Below are positions 1 through 64,000 of a stretch of DNA of 64,000 nucleotides, piece after piece (the first letter of the stretch is position 1; each line of letters opens with the position of its first letter). Source of the stretch: Chitinophagales bacterium (GTDB taxonomy: Bacteria > Bacteroidota > Bacteroidia > Chitinophagales > Saprospiraceae); contig JAAFJN010000008.1 in assembly GCA_013298845.1 (NCBI GenBank), forward strand, positions 67,823 to 131,822, in the 5' to 3' direction. Position numbers and translations under genes: made by a program. The notes beneath the pieces are model-generated. The model ran no database searches. It worked only from the letters and a program-made list of their open reading frames with translations, and was not told where the DNA came from.

Positions 1-450
1 GAGAGGTCGTATATTGGTGTCATTTGTCCGATAAGAGCCACCAATGTACGACCTCTCCGAGGTCAAAAAAACGGCATAACTGCGGATTCTACCAATATTT
101 GACCTCTGCCGAGGTCATAGATAACAGGAAAGCCAAAATTTCGTACATTTTCACCGCACAAAGCGGTTGAATAGTTACAATTTTTTTTGTATGTAATCTA
201 CTGATTTTTGCTCCAATTCAAATTCACGACGCGGATCGGCAGTTCCCAAAAAATCAAAAATATATGGGGGGCAGAAAGTTTGTCAAGTAAGGTAATATTG
301 CTCCGCCAAGGAATTAGTGCAACGCAGCGTTGCACAATCTCAACATAGGGCCACGCCTCGGCAAACGCTTCTCCAACACCTGTCCCTCACCCCCACCGGG
401 AACTTTCCCCATCCACCCCACGTTTACCACCCCGATTAATTTTTTCCACA

Positions 451-1449
451 ATGAGACAACTGGCATCTATTCAGAAGATCAAACATCTTGAGGCTATCGA
501 AAATGCCGAAGCCATTGAACGGGCTACGGTGTTGGGGTGGCAATTGGTGGTCAAAAAAGGAGAATTTCAGGTCGGGGAAATGTGCGTTTACGTTGAAATT
601 GACGCTATTTTGCCCGATAAACCGGAATTTGAGTTTTTGCGCCCCCGCAATTTCCGTATTCGGACCATCCGTTTGCGCGGACAAATTTCACAGGGTATCT
701 GCTTCCCGCTGTCCATCCTGCCCGAGGGCACGGCCGTTGAAGAAGGCGCCGATGTAACCGATTTGCTCGGTATTACCAAATACGAGCCGCCCATGCCCGC
801 GCAATTGGCCGGTGTGGCCAAAGGTTTGTTCCCGTCTTTTATTCCAAAAACGGACGAAACCCGCGTGCAGGTACTCGAAGGCTTGTTGGAGCAATACGCC
901 GGTACTACTTGTTTCGTCACCGAAAAACTGGACGGCAGCAGCGCGACTTTTTATTGGAAAGACGGCGTTTTTGGGGTGTGCAGCCGCAACCTCGAATTGA
1001 TCGAAAGCGCCGATAATTCTTATTGGGAATTTGCCCGCCAACGTAATTTGCCCGAAAAAATGGCCCAATTGGGCAAGAATATGGCCATTCAGGGGGAAAT
1101 TGTGGGCGAGGGTATCCAAAAAAACAAATACAAATTGCGCGGCGTAACGGTCTTTTTCTTTAATGCTTTTGACATTGATGCATACCGTTACCTCGATTTT
1201 GAAGACTTTTTGGACACTATGGTCACTTTGGAATTGGAAACCGTGCCGGTGTTGGACCAAGAATTTGTGCTTAACCCCGATATTCCGGCTTTGGTCGAAT
1301 ACGCCGTCGGTCGCTCTGTATTCAACACCGATGCCCACCGCGAAGGCGTTGTTATCCGGCCGTTGCGGGAGCAAACGGGCCACAAACTGGGCCGCGTTTC
1401 TTTTAAGGCCATTAACCCGGAGTTTTTGCTCAAATACGAAGACAGTTAG
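451..1449 (+). CDS. ATP-dependent RNA ligase (DRB0094/Rnl-like family, nucleotidyltransferase motif KxDG)
   Basis: 332 aa; motif I lysine-adenylyltransferase signature KLDGSS (TEKLDGSSATFYW); N-terminal extension typical of the DRB0094 family; length about 330 aa. Confidence 0.6.
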   Translation: MRQLASIQKIKHLEAIENAEAIERATVLGWQLVVKKGEFQVGEMCVYVEIDAILPDKPEFEFLRPRNFRIRTIRLRGQISQGICFPLSILPEGTAVEEGADVTDLLGITKYEPPMPAQLAGVAKGLFPSFIPKTDETRVQVLEGLLEQYAGTTCFVTEKLDGSSATFYWKDGVFGVCSRNLELIESADNSYWEFARQRNLPEKMAQLGKNMAIQGEIVGEGIQKNKYKLRGVTVFFFNAFDIDAYRYLDFEDFLDTMVTLELETVPVLDQEFVLNPDIPALVEYAVGRSVFNTDAHREGVVIRPLREQTGHKLGRVSFKAINPEFLLKYEDS

Positions 1450-1533
1450 CCACTGTTCATGCCGCCCCCACGGCTTTTTATAAACAATACCAGCGGTTTG
1501 TCGGTTCTATTCGGCAAACCGCTTTTTTATTGT

Positions 1534-2877
1534 ATGCTCCACCTCTTTTGGTTTCGCCGAGACCTCCGTTTAGAAGATAATGCCGCTTTGTACCACGCCC
1601 TCAAAAGTGGTGCGCCCGTATTACCCTTGTTTATTTTCGACCGCCAAATCCTCGATCGCCTCGAAGATCGCACCGATGCACGGGTGACGTTTATCCACAA
1701 CACCCTCGCCGCGCTCAAAGAACGCCTCGAAACAATGGGCAGTACCCTTATTATCCGTTACGGAACCCCCGAAGAAGTGTGGCCCGAACTACTCCAAACC
1801 TTTCCCGTCGCCAAGGTATTCACCAACCGCGACTACGAGCCTTACGCCCGCGAGCGCGACGAAAAAATCGGGGCGTTGCTGGCCGAACGCGGCGTGGAAT
1901 TGTGCACGTACAAAGACCACGTTATTTTTGAAAAAAACGAGGTCACCAAAGACGACGGCGGTGCTTACACCGTATTTACGCCGTACAGCCGCAAATGGCT
2001 GGCCAAATTAGATACCCGCACCAGCACCATCCCGGATGCCAACGGGGTGCCGCAAAAAGTGTCTTATTACCTGAAATCGTACCCGAATGAACGGTATTTT
2101 GGCCAATTTTACCAAACGGCCCCGCTGCCCGGCATTGCCCTGGAGGACATGAATTTCACACCTTCCCCGCTCGACATTCCTTCGGCGGTGGTGGCACGCA
2201 GCATCGTGATGAATTACGACAAAACCCGCGATTTTCCGGCCATCAACGGCACGACCCGACTGGGTATTCATTTCCGTTTTGGCACTATAAGTATCCGCGA
2301 AAAAGCCCGCCACGCCCTGCACCTGAACGCGACTTACCTGAGCGAACTCATTTGGCGCGATTTTTACAGCCAAATTATGTGGCATTTTCCCCACGTGGCC
2401 ACGCGGTCGTTCCGACCGGCCTACGACGCTATTCCGTGGCGCGATGCACCGGAAGAGTTTGAAAAATGGACCAAAGGCAAAACCGGTTACCCGATTGTAG
2501 ACGCGGGGATGCGCGAACTGGCGGCCACCGGCTACATGCACAACCGCGTGCGCATGATTACGGCCAGTTTTCTCACCAAACACCTCCTGCTCGATTGGCG
2601 GCTGGGAGAGGCTTGGTTTGCCCAAAAACTCCTCGATTTTGACCTGGCCAGCAACTCCGGCGGTTGGCAGTGGGCAGCGGGTTGTGGCACCGATGCCGCG
2701 CCCTATTTCCGCATTTTTAACCCCACGGAGCAAACCAAAAAATTTGATAAAGAGTGGAAATACATCCGCAAATGGGTACCCGAATTTGGTACGCCCATGT
2801 ATCCCAAACCCATTGTGGATCACGCTTTTGCGCGCCAACGATGCCTGGAAACGTATAAAGCCGCATTGGGCGGCTAA
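1534..2877 (+). CDS. deoxyribodipyrimidine photolyase / cryptochrome family protein
   Basis: N-terminal FWFRRDLRLEDNAAL photolyase motif; FAD-binding C-terminal region (GGWQWAAGCGTDAAPYFRIFNP); start moved to in-frame Met (MLHLFWF...). Confidence 0.85.
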   Translation: MLHLFWFRRDLRLEDNAALYHALKSGAPVLPLFIFDRQILDRLEDRTDARVTFIHNTLAALKERLETMGSTLIIRYGTPEEVWPELLQTFPVAKVFTNRDYEPYARERDEKIGALLAERGVELCTYKDHVIFEKNEVTKDDGGAYTVFTPYSRKWLAKLDTRTSTIPDANGVPQKVSYYLKSYPNERYFGQFYQTAPLPGIALEDMNFTPSPLDIPSAVVARSIVMNYDKTRDFPAINGTTRLGIHFRFGTISIREKARHALHLNATYLSELIWRDFYSQIMWHFPHVATRSFRPAYDAIPWRDAPEEFEKWTKGKTGYPIVDAGMRELAATGYMHNRVRMITASFLTKHLLLDWRLGEAWFAQKLLDFDLASNSGGWQWAAGCGTDAAPYFRIFNPTEQTKKFDKEWKYIRKWVPEFGTPMYPKPIVDHAFARQRCLETYKAALGG

Positions 2878-2929
2878 GCAGCGCCAGGTCATCTTTTGTA
2901 AGTAAGATGATTTGGGCAAATATTTTTTA

Positions 2930-3222
2930 ATTTTGAACACCGAACAGGGAGTTTTGAACATCGAACACCGAACGCCGAACATCGAAGTATTTGCTGATGA
3001 AACAGCCTCATCACGCTCAGACACCAGCACCAATAGTATAAAAATCGTTGTTAAACGCGGGATAGTATACCGCATCATGCGCTACGGCCTATTTTAGCCT
3101 TATTCAATTCAACATTATTTCGGCGTTCGGTGTTCGATATTCAAAAATTCGCTGTTCGATGTTCGCTGTTCGATGTTCAAAAGTTCGATGTTCAAAAATT
3201 CGCTGTTCAACATCCAAATACC
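2930..3222. repeat. inverted-repeat block with tandem GTTCGATGTTC-type 7-11-mers (arms about 2935-2990 and 3118-3222) between convergent genes
   Basis: Left arm GAACATCGAACACCGAACGCCGAAC is the reverse complement of right arm CGGCGTTCGGTGTTCGATATTC; right arm continues as tandem GTTCGATGTTC / GTTCGCTGTTC units. Confidence 0.6.
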
Positions 3223-3224
3223 AC

Positions 3225-4175
3225 TCAAATTTTTTCAACAACCTGCCAAACATTCAAAACCCCTTGTTTCCGCGCCTTTTTTTTATCCACGTGCGCCCAA
3301 CCACGCACACTGAGGGCCGTTGCCCACGCATCGGCAGTGACAGCGTTGGTAGCCTGCACGGTGACTAAGTAGTTGTGCGTCATGCCCCAACCGGTTTGGG
3401 GGTTAACAATGTGCGAATACCGCACGCCATTGGCTTCCAAATAACGAAAACTCGCCCCGGAGGTGGTAATGCCGCAATTGGCCAGCCAAATATTATTGTA
3501 CGTTGTAACGCCGTTGGGGTCGCGTTGGGGGATTTGAATGGCCCATCCGGCGGAACCAGGCGGCGCGTCACCGAGGGCAATATCGCCACCCGCGTCCACG
3601 AGCGCGCAGGAAATACCGTTTTGGCGCAACAACGCAAGGCATTGATCGGCGGCGTAGCCTTGGGCAATACCCCCCAAATCGAGGCGAGTACCCGGTTGCG
3701 CAAGGCGTATCCGGTGGCGGCGGTACAGTTGCAGGTGCCGATAACCAACGGTGGCGAGGGCTTTTTGCACTTGCGCCGAATCGGGCGGTTGTTTCAGGTG
3801 GCGGGCTTTGCGCCACAGGCGGGTAAGTGCCCCCACGGTCACGTCAAATGACCCGTCGGAGGCACTTGAATACCCTTTGGCGAGGCTGAGAATTTCGTAT
3901 AATTCGGGGTGCACCCGGTTTTTTTGGCCATTTCCGGCCTGGTCGCTGAGTTGGCTCAGGTCACTGTCGGGGATATAATCCGAAAAAATCTGGTTGAGGG
4001 TATCCACGTAGGCGAAGGTGCGCTGCGCCAACGCGGCCACCGTGGCACTGTCTTTTTGGGTAAACAACACGATCCGAAATTCGGTGCCCATTTGTTTATG
4101 GGCAAATGCGTACCGTTGTTGCGCCGAAGCGGACATTTGCCAAAAAAACAACAAAAAAAGCAACGAAATACGCAT
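3225..4175 (-). CDS. apbE: FAD:protein FMN transferase (ApbE family lipoprotein)
   Basis: Signal peptide; ApbE motifs DLGGIAQGYAAD and SHIVNPQTGW. Confidence 0.8.
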   Translation of the reverse strand: MRISLLFLLFFWQMSASAQQRYAFAHKQMGTEFRIVLFTQKDSATVAALAQRTFAYVDTLNQIFSDYIPDSDLSQLSDQAGNGQKNRVHPELYEILSLAKGYSSASDGSFDVTVGALTRLWRKARHLKQPPDSAQVQKALATVGYRHLQLYRRHRIRLAQPGTRLDLGGIAQGYAADQCLALLRQNGISCALVDAGGDIALGDAPPGSAGWAIQIPQRDPNGVTTYNNIWLANCGITTSGASFRYLEANGVRYSHIVNPQTGWGMTHNYLVTVQATNAVTADAWATALSVRGWAHVDKKKARKQGVLNVWQVVEKI

Positions 4176-4186
4176 AAAAACTACCG

Positions 4187-5434
4187 TTAAACGCCCAACA
4201 CCTTACCCGTCACTTCCCCAAAACCCACGCGAATACCGTCTTTTTCGGCGTGTCCGCGCATGGTCACCGTATCGAGGTCGCGGATAAATACCCGCTCGGT
4301 GCCATCGGACATGGGTAGGGGTTTGGTGCCTTGCCAGGCCAGTTCGAGCATGGAACCAAAGGAATCTTCGGTGGAGCCGCTAATCGTCCCCGACGCCATC
4401 AGGTCACCTACGCGCACATTGCAGCCATTGACCGTGTGGTGCGCCAGTTGTTGGGGCATATTCCAGTACATGTATTTAAAATTGGAACGGCAAACCACGG
4501 TTTCGGTGCTGTTTTCGGGTGTAATGGACACTTCGAGGGCAATATCGTAGTTGGCCGGACGGTCGCATTGCAGGTAGGGCAGCGGTTGCGGCTCCTGCGT
4601 GGGGCCGGGTACCCGAAACGGTTCGAGCGCATCGAGGGTGACGACCCAGGGCGACACGGACGAACCGAAGTTTTTGCCCAAAAACGGCCCCAACGGCACG
4701 TATTCCCAAGCCTGAATGTCGCGGGCCGACCAGTCGTTGAACAACACCATACCAAAAATATACTCCTCGGCATCGGCGGTAGCGATGGTAGCGCCCATTG
4801 GGGTATCTTTCCCGATGATAAAGGCCATTTCCAATTCAAAATCGAGGCGGGCACTGGCTTGGAACACGGGTACTTCGGCGCCTTTGGGCAATACCTGTCC
4901 GTGCGGGCGACGAATGGGCGTGCCACTCACCACAATGGAAGAGGCGCGGCCGTGGTACCCCACGGGCAGGTGCCGCCAATTGGGCAGCAGGGCGTTGGCC
5001 GGGTCGCGGAACATTTTGCCCACGTTGGTGGCGTGTTCGATGCTGGAGTAAAAATCGGTGTAATCGCCAATTTCCACCGGCAAGTACATGGTCGCCTCGG
5101 ATTGGGCCACAAAAAAGCGACCATCCATCACACTTTTGAGTGGACTTTCGGGGTCGCACAGCAGTTCCTGCACTTTTAGGCGAACGGCGCTGGTGGTCTT
5201 TTTGCCCAAACGAATAAACGCGTTGAGGGTATTTTGTTCAAAAACCGACGCGGGCGCGATATTATCCCAAAGGCCGCTTTGGGCCAGATCGGCCAGGTCT
5301 ATAATGTGTTCGCCAATGGCAATACCCACGCGGGGGGTACGATCGGGCGTAGAAAAAATGCCAAAAGGCAGGTTATAAATGGAAAAATCGGAGTGTTCGG
5401 GGATGGGAAACCAGGTGGTGTGGTGTGGTGTCAT
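4187..5434 (-). CDS. fahA: fumarylacetoacetase (tyrosine catabolism)
   Basis: About 416 aa; N-terminal FAH domain (FSIYNLPFGIF...GVAIGEHIIDL) and C-terminal FAH fold; ATG at 5434 verified in frame; TTG-extended ORF upstream ignored. Confidence 0.85.
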   Translation of the reverse strand: MTPHHTTWFPIPEHSDFSIYNLPFGIFSTPDRTPRVGIAIGEHIIDLADLAQSGLWDNIAPASVFEQNTLNAFIRLGKKTTSAVRLKVQELLCDPESPLKSVMDGRFFVAQSEATMYLPVEIGDYTDFYSSIEHATNVGKMFRDPANALLPNWRHLPVGYHGRASSIVVSGTPIRRPHGQVLPKGAEVPVFQASARLDFELEMAFIIGKDTPMGATIATADAEEYIFGMVLFNDWSARDIQAWEYVPLGPFLGKNFGSSVSPWVVTLDALEPFRVPGPTQEPQPLPYLQCDRPANYDIALEVSITPENSTETVVCRSNFKYMYWNMPQQLAHHTVNGCNVRVGDLMASGTISGSTEDSFGSMLELAWQGTKPLPMSDGTERVFIRDLDTVTMRGHAEKDGIRVGFGEVTGKVLGV

Positions 5435-5451
5435 GGTAAGGGTGCGGATGG

Positions 5452-5823
5452 TTACTGCGTCCGGGCAAAAAAGAGAACCTGCTCTTTGCCCTGGTGAGAC
5501 ATTTTTATTTTGAGTGAATCGTTGCTTTGGTACAACACTTTGAGCATTTTTTCGGCGACGGTGGCGGCGGTGGTATCCGTGAGGATGAGGTATTTGCCCG
5601 AACAACGCCATTTTCCACCTTCGGAATATTGGCCGATGGTTTGGAAAACATAGCGGTGGTTGGCCTCAAAAACAAGTTTTACGTCGCCCAGCGGAACGGC
5701 TACCGATTGTTGGTTTTCGTAGAATTGCGTGGCCTGCCATTTGCCCACCAAAGTATCGTGGTCCACGCGGCAAGCGGCAAACAACAAAATTATAATGGCT
5801 GATGTGTAAAATATTTGCTTCAT
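5452..5823 (-). CDS. hypothetical lipocalin-like secreted protein
   Basis: 123 aa, signal peptide with Cys (FAACRVDHD), small beta-rich sequence; same strand and tightly spaced with fahA and apbE (likely operon). Confidence 0.45.
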   Translation of the reverse strand: MKQIFYTSAIIILLFAACRVDHDTLVGKWQATQFYENQQSVAVPLGDVKLVFEANHRYVFQTIGQYSEGGKWRCSGKYLILTDTTAATVAEKMLKVLYQSNDSLKIKMSHQGKEQVLFFARTQ

Positions 5824-5988
5824 TTCTTTGTTAATACAAGCCGTTTATTCGGCAACTAAGCCCGCAAAAGTACCTCTTGTTCACTTATTTCTTTCACTAA
5901 TTACCATTAAGCAGTCCAATTTGTATATTTTACAACTTTTTAATCCACAAATTGACGTTTATTTGTCCGTTAATATAAACGCTGGGAG

Positions 5989-7188
5989 ATGAACATCTAC
6001 CGAAAAAAGACATACTGGAAATGGTACCTCGCACTTGCTGCCTTCGTTATTGTGGGTATCACGTTGTGGTACACCACTGCTTTGGCCGAACGACTTGCCG
6101 AACGTGAAAATCAGCAAGCCGAACAGTTTGCCGAAGCCCTGCGCAATATTGTGAAAAGCAATCTTGATCCCCAACAGGAAAACTGCGAATGCGACGTGGA
6201 GTTGCACCGACTCGTGATTACCCAAAACACCACGGTGCCCGCCATTTTGCTCGACGAAGGCTGGAATATTCAGGAATACCGCAACATTGGCGATAACAAT
6301 ATCACCGAAATGGACACCTCCGAGGTGCGCAAAGCCCTCAATAAAATGGTGGCTTCGTGGGCCGATACCATCGAGGTGTCGGTACCGCCGTATTACCGCG
6401 CTTACCTGGTGTATTCGCACTCGAACCTGCTGGTATGGCTCAAACTGTATCCTTTTGTGCAGTTGTTCCTCATTGCGGCGTTTATCACCCTCGGTTACAT
6501 GGGTTTTAATGCCTCGCGCCGCGCCCAGGAAAATCAGGTGTGGCTGGGTATGGCCAAAGAAACGGCGCACCAGTTGGGTACGCCCATTACGGCCATTATG
6601 GGTTGGGTAGAAACCTTGCGCGCCGTGCACGAATCGGACCCCACGACCTACGAAATGCTGGATGAAATGAGTTACGATATCCGGCGGCTCGAACTGGTGT
6701 CGGACCGTTTTTCCAAAATTGGCGCACAACCCGAACTGGCCCCCGAAAACGTGTACGCCGCCCTCGAACGCAACCGCAATTACATGCAAAAGCGCACCCC
6801 GCGCAAAATAAAATACGATTTCCCCGACCCCGATACCCAACCGCCGCTGATGGCGCTGATCAATACCCATTTGTTCGATTGGGTCATCGAAAACCTAATC
6901 CGCAACGCCATTGACGCCATGGAAACCGGAGAAGGCCAAATAACGGGCCGCATTTATACCGAAGGCCGCATGATTTGTATGGATATTTCCGACACCGGAA
7001 AAGGTATTCCATCCGGCAAACACAAAACCATTTTTAAACCCGGCTATTCCACCAAAACAAGGGGCTGGGGATTGGGCCTTTCGCTTTCCAAACGCATTAT
7101 TGACGAGTACCACGGCGGCAAAATATTTGTCAAAAAATCCGAACCCGGCAAAGGCACTACCTTTACCGTCAAATTACGACAACCATAA
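5989..7188 (+). CDS. sensor histidine kinase
   Basis: Two TM segments, H-box HQLGTPITAIMGWVETL, HATPase_c G-boxes (DTGKGIP, GWGLGLS, GKGTTFTVKL). Confidence 0.8.
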   Translation: MNIYRKKTYWKWYLALAAFVIVGITLWYTTALAERLAERENQQAEQFAEALRNIVKSNLDPQQENCECDVELHRLVITQNTTVPAILLDEGWNIQEYRNIGDNNITEMDTSEVRKALNKMVASWADTIEVSVPPYYRAYLVYSHSNLLVWLKLYPFVQLFLIAAFITLGYMGFNASRRAQENQVWLGMAKETAHQLGTPITAIMGWVETLRAVHESDPTTYEMLDEMSYDIRRLELVSDRFSKIGAQPELAPENVYAALERNRNYMQKRTPRKIKYDFPDPDTQPPLMALINTHLFDWVIENLIRNAIDAMETGEGQITGRIYTEGRMICMDISDTGKGIPSGKHKTIFKPGYSTKTRGWGLGLSLSKRIIDEYHGGKIFVKKSEPGKGTTFTVKLRQP

Positions 7189-7196
7189 CTCAATTT

Positions 7197-8675
7197 ATGA
7201 AGGTATTTCTATCTGTTTTTCTGCTTTTCTGTTGCCTTGCTCCCAACACCGCCCAAACCACCGTAGAAGGTTACGTGTACGAACAAAACAACCGGGGCTT
7301 TCTCAGCGATGTGACGGTTAGCATTTACCAATTGCCCGAAAACTACGTGCGCGGCGACGTGAACACCGATGCCGACGGCCATTTTGTGACCAAACTCGCC
7401 CCCGGACAATACCGAATGGTGAGCAAACGGGCGCTTTTTTACCCAAAAACCGACACCATTACCGTCGGTACCGAAAAAACATTTGCCAAAATTGAAATGA
7501 AACGAAAACCGGGCTACATGTTCGATGCGACCATCGCCGAAGCCCGTACCGACCCCGCGCAGGTCGTGGATGCCGTCACCGGTACCCGCGTCGAGATATT
7601 TAACCGCACCACCAAACACCCCGAACTGGTGCTGCTCGATCACCCCAACGCTTTTTTCCAATTTACCTTTGAACAGGGCAACCACTACACCATTATGATC
7701 CGCAAACCGGGTTTTATCGCCAAACGAATCGAGGCGCGGGTAAACGTGGAAAATTGCATTATTTGCGTGGACGGCGTGCGCGAGGTAAACCCCGGCGTGA
7801 CCGAAGTGCTTACGGCTAACAATACGATGGGCACTCTGTTGAGTAATATCGAACTGGACCGGATAAAATTGGACAAACGCATCGCCATCCGCAATATTTA
7901 TTACGATTTTGACAAATGGGACATTCGCCCCGATGCGGCCAAACAATTGGACAAAGTGGTGACCCTCATGAACGATAACCCCGGTATGAGCGTCGAATTA
8001 GGCTCGCACACCGACGCCCGCGGGCGCGATACCTACAACGATACCCTTTCGCAACGCCGCGCCGAAGCCGCCGTGGAATACATTATTTCGCAGGGTATTA
8101 TGCGGGAGCGCATTACCGCCAAAGGATACGGCGAAACCCAATTGACCAACCGTTGCGCCAACGGGGCCACGTGTTCGGAAGAAGAACACCAACTCAACCG
8201 CCGCACCGAGTTGCGCATTACAGCCATTGCCAACGAAGCGCTGGAAGTGGCGCAGTGGAAATCGCTGGAAGATATTATCCGCGCCGAAGAATTTGAGGCC
8301 GAACTTAAAAAATTGGGCGAAGTTACCGAAGTAAAAATCGGGGCCGATGGCCGTCCCGTGGCCAATACCACCACCGCGTTACCGGCTTTTCAGGGCGGAA
8401 CGGGCTTGGGCTGGAAACCGGTCCCGGCGGGTTTTACCGGTTACGCCATTGAGTTTTTAAATTCCGATTCCAAAGAAATACTGGACCCGGCCACCAATAC
8501 CTTCGACGACCTGTCGCAACCCGTTACTTACCAAAAAGACAAAGCGGGCAAGTACCATTATTTCCTCGGCGCGTTTAAAACCAAGGAACTGGCGACGCAG
8601 TTTTTGACCGAAAAAGCGGTAAAAGCGTACCCGTCGGCTAAAGTTGTGGGGTTTAAGAAGGGGAGGATGGAGTGA
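7197..8675 (+). CDS. OmpA family protein (N-terminal carboxypeptidase-regulatory-like domain, OmpA peptidoglycan-binding domain, C-terminal SPOR-like domain)
   Basis: OmpA motif NIYYDFDKWDIRPDA...LGSHTDARG...NDTLSQRRAEAAVEYI; C-terminal HYFLGAFKTKELATQFL resembles a SPOR domain. Confidence 0.7.
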   Translation: MKVFLSVFLLFCCLAPNTAQTTVEGYVYEQNNRGFLSDVTVSIYQLPENYVRGDVNTDADGHFVTKLAPGQYRMVSKRALFYPKTDTITVGTEKTFAKIEMKRKPGYMFDATIAEARTDPAQVVDAVTGTRVEIFNRTTKHPELVLLDHPNAFFQFTFEQGNHYTIMIRKPGFIAKRIEARVNVENCIICVDGVREVNPGVTEVLTANNTMGTLLSNIELDRIKLDKRIAIRNIYYDFDKWDIRPDAAKQLDKVVTLMNDNPGMSVELGSHTDARGRDTYNDTLSQRRAEAAVEYIISQGIMRERITAKGYGETQLTNRCANGATCSEEEHQLNRRTELRITAIANEALEVAQWKSLEDIIRAEEFEAELKKLGEVTEVKIGADGRPVANTTTALPAFQGGTGLGWKPVPAGFTGYAIEFLNSDSKEILDPATNTFDDLSQPVTYQKDKAGKYHYFLGAFKTKELATQFLTEKAVKAYPSAKVVGFKKGRME

Positions 8676-8800
8676 TGAGTGATGAGAGATGAGAGATTGG
8701 ACATGCCCGAAAAGCATTGACAAGTTAGCGCGCTTAGCGGGGCATGGTCGGCCCTGCGACGATAGGCGTATTCTACTCCGCTTGCACAAAGTCTTTTGCT

Positions 8801-8823
8801 AAAAAACGTATGCTCGCGAGCAT
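8801..8823 (-). terminator. putative rho-independent terminator downstream of the STAND gene
   Basis: Perfect palindrome ATGCTCGCGAGCAT (8810-8823) followed on the minus strand by ACGTTTTTT. Confidence 0.45.
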
Positions 8824-8917
8824 CTTTGATGCGATGTATAGCAGACGCTCACGAGCACGCGTTTTTTTTACTGAACACTTCGTGCCAGCGGGTTTGTACT
8901 TAACGGTTGGCTTGCTG

Positions 8918-11746
8918 TCAAGTGCGGCGTTTAGGGGGAGTTGGCTGCAAGCGATTGTTAGCACCGACTATTTTTATATTATGGGCTTCACATTTATCTT
9001 CAGTATCAATTGGTTGAAAAGTTACTTCTTGGCCTTGGAGGAAAACTGAAACTCGTTCAATTTTGGGGTTAAAGTTGTTTAAATGTCCGAAAAATGTTTT
9101 TTTTGTGTTATTTTCTTCTATGATTACGAATCTCCTATTTACATTTACAGACACAATAAAACCGAGTGCTGTAATTGTAGAATCAAAGTAATCAAGCATT
9201 TTTGAAATTTTTTCACGTAAATAAATATTTTCTGGAGCTTTTAAAATTTGTGTGTGTTTAAATTGCCCATTATATATATCAACAATTTTTTTAAGTTCAA
9301 AATACTTATTGTTGTCGATAAAATAAATTCCAAGTTCAGATATAGCAGTTAACTTAAGTTTTCCTTGCTTATAAGTCTTATTGGGGTAGTCAATAACCTG
9401 ATATAGATATTGAATAGCCTTGCTTTCATTGCGCTCTTTGAGGTATAATAATCCAATTTTAAGACACGCCCTTGTGACGGTATCATAAACTTTAATATCT
9501 TTTGTGTTTATACTTAATATTTTTTCGCACTCTTTTATTGCTTGTTGATACTTTAATTCAGCAGCTCCGAAATTTCGATCGCGTTTGTGAAAATCTCCCC
9601 AACCTATATAGTTTTCAGCTATGCTTGTTCGATTTATAATCTCATGTTTTAAGGATGAAAAGACAGAATCAGGTTGAATTGCTTTTTGTAATAATAAATT
9701 TGCTTCTTCGTGTTCCCCTAAAAAACTTTTCGATTGCCCGTACGCGTTAAGGACTATTGGATCATTTGGAGCGATTGAGTACGCAATTGCATATTTTTTC
9801 TGTGCATCCAAATCCTTACGACTCTTTCTATATATGTTACCCCAAATAAGATAGATTTGCGGGTCTGTTGGATCTAGTATAGCTGCTTGCTCCATTAGCT
9901 TAGTTGCTTCACTCAAATGATTTTCATAGGACTCCATGATTGCCCAGTTTCTAAAAATTGGTGAAAACTGTGGTGCGACCTTAATCGCTCGTTTATACTC
10001 CTCGACGGCCTCTGCATAATTTCCAGATTGATATTTTTGAAAAGCTGTTTGGGCGATAATAGTAGCGATCTTTTCCTCATCCGTCTTAGCTCCAAAATTG
10101 TATAAACTATATCGGTATTCCTTTGCTGCTCGTTCACTTGTTGTAACAGAACTTTCTACCTGATTGATTCTTGCGTTTATGAACTCCCTTATTTCTATAT
10201 TTTTGTTAAGTTGTATTCTTGTGTACCCCTTGGTCAAAGGCAACAATGTGTATTTTGTTATAATTTCCTTTTTTTCATTTTGAAACTGTTCAGGTATTAT
10301 GAAAGAACATAAAACTAACTCTTCTATAATATCTTCAAACAATTCTTCCTCAATATCAACTACATACTGAATGAGACTTGCGGTTGGCGTCGAATTAAGT
10401 AAACTAATTGTATATAGTACTTTTTTTCTATCGTTTCCTAATGAATTAAATATCTGTTCATAACAAAATTTAGAAATATCGCTCTCCGTGCTACTGATAT
10501 TTTCAATCACTTTATTTATTTCTTTCCCACGGGCGACCTGTCCAATAACCCATTTTATCGCTAACGGATAATTTGAAACCTTTGAAACATATGTTTGGAT
10601 AACATCATCATGCAGGGAAACTAACCTCGTCAACCCTTTATCTTTGCATATTTGTCTAAAAAGGTAAATTGCTTCTTTTGACTTAAGTTCTTTTAGTTCA
10701 TACCTTCTTTCTAATTGTCCAATCCCTTTTCTTGAAGTTATAAGAAATTTCACCTTCATTGGTGCATCAAAAATAAAGTTTATAATTCTTTGATCAGTAA
10801 TTGTTTCTAGATTGTCAACTACAATAAGAATTTTGTTGCAAATATCTAGTATTTCATTAACAAATCTATCTTTGTCTTCAATCGCACTATTGGATATCCC
10901 TGAATGAAAATCAAATATTTCAATTATAGTATCAAGCAATTCTTCATAATTTTTTAAGGTTGGCTCAATATCTTCAATCCCCAATGCTGTAAGTTTGTTT
11001 TCCTTTGCACTCAACCAAATTATTGCATCAAAACTGTTTTTAGAGTGTTTTTCTGTGTAATCTTGCAGTATTTTTAATGCTAAAGCGGTTTTGCCCACTC
11101 CTCCAGATCCTGTAATACTAATTACAGGGAATTTTTCACTTTCTAAATATTGTGTTATCTTTTTTATATCTTCATCTCTTCCAACAAATCCTCCTTCGTA
11201 TTCAAAATCTGGGACTGGTATATTATTTATAATCCCAGATTTAGAATACCTATCTTCAATAAAATCGGATGGAATTTTTATAATTACAGAATTAGGGTCT
11301 GTTTTTATTAGTGTTATGAATTTACCATAATCCTCAAATTTAAGTGCATAAGAGATTATGGAACTCAGTTCAATAAGTTTATCTAAATCAATACTGGTGA
11401 AATAACCCTTTACATGGGCAATTTTACAACGGAGCGAATACAGTTCATCCATTGCTGAAGAAAAGTCGTTCTTTGAAATGTCATTCTTTAAAATGATTTG
11501 ATGATTACCCTTAAATAACGTAATTTCTTTTAAATCAGGAAAATCTGTCTCATCGAAAAAATCAGTAACTTCTTCCCAGTCTTGACCGTTTTTCCTTTCT
11601 TCACATTTCTTTATTATTCCGCTAGGAACATTTTCGCGAAAATCTGAACCCATCATGGATAGTTTTTCAGCCAAAAACAGTCTAAACGAACTTTCAAATC
11701 TTGAAATAATCGTATAGCCGGCATCTCTTCTGTTATTTATTATCAT
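8918..11746 (-). CDS. STAND NTPase with N-terminal HEPN-like domain and C-terminal TPR repeats (Avs-like antiviral STAND candidate)
   Basis: 942 aa; Rx4H motif RCKIAH at about residue 115; Walker A ISITGSGGVGKTALALK at about residue 215 with NB-ARC-like downstream region; C-terminal half with repeated TPR-like Y/A/K-rich helices; gene body about 30-35% GC versus flanks. Confidence 0.7.
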   Translation of the reverse strand: MIINNRRDAGYTIISRFESSFRLFLAEKLSMMGSDFRENVPSGIIKKCEERKNGQDWEEVTDFFDETDFPDLKEITLFKGNHQIILKNDISKNDFSSAMDELYSLRCKIAHVKGYFTSIDLDKLIELSSIISYALKFEDYGKFITLIKTDPNSVIIKIPSDFIEDRYSKSGIINNIPVPDFEYEGGFVGRDEDIKKITQYLESEKFPVISITGSGGVGKTALALKILQDYTEKHSKNSFDAIIWLSAKENKLTALGIEDIEPTLKNYEELLDTIIEIFDFHSGISNSAIEDKDRFVNEILDICNKILIVVDNLETITDQRIINFIFDAPMKVKFLITSRKGIGQLERRYELKELKSKEAIYLFRQICKDKGLTRLVSLHDDVIQTYVSKVSNYPLAIKWVIGQVARGKEINKVIENISSTESDISKFCYEQIFNSLGNDRKKVLYTISLLNSTPTASLIQYVVDIEEELFEDIIEELVLCSFIIPEQFQNEKKEIITKYTLLPLTKGYTRIQLNKNIEIREFINARINQVESSVTTSERAAKEYRYSLYNFGAKTDEEKIATIIAQTAFQKYQSGNYAEAVEEYKRAIKVAPQFSPIFRNWAIMESYENHLSEATKLMEQAAILDPTDPQIYLIWGNIYRKSRKDLDAQKKYAIAYSIAPNDPIVLNAYGQSKSFLGEHEEANLLLQKAIQPDSVFSSLKHEIINRTSIAENYIGWGDFHKRDRNFGAAELKYQQAIKECEKILSINTKDIKVYDTVTRACLKIGLLYLKERNESKAIQYLYQVIDYPNKTYKQGKLKLTAISELGIYFIDNNKYFELKKIVDIYNGQFKHTQILKAPENIYLREKISKMLDYFDSTITALGFIVSVNVNRRFVIIEENNTKKTFFGHLNNFNPKIERVSVFLQGQEVTFQPIDTEDKCEAHNIKIVGANNRLQPTPPKRRT

Positions 11747-12086
11747 ACTTTGTTTTGTTTTTATTTTTAGTGCTAACTACTGCGCTACCGCAACCCAACC
11801 ACCGATATCTACCATTCCTACGCATCAAAACCAATTGATGATCAAGAACTTACAAAAATAAACCCGTAGTAAACCAACCACCGAATAAGTAAACCAGTAG
11901 AACACAACAGTGCAAGCAATAAATAATTTGAACTCACAAATATACAGGCCATTTTCATGTCTCCAAACCATCAAGTTATTTTTTTCATATTTTTCATGCT
12001 TTTTTGTAATATAGGTATATAACTTCTTTGTTTTAACACTTGTAAAATCCTTGCTGGTGCGTGGCTCCTGTCAGATCCTACTATTT

Positions 12087-12505
12087 AACGCTTTACCGCC
12101 GGATTACTTCTGCTATCTGATATCGTACATCATCAATCATATATCAAAAAAACATACGGACAAAACGCACAAAATACGCAAAGAAGACGTGGAAAATGGC
12201 GCTCACATAGAATCCAATCTGCTCTGAGACGTCATCCACTCCGTGCCTCCGGGATGCACATCTCGACGCAGAACGCTTTACCGCCGGATTACTTCTGCTA
12301 TCTGATATCATACATCAAAAAACACACGGACAAAATACGCAAAAAAGACGTGGAAAATGGCGCTCACATAGAATCCAATCTGCTCTGAGATGTCATCCAC
12401 TCCGTGCCTCCGGGATGCACATCTCGACGCAGAACGCTTTACCGCCGGATTACTTCTGCTATCTGATATCATACATCATCAATCATATATCAAAAAAACA
12501 ATGGC
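12087..12505. repeat. 2.4 tandem copies of a 160-185 bp non-coding repeat
   Basis: Unit begins AACGCTTTACCGCCGGATTACTTCTGCTATCTGATATC; copies at 12087-12271, 12272-12432, 12433-about 12505; copies 1 and 3 carry a TCAATCATATATCAAAAAA indel absent from copy 2. Confidence 0.8.
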
Positions 12506-12559
12506 GTTGTTTCCCCTATCTGTACTGAGCATGTCGAAGTATAGCGTTACCTTTGCCAA

Positions 12560-13426
12560 GTGAAAACCGGAATATTACTTGTACTGTGTTGCTTTTTTGC
12601 GCAAACGACCGTTGCACAAAAAAGAAAATTGCGCCTCCCGCCGGAAATGCGGGAAATATCGGGGTTAACGTACCTGCCCGACGGTACCTTGTGGGCCATT
12701 AACGACAGCGGAAACGAACCCGTTTTGTACCAGTTAAACCCCCATAACGGCCAAATTCTGGCCGCGCAGCCCTTACCCGTTCCCAACGTGGATTGGGAGG
12801 ATCTACAAACCGACCCCAACGGCAACTTCTGGATTGGCGACGTGGGCAACAACCAAAGCAAACGCCGAAAACTCGTGTTTTACCGCTACCACCGCGCAAC
12901 GGGACAACTCGATTCCACGGTGTTTTCGTACCCCGACCAAACGGAGTTCCCGCCCGCTACCCAAGTGGCCCGGGCTTTTGATTGTGAGGCTTTTGTGTGG
13001 GCCAACGATACCCTGCACCTGTTTACCAAAAGCCGGTTTGCGGGCAACCATTTTACCAAACACTACCTGATACCCGCGCAACCGGGGGTACAAACGCCCG
13101 TTTTGCGCGATAGTTTTTATTTGCCCAAACGCGCCGTAACGGGGGCCGCCCTTAGCCCCGACGGCAAAACCCTGGTGTTGATTGCTTATTTTGTCAAAAA
13201 ACGCTGGTTCCGGGTGCCTTATACCCGCGCCACGGCTTATTTTTTTTCAAATTTCCCAAATCAGCGCTATTTTTCGGGTCAAATGACCAAAAAGCGTTTG
13301 CCTAAATTTGCCGTAGCCCGTCAATTTGAATCGGTGGCCGCAGGCCCCAACGGCAAATGGCGGTTGGCAAACGAAGGTATTCTTTGGCAAAAACCACGTT
13401 TATGGACCATCCGGGGAAAATATTAA
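12560..13426 (+). CDS. hypothetical secreted beta-propeller-like protein (SdiA-regulated/phytase-like family guess)
   Basis: Signal peptide; ISGLTYLPDGTLWAINDSGNEPVLYQL pattern. Confidence 0.45.
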   Translation: MKTGILLVLCCFFAQTTVAQKRKLRLPPEMREISGLTYLPDGTLWAINDSGNEPVLYQLNPHNGQILAAQPLPVPNVDWEDLQTDPNGNFWIGDVGNNQSKRRKLVFYRYHRATGQLDSTVFSYPDQTEFPPATQVARAFDCEAFVWANDTLHLFTKSRFAGNHFTKHYLIPAQPGVQTPVLRDSFYLPKRAVTGAALSPDGKTLVLIAYFVKKRWFRVPYTRATAYFFSNFPNQRYFSGQMTKKRLPKFAVARQFESVAAGPNGKWRLANEGILWQKPRLWTIRGKY

Positions 13427-14466
13427 TTACGGCCCTCAATTGGGGTTTAGGACACGCCACCCGCTGCATTCCGCTGATCCGGGCGCTGGAACAACAGGGC
13501 TACGAAGTGGTGCTGGCCTCCGACGGGGTAGCCATGTACCTGCTCCGCGCCGAGTTTCCGCACCTCCCGGTAGTGGAATTGCCCTCGTACCGCATCCAAT
13601 ACCAAAGCCACAATATGGTGCGCAATATTGCCCGCCAATTGCCGCGTATTTTGTGGGCCATTCGGGCCGAACACCGCGTTACGGCCCGGCTGGTGCGCGA
13701 ATGGGGCATTACCCACGTCATTTCCGATAACCGGTACGGCTGCCGCAATGCCGCAACCCGCAATATTTTGTTGACCCACCAATTGCATTTAAAAGTCAAC
13801 AATGGTGTGCTGCAATGGTGCGCCAATACCCTGCTCAAATGGGTCATTCGCCGTTTTGATGCCATTTGGGTACCCGATGCGCCCGCTCCCCGCGATTTGG
13901 CGGGCACCCTCGCGCACCCGCCCCTCGATCACCCGCCCGTGCGCTACATCGGTTTGTTGTCGCGGATGAAACCGGGGGCCGCCGAACCCGATTACGATGT
14001 CGCCATTGTATTGTCCGGGCCGGAACCTCAGCGCACCATTCTGGAACAGCGACTGACCGAACAGGCCATTGCGTTGCCGTATAAATTTATCATTGTGCAG
14101 GGCAATCCACGGCAGAAATACCACCATTTTGTGTCCGATAACGTGGAACTGGTGTCGTTTCTCACCTCCGAAGAACTGAACGAAGTGCTGCTGCGCAGTC
14201 GGGTGATTGTGTGCCGTTCGGGGTACAGCAGTCTCATGGATTTGGCGGTATTGGGCAAAAAAGCGGTGTTGATTCCCACGCCCGGCCAAACGGAACAAGA
14301 GTATTTGGCCCAAAAACTATCGGAGCAAGGTTGTTTTTTGGTGCAACACCAAGACAGCATTGACCTGGAACTGGCCTTGGAAGCGGTGGAAAACACCACC
14401 GGTTTACAAATGGAGCCGCCCACCCCGGAAGATTTTACGGCATTGTTACGGGCAGAATTAACGTAG
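13402..14466 (+). CDS. glycosyltransferase (GT28/MGT-like, MurG-related fold)
   Basis: N-terminal GLGHATRCIPLI motif and C-terminal GT-B nucleotide-binding half; ATG at 13402 overlaps upstream gene by 25 nt. Confidence 0.7.
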   Translation: MDHPGKILITALNWGLGHATRCIPLIRALEQQGYEVVLASDGVAMYLLRAEFPHLPVVELPSYRIQYQSHNMVRNIARQLPRILWAIRAEHRVTARLVREWGITHVISDNRYGCRNAATRNILLTHQLHLKVNNGVLQWCANTLLKWVIRRFDAIWVPDAPAPRDLAGTLAHPPLDHPPVRYIGLLSRMKPGAAEPDYDVAIVLSGPEPQRTILEQRLTEQAIALPYKFIIVQGNPRQKYHHFVSDNVELVSFLTSEELNEVLLRSRVIVCRSGYSSLMDLAVLGKKAVLIPTPGQTEQEYLAQKLSEQGCFLVQHQDSIDLELALEAVENTTGLQMEPPTPEDFTALLRAELT

Positions 14467-14552
14467 AAATTGCTTAAAAAAACACCACTTTGGCCTCCTT
14501 TTCAATTTATGCATCATACATTTTTAAGGACCAGAATTTCTAAACAGCAGAA

Positions 14553-14594
14553 GCCTGCTACTTACTTTTTGGGTACAAAAAGTAAGTAGCAGGC
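14553..14594. repeat. 18-bp perfect-stem hairpin GCCTGCTACTTACTTTTT-GGGTAC-AAAAAGTAAGTAGCAGGC; related copy at 31465-31500
   Basis: Perfect inverted repeat read directly; shares CTTACTTTTTGG...CAAAAAGTAAG core with the 31.4 kb copy; between convergent genes, possible bidirectional terminator. Confidence 0.6.
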
Positions 14595-14689
14595 ACAAAT
14601 ACCATATTTTACCCCCGATGGCCTCGTGGAAACAGAGCATTTTCGGCTCCTTCCACATTCAAATCAATAGCGTTTGTGACAAAATCGGG

Positions 14690-14745
14690 GCAGCATTACC
14701 AATCCCGGTCCGACCTTTACCGGTGCGGCCTTAGAAAAATCCGGG
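14690..14745. repeat. dispersed about 48-bp intergenic repeat (second copy 31262-31310)
   Basis: CAAATCCCGGTCCG(A/T)CC-TTTAC(C/T)GGTGCGGCCTTAGAAAAATCC(G/C)G shared with 4 differences. Confidence 0.6.
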
Positions 14746-14760
14746 CATGATCTCCAAAAA

Positions 14761-16080
14761 CTACTGCTTCACAAACAGGATTTGCTCCTGATCATTAATT
14801 TGCAAAAAATACGTTCCGGCGGATAATTCCTGCGCCAATGGCCATTCCAGCGACGTTGCGGGTTCAAAGGTATTGGACAAAACCAAGGCACCCTGCGCAT
14901 TGTACAACGCCAAGCGAATCGCGTCATTGCCGGGTTCTTCCACCTGAATGCGCAATACATTGTCCACCACCGGATTCGGTGCAATCGCGTAAGAAGTCCC
15001 TTTTTCTAACACCACCCGTACTACTTTCGACAACGTAAAAGCACCGTCCAAATCCGTTTGGCGCAGGCGATAATAGTTTACACCCGGCAGCGGAGACGCG
15101 TCCACCCAACGGTAAATACTGGTAGTGAGTACGGTTCCTTTCCCGGCTACTTCACCAACGGGTGTCCAGTTTTCGTTGTTGGTGCTGCGTTCTACCACAA
15201 AATGGCTGTTGTTAATTTCCATGGCCGTCGCCCAGTTGAGGTGCACCTGTCCGGCTTTAGCCCAACCCTTAAATTCAGTCATTTCTACGGGCACCACCAA
15301 CGAATAATTGGAGCCGCCGTTGTTGCTAAATGCCAAAGTGGCCATATCGGTGAGCGTAGGCGCGCCGTTCAGGCTACTGGCAGGCAGGGTAGAGGTAAAC
15401 GCGTAATAAGTGACCGTTGTACCCGCCAACTGCGCCGGAACGGTAAACGTTTGGGTGGAGGTGCCGTTGCCGGTGGCCGCACTCAACAACGTGCCGTAGC
15501 CCGATGAAAACGCATTGGTGCTGTAACGCACGTACACTTTTTCCTGCGCCGACGGATTATTGTTCAGTTCCACCGTAATGGTCATCGGGTCGGAGGGCGT
15601 AGGAGTAGCCGGACTGGCCGTTACACTACTGATTCCCACCAGCGGCGCATCCGTTTCCTGAACGAGGCCAAAAGCATTGGAGGAGGTATTCACGTCTTCC
15701 CAGGTAAACGCGTAATATTTGCCATTTGTAATGGCAAATGATCCCGCTCCGCCGTTGCCGTCACCGTAGTTAAATGCCGTACCCATTGTGCCAACGGTAA
15801 GTCCGCCGGACCATACTTTAGAGCCACCGGGCGCGTTAAAATTGTTGTCAAAGTTCTCGTTTTGGTTATTGATTTTGTAAAAATTGGAGATGGTTCCGGT
15901 TGCCTGAAACGCAAACAGGTGGTTTTTTACACCCAAATTTCGATACGTGGCGGCTATACCGTTGTTGCCCCAGTTACCCGTATTGCTGTGGTATAAATAA
16001 GGAATAGTCGTCTGCGCGGAAAGCAGTGACGAGGCCACCAAAGCGATGGCTAAAACAAAAGGTTGGTAAAAAAATTTCAT
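14761..16080 (-). CDS. T9SS C-terminal target domain-containing secreted protein
   Basis: Signal peptide; C-terminal Por/T9SS sorting domain (…SAGTYFLQINDQEQILFVKQ). Confidence 0.65.
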   Translation of the reverse strand: MKFFYQPFVLAIALVASSLLSAQTTIPYLYHSNTGNWGNNGIAATYRNLGVKNHLFAFQATGTISNFYKINNQNENFDNNFNAPGGSKVWSGGLTVGTMGTAFNYGDGNGGAGSFAITNGKYYAFTWEDVNTSSNAFGLVQETDAPLVGISSVTASPATPTPSDPMTITVELNNNPSAQEKVYVRYSTNAFSSGYGTLLSAATGNGTSTQTFTVPAQLAGTTVTYYAFTSTLPASSLNGAPTLTDMATLAFSNNGGSNYSLVVPVEMTEFKGWAKAGQVHLNWATAMEINNSHFVVERSTNNENWTPVGEVAGKGTVLTTSIYRWVDASPLPGVNYYRLRQTDLDGAFTLSKVVRVVLEKGTSYAIAPNPVVDNVLRIQVEEPGNDAIRLALYNAQGALVLSNTFEPATSLEWPLAQELSAGTYFLQINDQEQILFVKQ

Positions 16081-16113
16081 GATATGTATAGAATAGAATA
16101 GAAAATGAACACT

Positions 16114-17208
16114 TTAATGTTGCACGACCAATCGTTGTTCCAGCCGGTCGGTGCCGTGCAATAGCGTAATGATATACGTTCCCGACGGCCAATCCTGCAC
16201 CGAAATGGCAATATTGTTGTTCCCGGACACCAAAGAATGCCGGGCACTGTACCGCACACTTCCGGCGGCATCTACCACTTGTACCGATACGGTGCGTTCC
16301 GTGCGCGAACCCACGGTCAGGGTCACCTCCCGCGATGCCGGGTTGGGCGCCACCGACAACCGCAACGGATTTTGGGGGAAACGCACCGAACGAACGGGCG
16401 AATACGAAGATGAACTATCCGCGTCAAATTGTTCCAGGCGGTAATACACCAAAGCCGTTTCCGGTACCCGCTCGTCGAGGTAACTGTACCGGGCCGATGG
16501 TTGATTGGTGGCCGCCGTGCGCGCAATGGGTTCAAAACGAACCCCGTCCGTGGACCGTTGAATGGAAAAATGGCTCACCTCGGTTTCGTTTTCGGTTTGC
16601 CATGTCAACCGAACGTTATTGGCTTCGCGGGTAGCGTTAAAGGCCAATAAATCGAGCGGAGCCGGGGCACACACGGCATTATTGTTGTTGTTTCCGTTGT
16701 AAAATTCAAAATTAATCAGCCCGTTAACCAGGTTGTTTTTAAAATCCTGGCCACCCGGCATTTGAGATGAATTAGGATCGGTGGCATTGGAAAACAGGCG
16801 CACATCGCTGTTGCAACCGCCCGGTAAAGTAAACGTAAACAACGTAATGGAACTGCCACCGGCAACCGATCCCATATTGCCACCCAAGGTAGCCACCGCC
16901 ACAAAATTATTGCTCGGAGCCGCCGCCGGGGCGTTGACAAACGTATTGGCCACCCATTGGTTGGGCGAACACGGGCTGGCACAAGTGACGGCAATACCCG
17001 CCGTGCTCATGGCCGCAGGGGTAACAATGGTAATTTGAGAACTGCCCAAAAACAACGGCGTGGTCCCGCTCACCACTTCCATTTTTACCACGTAAGCCGA
17101 TCCGTTCCAGGAAATGGACAATCCGGCGTTTTGAGCATTGGCCCGTAAACCCACCGTAATGAGTGCGCCAACGCAGCATAATATGTATAAAAAGTTCGTA
17201 TTTTTCAT
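16114..17208 (-). CDS. T9SS C-terminal target domain-containing secreted protein
   Basis: Signal peptide (MKNTNFLYILCCVGALITVG); C-terminal T9SS domain (…SGTYIITLLHGTDRLEQRLVVQH); start chosen at internal Met so it does not overlap the amylase stop. Confidence 0.6.
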   Translation of the reverse strand: MKNTNFLYILCCVGALITVGLRANAQNAGLSISWNGSAYVVKMEVVSGTTPLFLGSSQITIVTPAAMSTAGIAVTCASPCSPNQWVANTFVNAPAAAPSNNFVAVATLGGNMGSVAGGSSITLFTFTLPGGCNSDVRLFSNATDPNSSQMPGGQDFKNNLVNGLINFEFYNGNNNNNAVCAPAPLDLLAFNATREANNVRLTWQTENETEVSHFSIQRSTDGVRFEPIARTAATNQPSARYSYLDERVPETALVYYRLEQFDADSSSSYSPVRSVRFPQNPLRLSVAPNPASREVTLTVGSRTERTVSVQVVDAAGSVRYSARHSLVSGNNNIAISVQDWPSGTYIITLLHGTDRLEQRLVVQH

Positions 17209-17233
17209 AATTTTTTTAAAAAAAAGCCTACGA

Positions 17234-20200
17234 TTAAGGCATCTGTTCAATTAACAAATCATAGTTGTAGGCAAAACCAAGGTTGCCCGGGTAAGAAAGG
17301 ACGCTGGACAATACCACGTTAATATCGTTGGAATCGCCCTGGTATTTTACTTTCCCGTCCATGTTGTAATCGCCCAAAAGATAACCAAACGCCAAATCGT
17401 AGTTGTAACTAAATCCGGGGTTATTGCCCGGCGAACTCAATACCTGGCTCAAGGTGACATTGGCATCGTTGGTATCGCCCTGGTATTTTACTTTGTTGTC
17501 GTTGTTGCCATTGCCGCTCCACAACGCGTACGCCCCCGATGGTAACTGGCGTTGTCCGTTGATACCGTAAGTGGCCGCTGACGTAAAATCGGTGGTATTC
17601 AGGGCATTACCCAGGGCAATCGCCGAAGCCGTCATGGTACCGAGGTGGTTGCGGTGGCGCACGGCAATGTAATAATTATCAAAGGCCAATCCGCCTACAA
17701 AAACCGGGCTAATGCCGTCGGTGCTGACCACATCACCGTCGCGTTGCAACAGCGCACTGAGCGTGCGCACTACGGTTGCGGGGGTATTTTTGTCGCGCAA
17801 TTCAATTTTTACCCAATCAACAATGGCATTGGCACCGGTCACCGACAAAACAACGCTGGTCGTGGTCTCGGAGCCGCCGTAGGGCGTTGCCAAAGGAATA
17901 TAGTTACCGCTGCGAAGGCCATCGTTCATGAGGCCGGTAGCGGCGTTGTACGGGCCGTGGAGGACTACTTTGGGGCGCAGCGACAAGGTGGCGTTGTTGA
18001 TGAGTGTTCCGGTAAAACAAGGATCAAACACTGGCATAAACTTCACCTCGTGCGGGATAAGCACGGTGCCGGTACAGGCCGGAATTTTACATTCTTCCCA
18101 GTTTTTGGGGTCATTCCAATCGCCGGAGCCGCCGTTGCTGGTCCAGATAGACACCGTGGTTGCCACCGGGAAATTATCCACCACCACCGTTGCGGGCGCG
18201 GTATACGTCATTTTTACAAAACATTTTTGACCGGGTGTATTGGCGGCGGTGTTGCGCACTTTTACGGTGAGCCAGCGGGTAGCGTCGTTGGTAAACGACC
18301 CCGAAATGGTGGTTGTACTACCGCTAACGGTGCCCAAAACAGTACCATCCAAACGGCAAATATCCAGCGTGAGGCTGTTGCCGGGCGTGCCCAGCGTAAC
18401 GGAATAAGCGACATTGGTGTTGGCGGCGGCGAATATTTTGCCCACGACGCGGTCGTTGGGAGAGTTATCGGGCGTTCGGCCACCATAACCCAAAGAGCCG
18501 CAGTGGCTATCGCCGAGGTCATCGTCCATTTCCCATTCCTGGGTGGTTTCGAGGGCGCGGGTGGGCGTATAATTCAGGTAAGCCAACATATCGGCCACGC
18601 TGGCAAAGGGCACGTTGCCGGGTACGGGTGCCCACACCGAATAACCATGCCCAAAAACATTAGGGACAGTGTGCCCCACAGCCTTGGTGCGGATAAAAAC
18701 GCGTTTGTCGCCCTGCACCACGGAAGTTGTGGTGCCGTTGGCCCCCGAATAGTCCATCAAAATGGTACCGGCGGGAAAATCGGAGTCGATCCACATTTCC
18801 TGATCGGTGCTAAACAGGTCATTTATCCCAATCACGGCCTTTGCGCTGCGCTCAAACACCAAATGGTTATTGGCCGAAGAACCCGGCGGGTAAAATGCGC
18901 CCCCTTCGGCACTGCGTACTTTGTAGTTGCCTTCTTTAAACTGGAGTTTTTGGTGGCATTGCACAAGGTTGGACACATCGTTCCAGGTGGGCAGATCGGT
19001 GGTATTGTCGGGCCGGTGGGTCCACCGTTTGCCCGTTGTACCAATATTAAACACGTCTTCAAAAAAGACCATTGGGTTGCCGTCCATGGCGCAAGCCACC
19101 GCGTAAGCCGCTGCGACGCGGGGTTCGCGGGGATCAATGTGTTGCCCGTTGCCGCCCAATTCCTGCGAGGTATTCCACCCCGAAGACGTACCGAGCGGCT
19201 GCGAAAAGTTGCCATTGGCCGTTAAAATAGGGCGATAAGTATCGTGGCTATTGATAAAAGGAATGGTACGGTGTACCCGGGCCGAAGGCGAGGCGTAATC
19301 GGTAAAACGTTTGTCTTGTTGAATGCCCGGCAAATTAGCCAGATTATAGCCCCCGGAGAAATTATTCACCACCATATCGTAGAGGCTGGCCCCGGAAACG
19401 TTGCTGTACGCACGCAAACTAAAATCAAAAGTGCCCGTGTGTTCTTCGTAGCCAAAACTGAGGCTGGGTTGGGCCATATTGGTCACGTAGTTATCAATAT
19501 CCGACTTGTTGCCAATCCATTCCCCGATGTTAAACATGCTGTACGCGCCGTTAAACGACCCGACGTTGTACTTTACCTGACGGGTAATATCGCGTTGCAC
19601 GTACACGGGAAAGTGTTTGACGGCATCCCAGCGGTAACCATCCACGTTGGTTTGTTTGTGGTACCATTTGAGCCAGTCGGTAGCACCGTTGTACATATAA
19701 TCGGTGCCTTGCGCGGGGTTGTAATAAGGACGGGTGGCGGGGTAACCGGCGGGTGTTCCGGAGGTGGGGATATTGGAACTTGGCCCGGAGGAATTGAGGG
19801 AATAATCAATGTCGGGGCCAAAAAACGGGCTGCAAATATCGCCGGAGGAGCAGTTATTGTTGCCGTTGGGGTGGAAATTGGTGAAGTTTTTGGGCCAACG
19901 TCCGCGGCGGGTCCAATAATCATCCTGCGATTCGTCAATGGCGGGCGTAGCGTAACAGGCGTACCGGAAATTTTTAAAACCGCTGTTGGTCACCAACGAA
20001 TACGTGGGATCGGTGTCCTGGCCGCCGCTGCCGTTGGCGCTGCCGGCCCCGTCCACGTGGTTGAGCACTACATCCTGAATCACCTCGATGCCGTTGGCGT
20101 GCATCACGGCAATCATGCGGAGCAATTCGTCTTTGCTACCCATGGCGGTGCGCAGGGTGGGGCTTCCTTTTTGGTATTTATCGCCCAGGTCGTAGTGGTC

Positions 20201-20461
20201 CATGGGGCCATAACCCACCCAGTTGGGGGCTTGGTTTTTGTACGCGGGTGGAATCCAGATGGCGTCAAACCCCATTGATTTGAGCCGGGGCGCGAGTTCG
20301 GTCAGGTAATTTGACCAACTATTGGGGAAATTATCGTTTTTATAATCCCACCAAAAACCCTGTAAGGCAACTTTTTTAATTTTGGTGGTTTGCGCAGGAG
20401 CCAAAAATGGCAATAAAACAAAGAATAGTAAAAATACGAAAGTGTTGTTAATCCGCTTCAT
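17234..20461 (-). CDS. alpha-amylase family glycoside hydrolase (GH13) with T9SS C-terminal domain
   Basis: GH13 catalytic region (FDAIWIPPAYK, GIEVIQDVVLNHVDG, YRWDAVKHF); long beta-rich C-terminus ending in a T9SS-like tail; ATG at 20461 inside a TTG-extended ORF. Confidence 0.85.
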   Translation of the reverse strand: MKRINNTFVFLLFFVLLPFLAPAQTTKIKKVALQGFWWDYKNDNFPNSWSNYLTELAPRLKSMGFDAIWIPPAYKNQAPNWVGYGPMDHYDLGDKYQKGSPTLRTAMGSKDELLRMIAVMHANGIEVIQDVVLNHVDGAGSANGSGGQDTDPTYSLVTNSGFKNFRYACYATPAIDESQDDYWTRRGRWPKNFTNFHPNGNNNCSSGDICSPFFGPDIDYSLNSSGPSSNIPTSGTPAGYPATRPYYNPAQGTDYMYNGATDWLKWYHKQTNVDGYRWDAVKHFPVYVQRDITRQVKYNVGSFNGAYSMFNIGEWIGNKSDIDNYVTNMAQPSLSFGYEEHTGTFDFSLRAYSNVSGASLYDMVVNNFSGGYNLANLPGIQQDKRFTDYASPSARVHRTIPFINSHDTYRPILTANGNFSQPLGTSSGWNTSQELGGNGQHIDPREPRVAAAYAVACAMDGNPMVFFEDVFNIGTTGKRWTHRPDNTTDLPTWNDVSNLVQCHQKLQFKEGNYKVRSAEGGAFYPPGSSANNHLVFERSAKAVIGINDLFSTDQEMWIDSDFPAGTILMDYSGANGTTTSVVQGDKRVFIRTKAVGHTVPNVFGHGYSVWAPVPGNVPFASVADMLAYLNYTPTRALETTQEWEMDDDLGDSHCGSLGYGGRTPDNSPNDRVVGKIFAAANTNVAYSVTLGTPGNSLTLDICRLDGTVLGTVSGSTTTISGSFTNDATRWLTVKVRNTAANTPGQKCFVKMTYTAPATVVVDNFPVATTVSIWTSNGGSGDWNDPKNWEECKIPACTGTVLIPHEVKFMPVFDPCFTGTLINNATLSLRPKVVLHGPYNAATGLMNDGLRSGNYIPLATPYGGSETTTSVVLSVTGANAIVDWVKIELRDKNTPATVVRTLSALLQRDGDVVSTDGISPVFVGGLAFDNYYIAVRHRNHLGTMTASAIALGNALNTTDFTSAATYGINGQRQLPSGAYALWSGNGNNDNKVKYQGDTNDANVTLSQVLSSPGNNPGFSYNYDLAFGYLLGDYNMDGKVKYQGDSNDINVVLSSVLSYPGNLGFAYNYDLLIEQMP

Positions 20462-20600
20462 GGTCAAGTGTTTATTTTTTAAAAAATGGACTGTAGCCAA
20501 AACAAAACGTTCCAAAACACAAAACAGGCAGCCCCTTGTTTCAAGAAGGAACTGCCTGTGATATAGAACGAATCAATAAGGGGTACCCCCCCTGAATTAA

Positions 20601-22058
20601 TTAGAAACCGGTTTTGTTGCCTTCGATACGGCCTTTACCTGCTTCTTTACCTTCTGGACGAGCCATTTCGGTTTCGCCTTTAGCAACGCGGAACTCTACG
20701 CGACGGTTAGTCACGTTAGCAGCGTTGGTTGGGACAATGTTTTTGCCTTCGCCAGCCCAGTTCAACACGAGGCGGTCGCGAGAGATACCATACTGTGAAG
20801 TAAGGTGTGCGATAACGGCGTTAGCGCGGTTGTAAGACAATACGTTGTTGTACGTTTCGCTGTTGAGTTTGTCGGTGTTACCTACAACCACAATTTTAAG
20901 ATTTGGGTTTGCCTTGATTACCTGAGCAACCTGGTACAATTTTTCGTATTCGCTTTTCTTCACGGTGTAGCCATTCAGGTCGAAGTTCACCATTGGGAGG
21001 AACCACTCGGTCACTGAAGGAGCCGGGAGTTTGAAGTTAGCCAATTTTGCGTCAACGATACGATTAACGTCGTCTTCGGTCAAAATTTTTGGTTTTGGCA
21101 CGTTGGCCACACCCATAGCGTCAACCGGGTAACCTGGAGGAGAGAAAGGCTCTTTGTCTTTGTAGTCAGGAACTTTGTCCATATCCGAATCCAAAGTTAC
21201 ACCTTTGCTATCAACGCGTGCACCAGCCGGGCTGTCGTCTTCCTGGTCGATATCGTTGATGATACCGTCGCCGTCAGAATCGGTTGGATCGTAAATAGCG
21301 CGGGCTTCGAGGGCGCTGATAGCCTGAGAAACACCGTCCAAAGGATTTGCCCAGTAGCGTGGTTCTACTTTTGCCAAACCCGTTTTTTTGTCTTTACCAC
21401 CGAGGTTAACACAAACGGTAAGGTGTGGGTAGTGGAGGTTATCGCGGTAAGTAGTACCCGTGATCGTGCGGTTTGGATCACCGTCGAGGCGGTCACCTTC
21501 AGCACCAAATACAGAGTAAACCGTGTATTCCAGGCCGATGTTGAATTTTGGAGATACGCGGTAAGAGATACCGGCACCACCATTGATGTATGAACCAGTG
21601 TACGTTTCTTTAAAGTTGCCATCAACGGGGATGTTTTTAGCATCCACAGTGAAGCGGTTTGCACCAACACCACCGTAAGCATTTAAAAGGAACTTATGGT
21701 ATGGTTTGTTCCAAATCAGGTTGTTTAATGCAACAACCAATTCACCACCGCCCGACAACCAAGAGATGTCAGAACTGCGGTTAAACGTGTTTTCTTCGTT
21801 AGAGCCTTGAGCAAACAATGTGTTCAGGCGGATAGAGAATACGTGGTCAATTGATTTACGAACGTGCAGACCACCACCAAAGCCAGGGAAATTAGCCTGA
21901 ATATCACCAATTACCATTGGCGTGCCGAGGTGTGCACCTACTTCCCATTGATCAGCAGGTGAAAAAGAACGATAAGGTGCGGTTGGAGCGGTTTCCTGAG
22001 CAGAAAGGCTTGCAGCAGCACCAATGAAAAGGGTAAAAAATAATTTCCTCATTGACAT
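20601..22058 (-). CDS. OmpA family outer membrane protein with thrombospondin type 3-like Asp-rich repeats
   Basis: Signal peptide, N-terminal beta-barrel-like region, DSDGDGIINDIDQEDD repeats, C-terminal OmpA domain (YNRANAVIAHL...NRRVEFRV). Confidence 0.8.
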   Translation of the reverse strand: MSMRKLFFTLFIGAAASLSAQETAPTAPYRSFSPADQWEVGAHLGTPMVIGDIQANFPGFGGGLHVRKSIDHVFSIRLNTLFAQGSNEENTFNRSSDISWLSGGGELVVALNNLIWNKPYHKFLLNAYGGVGANRFTVDAKNIPVDGNFKETYTGSYINGGAGISYRVSPKFNIGLEYTVYSVFGAEGDRLDGDPNRTITGTTYRDNLHYPHLTVCVNLGGKDKKTGLAKVEPRYWANPLDGVSQAISALEARAIYDPTDSDGDGIINDIDQEDDSPAGARVDSKGVTLDSDMDKVPDYKDKEPFSPPGYPVDAMGVANVPKPKILTEDDVNRIVDAKLANFKLPAPSVTEWFLPMVNFDLNGYTVKKSEYEKLYQVAQVIKANPNLKIVVVGNTDKLNSETYNNVLSYNRANAVIAHLTSQYGISRDRLVLNWAGEGKNIVPTNAANVTNRRVEFRVAKGETEMARPEGKEAGKGRIEGNKTGF

Positions 22059-22188
22059 GATGTCACTATTTTATTTAGTGAAATAAAAAAGGTTAAAAAT
22101 GAACGATTTTGCCGAGCAAAATTTCGTAGTTTATTTTGTATGAAATCCAGTAATAACAGATTCGGGTGCAAAGTTGTATATATTTTTA

Positions 22189-23424
22189 CTAAACGCCCAA
22201 CTTTCTGAGTGCCAAATGTAACGCCGAAGCCGAAATTTTTTTAGGATTTGGGTTATTTTGTGCCACTTCTGCCAATGCTGACTTAATTGTGACGGATATA
22301 TCCCCAAAAATTGCCTTATCGGTCATGGGTACATCGGGTTGCATGAGATACGCAAAAACCCGCGCCATTCCACAGTTCGCTATAAAATCAGGGATTACAC
22401 CGGTTTGTTCATCGGCAAATTTAGCCGTTGGCCCAAAAAACACCTGATCATCGGTGAAAGGTACATTGGCACCGCACGAAATACACTCAATTCCGCCCGC
22501 CAACAAGTCATCCACCTGCGCTCTTGATACAATTTTTGAAGCGGCGCCCGGGATAAATATCTGCGCGCCTAACTTCCATATTTTTTCGTTTACTTCTTCA
22601 AAAGACAGCAAATCCGGGGCTTGCAGTTGGGTACCCTTTTTATTGCTGAACAAGTTTTTTACCTCTTCGAGCGATAACCCTTCCGGGCGAATAATGCCCC
22701 CGGCGCGGTCGATAATACCCGTAATTTTTACGCCTTCTTTGGCCAGATAACAAGCCGCTGCCGACGCGACATTACCCCATCCCTGAATGATGGCGGTTTT
22801 GCCGTTGATACCGGTTTGGTAAAAAATATCGTAAAAATGTCGCACCGATTCTGCTACGCCATACCCCGTAATAAGGTCGGCAACGGCGTATTTATGGGTG
22901 CCGCCCTCGGGAACAAACTCAGGATCTTCCACAATTTTGGTACAACCATAACGCAATTGACCAATAACGTTAATTTGTCCGCCTTCGGTGGGTTTCAAAT
23001 GCCCCTTTACAATTCCCTCTTGCGGATGCCACAGGCCCAAATCTTCGGTAATGGGTACAACATCTTTTATTTCGTCTACGTTCAGGTCGCCGCCCGTGCC
23101 GTAGTAGTGTTTTAATATAGGAAGTGCCGCCCGATACCATCGTTCCAACACTTCTAACCTTCTTGGATCAGTTGGATCAAAATTTATGCCACTTTTTGCG
23201 CCACCAATCGGCGGACCGGCTACACTAAATTTTATTTCCATGACTTTGGCCAACGACGTAACTTCTTCGCGGGTAAGTCCTTTGCGCATCCGGGTGCCGC
23301 CGCCCGCCGCACCGCCGCGCAAAGAGTTAATCACGATCCAACCCTCCGCTTCGGTTTCGGCATCGTGCCACTCAAAAACGACTTCCGGCGCTTTTTGTTT
23401 ATACTTTTCTAATAAATCTGACAT
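22189..23424 (-). CDS. Glu/Leu/Phe/Val dehydrogenase family protein
   Basis: N-terminal dimerisation domain with GGxRM-type segment (GGGTRMRKGLTREEV) and C-terminal Rossmann NAD(P) domain. Confidence 0.75.
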   Translation of the reverse strand: MSDLLEKYKQKAPEVVFEWHDAETEAEGWIVINSLRGGAAGGGTRMRKGLTREEVTSLAKVMEIKFSVAGPPIGGAKSGINFDPTDPRRLEVLERWYRAALPILKHYYGTGGDLNVDEIKDVVPITEDLGLWHPQEGIVKGHLKPTEGGQINVIGQLRYGCTKIVEDPEFVPEGGTHKYAVADLITGYGVAESVRHFYDIFYQTGINGKTAIIQGWGNVASAAACYLAKEGVKITGIIDRAGGIIRPEGLSLEEVKNLFSNKKGTQLQAPDLLSFEEVNEKIWKLGAQIFIPGAASKIVSRAQVDDLLAGGIECISCGANVPFTDDQVFFGPTAKFADEQTGVIPDFIANCGMARVFAYLMQPDVPMTDKAIFGDISVTIKSALAEVAQNNPNPKKISASALHLALRKLGV

Positions 23425-23478
23425 ACACTTTATGTGTTTTGGTTAAAGCGGCGCAAATGTACGTAGGATTTTGATTTA

Positions 23479-23527
23479 GTGGGGTTGTGCAAATTGGCCG
23501 GAGCCAGACTTTGTGCACAACCCCACC
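23479..23527. other. 15-bp-stem hairpin between two minus-strand genes
   Basis: GTGGGGTTGTGCAAA ... TTTGTGCACAACCCCAC with a 16-nt loop. Confidence 0.4.
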
Positions 23528-23532
23528 AAACA

Positions 23533-24768
23533 TTAGATTTTACGGAACTGGCGGGTAATGGTTTCCTGAGCGGCCACGATACGCAATACGTACACGCCCT
23601 CAGTGAGGTTATTGACCGGAATATTTAATTGGTTTTGTTCGGCTACAAATACACCTTCTGCCACCAGACGGCCGGCCATATCGGTAATTTGCCATTGCGC
23701 ATCGTTCTTAAACGCTTCGTCCAATTGAATTGTCATTACCGATGCCACCGGTGCCGGGAATACCGTTACTTTTTTGGTACTGCCAAATACCACGTTACGC
23801 ACCGCGCTGTACTCAAATGCACCGTCGAAATCAACCTGGCGCAGGCGGTAATAGTTTACGCCGCTCAAAGGGGCTTTATCTTCAAAGGAATAACGTACTT
23901 CTTCTACCGAGTTGCCCTTACCCGCTACTTCACCAATTTTTTCAAAAGTAGCACCGTCGCCGCTGCGCTCCACCTCGAAGTGGGAATTGTTGCGTTCCGT
24001 GGCGGTTTGCCATTCCAAAAATGGTACTGGAGTGGCTTTAACAGTGAAGGAGGTTAAAGAAACGGGAAGCGAACTACTATTAACGGTTACGATAACACGT
24101 CCTGCTGCACCCGCCGAAGAGATAGTAGCGCCATTAGAGGCACGACCGCCGCCGCCGCCGCCAGGAGCAACACCTGGAGCAGAAGGATCGCTGGCTGGTG
24201 AACCAGCAGTGGTATTGCCACCTTTCCCACCATTACCTTCTCCGGTTCCACCTGCGCCGCCAGTACCTGAAACAGATGCGCCACCTGCGCCACCGTCTGA
24301 AGAGGCTGTGGCAGATCCACCACCACCACCACCACCGTTGGTGCCGCCACCCGGGGTACCGCCGATACCGCCGGAAAATTTTGTTGTCCCTGTACTACCA
24401 GAAGCAGAACCTCCGGCTCCACCACTAGCAGTGCCGGAACTACCTCCTAATGCAATAACCGTTGAGGCAAACGAGGAACTTCCACCAGGTGAGCCTACGG
24501 CTCCTGCGGTGCCAACTGTAATTACGTAACTTCCCGCAGTAACATCAATAGTGCTACTTGCGTATGCGCCGCCGCCGCCGCCGCCTTGACGACCACTGCC
24601 ACTGCCAGCGCCGCCGCCGCCGCCCCAGGCCTCAATAGTAATGTTTGCGGTATAGCCAGCCGGACACACCCAAGTTCCACTAACATTAAAGGTTTGGCTT
24701 GTTGGTTGTGCAATCCCTAACGCAGGCAAAATGAGCCACAGAATAAGTGATTTAAATTTCAATCGCAT
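23533..24768 (-). CDS. glycine-rich secreted protein with T9SS C-terminal domain
   Basis: Signal peptide; long G/S/A/T-rich low-complexity core; C-terminal T9SS tail (…EGVYVLRIVAAQETITRQFRKI); ATG at 24768. Confidence 0.6.
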   Translation of the reverse strand: MRLKFKSLILWLILPALGIAQPTSQTFNVSGTWVCPAGYTANITIEAWGGGGGAGSGSGRQGGGGGGAYASSTIDVTAGSYVITVGTAGAVGSPGGSSSFASTVIALGGSSGTASGGAGGSASGSTGTTKFSGGIGGTPGGGTNGGGGGGGSATASSDGGAGGASVSGTGGAGGTGEGNGGKGGNTTAGSPASDPSAPGVAPGGGGGGRASNGATISSAGAAGRVIVTVNSSSLPVSLTSFTVKATPVPFLEWQTATERNNSHFEVERSGDGATFEKIGEVAGKGNSVEEVRYSFEDKAPLSGVNYYRLRQVDFDGAFEYSAVRNVVFGSTKKVTVFPAPVASVMTIQLDEAFKNDAQWQITDMAGRLVAEGVFVAEQNQLNIPVNNLTEGVYVLRIVAAQETITRQFRKI

Positions 24769-25033
24769 GTTAATATTTTTTCTAATAATAAAAAGGTAAA
24801 AAACATCGGGGCTTAAATACAAATTAAATTTTGTAAAAAAGCCGCCAGGGTTTAATTGGCAAAATTAAATTCGCCCAAGCCACACCACCTAACTTTTAGG
24901 TGTTAATTCACAAATCTTTAATAATTCCGACGAATGGTCTCACCCAAACAACGCGACATAAGACGAGAAGGTTGCAAAAAGTAACATTCGGGCAATAAGT
25001 CAACCTTCCCCCCCAATTCACGTTATACTGCTT

Positions 25034-26263
25034 ATGTCCAGTACCCAACATTTTGACATCGTTTTTACCGGCACCGGCCTTTCCGGCCTCAGCACCGCAA
25101 TTGCGTTGTTAGACCAACCCGAACTCGAACACCTGAGCATTGCCCTGGTGGACCGCGACGATAAAAATAAAAACGACCGTACCTGGTGCTTTTGGGCACA
25201 ACCCGACGAACTCCGGCAAATGCCGCCCGTTGTGTTCCGTTCCTGGCCGCATTTTCAGTTCCACAGCCCCGTTCACTCCGAGCAACTCAACACCCGGGGC
25301 TACACCTATAATATGGTACGTGGATTGGATTTTTATACCTGGGCCAAACAAACCCTGGCCAAATACCCCAACGTCGTTTGGATCAACGACACGGTGCAAT
25401 CGGTGGACGAAACAAGCGGTACCGTACACCTCTCCGACCGTTCTATTACCGGCTCGTGGGTGCTCAACAGCGCACTCACGCCGTTTTCGGTGGTGCCCAA
25501 CTACCGCAAAGACGATTTTGTGCCGCCGTTTTCGACCAATGCCGCCCAACCACCCGCCCAAACGGTGCACCTGTTGCAACATTTTAAAGGTTGGATCATC
25601 CGCACACCCAAGCCCGTTTTTGAACCGGATTCGGTGACTTTTATGGACTTTAGGGTGGAACAGGGCGACGATACGCGTTTTGTGTACGTTTTACCCTTTT
25701 CTACCACCGAGGCATTGGTGGAATTTACCTTGTTCTCGCCCGAACTCCTGAGCGGTGGTGCCTACGTGGAAGCATTGCACGATTACATCCGCACTTTTTT
25801 AAAGATTGACCACTACGACATTGTAGAGGAAGAATTTGGGATTATTCCCATGAGCGATTACACTTTTCCCAACCACACCGAAGGCAGCCGGGTCATTCAC
25901 ATCGGTACGGCGGGCGGTTTTGTAAAAGCCTCCAGCGGTTACGCCTTTAAACGCACCCAGCGCCGGGCGCGGGCATTTGCGGCCAACTGGGCGCGGCACG
26001 GGCGACCCGACCCGTCGGTAATGCGGTCGCACTGGCGGTACCCGGCCTACGATGCGGTATTGTTGCGGGTGCTCAACGACAAACTATTACCCGCCCACCA
26101 GGTTTTTGGTTATTTTTTCAAAAACCAAGGCGCGTACAACGTATTTCGCTTCCTCGATGAGGATACCAATTTTTTGCAAGACCTTCGCGCCATGAGCGCC
26201 GTTCCCATATGGCCCTTTGTAAAAGGTGCTTTTCGTTTTTTATGGAGCAAATGGCGGTCGTAA
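25034..26263 (+). CDS. lycopene cyclase family protein (CrtY-like FAD-dependent)
   Basis: N-terminal dinucleotide-binding FDIVFTGTGLSGLSTAIAL; length and overall pattern of the lycopene beta-cyclase family. Confidence 0.6.
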   Translation: MSSTQHFDIVFTGTGLSGLSTAIALLDQPELEHLSIALVDRDDKNKNDRTWCFWAQPDELRQMPPVVFRSWPHFQFHSPVHSEQLNTRGYTYNMVRGLDFYTWAKQTLAKYPNVVWINDTVQSVDETSGTVHLSDRSITGSWVLNSALTPFSVVPNYRKDDFVPPFSTNAAQPPAQTVHLLQHFKGWIIRTPKPVFEPDSVTFMDFRVEQGDDTRFVYVLPFSTTEALVEFTLFSPELLSGGAYVEALHDYIRTFLKIDHYDIVEEEFGIIPMSDYTFPNHTEGSRVIHIGTAGGFVKASSGYAFKRTQRRARAFAANWARHGRPDPSVMRSHWRYPAYDAVLLRVLNDKLLPAHQVFGYFFKNQGAYNVFRFLDEDTNFLQDLRAMSAVPIWPFVKGAFRFLWSKWRS

Positions 26264-26274
26264 TTTGGTAAAAA

Positions 26275-26862
26275 ATGCATAAAAGAATTGGAATTACCGG
26301 CGGAATTGGCAGCGGAAAAACAACCGTCTGCCGCCTTTTTGAAACACTGGGCATACCCGTCTATTACGCCGATTATTGGGCAAAATGGCTCATTAGCAAC
26401 GATGCAGCCGTTAAAAACGGCATTATTGAATTATTCGGGGCGGCGGCCTACACCCCCGACGGTGCGTACAACCGCGCTTACGTGGGCCAAATTGCGTTTA
26501 ACGACCCCGACAAACTACAACGCCTGAACGCATTGGTGCATCCGGCGGTAGAGCGCCACAGCCGCCAATGGCACGCGGAACAAACGGCCGCGCCTTATAC
26601 CCTAAAAGAAGCAGCACTAATGATCGAAAGCGGCAGCCACCAATTCCTCGACGGGCTTATTATGGTTACCGCTCCCGAATCAGTGCGCATTGAACGCGTT
26701 ATGGCCCGCGACGGCATCACGGAGGCCGAGGTGCGCGCCCGCATCCGGAACCAATTGCCCGAAGCCGATAAAGTAGCCCTGGCTAACTGGGTCATTAACA
26801 ACGACGGCCAACAACTGATCATACCGCAAGTGCAGCGAATCCACGCGTTGATAAAACGATAA
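26275..26862 (+). CDS. coaE: dephospho-CoA kinase
   Basis: P-loop IGITGGIGSGKTTV and CoaE-typical length of 195 aa. Confidence 0.9.
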   Translation: MHKRIGITGGIGSGKTTVCRLFETLGIPVYYADYWAKWLISNDAAVKNGIIELFGAAAYTPDGAYNRAYVGQIAFNDPDKLQRLNALVHPAVERHSRQWHAEQTAAPYTLKEAALMIESGSHQFLDGLIMVTAPESVRIERVMARDGITEAEVRARIRNQLPEADKVALANWVINNDGQQLIIPQVQRIHALIKR

Positions 26863-26864
26863 TT

Positions 26865-27344
26865 CTACAACCGGTAACCTACGCTGGCACCCGGCCACAG
26901 CAAAAACCAAGGGTTTAACACATAGTCCTCATTGCCGCTCATGGAGTACATCGGAGTAAATCCAACGCGGAAATTAAAACCCTTTGGTCCCTGGTAGCGG
27001 TACATCAGGGTCGCGCTGGGGCAAAATTCCTTATTTGCACCGCTCGGCCCATCTTCTCCATTATCCATATCAAAAAACATGGTAGTACCAATACCCGCCT
27101 CAAAACCGTGTTTTTTACCCGATATATAGTTCACCTGTAACGGGATAATCAACAAGTTTTCGATAACGGAAACGCCCAATCGGCTGCCAAAACCACCCGG
27201 TTCTGGGTTAAAACGGACATCGTAGTTAGCGGACCATAATGCACCACTCCCAAACCCTTCGGCGTACAACACGTGTGCACGTTGGGCCATAAGGGCGACA
27301 TTGGCAAAAAATACCAATAATACAACGGAAAAAATCTTCTTCAT
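26865..27344 (-). CDS. hypothetical outer-membrane beta-barrel-like protein
   Basis: Signal peptide, alternating hydrophobic pattern, C-terminal aromatic residue. Confidence 0.4.
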   Translation of the reverse strand: MKKIFSVVLLVFFANVALMAQRAHVLYAEGFGSGALWSANYDVRFNPEPGGFGSRLGVSVIENLLIIPLQVNYISGKKHGFEAGIGTTMFFDMDNGEDGPSGANKEFCPSATLMYRYQGPKGFNFRVGFTPMYSMSGNEDYVLNPWFLLWPGASVGYRL

Positions 27345-27614
27345 AAAATAAGAATGTTTAGTATGATAAAAACTGTTTTGATACGGAAGCCTTCTTCACT
27401 GACAGGAAACAGGCAGAAAAGTGAATGATTACGGTAAAGTTACATCACGGCGCAAGTATAAATAAAAAGATATGAGTGATGAGTGATAAGAGATGAGTTT
27501 TTTGAAAAAAATTCAAATCCGATATCTCTTGTTTCATTTCTAATGTCAAACGTCCAATGCAAAGTCCAACCTCTGATGTCTTTTGTCTGATGTCTTCAGT
27601 CTGAGGTCTGAAGC

Positions 27615-28463
27615 CTAAGCCAGAGCGTGTCTTTTTTTAAAACTCAACGGGTTTTCGTTGGTTAATCGGCGAAAAACGCGGTTAAAGTACGAGACACTTT
27701 CAAAACCGCATTGGAAGCAGGTTTCACTGACATTATGGTCGAGCAGGAGCAGCCGTTTGGCTTGGTCAATGCGGTATTGGTTGAGAAATTCGGTGAAGGT
27801 AAGTCGGGTCATTTTTTTAAAATACCGACAAAAAGCGGCTTCGGAAAGGTGGCAAAAAGCCGCAATTTCGCGAATATCAATTTTGCGTTGATAGTTCTGG
27901 TCAATAAACCGAAACACCTCCCGCAATCGGGCCTGTTCGCGTTTGTTGTAAGGGTGTTCAAAAGGCGTATTGTGCAGCAATACCACGTCGGGGCATTGGG
28001 CTAATTGTTGGAAAATGCGCAATATCTCGACAAATTGTTCAAAATGCTCCAGTTCGGGCAGCCGTTTCATCCGTTGCCCAACGGTCTGCTTAACCGGTCC
28101 GTTGATCGCAATTCCGTGACAGGCTTTATCGAAAAACGCCCCGATACCCGCCAATTCGGGGGTTGCCAACAGCGCATCTTTCAAGAAATCGGGGTGAATT
28201 TGCAGCACCATTTTTTCGTACGGCCCTTTGATGCCATAATCAAAATTAAGATGAGGAATATTGGACCCTATAAACACCAGATCGCTGCCCTCGTACCGCG
28301 AAATATGGTGCCCCACGTGCCGGGTACCATCGGCCCCTTCAATAAACACCAATTCAAACTCCGGGTGAAAATGCCAATAAAAAAAGTCATTCAGCCTCGG
28401 ATTTACCAGAAGCCGAAATGAACTTCCCCGTTCGGGTTGGATTTCTTCGCGTTGTAACTGCAT
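27615..28463 (-). CDS. AraC family transcriptional regulator (cupin N-terminal domain)
   Basis: C-terminal HTH_AraC (…CFQCGFESVSYFNRVFRRLTNENPLSFKK). Confidence 0.85.
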   Translation of the reverse strand: MQLQREEIQPERGSSFRLLVNPRLNDFFYWHFHPEFELVFIEGADGTRHVGHHISRYEGSDLVFIGSNIPHLNFDYGIKGPYEKMVLQIHPDFLKDALLATPELAGIGAFFDKACHGIAINGPVKQTVGQRMKRLPELEHFEQFVEILRIFQQLAQCPDVVLLHNTPFEHPYNKREQARLREVFRFIDQNYQRKIDIREIAAFCHLSEAAFCRYFKKMTRLTFTEFLNQYRIDQAKRLLLLDHNVSETCFQCGFESVSYFNRVFRRLTNENPLSFKKRHALA

Positions 28464-28879
28464 GAGAAGGGTTGAATTTGTTTGAAGGGTTGAATTTGTT
28501 AAATTGGACGACCCCGTCCGTACTTTGTTGCCCGTCGTAGCGTACCCATTTTTTCAGCCATCACCGGAATTCCAGGTATGTACAATCTGCCAAATCTCCC
28601 AGATTTGGTAGATTTATGCCACACCCTTGCGTTTGTTGAGGGCCGTTGTGGCGTACACGCTTTTGGGTTCGGATGCCGAAAAGTACGGCGCTTCCCCAAT
28701 AAGTGTATCCTGTCACCACGCGCCATCACTGTCCAGTATATGCATCCGCCACCAACGTCCACCTCCCCAAAAGTCAAAATAGTACAAAAACGAGGAAATA
28801 CAGGTGTTGTGTTTGCGCTTTGGGAAGCCCCATCTTTGCATCGTAGTAAAACAGTGTACACCAAATTTTATAAAAAAAC

Positions 28880-29866
28880 ATGGACAATACAATGCAACCC
28901 ACCATGACGCCCACCATGATGCCCAATGCCAACCACAAAGATATTCCCGGTAACCCATCAACGGCCACCAGCAGCAAAATTGCCCTCAACGACCGTTCCA
29001 ACGGAGTGCCCCTGCGCGTTTTAAGCGAAGCAGACTGGGCGTTTTGGCTCGAAAACGGGTACGTTATTGTAAAAAATGCCGTCCCACGCGAACAAGCCCT
29101 GCAAACAGCCGCTTTTTTGTGGGAATTTGAAGAAAAAGACCCCAATGACCCTGCCACCTGGTACACCACTCCCCGCGCCGAAATGAAAATGAAAGAACTC
29201 ACCAATACCGGCATGGTCGAAGTGTACAACCACCAAAACCTGTGGAACAACCGCCAAAACCAACGGGTATATGACGCTTTTGTGGATGTGTGGGGCACCG
29301 AAAAACTGTGGGTCACCATTGACCGCGCCAACCTCAACTTCCCGCTGCGCCCGGGTTTTGAATACAAAGGTTTTATTCACTGGGATTATGACCCCGAAAC
29401 CAAACCCCAAAACGTGCAGGGGGTATTGGCGCTGGCCGACCAAAACGACGAAAATATGGGCGGTTTCCAGTGCATTCCCGAACTGTACCGCAACTACGAC
29501 ACCTGGAAACTTACCCAACCCGCCGACCGCAACCGCTTTCAACCCGACACCACGGGATTGGAAGATAAATTTGTAAAAGTAAAACTGGAAGCCGGCGACC
29601 TTTTGATTTTTAACAGTACCTTGGCCCACGGAATCCGGCCCAATAACACGCAGGACAAGGTGCGCATCGCTCAATACATTTCGATGATGCCCGCCGAAGA
29701 AGACAACGACGCCATGCGCGAATGGCGCGTCAACTCGTGGCGCGACCGCATTGCCCCACAAGGCTACGCGTTCCCCGGTGACCCGCGCAATTGGGAACAA
29801 ACCCGCTACCAAACCGCCGAACTGAGCGATTTGGGCAAAAAATTACTCGGACTTGAATCATGGTAA
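28880..29866 (+). CDS. phytanoyl-CoA dioxygenase (PhyH) family Fe(II)/2-oxoglutarate oxygenase
   Basis: PhyH-like pattern with His/Asp facial triad candidates (HWDYD ... LAHG); true start may be the downstream Met. Confidence 0.65.
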   Translation: MDNTMQPTMTPTMMPNANHKDIPGNPSTATSSKIALNDRSNGVPLRVLSEADWAFWLENGYVIVKNAVPREQALQTAAFLWEFEEKDPNDPATWYTTPRAEMKMKELTNTGMVEVYNHQNLWNNRQNQRVYDAFVDVWGTEKLWVTIDRANLNFPLRPGFEYKGFIHWDYDPETKPQNVQGVLALADQNDENMGGFQCIPELYRNYDTWKLTQPADRNRFQPDTTGLEDKFVKVKLEAGDLLIFNSTLAHGIRPNNTQDKVRIAQYISMMPAEEDNDAMREWRVNSWRDRIAPQGYAFPGDPRNWEQTRYQTAELSDLGKKLLGLESW

Positions 29867-30687
29867 CAACACCAAACCAACTTTATACCCGCCTCAACAA
29901 TGGCCTCGATATGCCACTGTTGGGGCTGGGCGTGTACGATATGTACCACCGCGACGCCGAACAAGCCGTGGAATGGGCATTGGAAATGGGCTATCGGCTC
30001 ATTGATACGGCGGCGATGTACCGCAACGAAACGGAAATTGGCAACGGAATCCGGCAAAGTGGCATTCCCCGCGAACAAGTGTTCCTGACCACCAAAGTCA
30101 ACAATACCGATCAGGGGTACGACCAAACCCTCCGCGCTTTTGAGGAAAGTGAACAACGCCTCAACGTGGCGTACATTGACCTCTACCTGGTGCATTGGCC
30201 CCTGAAAAATACGCGCCGCGACACCTGGAAAGCCCTCGAACAACTGTACGCCGACGGGCGGGTGCGCGCCATCGGGGTGGCCAATTACCTCGAACCGTTC
30301 TTCGATGAACTCGCCACCTACGCCACGGTGGTACCGGTGGTGAATCAGGTGGAATTTAGCCCGTATTTGTACCTCGAAGCGCTGCTGCACCGGTGCCAGT
30401 CGCAAAACACCGTCTTGCAGGCTTATACGCCGTTGATTCGGGGGCAAAAATTGCAGGACCCGCCGTTGGTGGACATTGCCCAAAAACACGGCAAAACCGC
30501 CGCCCAGATCATGCTCCGCTGGGCCGTACAATTGGGCGTTTCTACCATTCCCAAATCGGCTAACCAGGCCCGTTTAAAAGAAAATTTTGACATTTTTGAC
30601 TTTGAACTGGACGAATCAGATATGGCCGTATTGGGCAGTCTCAACGAAAATCTGCGCATTGTGGATGCCCCGATGAAGTATTTTTAA
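29860..30687 (+). CDS. aldo/keto reductase (DkgA-like)
   Basis: AKR motifs LIDTAAMY, IDLYLVHWP, catalytic tetrad context. Confidence 0.9.
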   Translation: MVTTPNQLYTRLNNGLDMPLLGLGVYDMYHRDAEQAVEWALEMGYRLIDTAAMYRNETEIGNGIRQSGIPREQVFLTTKVNNTDQGYDQTLRAFEESEQRLNVAYIDLYLVHWPLKNTRRDTWKALEQLYADGRVRAIGVANYLEPFFDELATYATVVPVVNQVEFSPYLYLEALLHRCQSQNTVLQAYTPLIRGQKLQDPPLVDIAQKHGKTAAQIMLRWAVQLGVSTIPKSANQARLKENFDIFDFELDESDMAVLGSLNENLRIVDAPMKYF

Positions 30688-30732
30688 GAGGCTTGTGAGG
30701 CAACCTCTAACCACCATACCCACCTTTAACAC

Positions 30733-31131
30733 ATGCGCATCATTACTTTTTTATTGATTTTAGGCACGTTCGCCTGCACTTCTAAAATGGCAGAAAAATC
30801 AACCGTCGCCAATCCCGAGCGCGTTTTGCGCCACGTGGTGATGTTCAAATTTAAGGACGGCACCACCCCGGCCCAGGTCCGGGAAATTGAACGGGCTTTT
30901 GCCGGTTTACAACCGCAATTACCCCACCTGATTAAAGATTTTGAATTTGGCACGAACAACAGCCCCGAAGGATTAGACCAGGGACTTACCCATTGTTTTT
31001 TGGTGACTTTTGCCAATGAAAAAGACCGCGACGCGTATTTGCCCCACCCGGTGCACCAAAAATTTGTGGACGATTACGCCAAAAAATACGTGGATAAAGT
31101 CACCGTTTTGGACTACTGGAGCGGGCGATAA
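30733..31131 (+). CDS. Dabb (stress-responsive dimeric alpha/beta-barrel) family protein
   Basis: HVVMFKFKDGTT...FEFGTN...HCFLVTFANEKDRDAYLPHPVHQKF pattern; N-terminal signal peptide. Confidence 0.7.
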   Translation: MRIITFLLILGTFACTSKMAEKSTVANPERVLRHVVMFKFKDGTTPAQVREIERAFAGLQPQLPHLIKDFEFGTNNSPEGLDQGLTHCFLVTFANEKDRDAYLPHPVHQKFVDDYAKKYVDKVTVLDYWSGR

Positions 31132-31726
31132 AAAAGGCATTTGGGGCCTTGAGGAAAAACTTAGGCGGCGGCATCGCGACGTATTATTTGTAGAAAATCG
31201 TTGTTCATGAGCACCTTGAAGACGAATCATCCCGAATTTTTTCCTAAAAATGTAGCATTATGCCAAATCCCGGTCCGTCCCTTACTGGTGCGGCCTTAGA
31301 AAAATCCCGATTTTGCTCCGTTGGAGGCCGATGAAGCCAAAAACTGTTTGAGCCAAACGTCATTGGCGGGGCGAAAGCCCCTGTGAGCGCGGCCGGCGAG
31401 TTTTTTTGGCGCGGCCGTAAACGGAAAGCAAAATCGTAGGATTTTTCGTCAGCCGCGGGCTTTTTTGCTTACTTTTTTGGCCTCAAAAAAGTAAAAAGTT
31501 GGCTTAAAAGAACAATTTTTTCAACACCGACCATTTTATGCGGTGTGTGAAGTGATATTGGTTAGAATAATAAATGGCCCTAATTTTGTTGAACACTCAT
31601 TGTAATTCTTGAATAAATTAGCGAAGACTTATTAATCGGCAGCGCATAACCTGCCGAAAAATGCGTTATTTTGCACTTTATTTCAAATGCGCTTATGGCG
31701 CCCTCATTATTAACACGATCCATTTT

Positions 31727-33451
31727 ATGAAGAAGATTGTCTTTTCATTACTCTTTTTCTTCAGTCTGCTCATTACCTCTAATGCCCAGATTGTTATTAC
31801 CGAAATCATGTATAACCCGCCCGAGAGCGGTAACGACAGCCTGGAATTTGTCGAAATCCTGAACAATACCACTTCGTCCGTCACCATGAGTGGCTGGGTA
31901 CTCGAATTTGGCTCCGGCCCTACAGTGTTTAACATTCCCGACATTACCCTTGGCGCGGGCCAATACCAGTTATTTAGCGTGAATGCGACCGCGTTGCAAA
32001 ATAATTTTGGCAAAAGTTCCATCCAGTGGACAACGGGCGCACTCAGCAATAACGGTGCACCGGTGCGGTTCAAAAACGGCGGCGGAACCATTGTGGACGA
32101 AGTTATTTTCGACGACGTTGCTCCCTGGCCCACCGAACCCGACGGTTCGGGCGCTTCCTTGGTGTTGTGCGATCCATCCACCGATAACAGCCTCGCCTCT
32201 AACTGGAAAGCCGCTACCACCAACACGGGCGTTAGCATTGCCGGTTTCCCGGTATTTGCCAACCCCGGCGCCGCTTCCGGTTGCGTCGAAGGTTTGCTGG
32301 CCCTGCCCGATGTGGCGTTTGTGGTGCCCGGCCAAACCGTAACTGTCAACGTTACCAACAACGATAATATCCCCAATTCACCCGCTGCCAATGCCCTGAC
32401 CATCGCAACGCCGCCAACCAACGGCACGGCGACGGCACAAGGCGATAGCGCGGTGGTATACACCCCAAATTCCGGTTTTTGCGGCACCGATGTGCTCACT
32501 TACCAAATTTGTGATGCCCCCGGCAGTTGCGCTACCGCTACCGTAACGTTTAATATCAAATGTTATCCGGTGCGCACCATCGAACAGATGAACAACATCA
32601 ACGCCGCCAGTGGCGTAGCCGATTCCATCAACGCTTCTTGCGAATTGACCGGTATCGTGTACGGTGTAAACCTGCGCGCCAGCAGCAATGGTTTGCAGTT
32701 TTCGTTGTTGAACAACGCCGGTACCGAAGGCATCGCGGTGTTCCGCAACACGGGTACTTTTGGTTATACCCTACAGGAAGGCGACCGCGTAACGGTGCGT
32801 GGCTCGGTGGCGCAGTTCAACGGCCTCACGCAGATTGACCTCGATACGGTGTACAAAGTGAGCGGCAATAACCCACTCGCAGCGGCACAAACGGTGTTAA
32901 GAGTGGAAGAAAGCACCGAAAGCCGACTGGTAGAAATCAAATACCTCCGCTACGTGGATATCGCTCAGTGGACACCCGGCGTTGGTGCCGGTTTCACGGT
33001 GCGCATGTACTCGGCCCAAAACCCGTCCGATACCATTGCCGTGCGCATTGACAACGACGTGGATTTGTACAACCAACAAACGCCACCCGTTGAACCGATG
33101 AATATTCGCGGTTTGGGTGGCCAGTTCGACGGCTCCAATCCGTTCACTTCCGGCTACCAGTTGTTGCCCCGCTACTCGGCGGACATTGACGAAAGCGTTG
33201 ACACCAAATTGGTGAATTACAGCGCGGAAGTAACCTTGTCGCCCAACCCAACGCAGGATGTATTGAATATCCGCACCGAAATTACCTTCGACCGCATTGT
33301 GGTGTACGGCATTGACGGTAAAGTGGTCAAAGCCATCAGTAACCCAACGCTCAACGAACAGGTGAATTTGGCCGGTATGCCCTCGGGAGTGTACGCCGTG
33401 CGTTTTGAAAAAGACGGCGGTATCTGGACTTCGGCGGTAATTCGTCAGTAG
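31727..33451 (+). CDS. lamin-tail-domain (LTD) protein with T9SS C-terminal domain
   Basis: LTD signature IVITEIMYNPPESGNDSLEFVEILN; C-terminal T9SS tail (…GVYAVRFEKDGGIWTSAVIRQ); ATG at 31727. Confidence 0.7.
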   Translation: MKKIVFSLLFFFSLLITSNAQIVITEIMYNPPESGNDSLEFVEILNNTTSSVTMSGWVLEFGSGPTVFNIPDITLGAGQYQLFSVNATALQNNFGKSSIQWTTGALSNNGAPVRFKNGGGTIVDEVIFDDVAPWPTEPDGSGASLVLCDPSTDNSLASNWKAATTNTGVSIAGFPVFANPGAASGCVEGLLALPDVAFVVPGQTVTVNVTNNDNIPNSPAANALTIATPPTNGTATAQGDSAVVYTPNSGFCGTDVLTYQICDAPGSCATATVTFNIKCYPVRTIEQMNNINAASGVADSINASCELTGIVYGVNLRASSNGLQFSLLNNAGTEGIAVFRNTGTFGYTLQEGDRVTVRGSVAQFNGLTQIDLDTVYKVSGNNPLAAAQTVLRVEESTESRLVEIKYLRYVDIAQWTPGVGAGFTVRMYSAQNPSDTIAVRIDNDVDLYNQQTPPVEPMNIRGLGGQFDGSNPFTSGYQLLPRYSADIDESVDTKLVNYSAEVTLSPNPTQDVLNIRTEITFDRIVVYGIDGKVVKAISNPTLNEQVNLAGMPSGVYAVRFEKDGGIWTSAVIRQ

Positions 33452-33506
33452 GCCACCAGACAAAAGACATTAGACGTCAGACTTTAGACGTTTGATAAAA
33501 GACTTT

Positions 33507-33540
33507 GCCCGTCGTAGCGTATACGACGGGCATTTTTTTT
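33507..33540 (+). terminator. rho-independent terminator
   Basis: GCCCGTCGTAGCGTATACGACGGGC hairpin followed by T9. Confidence 0.75.
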
Positions 33541-33827
33541 GGAAAAAACGTAAAAACTGTCTCAAAACCAACGTTAATCATCCGTTAAAACACACGTTAT
33601 TGACGTGTTAATTATTTGTCATAAGATTATCTTTTGGGCCAAAATCACCAATAAAAGTTGCAAAAATGCCTACAAAAACTGCATTTCGGTGGTCAACGAA
33701 ATGTATTTATTATGTTTCATTGAAAAAACAAGTTAATCGTCTTTGAGTTAAATTGGCAGAACATGTTCCCTGCGGAAAAGCCGAACGCCGTTTTAACAAG
33801 TAGGCAATCAATACAACAGCAAACACT

Positions 33828-34490
33828 ATGAACAAACAACTCATTTTAGTAACCATATTGGCCGGAACATTATTGGCCTCCTGTAACCAGGCAACCGAAG
33901 CCGTTAAGGAAAAAGCACAAACCACGGTGGCGCAAACCAACGAAAAAGTTCAAAAAGTAATTGATGAACTCGGACTGGTGTACGTAGAAGAAGGCGCACA
34001 GGAGGTCATTACCTACGAAGAGGTCAATGCCGCCCAACAGGCCTGGTGCGACGCTCTGGTAAAAATTGGACAACTCAAGGAAGAGGGTGGCGATTACAAA
34101 ACCTTTGCCCAACAAGTGCTTTCGGACGCTTACAATTACGATTACGGAAAAGTTTTTTTTAAACCAACCCTGGCTTTTGGTGATCAAACATTCCGAAATG
34201 ATAAAAAAGGGGCTTTAGCCTACTTTATTGGCGGCGACCCTGATTACCCCAACGATAAAGGTTTTGCACTTACGCCCTGGGTAAAAGCACGATACGATAA
34301 CGCCGGAGAGAAAAACGAAGGAATTCAAATTTACGGCTCCGTTGCCATCACCATGGGAAATGTGTGGGTGACCGATAAAAACGGCAATGAGGTAATGGTA
34401 GATAAAACGTGGGTATTTAAAAAAGGAAAAGACGGAAAATTGAGAATTATTGTTCACAAATCAGCGCTCCCTTATAAACCAGCCAAGTAA
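33828..34490 (+). CDS. hypothetical lipoprotein
   Basis: Lipobox LLASC; no recognisable catalytic motif. Confidence 0.5.
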   Translation: MNKQLILVTILAGTLLASCNQATEAVKEKAQTTVAQTNEKVQKVIDELGLVYVEEGAQEVITYEEVNAAQQAWCDALVKIGQLKEEGGDYKTFAQQVLSDAYNYDYGKVFFKPTLAFGDQTFRNDKKGALAYFIGGDPDYPNDKGFALTPWVKARYDNAGEKNEGIQIYGSVAITMGNVWVTDKNGNEVMVDKTWVFKKGKDGKLRIIVHKSALPYKPAK

Positions 34491-34555
34491 ACCCGTAATT
34501 TGTTCAACTGCAACTTCAATAACATTGGGTTGCAGTTGTTTTTTTCAAAAATACC

Positions 34556-35320
34556 ATGAAAAAAATCGCAAAAGTTTTATTTATTGTGTTGTTTTTGGGA
34601 AAAAACATACAACTCTTCGCCCAAAATAACCGCATCAACACCCGCGAATCCATTGGCTGGTACAACTATTTTGGCACCTTCAAACTAACCTCCAAAGTCA
34701 GTTTACACACCGAGTACCAATGGCGCCGCAACAATTTTATTACCACCTGGCAACAAAGTCTGTTGAGAACGGGGATCAATTACCAACTGCGGCCCAATGT
34801 GTTATTCCGGGTCGGTTACGCCTGGATTGAAACCTTTCCCTACGGCGAAATTCCGATTAATGGGTTGGGCCGTGACTTTACCGAACACCGTATTTTTCAA
34901 ATGGCCCAACTAACCCAAAAAGAAGGTGTTGTTGATATTTCGCACCGGTTTATGCTCGAACAGCGTTTTGTTGGGCGGTATAGTTCGGCCAGCGAAGAAC
35001 AAGAAGACGAGTTCCCGCTGCTTCATCGGATGCGCTACATGGTGCGCCTGCAAATGCCTTTAAAAGGAACCCTAATTAAGGATAAAACGCCGTACGTTGC
35101 CCTTTACGACGAAGTATTTATTGGTTTTGGCCAAAATGTCAACGCCAATGTTTTTGACCAAAATCGCATCGGAATATTGTTGGGATACCGCTTCAACAAA
35201 CACATTCGGGTAGAGGCCGGATACCTTAATCAAATTGTACAATTCGGGCGACAAATTAACGGACAACCCGTTTTTCAAAACAACAACGGTTTGATTTTGA
35301 ATGCTTACCTGACGTATTAA
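34556..35320 (+). CDS. hypothetical outer-membrane protein (DUF2490-like guess)
   Basis: Signal peptide, beta-strand-rich, ends with aromatic residue. Confidence 0.45.
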   Translation: MKKIAKVLFIVLFLGKNIQLFAQNNRINTRESIGWYNYFGTFKLTSKVSLHTEYQWRRNNFITTWQQSLLRTGINYQLRPNVLFRVGYAWIETFPYGEIPINGLGRDFTEHRIFQMAQLTQKEGVVDISHRFMLEQRFVGRYSSASEEQEDEFPLLHRMRYMVRLQMPLKGTLIKDKTPYVALYDEVFIGFGQNVNANVFDQNRIGILLGYRFNKHIRVEAGYLNQIVQFGRQINGQPVFQNNNGLILNAYLTY

Positions 35321-35453
35321 AGCCGGACAAAGATGTTAAGATCGTGCGCAGCGACCGTTGAAAAAACCCGATAAACTCCAACTTTTCAACGTTCGTTATC
35401 CATCATAATCGCAAAAAAACCTACCTTTGCGCCCGTTTTAAAACAGCACTTTC

Positions 35454-38096
35454 ATGACGTCACGCGAAATACGCCGCCATTTTCTCGATTTTTTTGAATC
35501 AAAAGGCCACAAAATTATACCTTCGGCTCCCATGGTTGCCCACGGAGACCCTACCCTGATGTTTATTAACTCCGGGATGGCCCCGCTTAAAGATTTCTTT
35601 TTAGGCAACCAAACGCCACCCTCCAAACGCGTGGCCGATACCCAAAAATGCCTCCGCGTTAGTGGCAAACACAATGACCTCGAAGATGTGGGCATGGACG
35701 GTTACCACCACACCATGTTCGAAATGTTGGGCAACTGGTCGTTTGGCGATTATTTTAAAAAAGACGCCCTCGAATGGTCGTGGGAACTGCTCACCGACGT
35801 GTATAAAATCCCCAAAGACCGCCTGTACGTGTCGGTATTTAAGGGCGACGAAGAGCAAAATTTGCCGTTCGACCAGGAAGCATACGATACCTGGAAAACC
35901 ATGATTGCCGAAGACCGGATTCTTCCGTTTGGCAAAAAAGAAAATTTCTGGGAAATGGGTGACCAAGGCCCCTGCGGTCCCTGCTCCGAAATTCACGTGG
36001 ACCTCCGCAGCGACGAAGAACGCGCTCGCGTGGACGGCCGAGCACTCGTGAATGCCGACGACCCCAACGTGATCGAAATTTGGAACAACGTATTTATGCA
36101 GTTCAACCGCAAGGCCGATAAGTCATTGGAAGAATTGCCCGCCAAATCGGTGGATACCGGCATGGGTTTTGAACGCCTCGTACGCGCCGTGCAAAACGTA
36201 AAATCCAATTACGATTCCGACCTGTGGCGCCCGTTGTTCAACTTTTTGGAAAAATATTCGGGCGTTGCTTACGGCGGTACTTACCCCGGCGTGGACGCTG
36301 ATTTTACCAAAACGGACATCGCGATGCGCGTGGTTGCCGATCACCTGCGCGCCGTGAGTTTTGCCATTGCCGACGGTGCCGTGCCCTCCAGCGGCGGCGC
36401 GGGTTACGTTATTCGCCGCATTTTGCGCCGCGCCGTGCGTTATTACTACTCGGTATTGAACATCAAAGAACCGATTTTGTACCGCATGTGCCCGCTGTTG
36501 GCCGAAGAATTTGGCGATGTATTCCCCGAATTAAAGGCACAAATCAACTTTGTAACGGAAGTTATTCTCAGCGAAGAAAAGGCATTTTTGCGCACCCTCG
36601 AAAGCGGCCTGAAACGCATTGATCACCTCGATGTAAAAAACAACGTCGTGAGCGGCGAACAGGCTTTTGAATTGTTGGATACCTACGGTTTCCCGATTGA
36701 CCTGACCAACCTCATTGCCCGCGAAAAAGGCTGGACCGTGGACGAAGAGGGCTTTAAAGTGGCCCTGGCCCAACAAAAAGAACGCTCCCGCAAAGATGCC
36801 GCCCGCCAAGTGGGCGACTGGATGGTACTCCGCGACGAATCCGACGCGGCTTTTGTGGGTTACGACCAATTGGAACTGGAAGGCGCTTACGTGACCAAAT
36901 ACCGCACCATCCAGATCAAAGGCGAAACCCAATACCAAATTGTACTCAACCGCACGCCGTTTTACCCCGAAGGTGGCGGCCAGGTAGGCGATACCGGTAT
37001 GATGTATTTTGGCTCCGAGCCGGTGCGCGTATTGGATACTAAAAAGGAAAATACGCTGGTGTTCCACCTCGTGGAGCAACTGCCCGAAAATATTGACCAC
37101 GAAAACGTGGTGTGCCAGGTAAACGAACGCAAACGCCGCCTCACCGAGGGCAACCACTCGGCGACCCACCTCCTGCACGCGGCTTTGCGCCAGGTGCTGG
37201 GTACCCACGTGCAACAAAAAGGTTCGTACCTGGACGAAAACGCACTTCGTTTCGACTTCCAGCATTTCCAAAAAATGACCGACGACGAAATTTTGGAAGT
37301 AGAGCGCATCGTGAACGAAAAAATCCGCGAAAACATCGCATTGGACGAGCAGCGCAGTTTGCCCATTGCCGAGGCCCAAAAAGCGGGTGCCATGATGTTG
37401 TTTGGCGAAAAATACGGCGAAACGGTGCGAATGATTACGTTCGATCCCGCTTATTCGCGCGAATTGTGCGGCGGTTGCCACGTGAGCCACACGGGCAAAA
37501 TTGGTTATTTCAAAATTACGGGTGAAACAGCCGTTGCCGCCGGGGTGCGCCGCGTAGAAGCCACCACCGGAGCCGGGGCCGAAGCCTTTATCCGCGCCTT
37601 GGAGCAAAAGTTCGATGCAGTGAATGCTGCGCTGAAATCGCCCAAAGACATTATCAAGGCGGTGACCGATTTGCAGGAAAACAGCAAAAAGCAACAAAAA
37701 ATCATCGAGCAACAAAACCTGATGATGGCGAATTTGCTGCGCAGCGATCTGCGTGGAAAATTTGAAACGGTTAATGGCATCAATGTGCTGGCCGTTCAAT
37801 TGCCCATTAGCGACAACAACGCCCTCAAAACATTGGCGGCGGAATTGGACCGCGAAGTAGGTAATACAGTCATTGCTTTTGGCGCCATCAGCGACGATAA
37901 ACCTTCGATTAGCATCAAGATCAGCGATAATTTGGTGAAAGAAAAGGGCCTCAACGCCGGAACGATGGTGCGTGAACTCGCCCAGCAATTCCTCAAAGGT
38001 GGCGGCGGTGGCCAACCCGGTTTTGCTACGGCTGGCGGCACCGATGCCAGTGGCCTTGAAGCGGCTTTAGCGGCTATAAAAAGCAAATTGGCTTAA
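35454..38096 (+). CDS. alaS: alanine--tRNA ligase
   Basis: 880 aa; class II aaRS core, editing domain HxxxH/CxxxH (HSATHLLH ... CGGCHV), C-terminal DHHA1-like region. Confidence 0.95.
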   Translation: MTSREIRRHFLDFFESKGHKIIPSAPMVAHGDPTLMFINSGMAPLKDFFLGNQTPPSKRVADTQKCLRVSGKHNDLEDVGMDGYHHTMFEMLGNWSFGDYFKKDALEWSWELLTDVYKIPKDRLYVSVFKGDEEQNLPFDQEAYDTWKTMIAEDRILPFGKKENFWEMGDQGPCGPCSEIHVDLRSDEERARVDGRALVNADDPNVIEIWNNVFMQFNRKADKSLEELPAKSVDTGMGFERLVRAVQNVKSNYDSDLWRPLFNFLEKYSGVAYGGTYPGVDADFTKTDIAMRVVADHLRAVSFAIADGAVPSSGGAGYVIRRILRRAVRYYYSVLNIKEPILYRMCPLLAEEFGDVFPELKAQINFVTEVILSEEKAFLRTLESGLKRIDHLDVKNNVVSGEQAFELLDTYGFPIDLTNLIAREKGWTVDEEGFKVALAQQKERSRKDAARQVGDWMVLRDESDAAFVGYDQLELEGAYVTKYRTIQIKGETQYQIVLNRTPFYPEGGGQVGDTGMMYFGSEPVRVLDTKKENTLVFHLVEQLPENIDHENVVCQVNERKRRLTEGNHSATHLLHAALRQVLGTHVQQKGSYLDENALRFDFQHFQKMTDDEILEVERIVNEKIRENIALDEQRSLPIAEAQKAGAMMLFGEKYGETVRMITFDPAYSRELCGGCHVSHTGKIGYFKITGETAVAAGVRRVEATTGAGAEAFIRALEQKFDAVNAALKSPKDIIKAVTDLQENSKKQQKIIEQQNLMMANLLRSDLRGKFETVNGINVLAVQLPISDNNALKTLAAELDREVGNTVIAFGAISDDKPSISIKISDNLVKEKGLNAGTMVRELAQQFLKGGGGGQPGFATAGGTDASGLEAALAAIKSKLA

Positions 38097-38101
38097 TGTA
38101 C

Positions 38102-38162
38102 ACGGGGTTATTCGCCCGCTGCCATCGTTCGGAGCAGCCGCGAATAACCCCGTTTTTTACGT
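38102..38162 (+). terminator. rho-independent terminator of alaS
   Basis: CGGGGTTATTCGC ... GCGAATAACCCCG hairpin followed by TTTTTT. Confidence 0.75.
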
Positions 38163-38549
38163 AACAATTCGAGGTTTTTTGTTGACCGGACAAATGAAAA
38201 AAGGGCTTGGAAGGCGTTTTTTGGCCAAATATTATTCTGTATTTTAGGAAAACAACCCGCATTACGCGCAGAATTATTGGGTAAAACTGTTAATTAACAA
38301 CTGATTAAGGACTTTTTTCGAGGTTTATTTGGTATAGCGAAACACATCATATACCTTTGTTGCCTCTTTTTTATAAAGATAAAGAAGAATTCATCATCCA
38401 GAGTACCTTAGTACAACGTGTATCCGAACCATTAACTGATTTACTATTACCTTTTTCGTTTAATTGTATTTTTAATCCCGCATTTCGGATATTTTAATCA
38501 TGCTTAGGCATGGACCTCACGTTAGGTTCAACTGGCAAAACAACACAGT

Positions 38550-39533
38550 ATGGGACGCAAAGAAAAGTTTGTTTACAACATTCACACGCTCACTTATGAA
38601 AAAGTTGTAATACCATTTAAAACAAGGATCTGGCAGGCATTCGGCTTTTTTTCCGTTGTTTTAGTTACAGCAATTGCATTGCTGGCGGTGTTATATACTT
38701 ACTTCCCCTCTCCACGAGAAAAAGAATTGCTTCGTGAGATTGACCAAATGAGTTATAAATACGAGCAATTAAATGGCCAACTTGACATGATGTCCAAGGT
38801 ATTGGCTAATATTCAGGAACGCGATGCAAATGTTCACCGGGCCGTTTTTGGCATGAACCCGATGGATCAGGATGTTTGGAAAGCCGGTGTTGGTGGTCAC
38901 AATCCCCACCCCGAACTATCGGCCTTTAAATACAGTGGTCAGGCCATTCGTTCCACGCTCGAAAAAATGGACGCACTCGGCCTCCAACTTTCCCTTCAAA
39001 GCAAATCATTGGATACCATTCAGCAGTTGGCCAACAGTCAACAACAAATGCTGGCCTCTATTCCAAGTATTAAACCGGTTCGCGAAGATAAATTGCAAAA
39101 AAGCATGAACGTGCTTTCTGGTTTTGGTTACCGTATTCACCCCGTTTATAAGGTTAAAAAATTCCACCAGGGCGTTGACTTCCCGGCGCGTATCGGTACT
39201 GCCATTCAGGCCACCGGCGACGGGGTAGTAGCCGAAGCAAGTTGGCACTCTGGTTACGGCCAATGTGTCCGCATCAGCCACGGTTACGGTTACGAAACCT
39301 GGTATGCACACATGAACCGCTTTAACGTTCGGGTGGGTGAAAAGGTGAAAAAAGGTCAAAAAATTGGTGAAGTAGGTGATACGGGTTTATCCACGGCACC
39401 GCACTTGCACTACGAGATTCACCACCGCGGCGTACCCATCAACCCCATCAATTTCTGCATGGATAAGTTGACCCCGGTGGAGTATCAGTCATTGGTAAAC
39501 AGTGCCAATACGGCCAACCAATCTTTAGATTAA
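38550..39533 (+). CDS. M23 family metallopeptidase
   Basis: N-terminal TM/coiled coil; LytM/M23 motifs HQGVDF ... HLHYEIHH. Confidence 0.85.
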   Translation: MGRKEKFVYNIHTLTYEKVVIPFKTRIWQAFGFFSVVLVTAIALLAVLYTYFPSPREKELLREIDQMSYKYEQLNGQLDMMSKVLANIQERDANVHRAVFGMNPMDQDVWKAGVGGHNPHPELSAFKYSGQAIRSTLEKMDALGLQLSLQSKSLDTIQQLANSQQQMLASIPSIKPVREDKLQKSMNVLSGFGYRIHPVYKVKKFHQGVDFPARIGTAIQATGDGVVAEASWHSGYGQCVRISHGYGYETWYAHMNRFNVRVGEKVKKGQKIGEVGDTGLSTAPHLHYEIHHRGVPINPINFCMDKLTPVEYQSLVNSANTANQSLD

Positions 39534-39804
39534 GTCTTTAAGTTCTAACATAATAAACAGTAGGAAAAAACAACGTTTTTGGAAAGGCTCTCCGTAAGGA
39601 AAGCCTTTTTTTTGTGCAATGTTGTAAGTTAATGCACCGGCATATCTGCTATTTCAACATTAGTGCGATATTTGCGCTTTACCACCGTAAAGGCCAACAC
39701 TCTTCAAATTTTTACAGTTTTTCACTTTCACTTGGGTACCAACTACACACCGGCAACACTATATCAAATACGTTGTGGTTGCAGCCCGGGTAACCTAATT
39801 AATC

Positions 39805-40389
39805 ATGACAGCCAATACAAGCGATCAAGATTTGGTGCAGCAAATTCGGGGGACAACGGCCGAGCGTGACGCGGCCCTGAAGTTATTTTTTCAGGACAAA
39901 GCCCTACGCACCATCGTTGTTCAATACGCCTTGGCCAACGGTGGCTCCGAACACGATGGCAAAGACCTTTTTCAGGATACCGTTGTGCTGTTTGACCGAA
40001 ATATCCGGGCGGATAAATTCAACGGACAAAGTAGTTTACGCACGTATTTTGTTTCTATTGCCAAGTGGCATTGGGTGAATTTACGTCGGAAAAAACACAA
40101 TTACCACGAAGAACTGCCCCAAAATAGCCATTGGAACACCGAAGACGGCCCCGAAATATTGTACCTGGAGGAAGAGCGCAAATCTATCCTCGAACGCGCA
40201 TTGGCAACGGTGGGCGGGCGTTGTATAGGGTTACTGAACTTGTATAAATTGTCGTATTCGATGGAAGAAATTGCCCAAAATATGGGTTTAAGCAGCGCCG
40301 ATATGGCCAAAAAAGAAGTGTATCGCTGCCGGGAACGCCTGCGCAATTATCTGCAAAGCCAACCGGAAATTTTAAATACGTTACGTTAA
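39805..40389 (+). CDS. RNA polymerase sigma-70 family factor (ECF-like)
   Basis: Region 2-like FQDTVVLF and C-terminal region 4 HTH (MEEIAQNMGLSSADMAKKEVYRCRERL). Confidence 0.7.
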   Translation: MTANTSDQDLVQQIRGTTAERDAALKLFFQDKALRTIVVQYALANGGSEHDGKDLFQDTVVLFDRNIRADKFNGQSSLRTYFVSIAKWHWVNLRRKKHNYHEELPQNSHWNTEDGPEILYLEEERKSILERALATVGGRCIGLLNLYKLSYSMEEIAQNMGLSSADMAKKEVYRCRERLRNYLQSQPEILNTLR

Positions 40390-40390
40390 T

Positions 40391-41257
40391 ATGGAGGACA
40401 ACTACAGTTTGATTGAACAATACCTGCTGGGAAAACTCAACCCGACGGAGCAAAAAAACTTCGAGGAGCGCTTGCAACGCGAACCGGAACTGGCGCGGGC
40501 GTTCCGCCTCCAACAACTCGAACACGATGCTTTGGACCTGATGCTCGAACGTGACCTGCGCCACAAAATGACGCAATGGGACGACGACGAAGCAGGTGCC
40601 AAAGAACAGCCGCTAAAACGGCCGTTTTGGCCACTGGTGGCGGGTATTGCGCTGTTGCTGCTATTGATAACGGGCATTTATTGGTTGACGCGACCGGCCC
40701 AACCCGCGCCCTCCACGCCAACGGAAGTCCCAACGGTACCACCAACGGCACCCAAAGAAATACCCATGGCCAGTACGGATACCCCCGCTGCACCTTTGCC
40801 GCCAACGCCCAACCGGCCAACCACTGCCACAAACGATCAGCGCTTAATGGCCCTGGTCGAAAGTAACTACCGCGATGATATGATTCGCGCCCAATTGCGC
40901 GGTAATAACCCGGGACTGGACAGCCTGAACGCGTGGTACAACCAGCAGCAATTCAACAAAGTAATTGCCGCTACGGCCATTATCGCCAGTACAGAAGACA
41001 ATTATTTGCGCCAATTGGAATTGCGGGCGCACGCATTTTTTCATTTAAAAAAGTACAAAAACGCCGCGCAGATTTTTGAACAATTGGCCAATAGCAACAA
41101 AGAACCCTTTGCCGAACGCAGCGACTGGTATTACTTACTCGCTTTAGCCGCCCAGGGTGATGCCGCCAAAACCCAATTATTGGTCCAAAATAAAAAAATA
41201 CTGGCCGCGCCCGACCACGCATTTTACAAGGATGTTGTGCGGTTGAATTTGAAATAA
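40391..41257 (+). CDS. putative membrane-anchored anti-sigma/TPR-like protein
   Basis: 1-nt gap after the sigma gene, single TM (WPLVAGIALLLLLITGIYWL), Pro/Thr-rich linker, TPR-like C-terminus. Confidence 0.45.
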   Translation: MEDNYSLIEQYLLGKLNPTEQKNFEERLQREPELARAFRLQQLEHDALDLMLERDLRHKMTQWDDDEAGAKEQPLKRPFWPLVAGIALLLLLITGIYWLTRPAQPAPSTPTEVPTVPPTAPKEIPMASTDTPAAPLPPTPNRPTTATNDQRLMALVESNYRDDMIRAQLRGNNPGLDSLNAWYNQQQFNKVIAATAIIASTEDNYLRQLELRAHAFFHLKKYKNAAQIFEQLANSNKEPFAERSDWYYLLALAAQGDAAKTQLLVQNKKILAAPDHAFYKDVVRLNLK

Positions 41258-41407
41258 TATCCGCTGAAGCAGCAGTTTGCCCTTTGTCCGCACCGTATGC
41301 AGCAGGACAAAGACGCAATACTGTTTTTTTGACCACAATACTGTAACCAACCACCCTAATATATATCTATACCCCAACCGGGTATAGCCCAACCTTTTTT
41401 ACCTACT

Positions 41408-44041
41408 ATGAAGCAATACCTGTTCGTGATATTTACCCTGTTAGCGTTGTTGAACGCCAACGCACAAACGCCGTTTTGCACCGAAAAAACGGCCCAAAGT
41501 CGCCTTTTTTTAAAAAACGACAGCCCCATCGAAGCCCTCCAAGGGGTCGAAGATGCCCTTCGGCAATGTCCCCAATACCCAGAGGCCCACTACCTGAAAG
41601 GGGAAATTTTGGGGGCCTTGATCCGGCACGAAGAAGCAATTACGGCTTTTTTGAACGCTGCCGAACTGTTGCGCCAACAAAATAACAACGACAGTCTTTT
41701 GGTCGAAGCCTTGCACAAGGCCGCCCGGAGTTGTATCCGCACCAGTCAATACACCAAGGGACTCGCCGCCATTGACGAAGCGATTCAACGGCAAGAGCAA
41801 CGCACCGGCCCGTACAACACGGCGTTTGTCAACCTGCTGATGACCAAAAGTATTTTGGCCATCAACGCACCGGATACCGACCCGGCTCCGATTATCCGGT
41901 ACGCGGGGCAATGCCTGAGCCAGATACAAAACCCAAACCCCAAAACACTGGTGGACTACCACCTCAGCATCGGGCTTATGATGATTGACCGTGGCACGGA
42001 TCAGGCCAACGATTCACCATTACAACGCGTGTACTATGCACAGGGGGATTCGGCGTTTCAAAACGCGTTGGCGGTGCGCTCACCCGACCCCGTACAGGAA
42101 CGCAACCTGCGGGGTGCCGTGCATTTTTCCATCGGAGAAAGTTATCAGTTGCGCAAGCAGTATGATTTGGCCGAACAACATTTCCGGCAATCCATGAAAT
42201 TGCTGGATCAGGCCACGGGCACATACATCGAAACGCGCAACTGGAGTTTTACCTGCCTCGTTCGGAACATGTACCCACAGGGGAAATACCGGGAATGTAT
42301 TGCGCTGGCCGATAGTTTACTCGCGACGATTCACTACCGGCCCGGACGCCTCGACACCTGCCCTTACCTCGGCCAGGCGATGGGGGTATTGGAGCGCAAA
42401 CTCATGGCGATGTATCAATTGTGCTTGTTGGAAAACAGCCCGCAGCGCTGCGCCGAGGCACTTCAACTCTGCCAGGAAGCGCTCGACCTGATTGATTACC
42501 GAATCTCCAAAACCGAACGCAATTTGCTCAAATACCGCGAAGTGGAGAAAGCCGCCAACATGTACGATGTCATTGCAAACATTCTTTTTTTGGACAAAAG
42601 TGATGCCTCGTTGCAGTTGTTGTTTCAAATATCTGAACGCAATAAAAACTATTTGCTCAACCACGCGCAAATTGAACGTAGCGCCATGCAATTGGCCAAT
42701 ATCCCGCCTGAATTGGTTAAAAGAGAGGAAAACTGGCGCAAAGATATTCACCAAAAAGAAAAAGAACTAACGCAGGAATACCGTACCGATACCACCGAAA
42801 ACGAAAAAAAACAGCTATTGTACAGAGATTTGGCCACTTTATACCACCGCTACGACTCCCTCAAAGCCAATATTCGAAGCCAGTTTCCGGAATACTTTGA
42901 TTATTTGTTGAATAAAAACATCATTACCATTGCCGACGTGCAGCAACAATTGCGACCAGAGCAAACGATGCTCGAATATTTTATTACCAAGGAGTTTCTT
43001 TACGTTTTTGTGATTAACCGCGACGCTTACGAGGTGCACCGGGTAGCGTATAATTCCAACCTGCAAACCCTGATCCGGCAGTTTCACCAAAGCGTGTACC
43101 GCCCGTACACCGATGCCACCCGCGATGATTTGTACCAGGAATGCGCCGATTTGTTTAGCCAGGCCGGGCACCAATTGTACCTCCAATTATTGGCACCTTA
43201 CCGCGACCGGCTGGGCAAAGACTTGCTCATTATCCCCGATGGTCTCCTGAATTTTGTGTCGTTCGAAGCCCTGTTGACCGAACCGGCGACGAAAAGCACT
43301 CGTTTTGGCCAGCACGCTTACCTGATCCGGCAGTTTACGGTGAGTTATGCTTACTCGGCCACCTTACTCCGCAGCAACCAACAAAAGGAAGTGAGTAAAA
43401 ACGGCATTCCTTTTTTGGGAATAGCACCTTCGTTCCCCGGAAATATTACACCAATGAGCGGCAACCGGCAAGGCATAAAACCATTGCTGCACAATACCGC
43501 CGAAGTGACCGAAATCCAGTCTATTATGGGTGGCGAAATTGTGGCCGGGGCGCATGCGACCAAGGCGAAATTTATGGATATAGCGCACCGCTATCAGGTG
43601 ATTCACCTCGCTACCCACGCCGAATCGATGGATAAAATTGGCGATTACGCTTTTTTGGCATTTACCCCCGTGGGCGGCCTGGACAGTTTGCGCCTTTTTT
43701 CCAAAGAAATTTATAACCTCTCGTTGCACGCCAACATGGTGGTCCTCAGTGCCTGCCAAACGGGCATTGGGGAGTTGAAACGCGGCGAAGGGGTGATCAG
43801 TTTGGCCCGGGCCTTTATGTACGCGGGGGCCAAAAGTATCATCACTACCCTGTGGAGCGTAGATGACCACAAAACCAAAGAACTGATGGTGGATTTTTAC
43901 CAACAACTCAAAAAAGGCCAGCCCAAAGACCACGCCCTGCGCAACGCCAAACTCCATTATTTGCAACGCCACAACGGCGAGGAAGCACACCCTTTTTATT
44001 GGGCTGGTTTTATTGGACTGGGAGATATGACGGCTTTTTAA
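41408..44041 (+). CDS. CHAT domain-containing protein with N-terminal TPR repeats (caspase-like protease fold)
   Basis: Signal peptide; TPR region; C-terminal CHAT catalytic dyad context HLATHAE ... VVLSACQTG. Confidence 0.75.
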   Translation: MKQYLFVIFTLLALLNANAQTPFCTEKTAQSRLFLKNDSPIEALQGVEDALRQCPQYPEAHYLKGEILGALIRHEEAITAFLNAAELLRQQNNNDSLLVEALHKAARSCIRTSQYTKGLAAIDEAIQRQEQRTGPYNTAFVNLLMTKSILAINAPDTDPAPIIRYAGQCLSQIQNPNPKTLVDYHLSIGLMMIDRGTDQANDSPLQRVYYAQGDSAFQNALAVRSPDPVQERNLRGAVHFSIGESYQLRKQYDLAEQHFRQSMKLLDQATGTYIETRNWSFTCLVRNMYPQGKYRECIALADSLLATIHYRPGRLDTCPYLGQAMGVLERKLMAMYQLCLLENSPQRCAEALQLCQEALDLIDYRISKTERNLLKYREVEKAANMYDVIANILFLDKSDASLQLLFQISERNKNYLLNHAQIERSAMQLANIPPELVKREENWRKDIHQKEKELTQEYRTDTTENEKKQLLYRDLATLYHRYDSLKANIRSQFPEYFDYLLNKNIITIADVQQQLRPEQTMLEYFITKEFLYVFVINRDAYEVHRVAYNSNLQTLIRQFHQSVYRPYTDATRDDLYQECADLFSQAGHQLYLQLLAPYRDRLGKDLLIIPDGLLNFVSFEALLTEPATKSTRFGQHAYLIRQFTVSYAYSATLLRSNQQKEVSKNGIPFLGIAPSFPGNITPMSGNRQGIKPLLHNTAEVTEIQSIMGGEIVAGAHATKAKFMDIAHRYQVIHLATHAESMDKIGDYAFLAFTPVGGLDSLRLFSKEIYNLSLHANMVVLSACQTGIGELKRGEGVISLARAFMYAGAKSIITTLWSVDDHKTKELMVDFYQQLKKGQPKDHALRNAKLHYLQRHNGEEAHPFYWAGFIGLGDMTAF

Positions 44042-44138
44042 AAAAATTAACCGCGCCGTGGGTACCTTCTAATTTGCCGCAACACTATACTTCAACTAAT
44101 TTATATACCACATTACCAACCACACCAACATTTAGCGT

Positions 44139-45356
44139 ATGAAAAAGTACTTTTTTGCAATGGCTTTGTGCATCAGCCAATTATTGGGCGCACAAAACAC
44201 GTTTCCCGAACCCACCCGGTATATTTCGCAACAGACTTATACTTCCGGCTCGCCATTGACCAATTTCGAGCGTTGTTTTTATTTCCGACTGCCCAACGGT
44301 TTGGTGGACCAGTTCCAAACTGATCTTTGGGACGGGCAACAATTTAACCTCGACAATACCCGATTTTTTACCTACGATGCCAATGGTAACATCACTGCGA
44401 CCGTGAACCGGAAATGGGATGCCACCAACGGCTACACCGATATTGCGCGGGAGGCCAACACCTATGATGCTAATGGCAACCGCTTGTCGGAGTCTTCAGA
44501 ACGGCTAAACACCAACACCAACCAATGGGAAGTAGACCGCACGGTCACTAATACTTATTCGGCCACCAACAAAGTGCTGGAACGCACCACTTTGATCTAT
44601 TCTAACGGCCAAACTTTTGGGAATCGAAGCATTTACACCTACGATTCTGATGATCGTGAAGCAACGCTCACTTACCAAAACTACAGCAATAACGCCTGGG
44701 CCAACCAGCAGCGCAATACCTATTTTTACAACGATGCCGACACTAAAGTAGATGTACTGTTTCTGGATACCTGGTCGGCCGCGGCCAACGATTGGGTGCC
44801 CGCTAACCGCACTTCGTACAACTACCAGCCTGCGGTCACCACGGCATTTACCGAAATTTTTAACAATGGTACATGGTCGAATTACAGTTCAATCACCACC
44901 AATTACAACGCCAACAACCAGGTCACGGCGTATCTGGTATCGTTGTACACACCGCAGGGTTTAGGCCCCAACAGCGGTTATGAGATTGATTACAACCCGG
45001 ATAATTCGCTGCACCAATTCCGTTACTATTACAAAGATTTTGCCTCCAACGTGTATTTTCAATCGTTGCAAATTGACTACGATTACGGCACGTACAGCGG
45101 CACGCGTTGGGCCGATTTGGAGACCAAAATCGAGGTGTATCCCAACCCGGTCACCAACTTTTTGCGCATCGAAGCCACCGACAACACGGACGAAATGACT
45201 TATACCGTGCTCAATACCCGGGGGCAACTGGTAGCGCAAGGCTCGGTCAACGGCGGCGTTGGCACCCTCGATTGCCACGATTACCCCACCGGTGCCTACT
45301 TCCTGACGCTGCACCAAAATGGCCGTTACAAAACGGTGCCGTTTGTTAAAAACTAA
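44139..45356 (+). CDS. T9SS C-terminal target domain-containing secreted protein
   Basis: Signal peptide; N/T/Y-rich repeats; T9SS tail (…GAYFLTLHQNGRYKTVPFVKN). Confidence 0.6.
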   Translation: MKKYFFAMALCISQLLGAQNTFPEPTRYISQQTYTSGSPLTNFERCFYFRLPNGLVDQFQTDLWDGQQFNLDNTRFFTYDANGNITATVNRKWDATNGYTDIAREANTYDANGNRLSESSERLNTNTNQWEVDRTVTNTYSATNKVLERTTLIYSNGQTFGNRSIYTYDSDDREATLTYQNYSNNAWANQQRNTYFYNDADTKVDVLFLDTWSAAANDWVPANRTSYNYQPAVTTAFTEIFNNGTWSNYSSITTNYNANNQVTAYLVSLYTPQGLGPNSGYEIDYNPDNSLHQFRYYYKDFASNVYFQSLQIDYDYGTYSGTRWADLETKIEVYPNPVTNFLRIEATDNTDEMTYTVLNTRGQLVAQGSVNGGVGTLDCHDYPTGAYFLTLHQNGRYKTVPFVKN

Positions 45357-45433
45357 GAGCGTGCCCGGGATTCATTTTAAGAATACTGAATAAGTTTTAG
45401 TGTAAAAAATTTCACCAATAAAAAACACCAACC

Positions 45434-45982
45434 ATGAGAGTATTATTAATTTTTATTTCAACAATTATCTTGTCTAACAACCCAGGGCTTTCTCAATCTA
45501 CCAAAGATTTTTTTCAAATTAATGGAGAAAAAATCGTTGTTTTTCAGAAAAAAGAAAAATCGTTGGAGGTTAATATAAATGCTAATTTCCTGAAAATTCT
45601 TGGAAAAGATAGTACGAACTATTTTATGGAAGAAATGACTTTTAATAAAGATCTTTTAGCCAAAGGGAAGATTCTATTTAATCTTCCAAAAGGTCATAAA
45701 TTGTATTACCTGCCATTTGACGGTATGGAGCCTGTTTTTATAACTGGAGAAGAAGGTGCCGGAGGTATTGCTTGTGTTTGTTATAAGAAATGTGGAGATG
45801 GCTACTGTCCAGCAGCAGGAACAGGATGCCAATCAAATTGTAGCTGCGGACCTTGTCGTTCTTCTGTATATGGAGGACCCTACACCAATAATGCAATGAA
45901 TACACCTTTTGCCAGAATAGGAAGCCGAGGGTTATTCTTTACTTCTGACTTAGAAATAGTTTTTAAAACCAAAAAAATGTGA
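45434..45982 (+). CDS. small Cys-rich secreted hypothetical protein encoded in a low-GC stretch
   Basis: Signal peptide; C-terminal CVCYKKCGDGYCPAAGTGCQSNCSCGPC cluster; local GC clearly below flanks. Confidence 0.45.
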   Translation: MRVLLIFISTIILSNNPGLSQSTKDFFQINGEKIVVFQKKEKSLEVNINANFLKILGKDSTNYFMEEMTFNKDLLAKGKILFNLPKGHKLYYLPFDGMEPVFITGEEGAGGIACVCYKKCGDGYCPAAGTGCQSNCSCGPCRSSVYGGPYTNNAMNTPFARIGSRGLFFTSDLEIVFKTKKM

Positions 45983-46062
45983 TATTACAAAGCAAATCTT
46001 GCAATTTCTTCTGATTTGTCTATTCACTATTTTTAACTCAAATAATCTACTCTGTTATACCG

Positions 46063-46110
46063 CCCCGCCCGGACTCTCCCCGAGGCGGGGCATTTTATTT
46101 CCTTACTCGC
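46063..46110 (+). terminator. rho-independent terminator
   Basis: GCCCCGCC ... GGCGGGGC hairpin followed by ATTTTATTT. Confidence 0.55.
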
Positions 46111-47461
46111 AAGTACAAAAAGCATCCGTTACGCGAATGGCCGAAAACGTTAAAGCACCGCTGGGCTGAGAAGGCGGTGTACAAATAACAAAAGAGCCAG
46201 TATTCCCCGAAAAACTCTGGGTGAGGTTGCTCACAATTACACTATTGAATAGTACTTGCCCCTCCAAATTGAACGGCGGGGTCCCGGTGAACGTCGCCTG
46301 GAGGGTTTCGCAATCACCGGCGCAGGCCGAGGACGTTGTACTCGTGAATGTCACAGTGGGCAAGGGCTGCCACACCACGGGCGTAAAATCGGAAAAATCG
46401 AGGCAAGGATCACTCAAATTAACGTTACCACCCGCGTTATTGCCCGCTACGGTACCCAGATAATAGGTTACGCCCGGCGTAAAAAGCCCGGCGTTGTACG
46501 CGATAGTGGCAGAGTTCCCACTAACCAATATACTACCCGCCGGATTGGCCGGGTCACTCACCACCACGTATTGAAGCAGATCGTTGGCATCCAGCGAAGC
46601 ATTGTTGTTGTACGGTACAGTAACGGAGGCGGGAATACAACGGGTAATTGGTGTATTGTTTACGGTACCCGCGTTGGTTGCGCAACCACAAGGCGGCGGT
46701 TCTGGCGCTCCCGGCGGCACCTGATGAAAAGAAATAAACACGGGCGACCCCGCCGGTAACGAACAAACAACCGTAAAATCACCCACGGTCGGGTTGAATT
46801 GCCCATAAATCGGTACCCCAAAATTATCCCCCAGAAAAAATCCGCCGTCGGCCGTGGGCAGGTCATTGTTTAAATTGGTGCCCAGCAGTATCGAAGCCCC
46901 CGGATTGGCAGTATTAATTTGCCACACCGAACCACCAAACGAAAGCCCGTACAATTGCCCGCCGAAATAAAACATATCGGTCATGGCGGTTACCCCCGGC
47001 GGAAAAGTGCCGATCAGGGTAAGCGCATTGGTCGCCGGATTAAAAGTGTACAAATTAGCGGGCGAATTATTGCCAGCCATATAAATAACCCCCGCCGGGC
47101 TAATGGCCGAACCCAATATACTGGATACCGCAACCACCGATACCGGATTGGGATTGGGAGGATTGTACGTGATAATTTGAGAACCGGTAGTAATGACTAT
47201 ATTTCCGTTGGGTAACACCAGAAAATCGCCATTGGTGAACAGTGCCGACGGATCAAGGCCATTGAGCGGCCCTACGGCGCAGGCCGTGCAACTATTGGCC
47301 GAAAAAGTAAATAATTGGCCGGTATTAGTAAGTCCGTAATACACCTGAGCGTTGATACCCGTCGTTTGAAAAAGCACCATTGCCCATACGATAACGCCAT
47401 ACCACGGCCGGCAGAAACCAATTTCGATTATCTTTTTTAATGTCGTTAGCCTTGTATTCAT
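46103..47461 (-). CDS. hypothetical secreted beta-rich protein (possible gliding/T9SS-associated C-terminal domain)
   Basis: Signal peptide; repetitive G/N/T-rich beta-strand pattern; Cys-containing C-terminus. Confidence 0.5.
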   Translation of the reverse strand: MNTRLTTLKKIIEIGFCRPWYGVIVWAMVLFQTTGINAQVYYGLTNTGQLFTFSANSCTACAVGPLNGLDPSALFTNGDFLVLPNGNIVITTGSQIITYNPPNPNPVSVVAVSSILGSAISPAGVIYMAGNNSPANLYTFNPATNALTLIGTFPPGVTAMTDMFYFGGQLYGLSFGGSVWQINTANPGASILLGTNLNNDLPTADGGFFLGDNFGVPIYGQFNPTVGDFTVVCSLPAGSPVFISFHQVPPGAPEPPPCGCATNAGTVNNTPITRCIPASVTVPYNNNASLDANDLLQYVVVSDPANPAGSILVSGNSATIAYNAGLFTPGVTYYLGTVAGNNAGGNVNLSDPCLDFSDFTPVVWQPLPTVTFTSTTSSACAGDCETLQATFTGTPPFNLEGQVLFNSVIVSNLTQSFSGNTGSFVICTPPSQPSGALTFSAIRVTDAFCTCE

Positions 47462-47553
47462 GCACCTAAAAACCCGCCAGCGCGGCGATAGTTGGCCGAA
47501 AAACCATTTATTTCTATGGTTGGCTATTTTTTATCAAATTTAAATGGCTTGCC

Positions 47554-48648
47554 CTACTTCACAAACAACTGCTTCAACTGATCTACCACTTGCCCGCCGC
47601 CGGACAAGGTGATGGTATGGATTTTTTCGGCAATTTTTTCCACGTATTCCATCTCTTTCAATTTCAGCAACATGGTATTGTCTTCCATCAGTTTGGCAGT
47701 GTTCAACAGGCTGCGGGTAGAAGCGGTTTCTTCGCGGCGCATGATGACATTGGCTTGAGCGCGTTTTTCGGCGATCAAAACCTGGTTCATAATGTCTTTC
47801 ACCTCACCCGGCAAAATGATGTCTTTTACCCCAAAATCGGTCAAATCTACCCCCAATTCGGCGGCTTTTACCTTTTCGGCTGCCAAGACCTGTACGGCGA
47901 TCTGCTCTTTGTTTTCCATCAATTCGTCAAAACTCATTTGACCAACAATGGCGCGCAGGGCCATTTGCATCCGAATGTACAATTGCTTGTCGAAGTCTTT
48001 GTTATCCACCAGGGCTTTTACAAGATCAACCACCCGGTACTGCACGGTGAAATTAATGCGCAATTGTGCTTTATCTTTGGTCAACACTTCCTGTCCGGGT
48101 ATATCAATGGCCATTTGACGCATATCGGTTTTAGCAACGACGACCAGATCGCTGTTTTTCCACAAAAAATGGTTACCGGCTCCCAAAGTGCGTACAATGA
48201 CACCGTTCACCATCAGAACACCCTGATCAAAGGATTCCAGGCGGAAAAGGCGGATAAATGGGTTCAACAGCCCCTTTTCCAACAGGTTTTTATCAATATT
48301 GTCGCCAATATACAGGTCATTCAGGTTGGCTTTGACCACATTAAACTGGTCAATTCCTTTCCAGAAGGCAAATTTTCCGGCGCTCAAGACCTGGTTGTAG
48401 TTGCCGTTTTTGTACAACAACCCGATCTCAAAATCGGCAATTTCAACGACATCTAAAAGGGCCGCCAATGCTTCGTGTTGCAACAGCACGTTCAGTTCTT
48501 GCTTGGGCAAAAACCAGTTTTTCATGTTGAATATTTCTACCGTACGACCGAACCCAACCCAGTGTTTACCGGTAGTGAGCACTTGTACCAAATTTTCATT
48601 TTTGAAAACCAACCCTACGTGGTTGTCGGCGATGTTGATGTATTTCAT
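47554..48648 (-). CDS. SPFH/band 7 (stomatin/flotillin-like) domain protein
   Basis: Duplicated SPFH-like segments and coiled-coil C-terminus (AEKRAQANVIMRREETAS). Confidence 0.7.
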   Translation of the reverse strand: MKYINIADNHVGLVFKNENLVQVLTTGKHWVGFGRTVEIFNMKNWFLPKQELNVLLQHEALAALLDVVEIADFEIGLLYKNGNYNQVLSAGKFAFWKGIDQFNVVKANLNDLYIGDNIDKNLLEKGLLNPFIRLFRLESFDQGVLMVNGVIVRTLGAGNHFLWKNSDLVVVAKTDMRQMAIDIPGQEVLTKDKAQLRINFTVQYRVVDLVKALVDNKDFDKQLYIRMQMALRAIVGQMSFDELMENKEQIAVQVLAAEKVKAAELGVDLTDFGVKDIILPGEVKDIMNQVLIAEKRAQANVIMRREETASTRSLLNTAKLMEDNTMLLKLKEMEYVEKIAEKIHTITLSGGGQVVDQLKQLFVK

Positions 48649-48921
48649 TGTATTTTTATTGTTTTAACGTTTTTGAAAAGAACATTGCCCAATCGGCCCA
48701 TTGGCGGCCAACGGAAGCGTTCGGGCCATTCGGCAGGACGCTGATCTTTCAACACCGGAAATTTATCTCCGGTAATTGTCCCTTCAGTGCTGTGCCGAGC
48801 GGATGAAACGCCTGCAAAGTCAATCGTCAATTGCTGCCAAAGCAGCGGAGCCGATGAGCAATGTCCGGCGGGCCATTTGAAAAGTTGCCCTTCTTTTTGA
48901 GAATTGGATCCTAAATCCAGT

Positions 48922-49043
48922 GCATTTACCAATTATGCTATCCGAGCGTGTCGGAGCGGGAGTCGAACCCACGTAACCAATTACAACGTTCTGCCACTGA
49001 ACTATACCACTTTCTTAGAGCGGTAGCGGGAATCGAACCCACG
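48922..49043 (-). ncRNA. two tandem tRNA-like modules with circularly permuted order (T-arm, acceptor-like hairpin, D-arm), Y-RNA(YrlA)-like
   Basis: Minus-strand module X: T-arm GTGGG-TTCGATT-CCCGC (49043-49026), hairpin TACCGCT/CTAAGAA/AGTGGTA, TA, D-arm GTTC-AGTGGCA-GAAC (49002-48988). Module Y: T-arm GTGGG-TTCGACT-CCCGC (48972-48956), hairpin TCCGA/CACGC/TCGGA, TA, D-arm GCAT-AATTGGTAA-ATGC (48938-48922). No pairing consistent with a canonical cloverleaf; 690-bp ORF-free region. Confidence 0.5.
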
Positions 49044-49257
49044 GCCTTTGTATCAAATGGAAACCCAATCTACCCCCCAAAGACTGCATATGCGGACGCA
49101 CGCGGCGCATACAACGGTGCCATACAGAAACACCCGACAAGGCCCCTGGCTTTCAATTGTGTTAGCCCTTTAACGGTCAGGCTTGCCTATCGGTTCCCCA
49201 TTTGGTAAAAATTATTAGAATATGGTGCGTTTTGGATATAAAATTACGCCAAAACAC

Positions 49258-49303
49258 AAACAGCCCCGCTGCTGCCTTGCGGGCAACAGCGGGGCTGTTT
49301 GAC
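49258..49303 (-). terminator. rho-independent terminator of the DUF4252 gene
   Basis: 12-bp stem ACAGCCCCGCTG/CAGCGGGGCTGT followed on the minus strand by TTGTGTTTTGG. Confidence 0.65.
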
Positions 49304-49337
49304 TCGTGATAATCAACAATTTTAAAGGCAAATACCC

Positions 49338-49847
49338 TTATGCGCGATCAAATTCAATCGGCATTTTGATTTTTTTGTCGGTTTTGTTGTATTTTTTAAT
49401 GAGTTTGTTGATCTCATTAATTTTAAATTTCCCTTTCAGGCTAATCATAAAAAAGCCGTCTTCGGGGTCATTGACAAAAACAACCACTTTGCGCAGGGCA
49501 TTGCGGCGGTCTTTGGCCAGCACCTGCACCCGGGTTTTACCGTCGCGGATGGTGATAATTTCTTCCAAATGGCGGCGCTTTGCTTTGCGGTTAAATTTGC
49601 GCAAATCGCGTTCGCTCAAAGGGCTGCCGTTTTCGAACACCAACGTGCGCACTTTGTGTACCCGACGGATGAGTTTGCGTTCGTCCTGGTGTTTGGCGAA
49701 CAAAGATCCGGCGCCAATGGCAATGCGCGGAACCGTAAAATTGATACCGCCGTCGTAGTCTTTATACTTCCAGTACAACCATCTGTCCTGTGCCTGTGTG
49801 CCCGTTGCAACGGCTAAAAAAAGCAGAAAAAAAAGGATCTTTTTCAT
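49338..49847 (-). CDS. DUF4252 domain-containing secreted protein
   Basis: About 170 aa with signal peptide; paralogous to the upstream gene; member of a sigma/anti-sigma/DUF4252 cluster typical of Bacteroidetes. Confidence 0.65.
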   Translation of the reverse strand: MKKILFFLLFLAVATGTQAQDRWLYWKYKDYDGGINFTVPRIAIGAGSLFAKHQDERKLIRRVHKVRTLVFENGSPLSERDLRKFNRKAKRRHLEEIITIRDGKTRVQVLAKDRRNALRKVVVFVNDPEDGFFMISLKGKFKINEINKLIKKYNKTDKKIKMPIEFDRA

Positions 49848-50008
49848 AGTCGAGTATTTGTTTTGCGTGTTCGAGGCTGCCCCCGGGAGTTTTTAATTTT
49901 TTTGCGCACCATCAGAGGACTGGAATGCAATTGCCTTGGCAAATATACTCCTTCGTCTCCCGATGGTGCGCTTTGTTTTGTCTAATAGCCTAAAATTTTC
50001 GACGTGTA

Positions 50009-50530
50009 TTAGTCTTTAGATTTCACTTTTTCCAAGTGATTCATGCCCTCTACGTCGAGCGATTTGGACAAACTGGCAATTTTATTCAGGTCAATTTTAC
50101 CGGTAAAACTCAACATGGTAAACTCGCCGGGTTGGCCCACCAGCAACAACAACTCATTGATGGTGTTGTTGGTTTCCTTGATCCAAAACCGCACGTGTTC
50201 GTCGCCATCGCGCACCGTCAGCAGTTCTTCGTATTCGTTTTGGGGAACGCGGCTGAGGGCATCTTTGTACATTTCCAAACCGTTGGACACCGAGTCGGCG
50301 GTAAGTACACGCAAGCCACCCAAATCGGCAATGACGGAGCGTGCTTTTTCCCAATCCGGGTCGGAAGTTTCAATTTTGGCGATCATTTGGAACATTTTGG
50401 GACTGATATACACCACTGTAAAACGTTCATCGTCTTCGTATTTGTTAAAAAAGCGAGCGATAGCATCGTTTTGGGCAAAGGTTGAAAAGGCTGCCAGGAG
50501 GAAGAGGGGCAGCAAAAATAACTTTTTCAT
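50009..50530 (-). CDS. DUF4252 domain-containing secreted protein
   Basis: About 173 aa with signal peptide; similar architecture to 49338-49847. Confidence 0.65.
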   Translation of the reverse strand: MKKLFLLPLFLLAAFSTFAQNDAIARFFNKYEDDERFTVVYISPKMFQMIAKIETSDPDWEKARSVIADLGGLRVLTADSVSNGLEMYKDALSRVPQNEYEELLTVRDGDEHVRFWIKETNNTINELLLLVGQPGEFTMLSFTGKIDLNKIASLSKSLDVEGMNHLEKVKSKD

Positions 50531-50558
50531 AGTTTAGTATTTAGTGTGAAACGATAAG

Positions 50559-51221
50559 TTAAAAATATTGGTCAAAATCAACTTTGGCAAGCGGCTTGGC
50601 CACGTCGCGTTTGCCTTTGTTCATTTTGGAAGCCACCAGTTGAAGGGCGGCTTTTACTTCTTCCAGTGCTTTTTGCGCTTCGGCATCGCTGTACGCTTCG
50701 GCACTGGTTTGTATCGTGGTATCCTCTTTTTCCGGCGCCAGGCGCGGAGCGGATGCTTTTTTCTTCTTTTTAAAGGTTTTTCCCGGGGCCACCGTGGATT
50801 CGGTGGGCGGTGTTACCTGTACCAATTCCGGCTGCGGCGCGGGGGGTACCGGCGCAACGGGTTGGGCAACGTTGGGTTGGGCCACCACTTCGGTCCCGGT
50901 GGTATTGCCGGTATTGTTTTGGGTAAAATACCAGGCGGCGGTGGCAATTAAACCCGTGAGCACGGCGGCGGCGGATAATTTGTACCACATCCGGCTGTGC
51001 GATACCCGGAGCGCCGGGGCGGGTGTAACAAAACGTTCTACCGCTTCGGGGGCAACCACCTGTTGGGCGGACGACAAGGTTTGAAACAGCGGTGCCACGT
51101 CGCGCAGGCGCTCATCCACCTTTCCCGAAAGGAAGTAGGTTTTGAGTTGGCGTTCTTCCGTGAGGGTGGTTTCACCTTCCCAGTAGCGCTCTAACAGTGT
51201 TTCTATTTGTTTGTAATCCAT
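50559..51221 (-). CDS. putative membrane-anchored anti-sigma factor
   Basis: N-terminal anti-sigma-like helical segment, single TM (LSAAAVLTGLIATAAWYF), Pro-rich periplasmic part; directly downstream of the ECF sigma gene. Confidence 0.55.
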   Translation of the reverse strand: MDYKQIETLLERYWEGETTLTEERQLKTYFLSGKVDERLRDVAPLFQTLSSAQQVVAPEAVERFVTPAPALRVSHSRMWYKLSAAAVLTGLIATAAWYFTQNNTGNTTGTEVVAQPNVAQPVAPVPPAPQPELVQVTPPTESTVAPGKTFKKKKKASAPRLAPEKEDTTIQTSAEAYSDAEAQKALEEVKAALQLVASKMNKGKRDVAKPLAKVDFDQYF

Positions 51222-51258
51222 GTTATTTTACTTTTAAAAATGGGTTGGGAAAGGTCAT

Positions 51259-51777
51259 TTACAAAATGTTCATGTCGCTTTTAACCAACATTTGTTCTCT
51301 GATTGCTTTTCTGGCGCGGTGCAGGTTTGTTTTTACTTGATCGAGGGTCATATCGAGGGTTTGCGCAATTTCGTCGTACGTCATTTCCTCAATATCCCGC
51401 AAATGCATGACCAGGCGATGTTTTTCGGGTAATTGCTGCATCATCGTTTTGATGCGTTCGATGGTATCCTGTTGTTCGAGTACAACTGCCGGGCTGTCGG
51501 ACGAAGATTTTGTTTCAGGAACAACTTCTAAGGCCGAGGTTCTGCGAATGTTACGGGAGCGGTTTCGGTCGAGGGAGCGGTTGTGGGTTAAAGTCATACA
51601 CCACGCTTCCCAATTCCTGATTTGTCCCGCCGTTTCCGGCTCTTCCGAGGTTTTCCAAGCCTTTGTCAGCACATCTTGCACCACGTCTTCTGCTTCGTGG
51701 GTGCTTCCGGTGATCCGCAGCGCAAACCGATAAAGTTTGTTGCGTACCGGAAATATATGTTGCTGAAAAATACTCAT
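51259..51777 (-). CDS. RNA polymerase ECF-type sigma-70 factor
   Basis: Region 2 (HEAEDVVQDVLTKAW) and region 4 HTH (MTYDEIAQTLDMTLDQVKTNLHRARKAIRE); ATG at 51777. Confidence 0.85.
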   Translation of the reverse strand: MSIFQQHIFPVRNKLYRFALRITGSTHEAEDVVQDVLTKAWKTSEEPETAGQIRNWEAWCMTLTHNRSLDRNRSRNIRRTSALEVVPETKSSSDSPAVVLEQQDTIERIKTMMQQLPEKHRLVMHLRDIEEMTYDEIAQTLDMTLDQVKTNLHRARKAIREQMLVKSDMNIL

Positions 51778-51860
51778 AAACCTCGTTTGTAGCCTTGTTG
51801 AAAAGAAGACGCCCTGCTGCAAACAATGTTACAGCAGGGCGTTATTTTTTTTAAAAAAAT

Positions 51861-53012
51861 TTATTCCACGATTAATTTTCGGGTACCAACGCGGCCTTCA
51901 GCGGTGGTCACTTGCACAAAATACAGCCCTTTTTGCCAGGAATCCACTTCAAAAACGGTATTTCCGACAATATTTTGCCGTTGTTGCACCAATTGGCCGT
52001 TGCTGTGGAAAATATGCAACTGGCTAAAATCGCCCTGCACCGTAAATTGTCCGTGCGCGGGATTGGGCGTCATCTCAAACGAAAAAGCGGCGGAAGCAAC
52101 TTCGGCGGACGGACTGAGTTCGTCGAGGCGGTATTTGCTCAGGAAGCGCCAAATTTCGCGACTGGCGTTGATATCCAGGTTGGTGACGCCAATGGGGAAA
52201 AACGCGCCCGGCCAGGTGTGACCACCGCCCAGAATCTTGTACAGTTCTACGGTAGTGCCGTTGTCGCCACCGGTGTATACGTAACGTTCGGCGGTGCAGC
52301 CATCCGTGGTGCTGGTATTGGGTACGTTGATTTGGGCGGGGGTAGGGTTGCAGTTGTTTTTGTCCACCCATTTGTCCACGGCATTTTGAACCGACAAGCC
52401 ATTAACTAAGGTAAGCCCGGTGTAAGGCACAACGTCATCGGCGGTGCCGTGAATGTGCATCACAGGGACGGGCCGAGGCGGGTTACAATTATTCATGTAC
52501 GAATTGGTAATTGTACCCGCCACGGCTGCAATGGCCGCAATCCGGTCGTTTAGTTCGCAGGCCAGCGTATGACTCATAAAACCACCGTTACTAAAACCGG
52601 TGCTGTAGATGCGATTGGCGTCAATGTTGTACAAGGTTTGCAGCGTATCCAGGAGGTTGCGCACGAAACCAATATCATCTACGGCATACGGGCCGTTGAA
52701 CACATTCCAGAACGTACTTCCCTGCGCATCAATGGTTCCATTGGGCAATACAACAAGAAAATTCGCCGTGTCGGCAATGTTGTTAAAATTGGCGTAAATC
52801 TCCTGCTGGAGATTATTAGAGGTGTAGCCGTGAAAGTTCAGCAACAAGGGAACGGGGGTGTTCCCGGTGTAAGAAGCCGGTTTGTAGATTCGGTATTCCC
52901 GCACCAAACCCCCACTGACAATGGTGGCATTCGTGGAGATTTGGGCGGAACTGGTTACGTTAAATATAACTACTAAAAGTAAAGAAAGGATATAATAAGT
53001 GCTATTTTTCAT
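51861..53012 (-). CDS. PHB-depolymerase-family esterase (alpha/beta hydrolase) with T9SS C-terminal domain
   Basis: Signal peptide; nucleophile elbow GFSNGG; T9SS tail (…GLYFVQVTTAEGRVGTRKLIVE). Confidence 0.65.
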   Translation of the reverse strand: MKNSTYYILSLLLVVIFNVTSSAQISTNATIVSGGLVREYRIYKPASYTGNTPVPLLLNFHGYTSNNLQQEIYANFNNIADTANFLVVLPNGTIDAQGSTFWNVFNGPYAVDDIGFVRNLLDTLQTLYNIDANRIYSTGFSNGGFMSHTLACELNDRIAAIAAVAGTITNSYMNNCNPPRPVPVMHIHGTADDVVPYTGLTLVNGLSVQNAVDKWVDKNNCNPTPAQINVPNTSTTDGCTAERYVYTGGDNGTTVELYKILGGGHTWPGAFFPIGVTNLDINASREIWRFLSKYRLDELSPSAEVASAAFSFEMTPNPAHGQFTVQGDFSQLHIFHSNGQLVQQRQNIVGNTVFEVDSWQKGLYFVQVTTAEGRVGTRKLIVE

Positions 53013-53035
53013 GCCCTAAAATTAAGGCATTTTTG

Positions 53036-53470
53036 TCAATACCCGGTAATATATTGCTCCAAACTTTGGATTCGGCCTTCTTGCTCTTTAATAATGGCCG
53101 TTACAATATCGCTGATACTCAGGATGCCAACAATTTTCCCGTCCATACTCACGGGCAGGTGCCGAATGCGTTTGGACGACATCATTTCCATACAATCCTG
53201 GATGTTTTGGGTGGCTTTGATGGTAAATACCCCGGCGGTCATCACATCGCTGAGGGTAGTGGTTTTGGCTTTTCGGCCTTGCAAAATACCGCGCCGGGCA
53301 TAATCGCGTTCGGAAAAAATGCCCACCAAATCGGAGCCGTTCATGACCATTACTGCACCGATGTTTTTTTCGGCCATTAATTCGAGGGCTTCGATAACGG
53401 TTTGGTCCGGGTGCATCGCCCATACGTTGTTTTGTGGTTTGCCTTGTAGCAATTGATGTACTGTGAGCAT
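53036..53470 (-). CDS. CBS domain pair protein
   Basis: Two CBS motifs (…AVMVMNGSDLVGIFSERD, …HLPVSMDGKIVGILSISD); ATG at 53470. Confidence 0.8.
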   Translation of the reverse strand: MLTVHQLLQGKPQNNVWAMHPDQTVIEALELMAEKNIGAVMVMNGSDLVGIFSERDYARRGILQGRKAKTTTLSDVMTAGVFTIKATQNIQDCMEMMSSKRIRHLPVSMDGKIVGILSISDIVTAIIKEQEGRIQSLEQYITGY

Positions 53471-53731
53471 AATGTTTCGGTTTATAGATTTTAAAATGAT
53501 GCCGCATTCTACATTTGGCAAAACTACCTTTCGACTGTAAATATATTGCAAGAAAATTTGTTTTTGCAAAATATTTCTTAATTTTTTTTCAAAAAAACTT
53601 TTTTTGGTATTTTGGGGGAATATTTTTTTGGCGAAAAGCCTAAAATTTATTTTTTGTTTGGCGAGAAAAGAATGATTTATCTTCGCCGGGATAGAAACAC
53701 ATCACTCACAACGTAACCTGTCCCGCGTACC

Positions 53732-54649
53732 ATGTTCCAACTCGATACTACTTCATTTGGCCCGTACACCCTATATACAATTAGTCACCCGGCCAGTGGC
53801 CACCGTTTTTCGGTAGTGCCCGAAAAAGGCGGCACTTTGCTCGATTTGTGGTTTCACGGAGCCTCGGTATTGGACGGATACGCCACGCCGGAGGAGTTAG
53901 ACGAAGCCAAGTGGGGCAAATCGGCCATTTTATTTCCGTTCCCCAACCGCCTGCGGGATGGTAGTTACACTTGGCAGGGCAACGAGTACCAGTTTCCCAT
54001 CAACAACGCCGCTACGGGCAACGCCATTCACGGGTTTGCCCGGCAGTTTCCTTTTCAAATCACCGATATCACCACTACTGAACACGAAGGCGGTTGTACC
54101 CTGGTATTCGATTACGACGGGCATTTGCCGTATTATCCGTTCGCCTGCCGTTTGGATGTGCGGTTTGTGCTGAGCAGCGACGGTGTTTTTAGCACCACCG
54201 TGCGCATGGAAAACAAACACCAAGCGGCCATTCCCGCCGGGTTTGGCTGGCACCCGTATTTCCGCCTCAGCCCCGATGCGGTGGATAGTTCCGCTTTTTC
54301 GCTCACGGCCTGCCAAAAAGTGGGCATTGACGAGCGTATGATTCCCACCGGCGACCGCAGCACCTACGATACTTTTGTAACCGAAAAAGGGATTACCGAT
54401 ACGGTATTGGACAATTGTTTTTACTTCGAGAACGATATTACGGCGGTATTGCGGCACGGCGACCGCACCTTGCGCATGGACGTTCCGGCGGCGCAGTTCC
54501 CGTATTTTCAGGTATTTACGCCCCCGCACCGCACCAGTGTGGCGTTTGAACCCATGACCTGCAACATCAATGCTTTTAACAATGGCGATGGTTTATTACA
54601 CCTCGAAGCGGGTGAAGTTTGGGAGGGGACATTTGTTTGTCGGGGGTAG
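53732..54649 (+). CDS. aldose 1-epimerase (galactose mutarotase-like) family protein
   Basis: Mutarotase-like His/Glu pattern (…HGF ... GWHPYF ... FEPMT). Confidence 0.65.
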   Translation: MFQLDTTSFGPYTLYTISHPASGHRFSVVPEKGGTLLDLWFHGASVLDGYATPEELDEAKWGKSAILFPFPNRLRDGSYTWQGNEYQFPINNAATGNAIHGFARQFPFQITDITTTEHEGGCTLVFDYDGHLPYYPFACRLDVRFVLSSDGVFSTTVRMENKHQAAIPAGFGWHPYFRLSPDAVDSSAFSLTACQKVGIDERMIPTGDRSTYDTFVTEKGITDTVLDNCFYFENDITAVLRHGDRTLRMDVPAAQFPYFQVFTPPHRTSVAFEPMTCNINAFNNGDGLLHLEAGEVWEGTFVCRG

Positions 54650-54728
54650 TGGATTTTTTTTAGAAAAAATGGAACCAAAAACCTTCAACAATGTTACCTA
54701 ATTAGGTACCTTTGTATAAAATTAAACG

Positions 54729-54968
54729 TATGCCGGAGATTGACAGAATATCAGGTATTCGCATCTGCGTATTTAGCCGCGATCATCTACCACCTCATTT
54801 TCATGCTTTTTTGGCGAATACGAAGCTTTGATTAGCATTCGAGAGGGTAGTATCATTGCGGGGGAACTCCCTCGCAAAAAACTACGTCAGACACTGGAAT
54901 ACCTTGAACAGAATCAGGGTGATCTTTTAGAGACATTTTATCAGTTGAATCCCTCATTGAGACAGTAA
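54729..54968 (+). pseudogene. DUF4160-family gene disrupted by a frameshift
   Basis: Frame 1 gives MPEIDRISGIRICVFSRDHLPPHFHAFLANTKL then stop at 54828-54830. Another frame continues LISIREGSIIAGELPRKKLRQTLEYLEQNQGDLLETFYQLNPSLRQ with stop at 54966. The combined sequence matches the DUF4160 pattern (DH.PPHFH ... G.LP ... V.EW). Confidence 0.6.
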
Positions 54969-54970
54969 TT

Positions 54971-55561
54971 ATGAAAAATTTGCCAAAAATTTCCCGAATA
55001 GTATCCGTAGCACCATTTACGATTACCTTGCTTTGGAATAACTTCGAAGTGCGAGCACTGGACTTTGAGCCTCTTTTTCAAGTTTGGAAAAAAGATAACG
55101 ACGAGAAAATGGCGGCATTAGAAGACTTTGATACTTTTTCCAAGGTAATTGTCTCCGAAAATCATACCCTGGCGTGGCCAAATATTCCGATTACCTTTAC
55201 CTTTAAAGGGAACGAGTTTGTTTCTCCATTAGAATTGGACGCTCAGGAGTTATACCATCGAAGTGTCCTGGTTGAAAAAATTGATACCCCAAATATTGGG
55301 AAAATCGTACGGCAGGCAAGAGAAAAGGCCGGATTAACGCAATTAGAAGTGGCACTCAATGCGGGTACTACTGCAAAATACATTTCACGACTTGAAAACA
55401 ACAAATCTGATATTCAACTCGGCACCTTGCGCAAAATTGCCGAATTAGGTATGAACCAAAAAATATCTATTATTATTGAAGGGGACTTTCAACCGGGCCA
55501 ATCTTCAAAGCCGAAGCCAAAGCCAAGGAAAAAAGCGACGGCTGATCTTCGTAAAACATGA
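54971..55561 (+). CDS. DUF2442-like N-terminal domain fused to an HTH_XRE DNA-binding domain
   Basis: N-terminal about 90 aa resembles DUF2442 (partner of DUF4160); C-terminal LTQLEVALNAGTTAKYISRLENNKSDIQLGTLRKIA is an XRE-type HTH; AT-rich. Confidence 0.55.
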   Translation: MKNLPKISRIVSVAPFTITLLWNNFEVRALDFEPLFQVWKKDNDEKMAALEDFDTFSKVIVSENHTLAWPNIPITFTFKGNEFVSPLELDAQELYHRSVLVEKIDTPNIGKIVRQAREKAGLTQLEVALNAGTTAKYISRLENNKSDIQLGTLRKIAELGMNQKISIIIEGDFQPGQSSKPKPKPRKKATADLRKT

Positions 55562-55649
55562 GTCTGTTGTTGGGATAAAATAGTTTTTCAGCAAAACTTT
55601 TAAAGATACCCCCAGTTTTCATTTAACTTATCGCTTATTAAACGTTTAG

Positions 55650-57026
55650 ATGGTAACCAAAATATTCATTGACGGCTTCAAATCTTTCCAAAACTTTGAA
55701 TTGGAGTTTGCGCCTTTAACTGTTATTGCCGGAGTGAATGCCTCTGGTAAGAGTAATCTGTTTGATGCCCTGACGTTACTATCTAAATTAGCGGAGGTGG
55801 ATAATATAAAAAAGGCATTTAAAGAGCAACGCGGTGAGTTTTCGGAAATGTTTACCCAAATTGATGAAAATGAATACGCCGATAAGATGGAGTTTAAAGT
55901 GGAAATGTTGGTGAATAAAAAGGTGAAAGACGCGTGGGGAAATGAAGCGACCTTAAAATATACCCGGCTCTGTTATCATCTTGTAATTCAACGCATTATC
56001 AACAATTCAAGTATTGAGGACTTGATTGTTATTGAAGAATCGTTAGACCAAATAAAAAACGAAGGAGATAAATGGCGCAGGCGAATTCCAGAAGAAGTTC
56101 GTGCTGCATGGATTCCTGAAGTAGAAACGGCGAAGCAAGAGGAGCCTTTTATGTTAACAAAGACCGAAAATGGAATTCCAACAGTAACGGTATTTCAAGA
56201 TACCCCCCAAAGTAACAGAAGGCTATTTCCGTTGAAAAACTCCAGCCGAACCGTGCTCAGTAGTTTTGACACCGTTGATTTTCCACACGTATTAGCAGTG
56301 AAGGAAGAGATGAAAAGTTGGAAATTTCTTCAACTTAACCCCGCCGAATTAAGAAAACCAACTTCCAAAGAAACCGGAGAAGATGTAGTTGACTCCAGCG
56401 GAAGAAACTTAGCCGCCGCACTTTATCGAATTAAGCAGGAAGATGCTTATAATTTGATCGAAATTTCGAGAAAATTACAAAAGTTTTTGCCCGAATTTAT
56501 TCGGATTGACGTAGAAGACGATAAAGAAAACAAGCAGTTTGTCGTTAAATTAGAAACCCAAGACCATAAAAAGTACTCTTCCCGTGTATTGTCCGAAGGT
56601 ACGCTCCGAATAATGACCCTTTGTATCCTTGATTTTGACAATAAACACACCGGTTTATTGTGTTTTGAAGAACCTGAAAACGGCGTGCACCTCGATAAAA
56701 TAAAAGATATGGCTGAATTATTGGGCGATTTGAGCACCGATTTTACTAATGCCAACTTGCCGCTGCGCCAAGTCATTATCAATACCCATTCTTCCGCCTT
56801 GTTGAATCTATCCAGTAAAATAGAAAACAACAATAAAACCATTATCTATTACGCTGAGATGCAAAATAGAATTATTGACATTGCCAACAAGCGAAGAAAA
56901 ATTAAAATAACCAATATGAAACTGGTGGAAGATAAAGATATGCTGTTATTCGATAGTATGGATGAGAATGAGCAAAAAATCACCAAAGCATTAGCCAAAA
57001 AATATTTAGAAACTTCAACATTTTAA
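55650..57026 (+). CDS. ABC-type AAA family ATPase (AAA_15/AAA_21, OLD/RecF-like)
   Basis: Walker A GVNASGKSN at N-terminus, ABC signature LSEGTLRIM, Walker B LLCFEEPE, H-loop NTHS; 458 aa; AT-rich. Confidence 0.8.
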   Translation: MVTKIFIDGFKSFQNFELEFAPLTVIAGVNASGKSNLFDALTLLSKLAEVDNIKKAFKEQRGEFSEMFTQIDENEYADKMEFKVEMLVNKKVKDAWGNEATLKYTRLCYHLVIQRIINNSSIEDLIVIEESLDQIKNEGDKWRRRIPEEVRAAWIPEVETAKQEEPFMLTKTENGIPTVTVFQDTPQSNRRLFPLKNSSRTVLSSFDTVDFPHVLAVKEEMKSWKFLQLNPAELRKPTSKETGEDVVDSSGRNLAAALYRIKQEDAYNLIEISRKLQKFLPEFIRIDVEDDKENKQFVVKLETQDHKKYSSRVLSEGTLRIMTLCILDFDNKHTGLLCFEEPENGVHLDKIKDMAELLGDLSTDFTNANLPLRQVIINTHSSALLNLSSKIENNNKTIIYYAEMQNRIIDIANKRRKIKITNMKLVEDKDMLLFDSMDENEQKITKALAKKYLETSTF

Positions 57027-57032
57027 GGCAAT

Positions 57033-57704
57033 ATGGCTGCGCAAATTTTCATTGGCATCTTTGCCGAAGGCACTACCGACCTTGCATTTTTAGAGCCTGT
57101 TGTCGAAAAAACATTTAACGATATACTTTATCGTGAATGCCAAGGGGTGTACGATCCAATCATTGAAAAGATCATGATTACTAAAACAGGAAAAAGTTTT
57201 ATAGAACAAGTGGAAGCCGCGTCTCAACAAGGCTTTGATGAGTTTGGAATGATGATTCTTTGCGTGCACACGGATGCAGATGCCCCCTCGGCGGCAGACA
57301 CCTATGCGCACAAAATAACCCCAATGCTCCATCAACTCACAGCGTTGGACACCTCCGAATATTGCAAAAACATCGTTCCAATTATTCCCATTTATGAAAC
57401 GGAGTCCTGGATGTTGGCCGATAAGTCCTTGTTTAAAGAACAGATTGGAACGGACAAAAGTGATGCCGACCTTGGTATTTCGGGAAACCCTGAACATTTA
57501 AACCAACCCAAGGAGGCCATTGAAAATGCTATCCGTCTGGCACTGGAAAACTATCCTAAAAGACGACGCAATCTGACAATAAGAGATTTGTATAGTCCAA
57601 TCGGCGCGGCTTTGACCGTTAGTGAATTAGAGCCATTCTCTTCGTTTCAAGATTTTAAAAACCACGCACGCACGGCATTACGCGCTCTCAATGTCTTGCA
57701 TTAA
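57033..57704 (+). CDS. Toprim-like small protein (DUF4276-like) forming an operon with the ATPase
   Basis: 6-nt gap after the ATPase gene; IFAEGTTD (EGxxD) near the N-terminus and HTDADAP (DxD) about 60 aa later resemble Toprim catalytic motifs. Confidence 0.55.
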   Translation: MAAQIFIGIFAEGTTDLAFLEPVVEKTFNDILYRECQGVYDPIIEKIMITKTGKSFIEQVEAASQQGFDEFGMMILCVHTDADAPSAADTYAHKITPMLHQLTALDTSEYCKNIVPIIPIYETESWMLADKSLFKEQIGTDKSDADLGISGNPEHLNQPKEAIENAIRLALENYPKRRRNLTIRDLYSPIGAALTVSELEPFSSFQDFKNHARTALRALNVLH

Positions 57705-57803
57705 AAACGATTGCGCCCACACATTCCCCGCCGCTACACAATCTACTCCAAAAACTACCAATTCTTTCGTACTTTTGCGACCCGAAACTTCTAACAGGTT
57801 CAC

Positions 57804-64000: not shown

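Follow-up and report, generated by a model that had tools for sequence, protein, structure and literature searches.

RtcB repair operons are widespread in bacteria. To our knowledge, little has been established about what they act on and which cofactors they use, and experimental work has dealt with the Ro60/Y-RNA arm alone. Two other systems imitate tRNA in a way that is useful for comparison. tmRNA contains a tRNA mimic inside a larger RNA with pseudoknots, and in some lineages its gene order is permuted, giving a two-piece molecule. In the E. coli thrS operator, an anticodon arm is imitated in an mRNA leader, which is short and binds a known synthetase.

The closest described RNA is b7a-tRNA (Burroughs and Aravind, Nucleic Acids Res 2016;44:8525), which a two-sentence secondary account summarises as a predicted ncRNA encoded beside Band-7 and RtcB genes and occasionally beside Rsr (bioRxiv 10.1101/312249). 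According to the same account, it has not been validated experimentally and "strongly resembles an authentic tRNA", a wording which suggests that only the tRNA-like segment was recognised earlier. The second related molecule is YrlA (RF02553; Chen et al. 2014; PDB 6CU1), whose partner gene is rsr and which is also encoded in RNA-repair neighbourhoods with RtcB. In YrlA searches a distance within 4 kb of rsr served as a criterion, and false positives from tRNA genes were warned of (Chen et al. 2014). In Anabaena, slipin and rtcB have been reported to be induced together with a tRNA array when translation is stressed (PMC10272220).

The window analysed here is a stretch of 64,000 nucleotides from a Chitinophagales bacterium. 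Its minus strand holds, at 49042-48922, two tRNA-like modules in which a T-arm is followed by a loop-closed acceptor stem, UA, and a D-arm (Table 1). They are circularly permuted tRNA mimics. Inside each module the two acceptor strands pair with one another, the 3′ strand coming first, and a short loop, in many cases a GNRA or UUCG tetraloop, closes the helix. The two tandem permuted modules claimed in a preliminary description of the locus are borne out by the minus-strand sequence, by a covariance model of the permuted module (R1), and by covariation. R1 scores 44.4 bits at module 1 (48987-49042) and 44.7 bits at module 2 (48921-48972), with E ~5e-12, and finds ~200 further copies in 98 related loci; the modules are far beyond chance. 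A comparison of homologues, proposed in that description as a check, gives the same picture: over 142 distinct copies, 98.6% of the cells are paired, as against 38-50% in slid controls, and compensatory changes are seen in 14 of the 15 module pairs. The closed acceptor helix covaries at all six of its positions and is 98% paired.

Table 1. Features of the RNA and of the adjacent gene, in window coordinates
Feature	Position	Strand	Basis or remark
5′ domain: long imperfect helix closing a three-way junction with P1 and P2	49062..49163	-	pair counts, RNAduplex
P-1	49163-49155 with 49070-49062	-	
P0	49149-49142 with 49084-49077	-	
P1, conserved 11-nt loop UUUCUGUAUGG	49136-49131 with 49119-49115	-	
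P2 hairpin	49112-49106 with 49094-49088	-	
tRNA-like module 1, YrlA-like topology	48982..49052	-	sequence, R1 model, covariation, flanking-strand stem
Module 1 anticodon-stem 5′ strand TACAA	49052-49048	-	followed by variable loop AGGCC
Module 1 T-arm GTGGG-TTCGATT-CCCGC	49042-49026	-	sequence
Module 1 closed 7-bp acceptor hairpin TACCGCT/AGTGGTA, then TA	49025-49005	-	sequence
Module 1 D-arm GTTC-AGTGGCA-GAAC	49002-48988	-	sequence
Module 1 anticodon-stem 3′ strand TTGTA	48986-48982	-	preceded by G26
tRNA-like module 2, complete permuted tRNA shape	48904..48972	-	R1 model, ARAGORN after re-permutation
Module 2 T-arm GTGGG-TTCGACT-CCCGC	48972-48956	-	sequence
Module 2 closed 5-bp acceptor hairpin TCCGA/TCGGA, then TA	48955-48941	-	sequence
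Module 2 D-arm GCAT-AATTGGTAA-ATGC, then A26	48938-48922	-	sequence
Module 2 anticodon-like arm CTGGA-TTTAGGA-TCCAA, "anticodon" UAG	48920-48904	-	
H-type pseudoknot, A-rich loop 3	48870..48896	-	recurrence in homologues, own-vs-cross test
Pseudoknot S1 AAAG/CTTT	48896-48893 with 48884-48881	-	
Pseudoknot S2 GGGC/GCCC	48890-48887 with 48873-48870	-	
3′ domain, closed by a long-range helix	48676..48866	-	clade alignment, RNAalifold, family-wide duplex
P-close GGACATTGC with GCAATGTTC	48866-48858 with 48688-48680	-	
U-run	48679-48676	-	~28-30 nt 5′ of slipin ATG
Slipin (SPFH/Band-7) gene, 364 aa	47554..48648	-	Pfam Band_7 at residues 143-307

The two mini-hairpins that had been placed between the arms are to be read differently. 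The first (TGTAA-TTGG-TTACG) is not conserved; instead, TTGTA (48986-48982) pairs with the upstream TACAA, as in YrlA. Equivalents of this flanking-strand stem form 5/5 pairs in 55 of 84 homologous modules and in none of the 84 when slid by 3 nt. The second (TGGAT-TTAGG-ATCCA) is better described as the anticodon-like arm of module 2. Homologous arms have the canonical 5 bp and 7 nt with the loop pattern Y-U-NNN-R-A; U33 and a purine at position 37 occur in 46/46 loops, both being demanded by the parser that selected them, while positions 34-36 vary and the "anticodons" differ between lineages (UAG, GUU, UUG, UUU, and others). A full anticodon stem-loop is usually borne by the last module.

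Automatic tRNA callers miss the modules, as had been anticipated. ARAGORN calls no tRNA in the whole 64-kb window, and Infernal with Rfam gives no match at the gathering score over the modules, where the Rfam tRNA model stays at a sub-threshold 22.8 bits (gathering score 29). The 5′-to-3′ cloverleaf and the free acceptor ends of a canonical tRNA gene are indeed absent from them. After in silico re-permutation, module 2 and 45 homologous modules are all called as tRNAs by ARAGORN (46/46), as against 0/46 in native order; this result and the YrlA type of architecture uphold the tRNA mimicry suggested earlier.

The modules are not two small free-standing RNAs, as first proposed, but the central part of one ncRNA of ~490-510 nt that is conserved and highly structured (window ~49163-48676, minus strand), with putative transcript ends placed from structure. 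Sequence conservation in the slipin-linked loci reaches well past the modules. The order of domains is a 5′ three-way junction, module 1, module 2, an H-type pseudoknot, and a 3′ domain with a long closing helix and a U-run. The surrounding gap, from 49338 to 48648, had been called free of ORFs but does contain mechanical ORFs, one of 86 aa and one of 95 aa, which are treated as spurious because the conservation lies in covarying RNA helices.

Helices of the 5′ domain were assessed by gapless pair counts in 97 distinct homologues. P1 is 94% paired, its variable pair being GC in 47, AU in 19, UA in 15, and CG in 14; the inner pairs of P2 are 99% and 91% paired with 5-7 pair types, and P0 is 72-81% paired at three positions. 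In every lineage the 5′ flank pairs with the stretch after P2 (RNAduplex mean -21.4 vs -16.7 kcal/mol for shuffles). Homologous pseudoknots keep the same layout with unrelated S2 sequences (TGATCA, GGCC, GTGGAA, GAACC, and others), and S1 covaries (AGAAG/CUUCU, GAG/CUC, GGAGU/ACUCC). Since the MAFFT alignment of this region put the helices out of register, S2 was evaluated sequence by sequence: a helix of at least 4 bp forms in 51/51 own sequences vs 60% of cross-paired controls, and one of at least 5 bp in 67% vs 23%. The interior of the 3′ domain contains conserved hairpins and motifs such as CTTTGCAGG, GCACAGCACTGA, and GCTTCCGTT. Its closing helix, P-close, shows compensatory changes in the clade alignment with RNAalifold (GGACATATCGG/CCGATATGTTC, AAACACATCG/CGATGTGTTT, GAACGTCGCGGAG/CTCCCGACGTTC). 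Family-wide, the 30 nt 3′ of the pseudoknot pair with a site ~420-540 nt from the motif (mean -23.6 vs -17.4 kcal/mol for shuffles), and this distal site usually sits directly 5′ of a U-rich tail. The statistics for the pseudoknot and P-close come from our own scripts rather than from R-scape.

Several further structures were considered and discarded. A long-range stem closing both modules, CCATTTGA (49060-49053) with TCAAATGG (48880-48873), is supported by RNAfold but was rejected because it is not conserved, being missing in L122 and others; TCAAATGG is part of the pseudoknot loop and S2. Two candidate pairings show no covariation: GGAUACCG, a conserved 3′ motif, with the P1 loop (GUAU/AUAC), and a 5′ CCUG with a 3′ CAGG beside the same motif. 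Nor is there covariation for the 5′-domain sequence CUGAUGAG taken as a hammerhead core; the GAAA needed is missing and no Rfam ribozyme model matches.

A pattern search with the 5′ domain retrieved 98 homologous loci, of which 96 are labelled Bacteroidota, and T-arms stand at the expected distance in all of them. In this survey the RNA is specific to Bacteroidota, and the module arrangement and flanking domains are conserved over several orders of that phylum. One module is present in 31 RNAs, two in 63, and three in 1. The RNA always lies immediately upstream of the slipin gene, which is found 3′ of it on the same strand in 88/88 loci with enough downstream sequence. In the window, the slipin gene, stomatin-like by PDB sequence search, starts 28 nt past the U-run. 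Stomatin-family PDB entries comprise 16 to 26 chains each, which is compatible with a multimeric scaffold. The locus usually has RtcB (47 of 98, within an 8-kb locus) and a divergently transcribed WYL-domain regulator (50), and often RlaP nucleotidyltransferases (15); Rsr is a neighbour in 2. In the closest relatives of the window RtcB adjoins the RNA, which in this clade stands downstream of rtcB, but neither RtcB nor WYL was detected by tblastn in the 64-kb window, where the RNA and slipin form an isolated pair, preceded by an unrelated DUF4252 operon with its terminator.

In 44 of 91 loci the RNA is preceded by an operator-like direct repeat and, at a fixed distance from it, TTTG; the canonical Bacteroidetes -7 box (TAnnTTTG) shows no positional peak there. 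PADLOC assigns none of slipin, RlaP, and RtcB to a defence system. A scan of viral contigs for two T-loops 45-62 nt apart yielded densely packed phage tRNA arrays only.

Among the known systems, the RNA best matches b7a-tRNA, so far as a two-sentence secondary description allows the identification. The gene context described there (Band-7, RtcB, rare rsr) recurs in the family as a whole, with RtcB in 47 of the 98 loci and none detected in the window, and the strong resemblance to tRNA agrees with the re-permutation result. The b7a-tRNA family has no Rfam model, and the structured RNA that contains the modules is likewise absent from Rfam. That absence accords with the earlier proposal of a new structured RNA class, but the proposal is weakened because a Band-7-associated tRNA-like ncRNA in RtcB loci had already been predicted, as the secondary account indicates (bioRxiv 10.1101/312249). 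YrlA shares the topology of module 1, namely, a T-arm, a loop-closed acceptor stem, a D-arm, and an "anticodon stem" of flanking strands. It differs in that the family RNA is ~5x longer with extra conserved domains, has slipin rather than rsr as its partner gene, and, unlike YrlA, possesses a second module that carries a full anticodon stem-loop. Both this RNA and tmRNA hold a tRNA mimic within a larger pseudoknot-bearing molecule; however, the acceptor stem is here loop-closed without a CCA end, and genuine D- and anticodon arms are present. The Rfam tmRNA model scores 17 bits and tmRNA_permuted (RF04321) 12.9 bits against a gathering score of 47, below threshold. With thrS-type leaders the RNA has in common an anticodon-arm mimic directly upstream of a gene of a tRNA-related pathway, but only that arm is imitated there, whereas whole tRNA bodies are imitated here.

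Taken as a whole, the best explanation, held with moderate confidence, is that the permuted-tRNA ncRNA encoded here is probably b7a-tRNA and would form the RNA subunit of a slipin ribonucleoprotein. The RNA would be a tRNA-mimicking cofactor or regulator of a slipin-RtcB repair module. It would be transcribed as the first element of the operon from a promoter that is likely WYL-controlled, or after rtcB in the clade of the window, and would end, at least in part, at P-close and the U-run. By analogy with YrlA and the Ro60 ring, the 5′ and 3′ domains may serve as anchors within the putative slipin particle, while the tRNA-shaped modules may present T-loop/D-loop elbows and an anticodon loop. 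When tRNA is damaged and translation is stressed, they could in this way draw in or tie up factors that recognise tRNA (RtcB, RlaP, modification enzymes, anticodon nucleases).

The strict position of the RNA, directly upstream of slipin on the same strand with a short spacer, fits a cis-acting leader of the slipin(-rlaP-rtcB) transcript equally. The tRNA-shaped domains would then be a mimicry operator, as in thrS, where an anticodon arm is imitated in a leader: a tRNA-binding product of the operon, or a factor that binds intact tRNA, would sit on the mimic and favour P-close and the U-run (termination or attenuation), and damaged tRNAs would titrate it, allowing read-through into slipin and rtcB. 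We regard this as a real though minority possibility. In its favour, the last run of at least four T lies a median 31 nt before the slipin ATG, P-close abuts the U-rich tail and together with the U-run resembles an intrinsic terminator, no Bacteroidetes -7 box (TAnnTTTG) occurs between RNA and slipin in any of 94 loci, and the sole recognisable promoter or operator is upstream of the RNA. Yet an RNA of ~500 nt in which three to four domains close independently far exceeds known attenuators in size, the analogous YrlA is trans-acting, and two loci (L128, L171) retain the RNA despite hundreds of nt of repeats between U-run and slipin. Moreover, the RNA of the window's clade lies 3′ of rtcB and therefore does not regulate it in cis. 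Leader and ribonucleoprotein roles are not mutually exclusive. Less probable still is a role as decoy or sentinel for tRNA-targeting toxins, which we consider rather doubtful. Modules with an anticodon loop would bait anticodon nucleases and either soak them up or, once cut, release a 2′,3′-cyclic-phosphate fragment that signals to the WYL regulator, with RtcB resealing the RNA. The complete anticodon arm with its parser-required U33 and purine-37 and variable "anticodons", the tandem pair of anticodon-like hairpins in some RNAs (L145, L152, L163), the presence of RtcB and a ligand-sensing WYL regulator at these loci, and the competitive-inhibitor idea already published for YrlA agree with it. 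However, about one-third of the module-bearing RNAs in the Spirosoma and Larkinella lineages end in a module with no anticodon arm, such an arm is always missing from module 1, and Salmonella YrlA is not cut by an SOS-induced anticodon nuclease; the invariant link to slipin and the large flanking domains are also left unexplained.

The partnership with Rsr raised in the preliminary description, that is, a YrlA-type Y RNA acting with Rsr (Ro60), is very improbable. Module 1 does have a YrlA-type tRNA-like domain of exactly the same topology, as judged from sequence, covariation, and the flanking stem, and the top sub-threshold YrlA match falls there (48954-49067, 32.5 bits, E 5.7e-5). The window contains rsr, and two loci (L175 and L213) have rsr directly 5′ of the family RNA. 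But the score is less than half of the gathering score of 69, and no YrlA match at that score exists in the window or in 18 related loci. For the Ro60-binding stem, formed in YrlA by the 5′ and 3′ ends, the corresponding outer helix of the Rfam model is largely unmatched and non-canonical, and module 1 is followed by the second module rather than by a return strand. The rsr gene of the window (62604-63977) is 13.5 kb from the modules, with its own adjacent YrlA-like RNA (62350-62464), and rsr adjacency in 2/98 loci compares with 88/88 for slipin. Decay of tandem tRNA genes, or a fortuitous grouping of tRNA fragments, has virtually no probability left. A T-arm followed by a D-arm does look like a tRNA-tRNA junction, and canonical tRNA genes or arrays occur upstream of the RNA in some loci; but the acceptor strands pair within the module under short caps and covary, the gap from D-arm 1 to T-arm 2 does not leave enough room for an anticodon arm and a variable loop, and the arrangement and flanking domains have been kept across several orders. 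This reading is effectively refuted by the R1 model, the covariation, and the re-permutation results. A cryptic functional tRNA matured by RtcB ligation was considered as well and is unlikely because the acceptor stems are mostly 5-6 bp, with stable tetraloop caps and no discriminator-CCA.

Beyond the putative slipin ribonucleoprotein, a more speculative and on balance improbable proposal is a multi-domain riboregulator or sentinel coupling tRNA integrity to slipin-RtcB, in which reading, binding or cutting of the tRNA replicas, each with a tRNA body and a genuine anticodon loop, would set the choice at the P-close/U-run terminator, and with it the expression of slipin and rtcB, or yield a ligand for WYL. 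If true, this would be a new kind of RNA damage sensor made of permuted tRNAs, whose replicas would be interchangeable, lineage-specific, and read by the factors that act on damaged tRNAs.

The locus provides a sequence-defined description of a second RtcB arm, consisting of slipin and a tRNA-like RNA. It covers a ~500-nt RNA outside Rfam with one to three permuted mimics, an anticodon loop, a pseudoknot, two further domains, and a likely WYL-controlled promoter. The RNA is present in at least 98 species-level genomes, several from cultivable genera (Pedobacter, Chitinophaga, Spirosoma, Emticicia, Fulvivirga), so that the role of slipin in RNA repair, the reason why repair systems keep tRNA mimics, and tRNA damage sensing outside the RtcR/CARF paradigm can be tested. 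Annotation pipelines overlook this large conserved RNA and occasionally give weak tRNA calls within it; indeed, weak Rfam tRNA matches occur inside family RNAs, and just one tRNA call falls within the 98.

The minus strand of the window holds, at 49052-48904, two units that each begin with a T-arm and continue with a loop-closed acceptor helix, UA and a D-arm (modules 1 and 2 in the table). Permuted tRNA-like units had been proposed here in the preliminary description and are confirmed by this sequence order and by model R1, a covariance model of the permuted module built from 25 seeds, which scores them at 44.4 and 44.7 bits. No tRNA, and so no pair of normal tRNAs at this locus, was called by ARAGORN across the whole window, and an Rfam scan of the window gave zero matches at the gathering score (GA). 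A permissive Rfam scan yielded sub-threshold matches to YrlA (32.5 bits vs GA 69), spanning module 1 and reaching into the beginning of module 2, to tRNA (22.8 bits vs GA 29), covering the module 2 D-arm, the hairpin and the sequence after it, and to tmRNA_permuted (12.9 bits).

Features of the locus and its surroundings (window positions unless a related locus, L-number, is given)
Feature	Position	Strand	Remarks
DUF4252 gene	49338-49847	-	upstream of RNA
DUF4252 operon terminator	49257-49301		strong; perfect 20-bp GC-rich hairpin and U-tract
Module 1		-	T-arm GTGGG-TTCGATT-CCCGC; acceptor TACCGCT-CTAAGAA-AGTGGTA; D-arm GTTC-AGTGGCA-GAAC
Module 2		-	T-arm GTGGG-TTCGACT-CCCGC; acceptor TCCGA-CACGC-TCGGA; D-arm GCAT-AATTGGTAA-ATGC
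Slipin gene	47554-48648	-	SPFH/Band-7, 364 aa; downstream of RNA
rsr (Ro60 orthologue)	62604-63977	-	13.5 kb from modules
YrlA-like module	62350-62464 (region 62350-62600)	-	directly downstream of rsr
Small LMWPc-like gene	61845-62213		follows rsr-adjacent module
Small HD-domain gene	61359-61823		follows rsr-adjacent module
Spacer repeats	L122:1690-1935; L124:1965-2100; L128:2040-2500; L171 downstream of U-run

The reading of the modules as circularly permuted tRNAs is solid. Across 142 distinct copies, in an alignment fitted to model R1, 98.6% of the pair cells are paired, 14 of the 15 pairs have changed on both sides, and the covariation score is 0.81 vs 0.24 in shuffles; slid controls are only 38-50% paired. 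In the same alignment the loop-closed acceptor helix varies at 6/6 positions and is still 98% paired, and this covariation disfavours the view that the modules are tRNA pseudogenes. When the acceptor loop was opened in silico and the anticodon arm joined to the 5 nt preceding the T-arm, ARAGORN recognized as tRNAs all 46 parsed modules with their own anticodon arm (Leu-UAG 12, Asn-GUU 7, Gln-UUG 6, Lys-UUU 3, and others) and none of the 46 in native order, with acceptor stems below 7 bp extended by padding to that length and tRNA-like features pre-selected by the parser. The anticodon-like loops carry U33 and a purine at position 37 in 46/46, both required by the parser, with positions 34-36 variable; the loop may act as a bait or decoy. 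In modules without their own arm, the flanking strands serve as the anticodon stem, with 5/5 pairs in 55 of 84 and, after sliding by 3 nt, in none of the 84. In the window this stem is TACAA/TTGTA and takes the place of the first mini-hairpin described between the modules, which is not conserved.

The modules belong to a larger conserved RNA. Directly upstream of slipin, each contig retrieved for encoding a slipin homologue of 60-79% identity has ~500 nt of conserved non-coding sequence, and this block reaches far past the tRNA-like units on both sides. In two of these relatives, L124 and L127, the block has a single module, equivalent to module 2. The anatomy of this slipin-linked RNA goes considerably beyond "a tRNA-like RNA". 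In its 5' domain, the 5' flank pairs with the sequence following P2 in a long imperfect helix, P-1/P0, which closes a three-way junction with P1, which has a conserved 11-nt loop and a variable pair seen as all four Watson-Crick types, and P2, of variable, covarying sequence. There follow the tRNA-like module(s), an anticodon-like arm, an H-type pseudoknot (helix S1 purine-rich, S2 fully variable, loop 3 A-rich) and a 3' domain of ~180 nt, shut by the long covarying helix P-close with a U-run directly after it. The median distance from the last T-run to the slipin ATG is 31 nt. The U-run is the likely 3' end of the RNA, since conservation stops there in L128 and L171 even though slipin starts hundreds of nt further on. 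Variants include two anticodon-like hairpins (L145, L152, L163), a last module reduced to T-arm and acceptor helix (Spirosoma, Larkinella) and a 5' extension of three small hairpins (Pedobacter).

A GTDB scan of one genome per species with the 5'-domain pattern GTTTCTGNAYRGCNCYNNNGTRT-N16-26-ATATNC matched 98 loci, 96 of them labelled Bacteroidota (Saprospiraceae, Chitinophagaceae, Pedobacter, many Cytophagales and some Flavobacteriales). The T-arm(s) stand at the expected distance in all but one; the RNA has two modules in 63, one in 31 and three in 1. Slipin lies downstream on the same strand in 88/88 loci with enough downstream sequence, and neighbours within the 8-kb loci (n=98) include RtcB (47), WYL (50), RlaP (15) and Rsr (2). 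In the closest relatives, rtcB precedes the block and slipin follows it, and a divergent WYL-WCX regulator stands ahead of rtcB; Pedobacter has a divergent WYL, then the RNA, slipin, a pair of RlaP genes and rtcB. The remaining labels are a Rickettsiales MAG (L142, near-identical to Marinoscillum L136) and a Halioglobus MAG (L144), both with a Bacteroidota-type RNA-slipin locus; these contigs are probably mis-binned. Slipin homologues of the window point to Saprospiraceae/Chitinophagales, and a 28-kb contig assembled from SRR9948923 matches the window.

Upstream of the RNA, 44 of 91 loci carry a direct repeat, T(G/A)CGCA-N6-8-TGCGCA, followed 13-14 nt later by TTTG in 38 of the 44; the repeat is absent from the window. 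It sits ~40-110 nt ahead of the RNA (e.g., L158, L178, L197, L198, L151), between this and the divergent WYL regulator gene. The two elements are likely a WYL operator and a -7 element, which would make the RNA the first transcribed element. Slipin is probably expressed by read-through, as none of 94 loci has a TAnnTTTG box within the 120 nt before it. A canonical tRNA gene abuts the 5' helix in ten loci (Tyr in L136, L137, L142, L149, L152; Pro in L157, L209; Asp in L208, L213, L228), its end lying 29-34 nt ahead of the 5'-domain motif, which suggests co-transcription and a 5' end made by tRNA processing. Several loci have tRNA arrays upstream of the RNA. The 8-kb loci L213 (Emticicia agri 17J42-9), L211, L230, L170, L195 and L223 hold arrays of 5-14 tRNA genes, those of L213 and L223 being placed by Rfam on the strand of the RNA, and L213 is ordered tRNA array, rsr, tRNA-Asp, RNA, slipin. 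This arrangement recalls the TrcR regulon of Anabaena, where the tRNA array, rtcB and slipin are co-induced under translation stress (PMC10272220).

Beyond the demonstrated structure, conservation and gene linkage of the RNA, it may serve as slipin's RNA partner in a repair or translation-stress module centred on RtcB. Such a pairing would parallel that of YrlA with the Ro60 ring, and the tRNA-shaped domains could offer tRNA-recognising factors a docking or competing surface. Burroughs and Aravind reportedly described in 2016 SPFH/Band-7 modules and "a novel tRNA-like molecule" as potential scaffolding cofactors in RNA repair systems. As relayed by Wang et al. (bioRxiv 10.1101/312249), Burroughs and Aravind (2016) predicted for some bacteria an ncRNA, "b7a-tRNA", that is encoded beside RtcB along with a Band-7 protein, strongly resembles tRNA, occasionally adjoins Rsr and was not validated. 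Among the papers searched, the term "b7a-tRNA" appears in this one alone. The second-hand description, the basis of the comparison, fits the genomic context of the slipin-linked RNA family exactly; the RNA probably belongs to this class, already predicted, uncatalogued and not yet validated. Chen et al. would have missed the window locus because of its distance from rsr.

The main rival to the slipin-partner role, with which it could coexist, is that the RNA acts on slipin in cis, as a mimicry leader or attenuator; in its favour are the invariable position of the RNA upstream of slipin, an end that resembles a terminator and the absence of a promoter of slipin's own. The interpretation in the preliminary description is partly supported. 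Its permuted tRNA-like units and structured RNA are borne out; the partnership with Rsr that it raised is disfavoured by the tests, rsr being 13.5 kb off with its own YrlA-like module and Rsr occurring in only 2/98 loci. The rsr-adjacent module, scored at 38 bits by model R1 (62380-62436) and at 21 bits, below threshold, by Rfam YrlA, is the presumptive YrlA of the window's genome. The slipin-linked RNA comes straight after rsr in L175 (Flammeovirgaceae MAG) and L213; L175 has two extra YrlA-like module matches between the two, which places the Ro60/Y-RNA and slipin/tRNA-like arms in one operon.

Residues 1-150 of the window slipin contain neither a Pfam domain nor an obvious transmembrane helix, and resemble three beta-hairpin motif repeats (GxxxxNGxxxxxLxxGKHxxW-like) before the stomatin core; these features suggest a soluble rather than a membrane-anchored SPFH protein. 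The 49257-49301 terminator yields spurious sub-threshold Rfam matches on both strands (F6, RefA9, STnc150). Short tandem or minisatellite-like repeats, e.g., AACGAATCAACGAAT and GTGAGAGA, fill the rtcB/RNA/slipin spacers in several relatives.

Follow-up and report, generated by a model that had tools for sequence, protein, structure and literature searches.

The two adjacent genes analysed here are, as judged from profile matches and gene order, a copy of HEC-01, a candidate anti-phage system that had been catalogued before. The pair is probably a stand-alone HEC-01 cassette, i.e. a horizontally mobile operon that would encode an effector controlled by an ATPase in the manner of the OLD and PARIS systems. 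Given that it belongs to the catalogued HEC-01, it represents a further member of a known, poorly understood family and not something new. For the window, by which we mean the whole stretch of 64,000 nucleotides that was analysed, the outcome is mainly that a candidate system already in the catalogue is now annotated correctly.

Assignment of the gene pair to HEC-01

An earlier sequence-only reading had called two open reading frames of 458 and 223 aa, separated by 6 nt, and had described them as an ABC-type ATPase followed by a DUF4276-like protein. Both frames were recovered as called (Table 1), with 6 nt between the stop of the first and the start of the second, and both domain assignments were confirmed with Pfam: the ATPase matched AAA_21 (7.5e-25) and AAA_15 (8.6e-17) and the smaller protein matched DUF4276 (6e-10; 40.1 bits with a cut-off of 30.2). 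A system name, which the reading could not give, was supplied by the PADLOC check it had suggested. The ATPase matched the HEC-01A model PDLC04184 over nearly its full length (E 5.8e-131, 435.7 bits; residues 1-455 of 458, profile positions 1-459 of 464) and the partner matched the HEC-01B model PDLC04212 (E 1.4e-66, 222.7 bits; residues 3-223, profile positions 2-222 of 222). The pair thus combines three features of HEC-01: a match to the A model, a match to the B model and adjacency on the same strand.

Table 1. Features of the HEC-01 locus, in positions of the window
Feature	Position	Strand	Description
HEC-01A	55650..57026	+	458-aa ORF; ABC-type (AAA_21/AAA_15) ATPase, presumed sensor/regulator
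HEC-01B	57033..57704	+	223-aa ORF; DUF4276, Toprim-like putative metal-dependent nuclease effector
AT-rich accessory segment	54650..57752	.	Contains the HEC-01 pair and two small upstream genes
196-aa HTH protein	54971..55561	+	XRE-type HTH, C-terminal
DUF4160 gene, frameshifted	54730..54968	+	Probable pseudogene

The catalytic motifs were read from the sequence where they had been claimed, and they are invariant in the homologues. In HEC-01A these are the Walker A element GVNASGKS (28-35, with G28, G33, K34 and S35), the signature LSEGT (314-318), the Walker B element LLCFEE (336-341) and the H-loop histidine H380 within NTHS, which are all conserved across four homologues. HEC-01B contains an EGxxD motif (E12-G13-T-T-D16) and a DxD motif (D81-A-D83), and the residues E12, G13, D16, D81, D83 and E124 are invariant in 46 homologues.

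HEC-01, or Hma-embedded candidate 01, was defined by Payne et al. and is included in PADLOC-DB (10.1101/2024.01.29.577857). The description given by these authors, an ABC ATPase plus a TOPRIM protein with a conserved metal site (10.1101/2024.01.29.577857), supports the earlier proposal of a split module with OLD-type logic. The architecture is shared, in that the ABC ATPase gene is immediately followed by the gene for the DUF4276/TOPRIM-like protein. However, HEC-01 as discovered resides inside Hma loci, whereas the present copy stands alone between housekeeping genes of an uncultured Saprospirales-like bacterium. The HEC-01 representative included in the E. coli screen of Payne et al. protected against none of the phages in the panel (10.1101/2024.01.29.577857); a second study reports protection of E. 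coli B by one representative, effective against one or more of the phages T7, T5 and T4 (10.1101/2024.09.26.614923), but provides no HEC-01 detail. The wider family is sizeable, with 1882 representatives at 50% clustering.

Comparison with other ATPase and Toprim systems

The closest mechanistic template is PARIS, in which a sensor ATPase releases a nuclease and which is likewise a two-gene operon for an AAA_15/21 ABC ATPase (AriA) and a separate small Toprim-type protein (AriB; PMC11464382). The present ATPase matched the AriA models in part (4.7e-26, residues 169-386), but its match to HEC-01A is around a hundred orders of magnitude better. Moreover, the PARIS effector AriB is a DUF4435 protein, whereas the effector here is a DUF4276 protein that matched neither the PADLOC model of AriB nor DUF4435 of Pfam. 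Considering the partial AriA match and the lack of AriB, PARIS was ruled out as the identity of the pair.

A DUF4276 protein is also combined with an AAA family ATPase (NCBIfam name) in Mad4 and Mad3 of MADS (10.1101/2023.03.30.534895; PMC12065111), and MADS3-4 has been placed among the ABC ATPase plus TOPRIM systems (PMC11464382). The present ATPase matched mad3 weakly (PADLOC 7.2e-23; NCBIfam MAD3 146 bits with a cut-off of 420), HEC-01B did not match the PADLOC model of mad4, and none of the domains of the other mad genes was found among the neighbours; mad6-8 are mandatory in the model of the MADS authors (10.1101/2023.03.30.534895). With MAD3 below its cut-off and both a mad4 match and the remaining mad genes lacking, MADS was discarded.

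The OLD nucleases, both of class 1 (P2 Old) and of class 2 (BpOLD and GajA of Gabija), are fused polypeptides, whereas the present pair consists of two separate reading frames. The GajA and Old models matched only residues 2-59 and 2-77 of the ATPase, respectively (about 1e-11 to 1e-12), and no gene for a GajB-type helicase adjoins the pair. Gabija and class 1 or 2 OLD were rejected on the basis of the unfused frames, the restriction of the match to the N-terminus and the missing helicase. AbiL was ruled out as well, for the ATPase resembled AbiLi weakly (1.6e-17) and HEC-01B did not match AbiLii. The same holds for Menshen (NsnABC), in which DUF4276 is among the C-terminal domains of NsnC and is a predicted effector domain (PMC12065111), whereas it forms a free-standing protein here; the ATPase matched NsnB weakly (1.4e-20), and the genes for NsnA and NsnC are absent from the neighbourhood.

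The relation of HEC-01B to the Toprim fold

The DUF4276 family has been classed as Toprim, with Mad4 as a DUF4276 homologue (PMC12065111), and the cited literature reports no biochemical activity for any DUF4276 protein. The predicted structure of HEC-01B (pLDDT 96.3) contains a beta-alpha-beta-alpha-beta-alpha-beta core. In this model strand 1 (residues 3-11) runs into E12 and strand 3 (residues 75-79) precedes the DxD motif, and together with the 46 aligned sequences this conforms to the Toprim-type layout of a glutamate that ends strand 1 and a DxD that follows strand 3. The predicted Toprim-like character of the protein was therefore borne out as far as the invariant acids and their expected topological positions are concerned, but Toprim was not singled out by the fold searches. 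Foldseek against PDB and BFVD gave no significant match. At the sequence level, profile A1 gave a single chance-level match among the PDB sequences and no solved relative.

Profile comparisons yielded a weak bridge. Thirteen of the 46 HEC-01B members matched DUF3226 (best 0.0013) and one matched OLD-like_TOPRIM (0.12), while the Toprim domain of P2 Old itself matched DUF3226 at 0.025. Direct alignment of the HEC-01B family with P2 Old by hhalign gave a probability of 0.8%, a value obtained with a shallow Old profile, as a search with the C-terminal region of P2 Old had returned only 5 fragments and the viral contigs 9 close Old relatives with 73-100% identity. Relatives of HEC-01B were found neither on viral contigs nor in PHROGs.

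Genomic setting, distribution and divergence

The HEC-01 pair looks like mobile accessory DNA. As the sequence-only reading had it, the pair lies in an AT-rich stretch (GC 0.397 for 54650-57750 versus 0.483 for the whole window) between an aldose epimerase gene and gldA: the 5' flank encodes an Aldose_epim protein (Pfam 3.3e-46) and the 3' flank an ABC_tran protein whose close homologues carry the name GldA. The left edge of the segment was set from composition only, while the right edge was mapped from the point (57752-57804) at which relatives without the pair become homologous at the nucleotide level. The called neighbours comprise the aldose epimerase, the HTH protein, GldA and GldF; the locus is set among housekeeping genes and not in a defence island. 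Within 53000-58500 an Rfam scan gave no match at E<=0.1. When the flanks were searched for direct repeats and att-like sites, only short pairs at chance level appeared, and the promoter and terminator scan gave counts not clearly above the shuffled expectation.

All loci examined (L011-L018) have an AAA_21 ATPase gene immediately 5' of the gene for the DUF4276 protein, the distance between the two genes ranging from an overlap of 1 nt to a gap of 6 nt, and the identities of HEC-01A and HEC-01B co-vary across the genomes compared. The neighbourhoods are unrelated between lineages, and in 4 genomes the GC content of the pair is lower than that of its flanks. Empty sites were looked for via the GldA homologues and their contigs. 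It had been set beforehand that conserved synteny would mark a housekeeping locus; upstream of gldA the pair is missing from relatives whose GldA is 83-90% identical, and it is therefore not a conserved housekeeping locus. A scan of genome contigs with the aldose epimerase, also directed at empty sites, returned only two distant and non-syntenic Saprospiraceae loci (35-38% identity). An aldose epimerase gene adjoins the pair both here and in Bacteroides, but co-transfer of the two was rejected because these epimerases share no more than 24% identity.

In a near-identical relative (GldA 98.4% and GldF 99.6% identical) the identity of HEC-01B amounts to only 85.7%. The dS of the pair in this comparison is 0.51-0.71 versus 0.18-0.23 for the flanks, so that the pair has diverged 2.5-4 times as much as the adjacent genes at synonymous sites. 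The dN/dS of 0.10-0.16 implies that both HEC-01 genes are kept under purifying selection.

These data also bear on the idea that the pair serves DNA repair as a housekeeping function, in analogy to the ABC-type ATPase RecF and to RecR, which contains a Toprim domain. The N-terminus of HEC-01A indeed resembles RecF weakly (TIGR00611 8.1e-8, 31.8 bits with a cut-off of 172; PDB RecF 2.8e-4), but these matches span only the N-terminal ~100 residues, including Walker A, and stay far under the cut-off, and such a role is very improbable considering the absence of the pair upstream of gldA in close relatives, its AT-richness relative to the flanks, its raised synonymous divergence and the variation of its neighbourhood by lineage.

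Proposed function and alternative explanations

By analogy, HEC-01A would most likely act as a sensor ATPase that controls HEC-01B, the putative effector nuclease of Toprim-like type. HEC-01A and HEC-01B would be co-expressed from one operon, and an oligomer of the ATPase would keep the DUF4276 protein inactive, as in OLD-like systems and in PARIS above all. The ATPase may then sense a phage-derived trigger, upon which binding or hydrolysis of ATP would release or activate the effector. With Mg2+ or Mn2+ bound by E12, D81 and D83 the effector would cut nucleic acid, for which tRNA (as for AriB) and DNA (as for OLD and GajA) are the candidate substrates, and phage production would be halted while the growth of the infected cell is sacrificed. 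Several observations count against this reading: the negative screen of Payne et al., the lack of a solved relative for profile A1, the low hhalign probability with P2 Old, the lack of a reported activity for DUF4276 proteins in the cited literature and the position of the locus outside a defence island. A more far-reaching version, which we put forward tentatively and do not favour outright, is that stand-alone HEC-01 cassettes form an autonomous PARIS-like abortive infection system, in which an ATPase cage would release a Toprim-type nuclease and for which a DUF4276 effector, not DUF4435, would have been recruited independently. They might then constitute a further OLD-like split class, and phage-driven swapping of alleles could underlie the strong divergence at synonymous sites in a fixed chromosomal position.

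Alternatively, the pair could be a selfish addiction cassette of the toxin-antitoxin kind, with HEC-01B as toxic nuclease and HEC-01A as its neutraliser, which would persist because its loss is harmful and would have no specific anti-phage role. The negative outcome of the original screen (10.1101/2024.01.29.577857) is in line with this, as are the patchy distribution, AT-richness and mobility of the pair and its position in the AT-rich segment beside another small module, composed of the frameshifted DUF4160 gene and the HTH gene. However, phage protection has been reported once (10.1101/2024.09.26.614923), deletion of the related mad3 or mad4 lowers MADS defence (10.1101/2023.03.30.534895), and the ATPase, with its 458 aa and its catalytic motifs intact, is of much greater complexity than a simple antitoxin. 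We therefore consider an addiction role on its own unlikely; addiction and defence are nevertheless compatible and not mutually exclusive.

Still less likely is an orphaned accessory module of an Hma- or MADS-type methylation-associated system, which would be inert without its missing partner genes. The first finding of HEC-01 inside Hma loci (10.1101/2024.01.29.577857), the functioning of the homologous Mad3/Mad4 within the eight-gene MADS operon (10.1101/2023.03.30.534895) and the sub-threshold MAD3 match all agree with such an origin. Yet the pair occurs alone, with no gene for a methyltransferase or helicase among the called neighbours in all five types of neighbourhood that were examined, the purifying selection applies to the stand-alone setting, and the authors that defined the family retained a candidate only if it was common outside Hma loci as well (10.1101/2024.01.29.577857).

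If HEC-01 is a working defence, the locus adds an example that stands alone and is fixed in the chromosome, in a gliding and uncultured lineage of Bacteroidota (Saprospirales-like), and together with the diverged allele of the near-identical relative it would provide a natural pair to find the residues that determine phage specificity. Given the size of the family, the lack of a solved structure detectable by sequence and the lack of an activity in the cited literature, one clear biochemical result for any member would annotate thousands of genes.

The small genes upstream of the pair

The two small genes in the AT-rich segment had been read as a DUF4160/DUF2442-XRE pair, which was upheld in part. 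The 196-aa protein matched HTH_3 (2.2e-11, residues 113-158), but the DUF2442 assignment could not be confirmed because its N-terminal half (110 aa) has no Pfam match even at E<=1. No HTH gene was found directly 5' of the pair in the loci with a readable upstream side (L011-L017); the HTH gene is a neighbour within the AT-rich segment and not a conserved partner of HEC-01. A perfect 14-nt palindrome is located upstream of the DUF4160 gene, and no significant second copy was found. DUF4160 itself was recognized, but the reading frame is broken by a frameshift at a run of six T residues (54808-54813) into fragments 54730-54831 and 54831-54968, which matched positions 1-20 (3.3e-4) and 29-63 (5.5e-5) of the profile, respectively. 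The gene is probably a pseudogene, and two other assemblies carry exactly this frameshifted sequence.

Identity of the gene pair

Both ORFs described in the sequence-only reading were recovered at the same coordinates and in the same orientation, with 6 nt between the stop codon of the ATPase gene and the start of the next (TAA-GGCAAT-ATG). The full set of ABC motifs claimed for the 458-aa ATPase is present, and none of them varies when the protein is aligned with three homologues from other genomes. The EGxxD and DxD motifs of the 223-aa protein were likewise found (E12-G-T-T-D16 and D81-A-D83), and within an alignment of 46 homologues (identity 39-86%) the residues E12, G13, D16, D81, D83, E124, W126 and D130 are invariant. 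The Pfam search matched the large protein to AAA_21 (7.5e-25) and AAA_15 (8.6e-17) and the small protein to DUF4276 (6e-10; 40.1 bits vs a cut-off of 30.2).

Coordinates of the genes, motifs and predicted structural elements (all genes in window positions)
Feature	Position	Strand	Basis or remark
DUF4160 gene, frameshifted	54730-54968	+	T6 run at 54808-54813
196-aa HTH protein gene	54971-55561	+	XRE-type HTH at residues 113-158
HEC-01A, 458-aa ABC-type ATPase	55650..57026	+	ORF; Pfam; PADLOC
HEC-01A Walker A GVNASGKS	residues 28-35		
HEC-01A signature LSEGT	residues 314-318		
HEC-01A Walker B LLCFEE	residues 336-341		
HEC-01A H-loop	H380		
HEC-01B, 223-aa DUF4276 protein	57033..57704	+	ORF; Pfam; PADLOC
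HEC-01B strand, then helix	residues 3-11, 14-35		AlphaFold2 model
HEC-01B strand, then helix	residues 40-46, 56-71		AlphaFold2 model
HEC-01B strand, then helix	residues 75-79, 88-103		AlphaFold2 model
HEC-01B strand	residues 114-117		AlphaFold2 model

The first interpretation proved correct in its essentials, as did its remark that sequence alone did not suffice to name the pair; the name came via PADLOC-DB, in which the proteins match HEC-01A (PDLC04184; 5.8e-131, residues 1-455) and HEC-01B (PDLC04212; 1.4e-66, residues 3-223) of Hma-embedded candidate 01 (HEC-01). All remaining ATPase models scored far below HEC-01A: PDC-M07A (about 1e-31), AriA (4.7e-26, partial), mad3 (7.2e-23), NsnB (1.4e-20), AbiLi (1.6e-17), and GajA and Old (about 1e-11 to 1e-12, N-terminus only). 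In the same database the small protein matched HEC-01B models only, plus weakly PDC-M25B and PDC-M31B, and the AriB, mad4 and Old models gave no match. Several related systems were rejected: PARIS, as the DUF4435 effector is lacking; MADS, as the NCBIfam MAD3 score of the ATPase is 146 bits at a cut-off of 420 and the other mad genes are absent; Gabija and OLD, as the ATPase and the Toprim-like protein are not fused and GajB is absent; and AbiL and Menshen, whose defining features the pair does not show. Judged by all the criteria that can be applied to sequence, the pair is a member of HEC-01. The family is already catalogued as a candidate, and the locus is a further instance and not a new kind.

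Payne et al. introduced HEC-01 as an ABC ATPase plus a TOPRIM protein, found inside Hma systems and common elsewhere too; in their analysis HEC-01B resembles TOPRIM proteins in structure and has a conserved metal site (10.1101/2024.01.29.577857).

Is HEC-01B a Toprim protein?

A published classification places DUF4276 in Toprim and recognises Mad4 of MADS as homologous (PMC12065111); the positions described there as defining Toprim are those at which E12 and D81/D83 lie. In a confident AlphaFold2 model (pLDDT 96.3, pTM 0.91), for which the alignment of 46 sequences served as input, E12 directly follows strand 1 and D81/D83 directly follow strand 3, while the C-terminal half is helical. A Foldseek search with this model gave no match at E<=0.001 in PDB or BFVD, the family profile found no solved relative by sequence, and profile comparison with the Toprim region of P2 Old, for which the alignment is shallow, gave no signal. 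Weak matches to Pfam DUF3226 were obtained for 13 of the 46 family members (best 0.0013) and to OLD-like_TOPRIM for one (0.12); the P2 Old Toprim region also matches DUF3226 (0.025), which gives a weak transitive link. The proposed Toprim-like nature of the small protein therefore stands as regards its acidic motifs, which lie at Toprim positions in the model, but structure comparison was not Toprim-specific. A Toprim-like metal-binding fold is supported by motif position and by the published analysis, short of independent proof.

Distribution and divergence

The exact HEC-01B protein is recorded only in assemblies of the source organism; the next relatives share 92% and 86% identity, after which identity drops to about 50% across the Bacteroidota. 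A full HMMER scan recovered 1882 representatives of the family at E<=1e-3 and 843 at E<=1e-10, and the matches listed were free-standing proteins about 220 aa long or fragments shorter than that. Searches of viral contigs, PHROGs and BFVD recovered no relative. All loci examined have an AAA_21 ATPase (461-474 aa) encoded directly before the DUF4276 gene, the two genes either overlapping by 1 nt or being separated by up to 6 nt, and the identities of the two proteins covary among the genomes compared. The surrounding genes are unrelated between lineages (SusCD, aldose epimerase and GH32 in gut Bacteroides; SHMT with beta-lactamase or sugar epimerase in two other genomes), and the GC content of the pair is below that of its flanks in 4/4 genomes (0.33-0.40 vs 0.40-0.48). 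An aldose 1-epimerase gene is directly upstream of the pair in gut Bacteroides contigs (L011-L015, 4603-7672) and also precedes the AT-rich segment holding the pair in the window (53732-57704). Co-transfer with the pair was rejected: at only 24% identity between the two epimerases, the adjacency looks coincidental.

Conserved housekeeping synteny, which would have contradicted the defence interpretation, was not found. Relatives with 83-90% GldA identity keep the gldA-gldF-amidohydrolase-Rv0495c-like block and lack HEC-01 upstream of gldA, where proS or another gene is located; their nucleotide homology to the window starts at 57752-57804, just beyond the HEC-01B stop codon. In those with 83-85% GldA identity (L005-L008, compared with the window from 57804 onward) proS, encoding prolyl-tRNA synthetase, is directly upstream of gldA, which makes the upstream junction of gldA a point of rearrangement in this lineage.

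A near-identical relative (L029, 1-4092 vs window 56546-60668) carries the pair at the same site, and there GldA and GldF are 98.4% and 99.6% identical, whereas the HEC-01 genes are only 86-87% identical (HEC-01B 85.7%). Between these two genomes dS is 0.51-0.71 for the HEC-01 genes vs 0.18-0.23 for gldA and gldF (2.5-4 times), and the HEC-01 alleles are therefore older than their flanks, which suggests allele exchange or replacement at a fixed site. The dN/dS of 0.10-0.16 implies that purifying selection acts on the HEC-01 genes and that they are functional. Two related genomes (L016 and L017, 4083-7672) show the same rapid divergence at a conserved site: they share a CLC channel-SHMT-HEC-01 synteny, and their SHMT proteins are 94% but their HEC-01A proteins only 72% identical.

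Putative function

By sequence, the ABC ATPase is intact and the small protein has an acidic triad that does not vary among homologues; together they form a tightly coupled, co-varying, accessory and selectively maintained unit. The PARIS paper places MADS3-4 and AbiL with the ABC ATPase plus TOPRIM systems (PMC11464382), and deletion of mad3 or mad4 weakens MADS defence (10.1101/2023.03.30.534895). By analogy with PARIS, which the pair would resemble most in its mode of working, and other OLD-like systems (PMC11464382), the ATPase may sense a phage cue and control the DUF4276 protein, which would cut nucleic acid with a bound divalent metal and so arrest the infected cell. The representative of Payne et al. 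protected against none of the phages tested (10.1101/2024.01.29.577857); a later study reports protection of E. coli B by one representative against T7, T5 or T4, at least one of them (10.1101/2024.09.26.614923), and HEC-01 still counts as an unvalidated candidate in a 2026 paper (PMC12853721). The pair might instead be an addiction cassette that plays no specific part against phages. The alternative of an accessory module orphaned from a methylation-associated system is at odds with its stand-alone contexts and with the purifying selection, and a RecF/RecR-like repair pair does not fit the patchy, AT-rich and fast-diverging distribution.

The AT-rich segment

The reported AT-rich stretch is real (GC 0.397 over 54650-57750 vs 0.483 for the whole window), as are its flanks, i.e. 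an aldose 1-epimerase gene upstream (3.3e-46) and downstream an ABC transporter ATPase gene, whose close homologues in Saprospiraceae and Lewinellaceae genomes bear the name GldA, followed by an ABC-2 permease gene. The neighbours of the pair in the window are housekeeping genes and not other defence systems. The DUF4160/DUF2442-XRE pair was retained in part: DUF4160 and an XRE-type HTH are present, but the former is frameshifted, and the DUF2442 label is unconfirmed since Pfam offers no match, even at E<=1, for the first 110 residues of the 196-aa HTH protein. The DUF4160 pieces match profile positions 1-20 and 29-63, and one added T restores a typical intact reading frame. The split sequence also occurs in two other assemblies of the same organism, which makes a genuine pseudogene or a variant in homopolymer length probable. 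In the other genomes examined, HEC-01 pairs do not have the HTH gene directly upstream. At 54695-54708, just 5' of the DUF4160 start, is a perfect 14-nt palindrome, TACCTAATTAGGTA, which could be a candidate operator for the HTH protein; a copy with 2 mismatches occurs at 55438-55451, a count not above chance.
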